Counted from the first letter of the stretch, positions 1 through 24,969 are shown. The stretch: DNA of 24,969 bases from an uncultured Candidatus Saccharibacteria bacterium (GCA_964627575.1 CAZVJX010000001.1:1-24969); one strand, 5' to 3'. The notes: generated by a model from the sequence alone, not told the origin. Translations and numbers: made by a program.

Positions 1-2
1 CG

Positions 3-143
3 CGGCTCGGCGAGCTGCTCGGCGCCGAGGTCACGCTCGCGCCCTCGCTCGACGCAGTCCCCGACGAGGAGCTCGTGATGCTCGAGAACGTCCGCTACGA
101 GGCGGGCGAGACGAAGAACGACCCCGAGCTCGCCAAGCGCTAC
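3..143 (+). other. pgk: Phosphoglycerate kinase-like coding fragment (partial, 5'-open), probably foreign to this locus
   Basis: Frame 3 reads RLGELLGAEVTLAPSLDAVPDEELVMLENVRYEAGETKNDPELAKRY, matching the PGK segment (L/M)LEN(L/V)R(F/Y)xxGExKNDxExAK. The first 60 nt are 47/60 G+C. Confidence 0.75.
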
Positions 144-326
144 GACGGTCCCCTGATGCTCCTCGCCACCATCAACGAGAGCATCGCGGTCGGGGATTGG
201 ACCCACTTTCTGCGCGTCGGGGAAGCGGCGATCGCTGTCACGGCAAGCGATATCCGCGCCGTCGCCCGGAAGTATCTCGTGGACGACCAATCCACCGTGG
301 GCTATTTCATCAATACCGCGAAATGA
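144..326 (+). CDS. C-terminal end of an M16 (pitrilysin-like) peptidase subunit, partial
   Basis: DGPLMLLATINESIAVGDW...VTASDIRAVARKYLVDDQSTVGYF resembles the M16 C-terminal VTxxDIxxVAxKYL helix. Its TGA (324-326) overlaps the ATG (323) of the next M16-family gene. Confidence 0.7.
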   Translation, partial: DGPLMLLATINESIAVGDWTHFLRVGEAAIAVTASDIRAVARKYLVDDQSTVGYFINTAK

Positions 327-1597
327 GTATGGAACGCATATCCGAAAGCATTCTGGAGAAGCAGTGGGGTACGGCGCGCCTCTTTTCGGCCCGGACCGGC
401 GTGAAGGATCTCGTCTACGTGGAGGGAAGCGTGTTCGGTGGCTGGAACATGCTCCCGCGTCGGCGCGGGGAAGTGTCCGTACTGGCTGCCGAGCTGTTTG
501 ATGCGGGCACGAAAGGCAAGGATAAGACCACCATCCGCGAGACGCTCGCGGCCCGTGGCGCCACGCTTTCATTCTCCTCCGGCGATGAGCGTACCTACTT
601 CCGCGGTTCCTGCCTGCCGGAAGACTTGAATCATCTGCTTGGCATATTGGTCGAATGCCTCGGCGAGTCCATATTCCCGCTTGCCGAGATGAAGTCCGCG
701 AAGGAGCGCCTCACCGGTGAGCTCATCGAACAGCGGACCGATACCCGGCTCCAGGCAGCGATCGCGCTCTCGCGCCTCATCTACGATCCCAAGCACCTCA
801 ACTACGAGGAGACGGTCGAGGAGCGTATGCGCGAACTTGCGCGTTCCGAGCGCGCGGAGCTGCTCGACTGCCGGAAATTCGTCGGCCAGGGTGGCCTCGT
901 CGCCGCCATTGTAGGCGATATAGACCCCAAGACGGCACTTGCTGCCGCGGAACGCGCATTCAAGAAGCTTCCCGAAGGCACGACCGACGCTCCCGAAAAG
1001 GAACCGAACGCGCGCGTACAGGAAGGGAAGATCGCGTTCGTACCGATTCCCGATAAGGCGAATATTGATGTGTATCTCGGCGCATCCATTCCGCTGACGT
1101 ATAACGATCCGCTCTACCTGCCGTTTATCATCCTCTCCGAGATGCTGGGTGGCCGCGGCTTTACCAGCCACCTCATGGCAACCGTACGTGAGCGCGACGG
1201 CCTCACCTACGGCGTGAAATCCATCCCGACCGGCTTCACGGGCGGTAGCGATGGCACCTTCCAGGTATGGGCGACCTTCTCGCCCGCGCGCTACGAGGAA
1301 AGCGTCGCGGTCCTGCGCCGCGAGATCGATCTCTTCTTCAAGGGCTTGATCACGCAGGAGCGTCTCGACCAGCGGAAGGAGGAGATGCGCGGGCTCTACG
1401 TGGTCGGCCTTTCCACCACGCGCGGTCTCGCGTCGGCGCTGCACCAGATCGGACGTCGCGGCCGGGGACTCTCCTTCATTGATGATTACCTCACCCTCGT
1501 CAGCGCCGTGACGCTCAAGGAACTCCATGATGCCGCTGCGCTCATCCCGCTCTCAAAGCTCTCGCTGGCCGCGTCGGGAACGCTTGACACAGTTTAA
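323..1597 (+). CDS. M16B family peptidase, non-catalytic subunit
   Basis: Start reassigned to ATG 323 (ATGA overlap). Has LAAELFDAGT, the RERDGLTYGV (R/Y pair) motif and C-terminal VSAVTLKELHDAA. No HxxEH zinc motif. Confidence 0.85.
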   Translation: MSMERISESILEKQWGTARLFSARTGVKDLVYVEGSVFGGWNMLPRRRGEVSVLAAELFDAGTKGKDKTTIRETLAARGATLSFSSGDERTYFRGSCLPEDLNHLLGILVECLGESIFPLAEMKSAKERLTGELIEQRTDTRLQAAIALSRLIYDPKHLNYEETVEERMRELARSERAELLDCRKFVGQGGLVAAIVGDIDPKTALAAAERAFKKLPEGTTDAPEKEPNARVQEGKIAFVPIPDKANIDVYLGASIPLTYNDPLYLPFIILSEMLGGRGFTSHLMATVRERDGLTYGVKSIPTGFTGGSDGTFQVWATFSPARYEESVAVLRREIDLFFKGLITQERLDQRKEEMRGLYVVGLSTTRGLASALHQIGRRGRGLSFIDDYLTLVSAVTLKELHDAAALIPLSKLSLAASGTLDTV

Positions 1598-1653
1598 TAA
1601 AAAGTGCACAATAGTTTTTAGAAAGGGGACGCACGCGGCGTCATGTGATCTCA

Positions 1654-1989
1654 ATGACGGATCTGGAATCTGCCATTTCCATCGAACAACAGAAGGAGAG
1701 CAACAACGTACTGGACGCCGTACTGGAACGCGTACTCGCGTGCGCCATGCTGTTCCTGCCCATCGCGTGGTTCATCGTCATCGGCAATTGGGTCGCGATG
1801 AAGACCACCGGCAAGGAACTCCCGTTCACGATCCTCGCGAAAGGGGCCAAGCGGAGCATCCGCTGGTTCATCATCATCATCGGATCGGTCACGTTCGGAG
1901 TTTTCGCGGCAATCGTCGTTGCGGGGTATGAGGTTGGTCACGCACTGCCCCAGCTCCACGCTCTCGGTCATCATGCCCGGGTCCACTAG
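1654..1989 (+). CDS. Small hypothetical membrane protein (about 2 TM)
   Basis: ATG 1654. Hydrophobic stretches VLACAMLFLPIAWFIVIGNWVAM and WFIIIIGSVTFGVFAAIVVAG. Fills the gap between the M16 gene and alaS. Confidence 0.55.
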   Translation: MTDLESAISIEQQKESNNVLDAVLERVLACAMLFLPIAWFIVIGNWVAMKTTGKELPFTILAKGAKRSIRWFIIIIGSVTFGVFAAIVVAGYEVGHALPQLHALGHHARVH

Positions 1990-2021
1990 GACCCGGGCAT
2001 TTCCATTTCCGCGCCGCGCCG

Positions 2022-2030
2022 TGCTATCGT
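2022..2030 (+). promoter_or_regulatory. Extended -10 element (TGc-TATCGT) 8 nt before the alaS ATG
   Basis: TGn-TAnnnT pattern at leaderless-type spacing. Confidence 0.5.
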
Positions 2031-2038
2031 CTTCCATC

Positions 2039-3958
2039 ATGAGGGTTTCAGATGTACGCGCGCGCTACCTCGCGTTTTTCAAGGAGCGCGGCCATACCAT
2101 CATCCCCTCGGCGCCCATCGTGCCGGGGAATGATCCGACGACGCTCTTCACCTCCTCGGGCATGCAGCCCCTCCTGCCGTACCTCCTCGGCAAGGATCAT
2201 CCGGAAGGTAAGCGCATCGCTGATTCGCAGATGTCCTTCCGCGCGGGCGACATCGAGGAAGTGGGCGACAACCGCCACACGACCTTCTTCGAGATGCTCG
2301 GCAACTGGTCGCTCGGCGATTACTTCAAGAAAGAACAGCTGCCCTGGTTCTTCGAATTCCTCACGAGCGAGAGCGAGGGTCTCGGCCTCGATCCGTCCAA
2401 GCTCTACGTCACCGTCTTCGCAGGCGATGCCGCGACCGGCATGGAGGCGGACCTAGAGTCGGTCGGCATCTGGAAAGAGCTCTTCGCAGGGAAGGGTATC
2501 CCGGCCGAATTCTCGACGCTCGGTTCGGAGGCCGACGGCTACGAGAAGGGCATGGGTCCGAACGACCGCATCTTCGCGTACGATGCGAAGAAGAATTGGT
2601 GGAGCCGCGCGGGCGTACCTGCCAATATGCCGGCAGGCGAGCCGGGCGGTCCGGACAGCGAGGTCTTCTACGACTTCGGCACCCCGCACGACGCATCCTG
2701 GGGCCCGCACTGCCATCCCAACTGCGATTGCGGCCGCTTCGTCGAGATCGGCAATTCCGTCTTCATGCAGTTCATCAAGAATGCGGACGGCACGTTCGCG
2801 AACCTCCCGAAGCAGAACGTGGACTTCGGGGGCGGGCTCGAGCGCCTCACCTTCGCCACGCTCGGCGTCGCCGATGCCTTCCGCATCGATGTCTTCGATG
2901 CGGCGCGTGCCGCGCTTGAAGCGCGTACCGGCACGAGGTACGGCCGGGATGAGCAGACGACCCGCTCGATGCGCATCATCCTCGACCATATCCGCGCAGC
3001 ATCGTTCATGCTCGCCGAGGGCGTGATCCCGTCCAATACCGAAGCGGGGTATGTGCTGCGCCGCCTGATCCGCCGCTCCATCCGCGAAGCGGACCGTCTC
3101 GGGATTCGCGACGCCATCCTTCCGGAAGTCGCGCGCGGATACGGCGAAGCCTACCAGGACCAGTATCCGCACGTGCTCCAGAATGCCGGTAAGATCAGCG
3201 ACGAGCTCGCCAAGGAAGAAGAGCAGTTCCGCAAGACGCTCGAGACCGGCCTCAAGCAGTTCGATAAGTTCCAGAAGGCGGGCCGTCTTTCGGGCGAGGA
3301 GGCATTCATCCTCTTCACCACCTACGGTTTTCCCTTCGAGCTTACGGCCGAGCGGGCTGCGGAGCTCGGTATTTCCATAGACGAGCAGGAATTCCTCGAT
3401 GCGATGAAGAAGCACCAGGACGAGAGCCGGGCGGGCGCGGCGCAGAAGTTCGCGGGCGGCCTCGCGGACCACTCCGAGCAGACGGTCCGCTACCACACGA
3501 CCCACCACATCCTCCTTAAGGCCCTGCAGATGGTGCTCGGTACCGAGGTGCACCAGCGCGGCAGCAATATCACGGCCGAGCGCCTGCGCATTGATTTCTC
3601 CTCGCCGGGCAAACTCACCCCCGAGCAGAAGGAAGAGGTGGAGAACCTCGTGAACGACGTCATCTACCAGGATCTGCCGGTCACCCGCACCGTCATGCCG
3701 CGCACCGAGGCCGAGAAGCTCGGCGCCGAGATGGAATTCGGCGTGAAGTATCCCGACATGGTCTCGGTCTATTCCGTCGGTCCCATCCACGCGACCGAAG
3801 AGAACCCCGATATCCCGAACGCGTACTCGCTCGAGTTCTGCGGCGGTCCGCACGTCACGAACACGAAGGAGATCCACGAGGGCGGCAAGCGCTTCAGGAT
3901 CCAGAAAGAAGAAGCGGTCGCCTCCGGCATCCGCCGCATCAAGGCAGTTGTGGAATAG
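2039..3958 (+). CDS. alaS: Alanine--tRNA ligase (639 aa, lacks C-Ala domain)
   Basis: Start reassigned to ATG 2039. Motifs DPTTLFTSSGMQP, RHTTFFEMLGNWS, EIGNSVFMQ, DFGGGLERL, DHIRAA, GYVLRRLIRR; editing-site HTTHH and FCGGPH; ends at GIRRIKAVVE. Confidence 0.97.
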   Translation: MRVSDVRARYLAFFKERGHTIIPSAPIVPGNDPTTLFTSSGMQPLLPYLLGKDHPEGKRIADSQMSFRAGDIEEVGDNRHTTFFEMLGNWSLGDYFKKEQLPWFFEFLTSESEGLGLDPSKLYVTVFAGDAATGMEADLESVGIWKELFAGKGIPAEFSTLGSEADGYEKGMGPNDRIFAYDAKKNWWSRAGVPANMPAGEPGGPDSEVFYDFGTPHDASWGPHCHPNCDCGRFVEIGNSVFMQFIKNADGTFANLPKQNVDFGGGLERLTFATLGVADAFRIDVFDAARAALEARTGTRYGRDEQTTRSMRIILDHIRAASFMLAEGVIPSNTEAGYVLRRLIRRSIREADRLGIRDAILPEVARGYGEAYQDQYPHVLQNAGKISDELAKEEEQFRKTLETGLKQFDKFQKAGRLSGEEAFILFTTYGFPFELTAERAAELGISIDEQEFLDAMKKHQDESRAGAAQKFAGGLADHSEQTVRYHTTHHILLKALQMVLGTEVHQRGSNITAERLRIDFSSPGKLTPEQKEEVENLVNDVIYQDLPVTRTVMPRTEAEKLGAEMEFGVKYPDMVSVYSVGPIHATEENPDIPNAYSLEFCGGPHVTNTKEIHEGGKRFRIQKEEAVASGIRRIKAVVE

Positions 3959-3982
3959 CGCGAGCGATTCGTTCGTTCCCGT

Positions 3983-3991
3983 TGCTATACT
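3983..3991 (+). promoter_or_regulatory. Extended -10 element (TGc-TATACT) 6 nt before ATG 3998
   Basis: gttgcTATACTtctgacATG. Confidence 0.65.
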
Positions 3992-3997
3992 TCTGAC

Positions 3998-5116
3998 ATG
4001 AAGCTGTTCGGCTCATCAGCGACGACCGTCGCCCTGATTGACGTGCGCTCCTCCTCGATCGCTGCTGGCTATGCCGTCGTGAAGCGCGGGGTCCCGGTGG
4101 CGCTCCCGTACGCGGTGCGTCTCCCGCTCGATCCGCACGCGACCGAACCGCTCGAGGACGCATTCGATCGAACGCTCGAGCTCGTACTGCGCGACCTCGT
4201 CACCAAAGGCGCGCCGCTCCTTCGTAAAGCGACCGGCTCCGGAAAGACGGACCGCGCGCTCGTCTCCTTTACCTCGCCGTGGCAGCGCTCGAACGTCTTC
4301 AGCCACCACGTGGAGCCCGGCCGTCCCTTCGTATTCAGCCAGCAGACCCTCGCGGATGTCGCCGCCCAGGCGCCCGCGGTCCCGGAAGGGTGGACCCGCG
4401 CCAACGAAACGGTCCTCGCCACGCTCCTTAATGGGTACGAGGTGGAGAATCCCAACAACAAGCGCGTGAATAGCGCCGATCTCTTCATGCTCTCCACCTC
4501 CCTTGAAAGCATCATGATGGGCCGCGTGGCGGCGGCCATCCGCAAGCACCTGCATCAGCACCATATTGATTTCGATGCCTTCCTTCCGGACGTATTCGAG
4601 GTAATGCGCGACCTCTATCCGCACCAGCGCGACTACCTGGTGATTGATGTGGGAAACGCTGCCGTGGATATGCTCCTCGCTAAGCACGGCTTCCTCGTCT
4701 CCGCCAATAATATTTCGCACGGTATCGGTGACATCTCCCGCGCGGCGCGCGGCGCGGGAGTTTCCTCGCCAGCCGTCCCGACTGATGCGGATGCTCTCGA
4801 GGCGGGGAAGGAGATCGGACTTGCCGAAGCGGAAGCGGCCTGGGTGCACGAGATCACCGAAGCGCTCGGTGCGGTCGTGCGCCAGGAGCCGCTGCCACGC
4901 TCCGTCTTCCTGTTCGCTGAAGAAGGTGTTCGCGACTATGTAGCGAAACTCCTCGATACCACTGGGATGCGTCAGCTATGGCTCACCGAGGAATCGCTTT
5001 CTTTCATGCCGATGCTGCCGGGGCAGTTCGCGCCCTTCTTCGCTGCTGGCTGCTCGCCCGCAGCGGACGCGCCTCTCTCCGTCCTCGCGCTTTCGGCGCA
5101 GGTGCGGTACGCCTAG
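3998..5116 (+). CDS. Actin-like fold protein (FtsA/PilM-like), degenerate
   Basis: Phosphate-1-like ALIDVRSSSI and phosphate-2-like YLVIDVGNAAVDM followed by NISHGIGDIS. Adenosine motif degenerate (RSVFLFAEEG). 372 aa. Confidence 0.65.
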   Translation: MKLFGSSATTVALIDVRSSSIAAGYAVVKRGVPVALPYAVRLPLDPHATEPLEDAFDRTLELVLRDLVTKGAPLLRKATGSGKTDRALVSFTSPWQRSNVFSHHVEPGRPFVFSQQTLADVAAQAPAVPEGWTRANETVLATLLNGYEVENPNNKRVNSADLFMLSTSLESIMMGRVAAAIRKHLHQHHIDFDAFLPDVFEVMRDLYPHQRDYLVIDVGNAAVDMLLAKHGFLVSANNISHGIGDISRAARGAGVSSPAVPTDADALEAGKEIGLAEAEAAWVHEITEALGAVVRQEPLPRSVFLFAEEGVRDYVAKLLDTTGMRQLWLTEESLSFMPMLPGQFAPFFAAGCSPAADAPLSVLALSAQVRYA

Positions 5117-5195
5117 TTGTCCAGCATGCGCTTCCTCCAGTTTTCCCGACGCTGGTATACTGGGGGCCATATAGTAATCGGCGGCTTAGCTACCT

Positions 5196-6488
5196 ATGCA
5201 TAGAGACCTCAACGTCATCATTCCTCCGTCCCGCAGGCGCACCCTCGATCTCGAACGCGGCAACGCTTCCCAGAGCGGCCCCCAGATGGATATGCGCCCT
5301 GCCGCTCCGCGTGAGATGCCTCCACAGGAAGAGGGGATGGCTCCGGTCCCGCCCATGCCAAAGCCCCGCAAGTCTCGCGGCGGCCGCGGCTTTCCGATCG
5401 GGACCGCGCTCATCGCGCTTCTCGTCATCATTGCCTGCGCCGGCGTGCTCTACGCATTCGCAGGCGCGAAAGTTACCGTAGTGCCGGTCGCCAATCCCGC
5501 GACCGTCTCGACCGACCTTTCCGCCACCTCGGGCTCCGGAGATCTGCCGTTCCAGCTCATCACCGTCGAGAAGACCGCCACCGCGAGCGTGCCGGCCGAA
5601 GGCACCATGAACGCAAATGACGCCGCGACAGGGAAGATAACCATCTCCAACCAGCAAGCCAAGTCGCAGGCGCTCATCAAGAACACCCGCTTCGAGACCG
5701 CAAGCGGCCTGATCTTCCGTATCCATGATTCCGTTTCGGTTCCCGCAGGCGGAAGCATCGTCGCTACCGTCTACGCCGATGAGCCGGGCGATACATACAA
5801 CGTCGGCCCGACCACCTTCACCGTTCCGGGCTTGAAGGGGAGCGCTGCGTACACCACGGTAACGGCCAAGTCTACCGAGGGCATGACCGGCGGCTTCGTG
5901 GGTCAGCGGCCGTCGGTCGCGCAGGCGACGAAGGACGCGCAGTACGCGACCATTCAATCAAAGCTCGCCACCGATCTCCAGGCTGACCTCGCCGCAAAGA
6001 TGCCGGCTGGCTACGTACTCGTACCGGGCGACTCTTTCACGACCTATGACCCCCAGCCTGACGCTGCGGGCGCATCGAACACCGTCACGCTCGCCGAGAA
6101 AGGGACCCTGACAGCCGTCATCCTCCCCGCTGACGCGCTTGCCCGCGCCATCGCGTTCAAATCGGTCGGCACCTACGGCGGCCAGCCCGTCACCCTCAAG
6201 GACGTGACCGGCCTCACCGCGAAGCCTGCCCAGACCAGCGTCGCCCCGGATGCCACGGAATTCGACTTCAATCTTTCCGGCTCCACCACCATCGTGTGGC
6301 AGGTAGACCCGGCCAAGATTGCGGGCGCCGTTGCCGGGAAAAGCCGCAGCGCCGCAGAAATAGCGCTTAAAAGCTTCCCCGAAGTGGACCAGGCGACCCT
6401 CGTCCTGCGCCCATTCTGGACCTCCCGCTTCCCAGGCGACCCCGGCAAGATCAAGGTGACGGTCACCGACCCGACGGCTACCAAGTAG
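5196..6488 (+). CDS. Single-TM protein with large extracellular beta-rich domain (baseplate J/gp47-like)
   Basis: Pro-rich N-terminus, TM FPIGTALIALLVIIACAGVLYAF, then ATGKITISN...LIKNTRFETASGLIFR...VYADEPGDTYNVGP...TGG, a pattern I recall from baseplate-J-like proteins. The family name is from recall, not a search. Confidence 0.55.
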   Translation: MHRDLNVIIPPSRRRTLDLERGNASQSGPQMDMRPAAPREMPPQEEGMAPVPPMPKPRKSRGGRGFPIGTALIALLVIIACAGVLYAFAGAKVTVVPVANPATVSTDLSATSGSGDLPFQLITVEKTATASVPAEGTMNANDAATGKITISNQQAKSQALIKNTRFETASGLIFRIHDSVSVPAGGSIVATVYADEPGDTYNVGPTTFTVPGLKGSAAYTTVTAKSTEGMTGGFVGQRPSVAQATKDAQYATIQSKLATDLQADLAAKMPAGYVLVPGDSFTTYDPQPDAAGASNTVTLAEKGTLTAVILPADALARAIAFKSVGTYGGQPVTLKDVTGLTAKPAQTSVAPDATEFDFNLSGSTTIVWQVDPAKIAGAVAGKSRSAAEIALKSFPEVDQATLVLRPFWTSRFPGDPGKIKVTVTDPTATK

Positions 6489-6493
6489 CCTAC

Positions 6494-6522
6494 TTGCGGG
6501 ATTTTAGAGGGCAGGGTACTAT
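6494..6522 (+). promoter_or_regulatory. Sigma70-type promoter for the infA-alpha operon (TTGCGG-17 nt-TACTAT)
   Basis: -35 at 6494-6499, 17-nt spacer, -10 at 6517-6522, ATG at 6536. Confidence 0.5.
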
Positions 6523-6535
6523 ACGAAGGCTTCAC

Positions 6536-6751
6536 ATGGAGGATAAGGCTAACGATGCGGCAACAGGCACCGTAGAAGAGGTGCTTCCAAACTCGTTGTT
6601 CCGCGTTCGTATGCCGTCTGGTGAGCTTGTACTCAGCTATCTTGCTGGAAAGATGCGCTTGCATCGCATTCGCGTATTGGTGGGAGACACGGTAGAACTC
6701 GTGCTCGACCCCTACGGCGGACGCGCCCGCATCGTACGACGCTTGTCTTAA
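6536..6751 (+). CDS. infA: Translation initiation factor IF-1
   Basis: GTVEEVLPNSLFRV...LSYLAGKMRLHRIRVLVGDTV. Start reassigned to ATG 6536. Confidence 0.95.
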   Translation: MEDKANDAATGTVEEVLPNSLFRVRMPSGELVLSYLAGKMRLHRIRVLVGDTVELVLDPYGGRARIVRRLS

Positions 6752-6780
6752 TCCTCCCGTAAGCGAACCCTTACTTACCC

Positions 6781-6897
6781 ATGAAAGTCCGCGCATCCAT
6801 CAAGAAGCAGCAGCCTGGCGATATCATCGTGCGCCGCAACGGCAAGCTGTACCGCATCAACAAGCGCAATCCGCGCCGTAAGGCTCGCCAGGGCTAA
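6781..6897 (+). CDS. rpmJ: 50S ribosomal protein L36, cysteine-free form (not in ORF track)
   Basis: Hand translation [38 protein letters not shown] (38 aa), located between infA and rpsM. Confidence 0.95.
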
Positions 6898-6918
6898 TTA
6901 TTTTATTTCCGTACAACC

Positions 6919-7299
6919 ATGCGTATCGCCGGCGTGACCCTCTCCGATGACAAGCAGCTCGTTTACGCGCTGCCGCTTATTTTTGGCATTGGCACGACCC
7001 GTGCCAAGCTCATCCTCAAGGAGGCGGGCATCGCGGAAACCACGAAAGGCAAGGACCTTTCCGCCGATGAGGAGCAGAAGCTCCGTTCGCTCGCCGAGGC
7101 GTACACCATCGAGGGCGAGCTGAAGCGCGAGATCGGCCAGAACGTGAAGCGCCTCAAGGACATCCAGTCCGAGCGCGGCATGCGCCATAGCCGCCGCCTC
7201 CCGGTCCGCGGCCAGCGCACCAAGACCAACTCCCGCACGGTCCGCGGCAATACCCGCAGGACCATGGGTTCGGGTCGCCGCACGCTCGAGAAGACCTAG
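6919..7299 (+). CDS. rpsM: 30S ribosomal protein S13
   Basis: MRIAGV...LPLIFGIG...RGMRHSRRLPVRGQRTKTNSRT. Confidence 0.98.
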   Translation: MRIAGVTLSDDKQLVYALPLIFGIGTTRAKLILKEAGIAETTKGKDLSADEEQKLRSLAEAYTIEGELKREIGQNVKRLKDIQSERGMRHSRRLPVRGQRTKTNSRTVRGNTRRTMGSGRRTLEKT

Positions 7300-7346
7300 A
7301 GCAGCATATTTAGCAGCATTCATTACGCAAGGCGAAGCAAACTAAC

Positions 7347-7781
7347 ATGGGAAAGAAAAGGATTATTAAGAAGTCGGGGCGCGGCATGGACCAGGGACGC
7401 AAGGAGCGCGCGCTGGGCAAGGCCGTCAAGAAGCGCGTCGAGCGCGGTGTGCTCCACGTGGAGGCAACCTTCAACAACACGAAGGCAGTTCTCACCGACG
7501 AGAAGGGCAATGCCGTCATGGCGTCGTCCGCCGGCGCGCTCGGTTTCTCCGGTGCCCGCAAGTCCACTCCGTACGCAGCCGCGAAGGTCGGCGAGCTTCT
7601 CGGCGAGCGCGCGATGGCCGTGGGTCTCAAGGAGGCGACGGTCATCATCCGCGGCGTCGGTGCCGGTCGCGAGTCCGCGCTTCGCGCCTTCTCCGGTAAG
7701 GGCATCGCGATCCGCGCCATCAAGGACGCGACCCCGGTCCCGCATAACGGCCCCCGTGCTCCTAAGCCTCGTCGCGTGTAA
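7347..7781 (+). CDS. rpsK: 30S ribosomal protein S11
   Basis: HVEATFNNT, GFSGARKSTPYAA, DATPVPHNGPRAPKPRRV. Confidence 0.98.
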   Translation: MGKKRIIKKSGRGMDQGRKERALGKAVKKRVERGVLHVEATFNNTKAVLTDEKGNAVMASSAGALGFSGARKSTPYAAAKVGELLGERAMAVGLKEATVIIRGVGAGRESALRAFSGKGIAIRAIKDATPVPHNGPRAPKPRRV

Positions 7782-7786
7782 TCACT

Positions 7787-8398
7787 ATGAAAATCGGACC
7801 TAAGTACAAACTTGCTAAGCGCCTCGGCCCCTCGATCTTCGAGAAGACCCAGTCGCAGAAGTTCGCTCTCGCACAGGAGCGCGCGGCGATGAATAAGAGG
7901 GGTCGCCGCGGCGGCATGACCGAGTTCGGCAAGCAGCTCCTCGAGAAGCAGAAGGTGCGCATCACCTACGGCCTCTCGGAGAGCCAGTTCGGCAAGTACG
8001 TCGAGAACGCGATGGGCAGCCACGGCGCCGTCCCATCCGACGTGCTCCACCGCCAGCTCGAGCTTCGTCTCGACAACGTCGTGTACCGCATGGGCCTCGC
8101 GCCCACGCGCCGCGCTGCGCGCCAGATGGTCTCGCATGGCCACATCACGGTGAACGGCAACAAGTCCACCATCCCGTCGCAGGCTATCCGCATCGGCGAT
8201 CGCATCGCGGTGCGCGAGGGTTCGAAGAACCGCGCGTACTTCGATAATTTCCAGGAGAAGTTCATGCAGCGCCCGCTGCCGTCGTGGCTCACCTGGGATC
8301 CGAAGGCGATGCAGGGCGGCGTCATCGAGCTTCCGACCACGGAGTCTGCGGACACCGCGGGCGATCTCGCGATGGTGCTCTCGTTCTACAGCCGCTAG
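7787..8398 (+). CDS. rpsD: 30S ribosomal protein S4
   Basis: QLLEKQKVR.TYG, LELRLDNVVYRMG, ARQMVSHGHITVNG. Confidence 0.98.
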   Translation: MKIGPKYKLAKRLGPSIFEKTQSQKFALAQERAAMNKRGRRGGMTEFGKQLLEKQKVRITYGLSESQFGKYVENAMGSHGAVPSDVLHRQLELRLDNVVYRMGLAPTRRAARQMVSHGHITVNGNKSTIPSQAIRIGDRIAVREGSKNRAYFDNFQEKFMQRPLPSWLTWDPKAMQGGVIELPTTESADTAGDLAMVLSFYSR

Positions 8399-8431
8399 TT
8401 TTTATTCACATCCGATAAATACGATTGAGTC

Positions 8432-9400
8432 ATGGAATATCACATTACGCTCCCGTCCAAGCCCCGCATCGTTTCCGAGGAAGGGCTCCAGGGCATTTAC
8501 GAGATCGATTCCCTCTACCCGGGATACGGCCACACGCTTGGTAACTCGCTGCGCCGCATCGTGCTCTCTTCGCTTTCCGGCGCCGCCGTCACCTCGGTGA
8601 AGATCGAGGGCATCCAGCATGAGTTCGCCACCATCGAGGGCGTCCGCGAGTCGGTCATGGAAATTCTCCTCAACCTGAAGCGCGTGCACTTCGGCCTCCT
8701 CGGCGACGAGCCGCAGACCATCCGCCTTTCCGTGAAGGGCCCGAAGTCCGTCACCGCCGCTGACCTCACGCTCCCGAGCCAGGTGACCGTTACCAACCCG
8801 GACCAGCACATCTGCGACGTCGCGGGCAAGATCTCGCTCGAGCTCGAGGCGACCATCGAGCGCGGCCTCGGCTACGTGCCGCGCGAGGTGCTCACGAAGG
8901 AGAAGGTGGACATCGGTACCATCGCGCTCGACGCGACCTTCACTCCGATCCGCCGCGTGAACTACGAGGTAGAGAACATGCGCGTCGGCGACCGCACCGA
9001 TTTCAACCGCCTCCGCATCCTCATCGAGACCAACGGCACCCTCACGCCGCGCGAGGCGCTCGAGAAGTCCATCGAGATCATGATCCATCAGCTGAAGGCC
9101 ATCGTCGGCTTCCAGGAGGAAGAGGTTTCGACCGCCTCCGCCGCTGAGTTCGATGGCGACCTCATGGGCATGCCGGCTCCGGCGGCAGACGCCAAGGACC
9201 CGGCGAAGGTGAAGGTCGAGGACCTCGGCCTCTCCGCCCGCGTAGCAAGCGCGCTTGCCGATAACGGCGTTAAGACCGCCGCCGGTCTCGCCCGCAAGAC
9301 CCCGAGCGCCCTCAAGGAGCTCGACGGCATCGGCGACAAGGCGATCGAGGACATCGAGAAGTCTCTTGAGACGCTCGGCCTCACGCTCAAAGGCGAGTAA
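8432..9400 (+). CDS. rpoA: RNA polymerase alpha subunit
   Basis: GYGHTLGNSLRRIVLSSL, HEFATIEGVRE, IERGLGYVP, ENMRVGDRTDFNRL. Confidence 0.98.
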   Translation: MEYHITLPSKPRIVSEEGLQGIYEIDSLYPGYGHTLGNSLRRIVLSSLSGAAVTSVKIEGIQHEFATIEGVRESVMEILLNLKRVHFGLLGDEPQTIRLSVKGPKSVTAADLTLPSQVTVTNPDQHICDVAGKISLELEATIERGLGYVPREVLTKEKVDIGTIALDATFTPIRRVNYEVENMRVGDRTDFNRLRILIETNGTLTPREALEKSIEIMIHQLKAIVGFQEEEVSTASAAEFDGDLMGMPAPAADAKDPAKVKVEDLGLSARVASALADNGVKTAAGLARKTPSALKELDGIGDKAIEDIEKSLETLGLTLKGE

Positions 9401-9449
9401 TAATTGAGAAAGTAAGCGACTCGTGATAGGGTACTTCAACTAAAACGTT

Positions 9450-9803
9450 ATGCGACACAGCCACAAAGGACGCAGTTTCAACCGCTCGCACGATCAGCGC
9501 GAGGCGCTTCTTCGTGGTCTCGCGAAATCCCTCATCATCCATGAGCGCATCTCGACCACCGAGGCGAAGGCCAAGGAGCTCCGCCCGATCATCGAGAAGC
9601 TCGTGACCGCCTCGCGCACCAATACGGTCGCGAACCGCCGCCTCGTCGCCGCTCGCCTCGGCAATGACGAGGAGGCCGTGAAGAAGCTCTTCTCGGCTAT
9701 CGCGCCGCGCTATGTGGACCGCGCCGGCGGCTACACGCGCATCATTAAGCGTTCGGCGACCGCTACCGACGGCCGCAAGACCGCGTACATCTCTTTCGTT
9801 TAA
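9450..9803 (+). CDS. rplQ: 50S ribosomal protein L17
   Basis: MRH...HERISTTEAKAKELRPIIEKLVT, RAGGYTRIIK. Confidence 0.98.
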   Translation: MRHSHKGRSFNRSHDQREALLRGLAKSLIIHERISTTEAKAKELRPIIEKLVTASRTNTVANRRLVAARLGNDEEAVKKLFSAIAPRYVDRAGGYTRIIKRSATATDGRKTAYISFV

Positions 9804-9807
9804 GCTT

Positions 9808-10209
9808 ATGGCAGTTACCCCAAAGACCACGAATAAGGGCGGATACGTACAGGCAGGTGATCGACGGATCTACACGCTCGATGCGTCCGGCCAGTCCCTT
9901 GGCCGCCTCGCGAGCGAGGCCGCATCCATCCTGCTCGGCAAGAAGTCCGCGCAGTACGTCCAGAACGAGGTCCTCCCGGTGGAGGTCCGCGTCGAGAACC
10001 TCGACAAGCTCCGCCTCACCGAGAAGCGCGTGGCAATGAAGGAGTACACGCATTACACCGGCTATCCGGGCGGTCTCCGCACCACCTCCATGGAGATGCT
10101 CATGGAGAAGAAGGGCATCGAGGAGGTCTTCCGCAGGACCGTGGACGGCATGATCCCGCGCAACAAGCTCCGCAAGGAGCGCATGAAGCGCCTCGTTATC
10201 GTTAAGTAA
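9808..10209 (+). CDS. rplM: 50S ribosomal protein L13 (short C-terminus)
   Basis: Start reassigned to ATG 9808. DASGQSLGRLASEAA.ILLGK, HYTGYPGGL, VDGMIPRNKL. Confidence 0.95.
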   Translation: MAVTPKTTNKGGYVQAGDRRIYTLDASGQSLGRLASEAASILLGKKSAQYVQNEVLPVEVRVENLDKLRLTEKRVAMKEYTHYTGYPGGLRTTSMEMLMEKKGIEEVFRRTVDGMIPRNKLRKERMKRLVIVK

Positions 10210-10213
10210 TAGT

Positions 10214-10621
10214 ATGGCTACGAACACCTACACTACGGCCGTCGGCCGCCGCAAGACTGCAAGCGCTCGCGTGAAGCTCACGCCAGCCGCAAAGAGCTCC
10301 GTCACGGTCAACGGCATGCCGTCCCGCGACTACTTCGGCACCGACGAACGCGACTCCATCACCATGGACGTCTTCAAGACACTCGAGACCAAGCAGAACT
10401 ACCAGGTCGAGGCCCGCGTCCAGGGCGGCGGTAAGAACGCCCAGGCAGAGGCGGTCCGCCATGCCATCGCGCGCGCCATTACCGACGCGAACGCCGAAGG
10501 TCTCATGGCCCGCCCGGTCCTCAAGAAGGCCGGCTACCTGAAGCGCGATCCGCGCCACGTGGAGCGCAAGAAGCCGGGTCTCCTCAAGGCTCGCAAGCGT
10601 CCGTCGTGGAGTAAGCGCTAG
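10214..10621 (+). CDS. rpsI: 30S ribosomal protein S9
   Basis: GRRKTASARV, VQGGGKNAQAEAVRHAIARA, RDPRHVERKKPGLLKARKRPSWSKR. Confidence 0.98.
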   Translation: MATNTYTTAVGRRKTASARVKLTPAAKSSVTVNGMPSRDYFGTDERDSITMDVFKTLETKQNYQVEARVQGGGKNAQAEAVRHAIARAITDANAEGLMARPVLKKAGYLKRDPRHVERKKPGLLKARKRPSWSKR

Positions 10622-10629
10622 AACACTTT

Positions 10630-10658
10630 ACAAAACCGCCGAAAGGCGGTTTTGTTTT
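10630..10658 (+). terminator. Intrinsic terminator after rpsI
   Basis: ACAAAACCGCC-GAAA-GGCGGTTTTGT perfect 11-bp stem with GNRA loop, followed by T residues. Confidence 0.9.
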
Positions 10659-10661
10659 AAT

Positions 10662-11543
10662 ATGAAGCCTAGCAGCTCACTAAAAAATATTTGGTGGCTT
10701 TCACTTCTAGTGGTCCTAACGGCCGCGTATTTTCTTGGATTCTTTCATAATCTTTCTGCCTCGGCACAAACGATGCTTGTGGCACTTTGGGTCATACTAG
10801 TCCTTTATCCTTTGTTCGCGGAAATTACACTTCTCGGTATAAATGTAAAAAAGGAGATTGAGGAGGCAAAAACTGAGCTCAAGGCATTTATTTCGGACAT
10901 ACATAATTCGAATACTTTTCAGCCCGTTATTAATATCTCCACTTCTCGAGCTAATTCTCAGGAATACCAGAAAAAGGCCGAGCAGGACATCGCAATAGAG
11001 GAAAAGGAGGAGAGGGGAGAGGTGGTGACATATGACGAACCCACGTTCCGTTTCGAAGAAACTGAAAGGAACCAAGCAGAGCCTGTTTCTGAAGCGGCAA
11101 AAAGGCGCTTGCAGAGAACGTTAATGGTTGAGAAGGAAGTCTCCAATCTCATGACAAGACAATGGATGGGACAGTATCAATCGCAAGTAAAAATTACCGA
11201 GCACACGAAAGGAAAATCAATCATCGTAGACGGAGTTTTGTATGAGGGTGATGTCTCTGGTCCGATAAAGGAAATTGTGGAGATAAAGCTAATAACGGAA
11301 AAATCCTTCCCAAACTTCCATTATATTCTCTCCCGCACAGTAAATCGCCTGTATAGGTTTGGTTTACGCATCCCTGTACGTTTTATTGTCGTGTCCGAAG
11401 AAATGAACACACTGGTCGCAAAGGACATCATTAAACAGCTTACGGGGCTGATAAATGAGAGTTTGTCTAATTCGCTATGGGAAAAAATCACAATTGAGTT
11501 TTTTAAGTTTGAGGAGGGAAAATTGATAAAGGTTGCGCTGTAA
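10662..11543 (+). CDS. AT-rich hypothetical protein: N-terminal 2 TM, C-terminal PD-(D/E)xK-like nuclease motif
   Basis: TM segments IWWLSLLVVLTAAYFLGFF and MLVALWVILVLYPLFAEITLLGI. Motif IVDGVL...IVEIKL (D at 11229, E-I-K at 11280-11288). Sample line 10801-10860 is 21/60 G+C versus 39/60 in dnaK 13741-13800. Confidence 0.7.
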   Translation: MKPSSSLKNIWWLSLLVVLTAAYFLGFFHNLSASAQTMLVALWVILVLYPLFAEITLLGINVKKEIEEAKTELKAFISDIHNSNTFQPVINISTSRANSQEYQKKAEQDIAIEEKEERGEVVTYDEPTFRFEETERNQAEPVSEAAKRRLQRTLMVEKEVSNLMTRQWMGQYQSQVKITEHTKGKSIIVDGVLYEGDVSGPIKEIVEIKLITEKSFPNFHYILSRTVNRLYRFGLRIPVRFIVVSEEMNTLVAKDIIKQLTGLINESLSNSLWEKITIEFFKFEEGKLIKVAL

Positions 11544-11578
11544 AATACCAATCAATAGGTCGTGTATACTGAAATACT

Positions 11579-12064
11579 ATGAAAAATTGGCAGCGATATC
11601 TCGTTATCATCCTCGTCGCGGTAGTCGCCGGCGGGGCAGCATACGGCTATTACCAGTACCAGAAGGCGCACTCCTCGAGCTCCGACACCGCGCAGGTGCG
11701 CATCATCGTCGCGGGCCTCGGCGATAATCTTGTGAAGGTCCCGCTCATCGCTCCTTCGAACGTGGTGGACTTCGCGATGGACCAGTACTACGCGCAGTAT
11801 GTCCGCCCGGACCTCCTCTCGGCATGGAAGAACGATCCGATGAGCGCTCCCGGCCGCCTCACCTCGAGTCCCTGGCCGGATAGCATCGAAGTCACCGGCA
11901 TCACCAAGAGGGACGCGGATACCTACGTCGTGAACGCGAGCATCATTGAGGTTGCGCACGGCGCCTCTGGCACTACGACCGAGACGGTGAGCAAGGATCC
12001 TGTCAGCTTCACGCTCTCGCGCGGCCCCGACGGCTGGCAGATCAGCGGGTACGAGAAGCGCTAG
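11579..12064 (+). CDS. Membrane-anchored/secreted hypothetical protein
   Basis: N-terminal TM (YLVIILVAVVAGGAAYGYY). Core YAQYVRPDLLSAWKNDPMSAPGRLTSSPWPDSIEV. TATACT lies 8 nt upstream (11565-11570). Confidence 0.85.
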   Translation: MKNWQRYLVIILVAVVAGGAAYGYYQYQKAHSSSSDTAQVRIIVAGLGDNLVKVPLIAPSNVVDFAMDQYYAQYVRPDLLSAWKNDPMSAPGRLTSSPWPDSIEVTGITKRDADTYVVNASIIEVAHGASGTTTETVSKDPVSFTLSRGPDGWQISGYEKR

Positions 12065-12078
12065 CGAGCGGCTTCAGA

Positions 12079-12087
12079 TTATCCCCA
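12079..12087 (+). promoter_or_regulatory. DnaA-box-like 9-mer (TTATCCCCA, 1 mismatch)
   Basis: One mismatch to TTATCCACA; intergenic. Confidence 0.3.
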
Positions 12088-12121
12088 AGAGCGGCGCTTC
12101 CAGCGCCGCTCTTGCTATTTT
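12086..12121 (+). terminator. Intrinsic terminator
   Basis: CAAGAGCGGCGCT-TCC-AGCGCCGCTCTTG 13-bp stem, then CTATTTT. Confidence 0.8.
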
Positions 12122-12168
12122 AAAAGATGTTGCGTAATATTACTGCAGGGTTCAACAGGGAGAGGCAC

Positions 12169-12405
12169 ATGTTCCAAGAAATCGTACGGATCGCGGCGCC
12201 CTTGTTTCTGATGCTCGATCTCATGGGCATCGGGCTGTTCTGCAACATCTATCTGGGGGCGCGGGATCAGCAGGCCACCCTGGAGATGCTGAGTAACGGC
12301 ATGCTCCGCTGGCGGTGGCTCATCTACCTCCTGATTCTCGTCACCGTCGTGCTGCTCAGCTTGGATGCGTCGTTCACGACCCATTCGCACGGGCTGCACC
12401 CCTAG
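12169..12405 (+). CDS. Small hypothetical membrane protein (2 TM)
   Basis: ATG 12169 after purine-rich GGGAGAGG (ATG 12127 is an alternative). Hydrophobic IAAPLFLMLDLMGIGLFCNIYLG and WLIYLLILVTVVLLSL. Followed by a terminator. Confidence 0.6.
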   Translation: MFQEIVRIAAPLFLMLDLMGIGLFCNIYLGARDQQATLEMLSNGMLRWRWLIYLLILVTVVLLSLDASFTTHSHGLHP

Positions 12406-12420
12406 TCCATCCGCACCATC

Positions 12421-12453
12421 GGTCCCGATCGCAAGATCGGGACCTTGCCTTTT
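12421..12453 (+). terminator. Intrinsic terminator upstream of the grpE promoter
   Basis: GGTCCCGATC-GCAA-GATCGGGACC perfect 10-bp stem, then TTGCCTTTT. Confidence 0.75.
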
Positions 12454-12480
12454 GACTCTCGCCCTTCGCTCGGGCATATT
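12452..12480 (+). promoter_or_regulatory. grpE promoter (TTGACT-17 nt-CATATT)
   Basis: Canonical -35/-10 spacing, 6 nt before ATG 12487. Confidence 0.6.
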
Positions 12481-12486
12481 CAATGC

Positions 12487-13014
12487 ATGGAAGATGACGT
12501 TATCATCGAGACCGACGGCAACGAGGAGCTCGGCGGGCCGCGCAAGGACCCGAACGACAAGCTCGCGAAGCTGAAGGCCGAGCTCGAGCAGGCAAAGAAA
12601 GAGAAGCAGGAATACCTCGACGGCTGGCAGCGCGCCAAGGCCGATTACGTGAACGCGCTGAAGCGATTCGAGGAAGAGAAAGCGGCTGCCCAGAAAAAAG
12701 GGGTGGCGAAGTCCGCGAAGGCGTTCATCGGAGTCATTGACTCGCTCGAGCGCGCCGAGGCGCACGGCGACATCCCGGAATCGTTCCAGGGGATCGCCAG
12801 GCAGCTCCATGACGCCGCGAGCTCGCTCGGACTTACGAAATTCGGCGCGGCAGGGGAGCCATTCGATCCGATGCATCACGAAGCGCTCGGCCAGGACCCG
12901 GTGGATTCAGCGGATGAGGACGATACCGTCACCGCGGTGCTCGAGACCGGCTGGAAGGCAGGGGAGGAGGTCATCCGTCCCGCCAAGGTCCGTGTGGGGC
13001 ATTTCGAGGGCTAA
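12487..13014 (+). CDS. grpE: Nucleotide exchange factor GrpE
   Basis: YLDGWQRAKADYVN, FDPMHHEAL, VLETGW...VIRPAKVRVG. Start reassigned to ATG 12487. Confidence 0.96.
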   Translation: MEDDVIIETDGNEELGGPRKDPNDKLAKLKAELEQAKKEKQEYLDGWQRAKADYVNALKRFEEEKAAAQKKGVAKSAKAFIGVIDSLERAEAHGDIPESFQGIARQLHDAASSLGLTKFGAAGEPFDPMHHEALGQDPVDSADEDDTVTAVLETGWKAGEEVIRPAKVRVGHFEG

Positions 13015-13043
13015 CTTGAAGCCTTCACACGGCAAGCGTAAAA

Positions 13044-13052
13044 TGTGGATAA
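13044..13052 (-). promoter_or_regulatory. Perfect DnaA box (TGTGGATAA = reverse complement of TTATCCACA)
   Basis: Exact consensus in the grpE-dnaK spacer. Confidence 0.55.
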
Positions 13053-13108
13053 CCGGGCGCGGGAAGAAGTGCGATTTACGTATTACAAACCGATAAGAAG
13101 CATTTGAA

Positions 13109-15004
13109 ATGGCAAAGATACTTGGCATCGATCTGGGCACGACCAATTCCGCGATGGCCATCATGGAAGGCGGCGAACCGCGCGTCCTCGAGAACGCTGA
13201 GGGCGGCCGCACTACGCCGTCCATCGTCGCCATCGCCAAGAACGGCGAGCGTCTCGTAGGTACCCTCGCCAAGCGCCAGGCCGTCACCAACCCCAAGAAC
13301 ACCATCTACGGCATCAAGCGCTTCATGGGCCACCGCTTCGCGGACGAGGCGGTCCAGAAGGACAAGGACATCGTGCCGTACACGGTTGCGGCAGGCACGG
13401 ACGGCGGCGTGCTCGTGCACCTGGGCGACAAGGACTACCGTCCGGAGGAAGTCTCCGCGATGATCCTCGGTAAGCTGAAGGCCGACGCGGAAGCGAAGCT
13501 CGGTGAGAAGATCACCGAGGCGGTCATCACCGTCCCCGCCTACTTCGACGATACCCAGCGCGCGGCGACCAAGGCCGCAGGCGAGGTCGCCGGTCTCGAC
13601 GTGAAGCGCATCATCAACGAGCCGACCGCGGCCGCGCTCGCGTACGGCTTCAACAAGAAGAAAGACGAGAAGATCGCCGTGTACGACTTCGGCGGCGGCA
13701 CCTTCGACGTCTCCATCCTCGAGGTGGGCGACGACGTCATCGAGGTGAAGTCCACGGACGGCGACAGCCACATGGGCGGCCGCGACATCGACCAGAAGAT
13801 CGTCCGCTGGCTCGCCGACGAATTCAAGAAGCAGTCCGGCCTCGACATCACGAAGGACCCGCTCGCGCTCCAGCGCCTCGATGAGGCCGCGGAGAAGGCC
13901 AAGCACGAGCTTTCGAGCGCATCCGAGACCGAGGTAAACATTCCCTTCATTACCGTCGGTTCGGACGGCACGCCCCAGCACCTCCTCATCAAGATGAGCC
14001 GCGCGGCGCTCGAAAGCCTCGCGGAGGAGTACGTGACCCGCTCCGTGGATATCACCAAGCGCGCCCTCGAAGCCGCCGGCATGAAGCCGTCCGACATCAA
14101 CGAGATCGTCATGGTCGGCGGCCAGACGCGCATGCCGCTCATCCAGCAGAAGGTGAAGGAACTATTCGGCAAGGACCTTCATATGGGCGTCAACCCGGAC
14201 GAGGTGGTGGCCATCGGCGCCGCCATCCAGGCCGGCATCCTCCAGGGCGATGTGAAGGACATCCTCCTCGTGGACGTCATCCCGCTCTCCCTTTCCATCG
14301 AGACCATGGGCGGCGTCGCGACCAAGCTCATCGAGCGCAACACCGCCATCCCGACCTCCCGCAGCCAGACCTTCTCGACGGCGAGCGACAACCAGACTTC
14401 GGTCGAGATCCACGTGGCGCAGGGCGAACGCGCCATGAGCGCCGACAACAAGTCCCTCGGCAAGTTCATGCTCGACGGCATTCCGCCCGCGCCGCGCGGC
14501 ATGCCGCAGGTGGAGGTGACCTTCGACGTGGACAGTAACGGCATTCTCACCGTGAAGGCCAAGGAGAAGACCACCGGCAAGGAGCAGTCCATCCGTATCG
14601 AGGGCTCCACCGGCCTTTCGCAGGCCGACATCGACAAGATGAAGGCGGACGCGGAGGCGCATGCGGCGGACGACCAGAAGCGCAAGGATCTCGTGGAGGC
14701 TAAGAATATCGCCGAGCAGCTCATCTACACCGCCGAGAAGGCCGTGAAGGACGCGGGCGACAAGGCGCCGGCAGAGACGGTGACCGAGGTGAACGAGAAA
14801 GTCGCCGCGCTCCGCACTGCCCGCGAGGGCGATAGCGTAGACGCCATCAAGGCCGCGTCCGACGCGCTCTCCGCATCGCTTTCGAAGATCGGCGAGGCGA
14901 TGATGAAGAGCGACGGCGCGCAGGGAGCGGAAGGGAACCAGACTCCGCCCGACTCCGCAGGTCCCACCGACGCGGAATTCACCGAGAAGCCCCCCGAGGC
15001 ATAG
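13109..15004 (+). CDS. dnaK: Chaperone DnaK
   Basis: [66 protein letters not shown]. Confidence 0.99.
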
Positions 15005-15007
15005 GAA

Positions 15008-15040
15008 AAGCGGTCCCGTACGGGACCGCTTCTTCTTTTC
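15008..15040 (+). terminator. Intrinsic terminator after dnaK
   Basis: AAGCGGTCCCGTACGGGACCGCTT perfect 24-nt palindrome, then CTTCTTTT. Confidence 0.85.
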
Positions 15041-15080
15041 CCAGACCCGGGTTATATAGGAGGGAGAAGGAGAACCCGTC

Positions 15081-15422
15081 ATGGACATGAGGACCGATAC
15101 CGCTTCCTGCGATATCCGCAAGGGAAGCCTCGTGCTGTTCGCCGAGCATCTGGACGACCCGGTCAATGACGCGTCGCTCCAAGCCCACCGCACGCTCTAC
15201 CACAAGGAGTACGGACCCGGGCCGTATCGCGTCGTCGCGATCGTCCCCCTGCCATGCAGGAAGGTTTCCCCCTGCATGTCTGCGTACGCGCTGCGTCTGG
15301 AGACCCTGAATCACCAGCCCATCCTGCATCGCGGCCTCATCCATCCGGATGAGCGCATCTCGAGCCGGCCGGAAGAAACCCAATTCAACCGGGGATGGTT
15401 TGTTCTTGCTTACGAAAGCTAG
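15081..15422 (+). CDS. Hypothetical protein (113 aa) between dnaK and dnaJ
   Basis: SD-like AGGAG upstream. Bracketed by two terminators. Beta-strand-like pattern KGSLVLF...GPYRVVAI...FNRGWFV. Confidence 0.65.
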   Translation: MDMRTDTASCDIRKGSLVLFAEHLDDPVNDASLQAHRTLYHKEYGPGPYRVVAIVPLPCRKVSPCMSAYALRLETLNHQPILHRGLIHPDERISSRPEETQFNRGWFVLAYES

Positions 15423-15429
15423 CGCCTAG

Positions 15430-15461
15430 ACGCCGCCTTGTGCAACCGGGGCGGCGTTTTG
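15430..15461 (+). terminator. Intrinsic terminator upstream of dnaJ
   Basis: ACGCCGCC (15430-15437) / GGCGGCGT (15450-15457) stem followed by TTT. Confidence 0.65.
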
Positions 15462-15476
15462 TTATAGTGACCACCT

Positions 15477-16547
15477 ATGGCGAAGAACTACTACGAAACG
15501 CTCGGCGTGGACAAGAAAGCCACGCAGGACGACATCAAGAAGGCCTTCCGTAAGCTCGCCCAGAAGTACCATCCCGACAAGGGCAACGGCGACGAAGCGA
15601 AGTTCAAGGAGATAACCGAGGCGTACGCCATTTTGAGCGATGAACGCAAGCGCCGCGAGTACGACTCCTACGGCCAGACCTTCGCGGGCGGGGGAGCGGG
15701 CGGCTTCGGCTTCGACCCCTCCCAGTTCCAGGGCGGCTTCAACGGCGTCGAGTTCGACCTGAACGACCTCTTCGAGGGCTTCGGTGATATCTTCGGCGGC
15801 AGCATGGGGCGCCGGACCCGCATGAAGCGCGGACGCGACATCTCGGTAGATATCGAAGTCACTTTCAAGGAGTCCATCCTGGGCGGCAAGCGCTCCGTGC
15901 TCATCAGCAAGGTAGACAAGTGCGAGATCTGCGAGGGCAGCGGCGCGAAGCCCGGCACGGAGATGGAGGCCTGCAAGACCTGCAACGGCGCCGGCCGCAT
16001 CCACGAGACGCGCCAGACCATCATGGGCACCATCCAGACCCAGAGCATCTGTCCGACCTGCGAAGGCAGCGGCAAGGTCCCCAAGGAGAAGTGCGAGAAC
16101 TGCAAGGGCCACGGCGTCCTGAAGCGCGAGGCGGAGATCAACATAGACATCCCGCGCGGCATCGAGGGCGGGGAAATGATCCGCATGCCGGGCATGGGCG
16201 AGGCAATCAAGGGCGGCGTTTCCGGCGACCTGTACGTGAAGGTGCACGTAAAGCCCCATCCGGTCTTCCGCAAGGACGGCCCGAACCTCACCATGGAGCT
16301 CCCCGTGAAGCTCACGGACGCGCTCCTGGGCACCACGGTCTCCGTCACCACCATCGAGGATAAGGTGCTCGAGGTGAAGGTGCCCCCGATGACGAAGACT
16401 GAGGAGATCCTGCGCATCCGTGGCAAGGGCGTCAATTACGGCGAAGGCACCGGCGACCTCCTCATCCGCGTCACCGCCATCCTCCCCAAGAAACTCTCGA
16501 CGAAAGCCAAGCGCGCCATTGAGGACCTGAAATCCGAGGGATTGTAG
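15477..16547 (+). CDS. dnaJ: Chaperone DnaJ
   Basis: J-domain with HPD, G/F region, four CxxCxGxG repeats, C-terminal GDLYV and GDLLI motifs. TGt-TATAGT lies 8 nt upstream (15460-15468). Confidence 0.98.
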
Positions 16548-16571
16548 ACGTTCGGGTATACTACAGGTCCT

Positions 16572-18404
16572 ATGGCTCCTGTGCCCGGCAAGAAACATAC
16601 CCGGACCATCCTACGGGAATACTCCAAGGCGCTCCTGAAGCGCCCGTGGTATTTCCTGCTGCTCTTTGCGAGCGTCGTTGGCCTCGAAGGCTTCATGCTT
16701 GCCGAGCCGCTGTACTTCCGGCAGATCTTTAACGGCATTGCCTCGGGCACGCCCTCGACGGAGACCGCGACCCGCCTCTTCTGGATACTCGGCATCCTTG
16801 CGCTCCTGACGATCGGCGAGCAGTGCTGCCGCCGCCTCAATAGCGCGATGCTCATCGTCATCGAGAACCGGGCCATGGTGGACCTCACCGAGCGGGTCTT
16901 TACCTACGTCCTCGGCCACTCCCAGGGATTTTTCACCTCGCAATTCGTCGGGACCCTTACCCGCCGCGTCCGGCATTTCTATCAGGCCTTCGAGACGATC
17001 CTCGAGACCGTGATGACGCAGCTCTTCACGACGCTCCTCTTCGTCATTGGTGCGGTGACGATTCTCTTCCTGCGCAGCCACATCCTCGGCATCGTCCTTG
17101 CCGTATGGGTCGTGCTCATGGTCGCGCTCCAGATATGGCTCACGCGCATCATGCAGCCGCTGCGCAAGGCGCGCAGCGAGGCGGACAGCAAGGTATCGGG
17201 CGCGCTCTCGGACACGATCAGCAACCACGACACGATCCTCTTGTTCTCGGGCATTCCGCTTGAGCGCTCCGCCTTCGCGAAGATCATCGAGGCTTGGCGC
17301 GCAGCCAGCCGCCGCGCCTGGACCGCCGACGAGATGGTCTGGGGCACCATGGGTTTCTTCATGGGCCTCATCGAGCTCTTGCTCATCGGACTCGCCATCT
17401 GGCTCTGGGAGAAAGGCATCCTCACGATCGGCGACTTCATCCTCATCCAGCTCTACCTCGTCACGACCTTCAATAACGTGGTGGGCATCAACTTCACCCT
17501 CCGCCGCTTCTACAGCGCGCTCGCCGACGCCTCGGAGACCGCGGAACTCCTCGATGCGCCGCACGATATCATAGACCTGCCGGATGCCCGTCCGCTTGCC
17601 GTGAGCGCAGGAAGCATTACGTTTGCGCACGTAGATTTCAGCTTCAACGAGGCCCGTACCATCCTTAAGGACTACCGCCTCGCGCTACGCGGCGGAGAGA
17701 AGGTGGCCCTCGTCGGCCCTTCGGGCGCCGGGAAGTCCACCGTCACGAAACTTCTCCTGCGCCTCTACGACGTAACGGCCGGCTCGATCTGCATAGACGG
17801 CCAGGATATCGCGCAAGTCGCGCAGGAGAGCCTCCGTAACGCGATCGGATTCGTGCCCCAGGAGCCCATTCTCTTCCACCGCAGCCTGAGGGAGAACATC
17901 CGCTACGGCCGTCCGGGTGCATCCGACGAGGAGGTCATGGCGGCCGCGAAGAAGGCGCATGCCCACGAATTCATTTCCGGCTTCCCGCAGGGCTACGACA
18001 CGCTCGTGGGCGAGCGCGGCGTGAAGCTGTCGGGCGGCGAGCGCCAGCGCGTCGCCATCGCCCGGGCCATCCTCAAGAACGCGCCCATCCTGGTGCTCGA
18101 CGAAGCGACATCATCGCTCGATTCCGAGAGCGAGCACTACATCCAGGCAGCCCTCGATACGCTCATGGAAGGGAAGACGGTCGTCGTCATCGCGCACCGC
18201 CTCTCGACCATCATGAAAATGGACCGCATCGTCGTCATGGAGCAGGGCCGCATCGTCGCGAGCGGCACCCACGACGTGCTCCTTGCGGAAGGCGGCCTCT
18301 ACCAGAAGCTCTGGAGCATCCAGGCGGGCGGCTTCCTCATCGAGGAGGGCGACGACGAGCCGGAGGAGGCAGAAGAACCCGAGGAAGACGAGGAAGAGGC
18401 CTAG
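16572..18404 (+). CDS. ABC exporter, fused TMD-NBD (ABCB/MsbA-Atm1-like)
   Basis: N-terminal TM bundle. Walker A GPSGAGKST, signature LSGGERQR, Walker B ILVLDEATSSLD, H-loop IAHRLS. Acidic C-terminal tail. Confidence 0.95.
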   Translation: MAPVPGKKHTRTILREYSKALLKRPWYFLLLFASVVGLEGFMLAEPLYFRQIFNGIASGTPSTETATRLFWILGILALLTIGEQCCRRLNSAMLIVIENRAMVDLTERVFTYVLGHSQGFFTSQFVGTLTRRVRHFYQAFETILETVMTQLFTTLLFVIGAVTILFLRSHILGIVLAVWVVLMVALQIWLTRIMQPLRKARSEADSKVSGALSDTISNHDTILLFSGIPLERSAFAKIIEAWRAASRRAWTADEMVWGTMGFFMGLIELLLIGLAIWLWEKGILTIGDFILIQLYLVTTFNNVVGINFTLRRFYSALADASETAELLDAPHDIIDLPDARPLAVSAGSITFAHVDFSFNEARTILKDYRLALRGGEKVALVGPSGAGKSTVTKLLLRLYDVTAGSICIDGQDIAQVAQESLRNAIGFVPQEPILFHRSLRENIRYGRPGASDEEVMAAAKKAHAHEFISGFPQGYDTLVGERGVKLSGGERQRVAIARAILKNAPILVLDEATSSLDSESEHYIQAALDTLMEGKTVVVIAHRLSTIMKMDRIVVMEQGRIVASGTHDVLLAEGGLYQKLWSIQAGGFLIEEGDDEPEEAEEPEEDEEEA

Positions 18405-18453
18405 TGTGGGTAGCTGGGAGGCGGTCTAGGGCCGCGGGCTATACTGGGAGAAC

Positions 18454-18972
18454 ATGGAGGATATCGCCGTCCAGGTAGGGAACTTCACGACCGCGGCCGC
18501 GTCGAATTCCGTCGCCCTCATCAGCAATTTCATTATCCTGCTCGCGCTCACGGTGGGATTCATCCTCTTCTCCTACCGCTCGAAGGGCGGCATCGTCTCG
18601 ATGATCATGAGCTTCTATGTGGCATACGCGCTTTACCTCGTGTTCCCGTACACCAAGCAGATCATAGACACGGCCGGTTCACCGCTCATGAAGTCGGTCA
18701 TCAGCGTAGCGATCTACGCCATCGCCTGCGTCGTGCCGTACCTGTTCGTCGAGCGCCTCGTCTCGGGCGGCATCGGCATCCTCTCGGTCTTCCCGCGCTT
18801 CGGGCTCTCGTTCCTTGCAGCGACCTTCCTCATGGCGCTCGCGTACCATGTCTTCCCGGTGAGCCACATCTATACCTTCCCCGAGCCGATGAATACGCTC
18901 TTCGCTCCTGACCAGTACTTCTTCTGGTGGTTCTTGGCGCCGCTCCTCGGCCTCATTCTCCTCGTCCATTAG
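18454..18972 (+). CDS. Hypothetical integral membrane protein (4-5 TM)
   Basis: Hydrophobic throughout. TATACT lies 8 nt upstream (18440-18445). Confidence 0.85.
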   Translation: MEDIAVQVGNFTTAAASNSVALISNFIILLALTVGFILFSYRSKGGIVSMIMSFYVAYALYLVFPYTKQIIDTAGSPLMKSVISVAIYAIACVVPYLFVERLVSGGIGILSVFPRFGLSFLAATFLMALAYHVFPVSHIYTFPEPMNTLFAPDQYFFWWFLAPLLGLILLVH

Positions 18973-18974
18973 CT

Positions 18975-19148
18975 ATGTCCGTCCTCATGAAAGTAGGGCT
19001 CGCCATCTTCGTCGCGGGGCTCCTGTCGTATTTCTTCCACCACTCCGCCATCCTTTCGGCCTTCATTTCCGCCATCGGATTCGTCCTTTTCGTCCTTGGG
19101 GTCATTGGCTGGAGCCTCGAGGAGCCCGGCGACATCTCCTTCTCCTAA
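18975..19148 (+). CDS. Small membrane protein (57 aa, 2 TM)
   Basis: ATG 18975, 2 nt after the previous stop. MSVLMKVGLAIFVAGLLSYFF...AIGFVLFVLGVIGW. Confidence 0.6.
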   Translation: MSVLMKVGLAIFVAGLLSYFFHHSAILSAFISAIGFVLFVLGVIGWSLEEPGDISFS

Positions 19149-19207
19149 CCCTTACGTAATCCCAAGGTTGTCCCGATCTGGCTCTTGAGCCGGGCTATAC
19201 TGAAGGT

Positions 19208-20101
19208 ATGAATACGGAGCTTTTTATAGCCGTCCTCGCGGGCTTAGGCGGCATGTTCGGGTGGGGCCTTGCCGACTTCTTCGCAAAGAAGACGATAGAT
19301 GCGATAGGCGATATCACCAGTCTCGTGTGGGCCCATGTGTGCGGGACCATTATTCTCGCGATCCTTGCGCTCTATGAGCTGGCCCATGGCGTGACGCCGA
19401 TAACCAATATTACGGGAAATGCGTGGCTCGGTCTCATCTTCTTCGGTGTACTCCAAGCTATCGTATACCTCCTGGTATATCGGGGGTTCGGAAAAGGGCA
19501 GGTCTCGCTCCTTAATCCGGTCTTCGCTTCCTTTTCGGGAATCGTCGCATTGCTCTCGGTCGCGTTCTTCGGCGAGATACTTACCGGAAACCTCCTCATT
19601 TCCCTCGTAATCGTCTTTGCGGGAATCATGATGCTTAATCTCGATCCGGCAGCCCTCAAGGAGCGGCGCATTGCCCTGGTTTCCATTCCTGGCTTCAAGG
19701 AGGTTGGGCTCGCGACACTCTTCGCGGCGGGCTGGACCATTCTATGGAAGCAATTCGTGACCGGCCAGGACTGGCTTTGGTTCGCGCTCTATATGTACGT
19801 CTTCATGACCGTGGCGATGCTCCTATACGCCTGGGTGAGGCGCATCAGTCTGCGTATCTCCCTGTCCTCCGTATGGATTTACTTGTTCCTCATCGGCCTC
19901 TTTGAAACTGGCGCGTATATCGCTATCAGTTACGGCTACAGCCGTACGCCACTCACCAGCGTTGTCGCCCTTCTCTCCGGCGCATTCTCGCTCCCGACCA
20001 TCGTCCTCGCGCGCATCTTCCTGAAAGAGCGGGTGACTCGCTTCCAAACGATCGGCAGTCTCATCATCGTGCTTGGTATTGTCCTGGTGTCCTTGCTATA
20101 G
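19208..20101 (+). CDS. EamA/DMT family transporter
   Basis: About 10 TM in two repeats. WGLADFFAK, GQVSLLNPV, TSVVALLS...VLARIFLKERV..FQTIG.LIIVLGIVLV. Confidence 0.9.
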   Translation: MNTELFIAVLAGLGGMFGWGLADFFAKKTIDAIGDITSLVWAHVCGTIILAILALYELAHGVTPITNITGNAWLGLIFFGVLQAIVYLLVYRGFGKGQVSLLNPVFASFSGIVALLSVAFFGEILTGNLLISLVIVFAGIMMLNLDPAALKERRIALVSIPGFKEVGLATLFAAGWTILWKQFVTGQDWLWFALYMYVFMTVAMLLYAWVRRISLRISLSSVWIYLFLIGLFETGAYIAISYGYSRTPLTSVVALLSGAFSLPTIVLARIFLKERVTRFQTIGSLIIVLGIVLVSLL

Positions 20102-20110
20102 TCCCGAAAT

Positions 20111-21250
20111 ATGCCCGACACGACCAGTTCCGATTTCAGCCCGGAAGCACTTACCGCACTAGAGTACCAGACGCCGTTCTTCCTCTTCTCGAAAAAACGC
20201 ATTCTGAGGAAGCTCGATGAGTTCCGCACGAACTTCCCCCATGCGGACATCCATTACGCCGTTAAGGCGAACTCGGAGATTCCCATCCTCGAACTGCTCG
20301 ATGATGCTGGCTCCTGCTTCGAGGCCGCATCCAAATACGAACTTGATTACCTGAAGCAGGCAGGGGTGAAAGGGGACAAGATCATCTACGGAACTTCCGT
20401 AAAACCGGCTGACCATATCGCCGCATTCCATGAGTACGGCGTGGATCGCTTCTCCGCCGACTCGTTCCCGGAACTGGAAAAAATAGCCGCCCACGCGCCG
20501 GGCGCGCGCGTGTATGTCCGCATGAGCGTGAACGATACCGGCAGCGTCTTCCGCTTCTCGGAGAAATTCGGCACCGCAAAGAAGAACGTCGTCCCCCTCC
20601 TGCGTCACGCCATAGAAATAGGTCTCCAGCCATACGGTATCAGCTTCCATGTCGGTTCCCAGGCGAGCAATCCGCTCGCCTGGGCCCATGCCCTCCGCGA
20701 CGTGAGGGAAGTGATGGAAGAGCTCGATACCTACGGCATCCGCATCGAAGTCGTGAATCTGGGCGGGGGCTTTCCTTGCCATTACCTCACCACGGAAGAA
20801 ACCTCTGATCTCGATGAAATAGCGAAATTCACCCTTGAAGAGGCCGAGAAGCTCCCCTACAAGACGAAGTTCCTTCTCGAGCCTGGCCGCGGCCTCATCG
20901 CCGACTCGGGCGTGCTCGTTACGAGCGTGATTGCGCGCATCGGGCGCGGGGAGAATACCTGGCTCTTCCTCGATGCCGGTGTCTATAACGCGCTGTTCGA
21001 AGCGATGGCGTACCAGGGCTCCACGCGCTACCCGGTCACCAGCACGCGCCCCTCCTACGATGCAGGGGAGATGCTCTACGCCCTCGCCGGTCCCACGGGC
21101 GATTCCCCGGACATCATTACTCGCGAGGCTCTTCTGCCGCGCGATATGGAAATAGGGGACAGGCTCGTGATTCATAAGGTGGGCGCCTACACCCTTACCG
21201 CGACCTGCCCCTTCAACGGTTTCCCCAAGCCTCCGGTTTACTATGTCTAG
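20111..21250 (+). CDS. Fold-type III PLP-dependent decarboxylase (ornithine/lysine/arginine decarboxylase family), catalytic Cys replaced by Gly
   Basis: YAVKAN (PLP Lys), SFHVGSQ, NLGGGF, EPGR, LDAGVY, GPTGDSPD, GAYT, FNGF. Confidence 0.88.
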   Translation: MPDTTSSDFSPEALTALEYQTPFFLFSKKRILRKLDEFRTNFPHADIHYAVKANSEIPILELLDDAGSCFEAASKYELDYLKQAGVKGDKIIYGTSVKPADHIAAFHEYGVDRFSADSFPELEKIAAHAPGARVYVRMSVNDTGSVFRFSEKFGTAKKNVVPLLRHAIEIGLQPYGISFHVGSQASNPLAWAHALRDVREVMEELDTYGIRIEVVNLGGGFPCHYLTTEETSDLDEIAKFTLEEAEKLPYKTKFLLEPGRGLIADSGVLVTSVIARIGRGENTWLFLDAGVYNALFEAMAYQGSTRYPVTSTRPSYDAGEMLYALAGPTGDSPDIITREALLPRDMEIGDRLVIHKVGAYTLTATCPFNGFPKPPVYYV

Positions 21251-21268
21251 CCGATATATACTTATCGT

Positions 21269-22090
21269 ATGAACTTGAATGGTTTTCAGAAGGCCGCAGT
21301 GACATTCATGGCCCTTCTTGTCCTCTACTGGGCCTACATATTCTTCGCGCACCTTACCGAGGGGTTCCATAATTACTTCTTTTCCTTCCTCTTCGGTTTA
21401 ACGCCGCTCATCGCGGGCATTATCGCTATATTTCAGTCCCGTATCTGGGGAGGAGTGAAAAGCGCCGTGGGACGCGCCGTCTTCTTCATCGGTCTCGGCA
21501 TTTTCTGCTGGGGTGTCGGCGAAGCCATCTGGTCGTATTACAACTTCGTGCTCGCGGTCCCTGCGCCGTATCCGTCGCTCGCAGATATCGGATTTGCACC
21601 GAGCATTTTCTTCTATGGCCTGGGGACGGTCTTCCTTTCGCGCGCCACGGGAGCCCGCTATGGACTCCGTAACTCAATCGCCAAGATCTTCGTCATCTTC
21701 GCGCCGTTCCTCATCCTCGCCGCATCATATTACCTGCTGATCGTTGTTGCGCGCGGCGGAGTACTTATCCCCGACGGCGACACGGAGCTGAAGTACATCC
21801 TGGATATCGTCTATCCCCTTGGCGACTTCGTAGGTCTCACGATCGCCGTCATCGTGTCCGGCCTGTCCTTCAAGTACCTGGGCGGCAAGTACCTTCCGGA
21901 CATCATTGCACTCATGCTCGGCCTTCTGGTCATGTATATCGGCGATACGGTCTTCTCGTACACCACAACGGTGGGAACCTACTACAACGCTGATTTCGGC
22001 GATCTCATCCTCGCGACCGGCACATTCCTCCTTTCTTATGGCGCGCTGGGCTTCTCGACCCTCAAGAGCAAGCTCGTACAAGCCGTATGA
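21269..22090 (+). CDS. Stand-alone multi-pass (about 7 TM) putative membrane sensor
   Basis: Motifs WGVGEAIW, PYPSLADIGF, YPLGDF, YIGD and FGD resemble membrane input modules normally fused to GGDEF or kinase domains. No cytoplasmic output domain. TATACT lies 6 nt upstream. Confidence 0.7.
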   Translation: MNLNGFQKAAVTFMALLVLYWAYIFFAHLTEGFHNYFFSFLFGLTPLIAGIIAIFQSRIWGGVKSAVGRAVFFIGLGIFCWGVGEAIWSYYNFVLAVPAPYPSLADIGFAPSIFFYGLGTVFLSRATGARYGLRNSIAKIFVIFAPFLILAASYYLLIVVARGGVLIPDGDTELKYILDIVYPLGDFVGLTIAVIVSGLSFKYLGGKYLPDIIALMLGLLVMYIGDTVFSYTTTVGTYYNADFGDLILATGTFLLSYGALGFSTLKSKLVQAV

Positions 22091-22374
22091 CCAAGATCGA
22101 GGAAATGGCAGTCCGTATCATCAAAGAGCAGGAGCTCATCATCGGTCCTATCGCCTGGTCCGAAGCTCGGCATGTTCCGGGGCTGCAAATTCCGGAAGGG
22201 CAGTCTTCCGCGGTTACCATCGAAGGTGATGGCAGGGCAGTGATAGACAGCCTCGTGGGGCAGTACGAGCGCCTCTTCGGCCGCGCTTCCCGGGAAGCGT
22301 GCCGGGATGCGGTCGCCAGCATCATCGCGGACCTCTCCCCGTCCGAAATACCCTCTAGCCTCGCTGCTGCATAG
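22087..22374 (+). CDS. Small soluble hypothetical protein (95 aa), putative adaptor
   Basis: ATGA overlap with the upstream gene. IIKEQELIIGPIAWSEAR...LVGQYERLFGRASREACRDAV. Host-like codon usage. Confidence 0.85.
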   Translation: MTKIEEMAVRIIKEQELIIGPIAWSEARHVPGLQIPEGQSSAVTIEGDGRAVIDSLVGQYERLFGRASREACRDAVASIIADLSPSEIPSSLAAA

Positions 22375-22377
22375 CCT

Positions 22378-23697
22378 ATGGCTGCTGCGGTGGATTTCGA
22401 GCAGCAGCTGCGGGAAGCGAACACCCAGCTCTACGAACATAGCCGCGACCTGGCGGTACGCAATAAGATACTTTCGCTTCTCCGAAAGCTGTACCAGACG
22501 AGCATCCAGTCGCTGGATCCGCGTGCACTGGGCGAGCAGATCGTAGGAATCGTCCTTTCCGAGCTGGAGCTCGAACTTGCGGGCATCTTACTCTATGACG
22601 CGGGCACCAATTCGCTTCGTTCCCTTACCTATACGGGGTCCAAGCGCCTGCTCGAAGCATGTGAAGATGCGGAATGCGGGTTCTTCACGCACGACATTCC
22701 AAACGTCTCCTCGGTTCCGTTCCTGAAGTCGGCGTTCCAGGGCTCGGTCGCAGTCACCGAGAACCTCGGCGACCTTTGGGATGGCACCATTCCCGACTCC
22801 TCGCTCGAGCGCATCGCCGCCGCAGGCCATATCCGAGAGCTTCTGGTCGAGCCGCTTCGGGTAGGGGAGAAGGTGCAGGGAGTGCTTATCCTGGGCTTCA
22901 ATCGGTCCACCGACGAACTGAGCCAGTTTGAACGCGAATCCATCTACAACCTCGTGGATGTCGTCGCCATCGCGCTCGACCGCGCGCAGCTGTACGAAGA
23001 ACTCAAGATGGCCAATGAGCGCCAGGTCACGCTCATCCACTTCATCACGCACCAGATCAAGGGCTTCGTGACGAAATCGCGCTACATCTTTTCCATGGCA
23101 CTCGATGGCGATTTCGGCCCCGTGACCGACCAGCTCCGCCCCATGCTTGAGGAGGGCCTCCGTTCCGATACGCAGGGAGTGAACACCATCCAGGACATCC
23201 TGAACGCCGCGAACATCAAGAGCGGCAAGGTCGCCTACAAGATGGAGCCGTTCGACCTCAAGAATCTCATCGACCAGGTGGTCAATGTCCTGGCGCCGAA
23301 CGCGCAGCAGAAAGGACTCGAGCTCAAGCTCGAGACTGGCACCGAACCCTTCACCATCACCGGCGACCGCGAGCAACTGCGCAACGCATTCAAGAACCTC
23401 GTGGATAATTCCATCAAGTACACGCCGACCGGCTCGGTGCGTGTCGCGCTCGCGAAGGAGGCCGGCAAGGCAGTGCTGCGCATTGAGGACACGGGCGTCG
23501 GCATCACCCCTGAAGACATGAAGAACCTCTTCACCGAGGGCGGCCACGGCAAGGAGTCCACAAAGGTGAACGTCGAGTCCACCGGCTTCGGCCTCTACAT
23601 CGTGAAGAACATCATCGAGGCCCATAAGGGCGCCGTCCGCGCCGAATCGGACGGCGCCGGGAAGGGAAGCCGTTTCATCGTCGAGCTCCCGATGTAG
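22378..23697 (+). CDS. Soluble GAF-domain sensor histidine kinase
   Basis: N-terminal coiled coil, GAF-like region, H-box FITHQIKG, N-box KNLVDNSIKYT, G1 EDTGVGI, G2 STGFGLYIV. No TM segment. Starts 3 nt after the upstream stop. Confidence 0.93.
   Translation: MAAAVDFEQQLREANTQLYEHSRDLAVRNKILSLLRKLYQTSIQSLDPRALGEQIVGIVLSELELELAGILLYDAGTNSLRSLTYTGSKRLLEACEDAECGFFTHDIPNVSSVPFLKSAFQGSVAVTENLGDLWDGTIPDSSLERIAAAGHIRELLVEPLRVGEKVQGVLILGFNRSTDELSQFERESIYNLVDVVAIALDRAQLYEELKMANERQVTLIHFITHQIKGFVTKSRYIFSMALDGDFGPVTDQLRPMLEEGLRSDTQGVNTIQDILNAANIKSGKVAYKMEPFDLKNLIDQVVNVLAPNAQQKGLELKLETGTEPFTITGDREQLRNAFKNLVDNSIKYTPTGSVRVALAKEAGKAVLRIEDTGVGITPEDMKNLFTEGGHGKESTKVNVESTGFGLYIVKNIIEAHKGAVRAESDGAGKGSRFIVELPM
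23531..23689 (+). repeat. Direct repeat copy 1 (kinase 3' end)
   Basis: Aligns without gaps to 24811-24969 (offset 1280) with 9 mismatches in 159 nt. Confidence 0.97.
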
Positions 23698-23701
23698 TTC
23701 G

Positions 23702-24199
23702 ATGAAAATTCTTGGAGAACTGAATTTCGAAGACGCTGGAGACACCTCTTCTTTTCAAGTTCGACGCACCGCACGGTCCGTTGTGCATAATGCCGATAAT
23801 ATGGTGGCGCTTCTCGCCGTGACCAAGGGCGGCTACCACAAACTGCCTGGCGGCGGCATAGACGAAGGGGAGACGGCGGAGATAGCTCTCCGTCGCGAGT
23901 GTAAAGAGGAACTTGGCTGTGATGTCAAAATCGATAAATATCTGGGCTGCGTTATCGAGATCCGGCCGTCGCAGCAGGTACGGCAGGAATCTGAAGCATT
24001 TTTGGCGCATCTCATTAGCGACATTGGCGGCTCAGCTTTTACTGAAGAGGAACGAAATGCCGGGTATGAAATTCGATGGTTACCGTTGATGGACGCAATC
24101 AATCAGCTTTCTCAAGAGATCCCCACTGAACCTGGTCGTAGATATGTTCCTGAGCGCGACCTCCTTATCCTTAAGGCAGCTCGCGATTGCCTGGCATGA
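23702..24199 (+). CDS. Nudix hydrolase
   Basis: Nudix box GGGIDEGETAEIALRRECKEELG. Confidence 0.92.
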   Translation: MKILGELNFEDAGDTSSFQVRRTARSVVHNADNMVALLAVTKGGYHKLPGGGIDEGETAEIALRRECKEELGCDVKIDKYLGCVIEIRPSQQVRQESEAFLAHLISDIGGSAFTEEERNAGYEIRWLPLMDAINQLSQEIPTEPGRRYVPERDLLILKAARDCLA

Positions 24200-24339
24200 A
24201 AGAAGGATTCAGGATTCCTGTCGTTAAACATTTAGAGGATAAAGATGATCTCTTTGAGGGGAGGGACGCAGCGTTACTGTCCGGCCAGGAAGCAGAAGCA
24301 CATGAGACAACTCTCTCATTTCACTTCTCCCTCCATTGA
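24196..24339 (+). pseudogene. 47-codon ORF coupled to the Nudix gene, possible truncated remnant
   Basis: ATGA overlap. MKEGFRIPVVKHLEDKDDLFEGRDAALLSGQEAEAHETTLSFHFSLH weakly resembles a histidine-phosphatase N-terminus. Confidence 0.25.
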
Positions 24340-24445
24340 GTCCAGAAACCTGACCATCAAGCTTCCGTCGCTAATTCTATACTTTTTAATAGACTGTCAA
24401 GGTGACTAAATCTTGCAATTTGGGGATGAATTGTATAATTAATTT

Positions 24446-24757
24446 ATGTATTTCTCGCGAATTTTTAAAGTGAAGGATGGAAAACTACTCCGTCTAAAAG
24501 AGTGGATGGAACAGTTGAGTACAGTTCGCCGGTCTGAAGCCATCAATACGTTTGAGTATGAGAACGTAACACGTGAGATTTTTGTGTATTTTAAGGGCCA
24601 TGACGGAAACAATTATGTCATCGGCCTTAATGAAGCGAATGAGCCGTATCGTTCAGCTGAGCCCACAGTACCCATTAATCAGGAGCACAACTCGATAAAG
24701 AAAGAATGTTTGGAACCAATATCCGAAAAAGGCGAGGTCTGGCTTGATTTGCCCTAA
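24446..24757 (+). CDS. DUF6176-like hypothetical protein (dimeric alpha/beta barrel type)
   Basis: FKVKDGK...EWM...EAINTFEYENVTREIFVYF...YVIG...PINQEH pattern recalled for DUF6176. TATAAT lies 6 nt upstream (24434-24439). AT-rich. Confidence 0.55.
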   Translation: MYFSRIFKVKDGKLLRLKEWMEQLSTVRRSEAINTFEYENVTREIFVYFKGHDGNNYVIGLNEANEPYRSAEPTVPINQEHNSIKKECLEPISEKGEVWLDLP

Positions 24758-24803
24758 ACGCATTAAATACGGGACCATTTAACAGTGCGGTATAACGCCC
24801 TCC

Positions 24804-24969
24804 ATGACCCTCACCGAGGGCAGCCACGGCAAGGAGTCCACGAAGGTGAACGTCGAGTTCACCGGCTTCGGTCTCTATATCGTGAAGAACATCATCGAGG
24901 CCCATAAGAGCACGGTCCGCGCCGAATCGGACGGCGCCGGGAAGGGAAGCCGATTCATCGTCGAGCTCC
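24804..24969 (+). pseudogene. Direct repeat copy 2: degenerate duplicate of the kinase C-terminal (HATPase G2) segment, runs off window
   Basis: ATG 24804 reads MTLTEGSHGKESTKVNVEFTGFGLYIVKNIIEAHKSTVRAESDGAGKGSRFIVEL. Repeat proper is 24811-24969. Confidence 0.85.

What the first reader, a model, noticed from the sequence alone, without database searches (positions are those of the whole stretch)
21257..23697. Split three-part signalling module: stand-alone membrane sensor, 95-aa protein and soluble GAF histidine kinase
Three genes are tightly coupled (ATGA overlap, then a 3-nt gap) behind one -10 element. The first looks like a membrane input domain (PYPSxAD, YPxGD) of the kind normally fused to an output domain, but it ends after the last helix. 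The kinase has no TM and starts with a coiled coil. The small helical protein between them has no motif I recognise and is not a receiver domain. No response regulator is in the window. I infer a receptor-adaptor-kinase system in which the small protein relays the membrane signal, an architecture outside standard two-component descriptions.
Basis: inference. Interest (0 to 1): 0.78.

Follow-up and report, generated by a model that had tools for sequence, protein, structure and literature searches.

The report
Split three-gene membrane sensor kinase
Three tightly packed genes in this small Patescibacteria (CPR) genome look like one membrane sensor histidine kinase cut into three proteins (an 8-helix receptor, a 95-aa cytoplasmic domain and a soluble kinase); relatives keep the set together and sometimes fuse its parts, and the receptor and the small domain match no named family.

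Summary
There are three co-oriented ORFs: an 8-TM protein (21269-22090), a 95-aa protein (22087-22374, ATGA overlap) and a TM-less GAF histidine kinase (22378-23697, 3-nt gap). No receiver domain lies in the window.

The trio is not chance. In 73 related Patescibacteria loci the membrane gene is followed by the small gene in 67, and by a kinase with the same N-terminal helix in 61. In 20 more divergent genomes the pair is kept in 20 of 20 and the kinase in 17 of 20.

All three pairwise fusions occur naturally. Receptor-small fusions make up 18 of the 150 best family clusters. One small-kinase fusion and several receptor-helix-PAS-kinase fusions were also found. Gene order therefore equals the domain order of a single sensor kinase.

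The receptor fold matches N-terminal membrane input modules of GGDEF, HAMP, cyclase and kinase proteins, but no Pfam, NCBIfam or PDB family by sequence. The small domain is also unnamed; a HalOD1 lead failed.

Relatives often carry an adjacent single-domain receiver, so the output is probably ordinary phosphotransfer. In this clade the trio sits behind an EamA transporter and an atypical PLP decarboxylase, which suggests, but does not show, an amine signal.

First-stage readers of this scan noted the same trio in at least seven other genomes. I class it as a new variant of a known kind.

The parts
19208..20101 (+). EamA/DMT-family transporter, first gene of the conserved five-gene cluster
   Evidence: Pfam EamA E 5e-29. 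Colinear with the cluster in most of the 73 related loci, but in 0 of 20 divergent loci.
20111..21250 (+). Fold-type III PLP decarboxylase (Orn/DAP/Arg family) with Gly in place of the catalytic Cys (GPTGD)
   Evidence: Pfam Orn_Arg_deC_N E 3e-51. Best NCBIfam model is lysA at 200 bits, below the 298 cut-off. Gly is conserved in 64 of 65 cluster orthologues.
21269..22090 (+). Stand-alone 8-TM receptor of an unnamed family; predicted N-in/C-in; family-wide hallmarks PYPSxxD (100-106), D179xxYP, D226, D245 on the outer half
   Evidence: AF2 pLDDT 80 with 8 helices. Fold matches to input modules of GGDEF, HAMP, HK and cyclase proteins at TM 0.6-0.8. 2012 clusters in the profile search. Conservation and loop charges.
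22087..22374 (+). 95-aa soluble alpha/beta domain protein of an unnamed family; the receptor's detachable cytoplasmic domain
   Evidence: AF2 pLDDT 94. 444 homologues of 91-111 aa, nearly all 92-98 aa. Fused C-terminally to the receptor in 18 of 150 clusters and N-terminally to the kinase in L101.
22378..23697 (+). Soluble histidine kinase: conserved N-terminal helix, weak GAF, DHp with H225, HATPase_c
   Evidence: Pfam. Alignment A3 with invariant H225 and N, G1 and G2 boxes.
22429..22482 (+). Kinase N-terminal signature helix (aa 18-35; Y19, N29, L32, L35 invariant), the proposed input or docking helix
   Evidence: Invariant across 28 aligned orthologues, whereas the GAF region is not. It is kept in the 11 GAF-less kinases. 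It follows the membrane domain directly in the fused kinases L098 and L099, and follows the small domain in L101.
23050..23052 (+). Codon of the phospho-acceptor His225 (H-box FITHQIKG)
   Evidence: Invariant column in A3.

Best explanation
The three genes encode one sensor histidine kinase made as three polypeptides. Part one is an 8-TM receptor of an unnamed family, predicted N-in/C-in. Its invariant PYPSxxD and DxxYP motifs and four invariant Asp residues lie in the outer half of the membrane. Part two is a roughly 90-aa cytoplasmic domain that continues the receptor's C-terminus. Part three is a soluble kinase whose invariant N-terminal helix is the input site, followed by a variable GAF domain, the DHp domain (His225) and the ATPase domain. 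Tight spacing and the ATGA overlap point to coupled translation. The proposed mechanism is that a signal bound at the outer face changes the receptor and small-domain unit. That unit acts on the kinase's N-terminal helix and sets autophosphorylation, and the phosphate goes to a single-domain receiver encoded elsewhere in this genome. Shown: co-conservation, the fusions, fold class and intact catalytic motifs. Inferred: physical contact, direction of relay and ligand. In this clade the module sits behind an EamA transporter and an atypical PLP decarboxylase, so the ligand may be an amine substrate or product. I rate that last step at only about 0.3.
For: Synteny: in 73 loci from many Patescibacteria lineages the order EamA-decarboxylase-receptor-small-kinase is colinear in about 60. 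The gap between receptor stop and small-gene start is about -38 to +67 nt (mostly 0-30) in the 66 unfused loci of 67 that carry both genes, and a kinase follows directly in 61. In 20 more divergent family members from a 301-genome sample the receptor-small pair is kept in 20 of 20 and the kinase in 17 of 20, but the decarboxylase in only 4 and EamA in 0, so the trio is the core. Fusions: receptor-small in 18 of 150 clusters plus L005 and P0093; small-kinase in L101 (P0407: small domain aa 1-93, then the signature helix, HisKA and HATPase_c); receptor-helix-PAS-HisKA-HATPase_c in L098, L099 and P0291. Receptor fold: TM 0.6-0.8 to N-terminal membrane modules of GGDEF/EAL, HAMP, kinase and cyclase proteins. 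The same sequence family is also fused to NB-ARC and TrmB-HTH domains. Kinase: Y19, N29, L32 and L35 in the N-terminal helix are invariant. The GAF region is poorly conserved and is missing in 11 of 61 orthologues, where the helix runs straight into DHp. H225 and the N, G1 and G2 boxes are invariant. In the own genome only this kinase has that N-terminal region. Single-domain receivers lie adjacent in 29 of the 73 related loci and in about 10 of 20 divergent loci.
Against: No direct evidence of binding exists; the three-chain complex prediction scored 0.00, which is no verdict. Most family members are stand-alone receptors or receptor-small fusions. At least one fused form (P0260, L093) has no kinase or decarboxylase nearby, so the receptor-small unit can work with other partners or alone. 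No ligand is known. No receiver gene is adjacent in this genome. The distribution is patchy: the family occurs in 28 of 301 sampled phylum genomes and strict orthologues in 6.
Confidence: 0.7

Rival explanations
1. The kinase senses through its own GAF domain. The receptor and small protein are not ligand sensors but a membrane anchor, scaffold or negative regulator of the kinase, in the way LiaF acts on LiaS.
For: A GAF-like region is present in most orthologues. Accessory membrane proteins that only restrain a kinase are known (LiaFSR, PMC3543457). No ligand for the receptor has been identified.
Against: The GAF region is the least conserved part of the kinase and is absent in 11 of 61 orthologues, while the N-terminal helix is invariant. 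The receptor's most conserved motifs face outward, which would not be expected of a mere anchor. The receptor fold is that of input modules.
Confidence: 0.15
2. The receptor-small pair is a membrane enzyme or transport accessory that handles the decarboxylase product. The kinase is merely a co-located regulator with no direct coupling.
For: Sequence conservation is very high (65-80% identity across lineages). Four Asp residues and a PYPS motif are invariant, which could be catalytic or ion-binding. Most family members lack a fused output domain. The genes are operonic with EamA and the decarboxylase here.
Against: The trio persists without the decarboxylase or EamA in 16 of 20 divergent loci. 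Fusions of the small domain to the kinase, and of the membrane domain to a PAS kinase, NB-ARC and TrmB-HTH, are typical of signalling modules. There is no match to any enzyme or transporter family.
Confidence: 0.12
3. The split is an artefact: the three ORFs are fragments of one gene broken by sequencing or assembly frameshifts.
For: Fused versions exist in other genomes.
Against: The split state, with its own start and stop codons, recurs in 66 of 67 independent assemblies that carry both genes. It also recurs in hundreds of stand-alone proteins of about 268 aa and about 94 aa from independent metagenomes.
Confidence: 0.01

Closest known systems
Sensor histidine kinases with N-terminal multi-pass input modules (e.g. 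HisKA_7TM, PF16927)
   Same: A polytopic membrane module with a similar predicted fold (TM 0.6-0.7 to proteins annotated as 'Histidine kinase N-terminal 7TM region') feeds a DHp-CA core. A fused receptor-PAS-kinase version of this very family exists.
   Different: There is no sequence relationship: the PF16927 HMM does not hit and hhalign gives probability 0.15%. The module has 8 helices rather than 7. Here the module, an extra roughly 90-aa domain and the kinase are separate polypeptides.
Two-component systems with accessory or co-sensor proteins ('three-component' systems: LiaFSR, QseG-QseE, DctA-DcuS, UhpABC)
   Same: A separate protein encoded beside the kinase is expected to control its activity (PMC3543457, PMC12691602, PMC5703999; UhpABC from general knowledge).
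   Different: In those systems the kinase is itself membrane-bound with its own TM or sensor part. Here the kinase is fully soluble, and two extra proteins correspond to excised N-terminal domains of one chain, as natural fusions show.
Chemotaxis receptor-CheW-CheA (receptor-adaptor-kinase)
   Same: The logic is the same: a membrane receptor, a small coupling protein, a soluble histidine kinase and a single-domain receiver as output.
   Different: No MCP signal domain, CheW fold or CheA P1-P5 domains are present (Pfam). The kinase is a class I HisKA-type kinase with its own H-box.
H-NOX / HnoK-type stand-alone sensor plus soluble kinase pairs
   Same: A small stand-alone protein is encoded next to a TM-less kinase. 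The small-protein model has a weak structural resemblance to the N-terminal subdomain of H-NOX (TM about 0.5, Z 5.3).
   Different: The resemblance is below significance. The protein is half the size of H-NOX, and no proximal His or heme pocket was identified. It is paired with a membrane receptor.
Decarboxylase-transporter loci with a membrane sensor (CadC-CadBA) and synthase-receptor pairs (CqsA-CqsS)
   Same: A PLP enzyme, a transporter and a membrane sensor lie in one locus (comparison from general knowledge).
   Different: The protein families are different. The decarboxylase lacks the catalytic Cys. Nothing shows that its product is the ligand.

Membership tests
Class I two-component histidine kinase (HisKA + HATPase_c) | HATPase_c domain with N, G1 and G2 boxes | tested here: met
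   PF02518 at E 6.4e-25 and 88 bits against a 26.4 cut-off. N340, N344, D371, G373, G375, G403 and G405 are invariant in A3.
Class I two-component histidine kinase (HisKA + HATPase_c) | DHp domain with a phospho-acceptor His | tested here: met
   H225 in the H-box FITHQIKG is an invariant column. NCBIfam kinase models align over aa 201-439. PF00512 itself does not reach E 0.1 on this protein, but it hits orthologues in L001 and L101.
Class I two-component histidine kinase (HisKA + HATPase_c) | Cognate receiver-domain partner | tested here: inconclusive
   No receiver lies on this contig, though the genome has 7 elsewhere. A single-domain receiver is adjacent in 29 of the 73 related loci and in about 10 of 20 divergent loci. 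The cognate one in this genome was not identified.
GAF domain | Match to a GAF profile above its threshold | tested here: inconclusive
   PF13185 scores 26.7 bits against a 28.6 cut-off over aa 46-201. The region is poorly conserved and is absent in 11 of 61 orthologues.
HisKA_7TM (PF16927) | Sequence match to the family profile | tested here: not met
   No Pfam hit at E<=0.1. The HMM finds nothing in the genome at E<=10. hhalign of A1 against a true PF16927 kinase (L101) gives probability 0.15%. There is fold-level resemblance only.
HalOD1 (PF18545) | Sequence or profile match to HalOD1 | tested here: not met
   One AFDB hit named 'Halobacterial output domain' has TM 0.82. However, the PF18545 HMM does not hit the small protein, and hhalign of A2 against a halovirus HalOD1 alignment gives probability 0.1%.
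Chemotaxis MCP-CheW-CheA | MCP signalling domain, CheW fold and CheA P1-P5 domains | tested here: not met
   No such Pfam families appear in any of the three proteins.
Accessory-protein-controlled ('three-component') kinase systems | A separate protein physically controls kinase activity | not testable with these tools
   Genomic linkage and all three pairwise fusions support it. The complex prediction gave no verdict. Biochemistry is needed.

The most novel reading that the evidence does not exclude
The five-gene cassette is a self-contained 'make, export, sense' circuit. The Cys-less PLP decarboxylase makes an unusual amine, EamA exports it, and the 8-TM receptor, small domain and kinase detect it outside the cell. 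That would give ultra-small CPR bacteria a quorum-sensing-like or host-directed chemical signal built on a new receptor class, with a patchy distribution across CPR lineages.
Probability: 0.15. Interest if true: 0.85.

Novelty: new variant of a known kind. Interest (0 to 1): 0.6.

Why it matters
Signal transduction in CPR/Patescibacteria is almost uncharacterised, although these reduced, often host-attached cells must sense partners and surroundings. This module defines two unnamed domain families: an 8-TM receptor family with more than 2000 clusters at 50% identity, and a roughly 90-aa cytoplasmic domain. It also offers a natural experiment in gene fission, because the same signalling chain exists as one, two or three polypeptides. 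That makes inter-domain signalling in sensor kinases testable by mixing separate parts. The link to an atypical decarboxylase and an exporter points to candidate ligands that could be tested.

Tried and rejected
1. Complex prediction of receptor + small protein + kinase (aa 1-215) with my own alignments scored 0.00. This is no verdict and is not evidence either way.
2. Sequence search of PDB with both profiles found nothing meaningful.
3. Foldseek against PDB and VIA-align wide search gave only generic matches. The receptor gave 7TM/GPCR-like arrangements (Z<=10.9, below the level meaningful for helical bundles). The small protein gave Z<=5.4.
4. The HalOD1 lead from one AFDB hit was rejected by HMM and profile-profile tests.
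5. A HisKA_7TM relationship was rejected at sequence level.
6. The ESM Atlas feature searches returned only unnamed clusters; the named-only search had no usable hit.
8. Rfam found no RNA element in 18000-24969.
9. Assigning the cognate receiver in this genome by similarity to cluster-adjacent receivers of relatives was ambiguous; the best matches are 36-42% identical on contigs C95, C2 and C21.
10. Literature searches found no description of this module.

Full report
**Observation.** The window carries three co-oriented ORFs exactly as described. They are a 273-aa hydrophobic protein (21269-22090), a 95-aa protein (22087-22374) and a 439-aa kinase (22378-23697). The small gene's ATG overlaps the upstream TGA as ATGA, and the kinase gene starts 3 nt after the small gene's stop. 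Pfam and NCBIfam give nothing for the first two proteins. The third has HATPase_c (E 6e-25) and a sub-threshold GAF_2 (26.7 bits against a 28.6 cut-off). It has no TM segment. The genome is a 686-kb, 88%-complete Patescibacteria assembly in 106 contigs. It has 7 receiver-domain matches, none on this contig. Spacings of 9, 18, -4, 3 and 4 nt from EamA (19208) to the Nudix gene (23702) suggest one longer operon.

**The membrane and small proteins are complete genes.** The membrane protein has more than 860 homologues of about 268 aa at 63-81% identity, nearly all stand-alone. The small protein has 444 homologues of 91-111 aa, nearly all 92-98 aa. Neither is a gene fragment.

**Synteny.** I examined 73 related loci from genome assemblies labelled Kaiser-, Andersen-, Nomura-, Gottesman-, Levyi- and Peribacteria, Paceibacteria, Microgenomates and Saccharimonadia.
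- The order EamA - Orn/DAP/Arg-type decarboxylase - receptor - small - kinase is colinear in about 60.
- Of the 67 loci with both receptor and small gene, 66 have the small gene about -38 to +67 nt (mostly 0-30) from the receptor's stop, and one (L005) is an in-frame fusion.
- A kinase follows in 61.

**Distribution and the conserved core.** A sample of 301 genomes of the phylum shows a patchy family. It occurs in 28 of 301 genomes at E<=1e-20. Strict orthologues occur in 6, and none in the 16 sampled genomes of the same class. I fetched the context of 20 of the more divergent members.
- Receptor followed by small: 20 of 20 (one fused).
- A kinase sharing the same N-terminal helix next door: 17 of 20.
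- A single-domain receiver nearby: about 10 of 20.
- The decarboxylase: only 4 of 20. EamA: 0 of 20.

The conserved core is therefore the trio, often with a receiver. EamA and the decarboxylase are an addition in this sub-clade.

**Fusions.** A profile search of 1.84 billion cluster representatives finds 2012 clusters. Among the best 150, 18 are receptor-small fusions of about 370-387 aa. Other fusions of the membrane domain include the following:
- PAS-HisKA-HATPase_c (P0291)
- NB-ARC NTPases
- TrmB-type HTH domains
- receptor-small-MazG

In L101 the small domain (aa 1-93) is fused directly to the kinase's signature helix, HisKA and HATPase_c. In L098 and L099 the membrane domain is followed by that same helix, then PAS, HisKA and HATPase_c. 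All three pairwise fusions therefore exist, and the gene order equals the domain order of one polypeptide. This is the strongest evidence that the three window proteins are parts of one signalling chain.

**Folds.** The AF2 model of the receptor (pLDDT 80) has 8 TM helices. Loop charges place the N- and C-termini inside the cell. The C-terminus is the end that is fused to cytoplasmic domains in relatives.
- AFDB and ESM-Atlas fold searches match N-terminal membrane modules of GGDEF/EAL, HAMP, PAS-kinase, adenylate/guanylate cyclase and 'HisKA_7TM' proteins at TM 0.6-0.8.
- PDB gives only generic 7TM similarity.
- At sequence level it is not HisKA_7TM.
- Family-wide invariant residues are W21, Y91, PYPSxxD (100-106), D179xxYP, D226xxF and D245, mostly on the outer half of the bundle. 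An acidic, aromatic outward-facing site is a reasonable inference, but coordinates could not be inspected.

The small protein folds confidently (pLDDT 94) into a compact alpha/beta domain. It has no convincing solved relative. A lead to HalOD1, the haloarchaeal output domain described in PMC5847659, failed both HMM and profile-profile tests.

**Kinase.** An alignment of 28 orthologues shows invariant Y19, N29, L32 and L35 in an N-terminal helix. The catalytic H225 and the N, G1 and G2 boxes are also invariant, whereas the GAF region is poorly conserved. Eleven of 61 orthologous kinases lack GAF altogether, and there the helix runs straight into DHp. Only this kinase in the genome has that N-terminal region. 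The helix looks like the signalling helix that normally follows the last TM segment of a membrane kinase.

**Mechanism.** The best reading is a split sensor kinase. The receptor and its detached cytoplasmic domain act on the kinase's N-terminal helix, and the output goes to a single-domain receiver. Contact and relay are inferred; the one complex prediction gave no verdict. A fused receptor-small protein without any kinase nearby (L093) shows that the receptor unit can also serve other partners.

**Candidate signal.** Here the trio follows an EamA transporter and a decarboxylase. In that decarboxylase the catalytic Cys of the GPTCD motif is Gly in 64 of 65 cluster orthologues. Its best NCBIfam match (lysA) is below the cut-off. 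An amine substrate or product as ligand is attractive but untested.

**Comparison and novelty.** Kinases controlled by separate proteins are known (LiaFSR PMC3543457, QseG-QseE PMC12691602, DctA-DcuS PMC5703999). The receptor-adaptor-kinase logic recalls chemotaxis. New here are two unnamed domain families, a fully soluble kinase whose entire membrane input is encoded separately, and a one-, two- and three-gene series of the same chain. No paper describing it was found. First-stage readers of this scan noted the same trio in at least seven other genomes. Those notes are unchecked and are not independent evidence.

Noticed in passing
window 20111-21250 (motif at aa 327-334): The PLP decarboxylase upstream has GPTGD instead of GPTCD. 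The Gly is conserved in 64 of 65 orthologues in related clusters, so this is a distinct subfamily and not a sequencing error. Its best NCBIfam model (lysA) is below the cut-off.
   Followed up: partly
window 23531-23689 and 24811-24969: The last ~159 nt of the kinase gene are repeated, with a few substitutions, at the very end of the contig, just after a DUF6176 gene. The contig breaks inside the repeat. It could be a remnant of a second kinase or an assembly boundary.
   Followed up: partly
window 23702-24199 and 24446-24757: A Nudix gene starts 4 nt after the kinase stop, and a DUF6176 gene follows. DUF6176 also sits between the small gene and the GAF kinase in relatives L002 and L003, so it may be a recurrent companion.
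   Followed up: no
L002/L003 1434-2806: In one relative a bAvd-like gene and a reverse transcriptase (the typical pair of a diversity-generating retroelement) lie directly upstream of EamA.
   Followed up: no
L098 3590-10514 and L099: This is a variant cluster: an extra receptor-like 321-aa protein replaces EamA. It is followed by the decarboxylase, receptor, small protein, a receptor-helix-PAS-kinase fusion and two single-domain receivers.
   Followed up: partly
P0257, P0311, P0304, P0248, P0269: The same 8-TM domain occurs at the C-terminus of NB-ARC (STAND) NTPases and of TrmB-type HTH proteins, which are unusual partners for a membrane sensor module.
   Followed up: no
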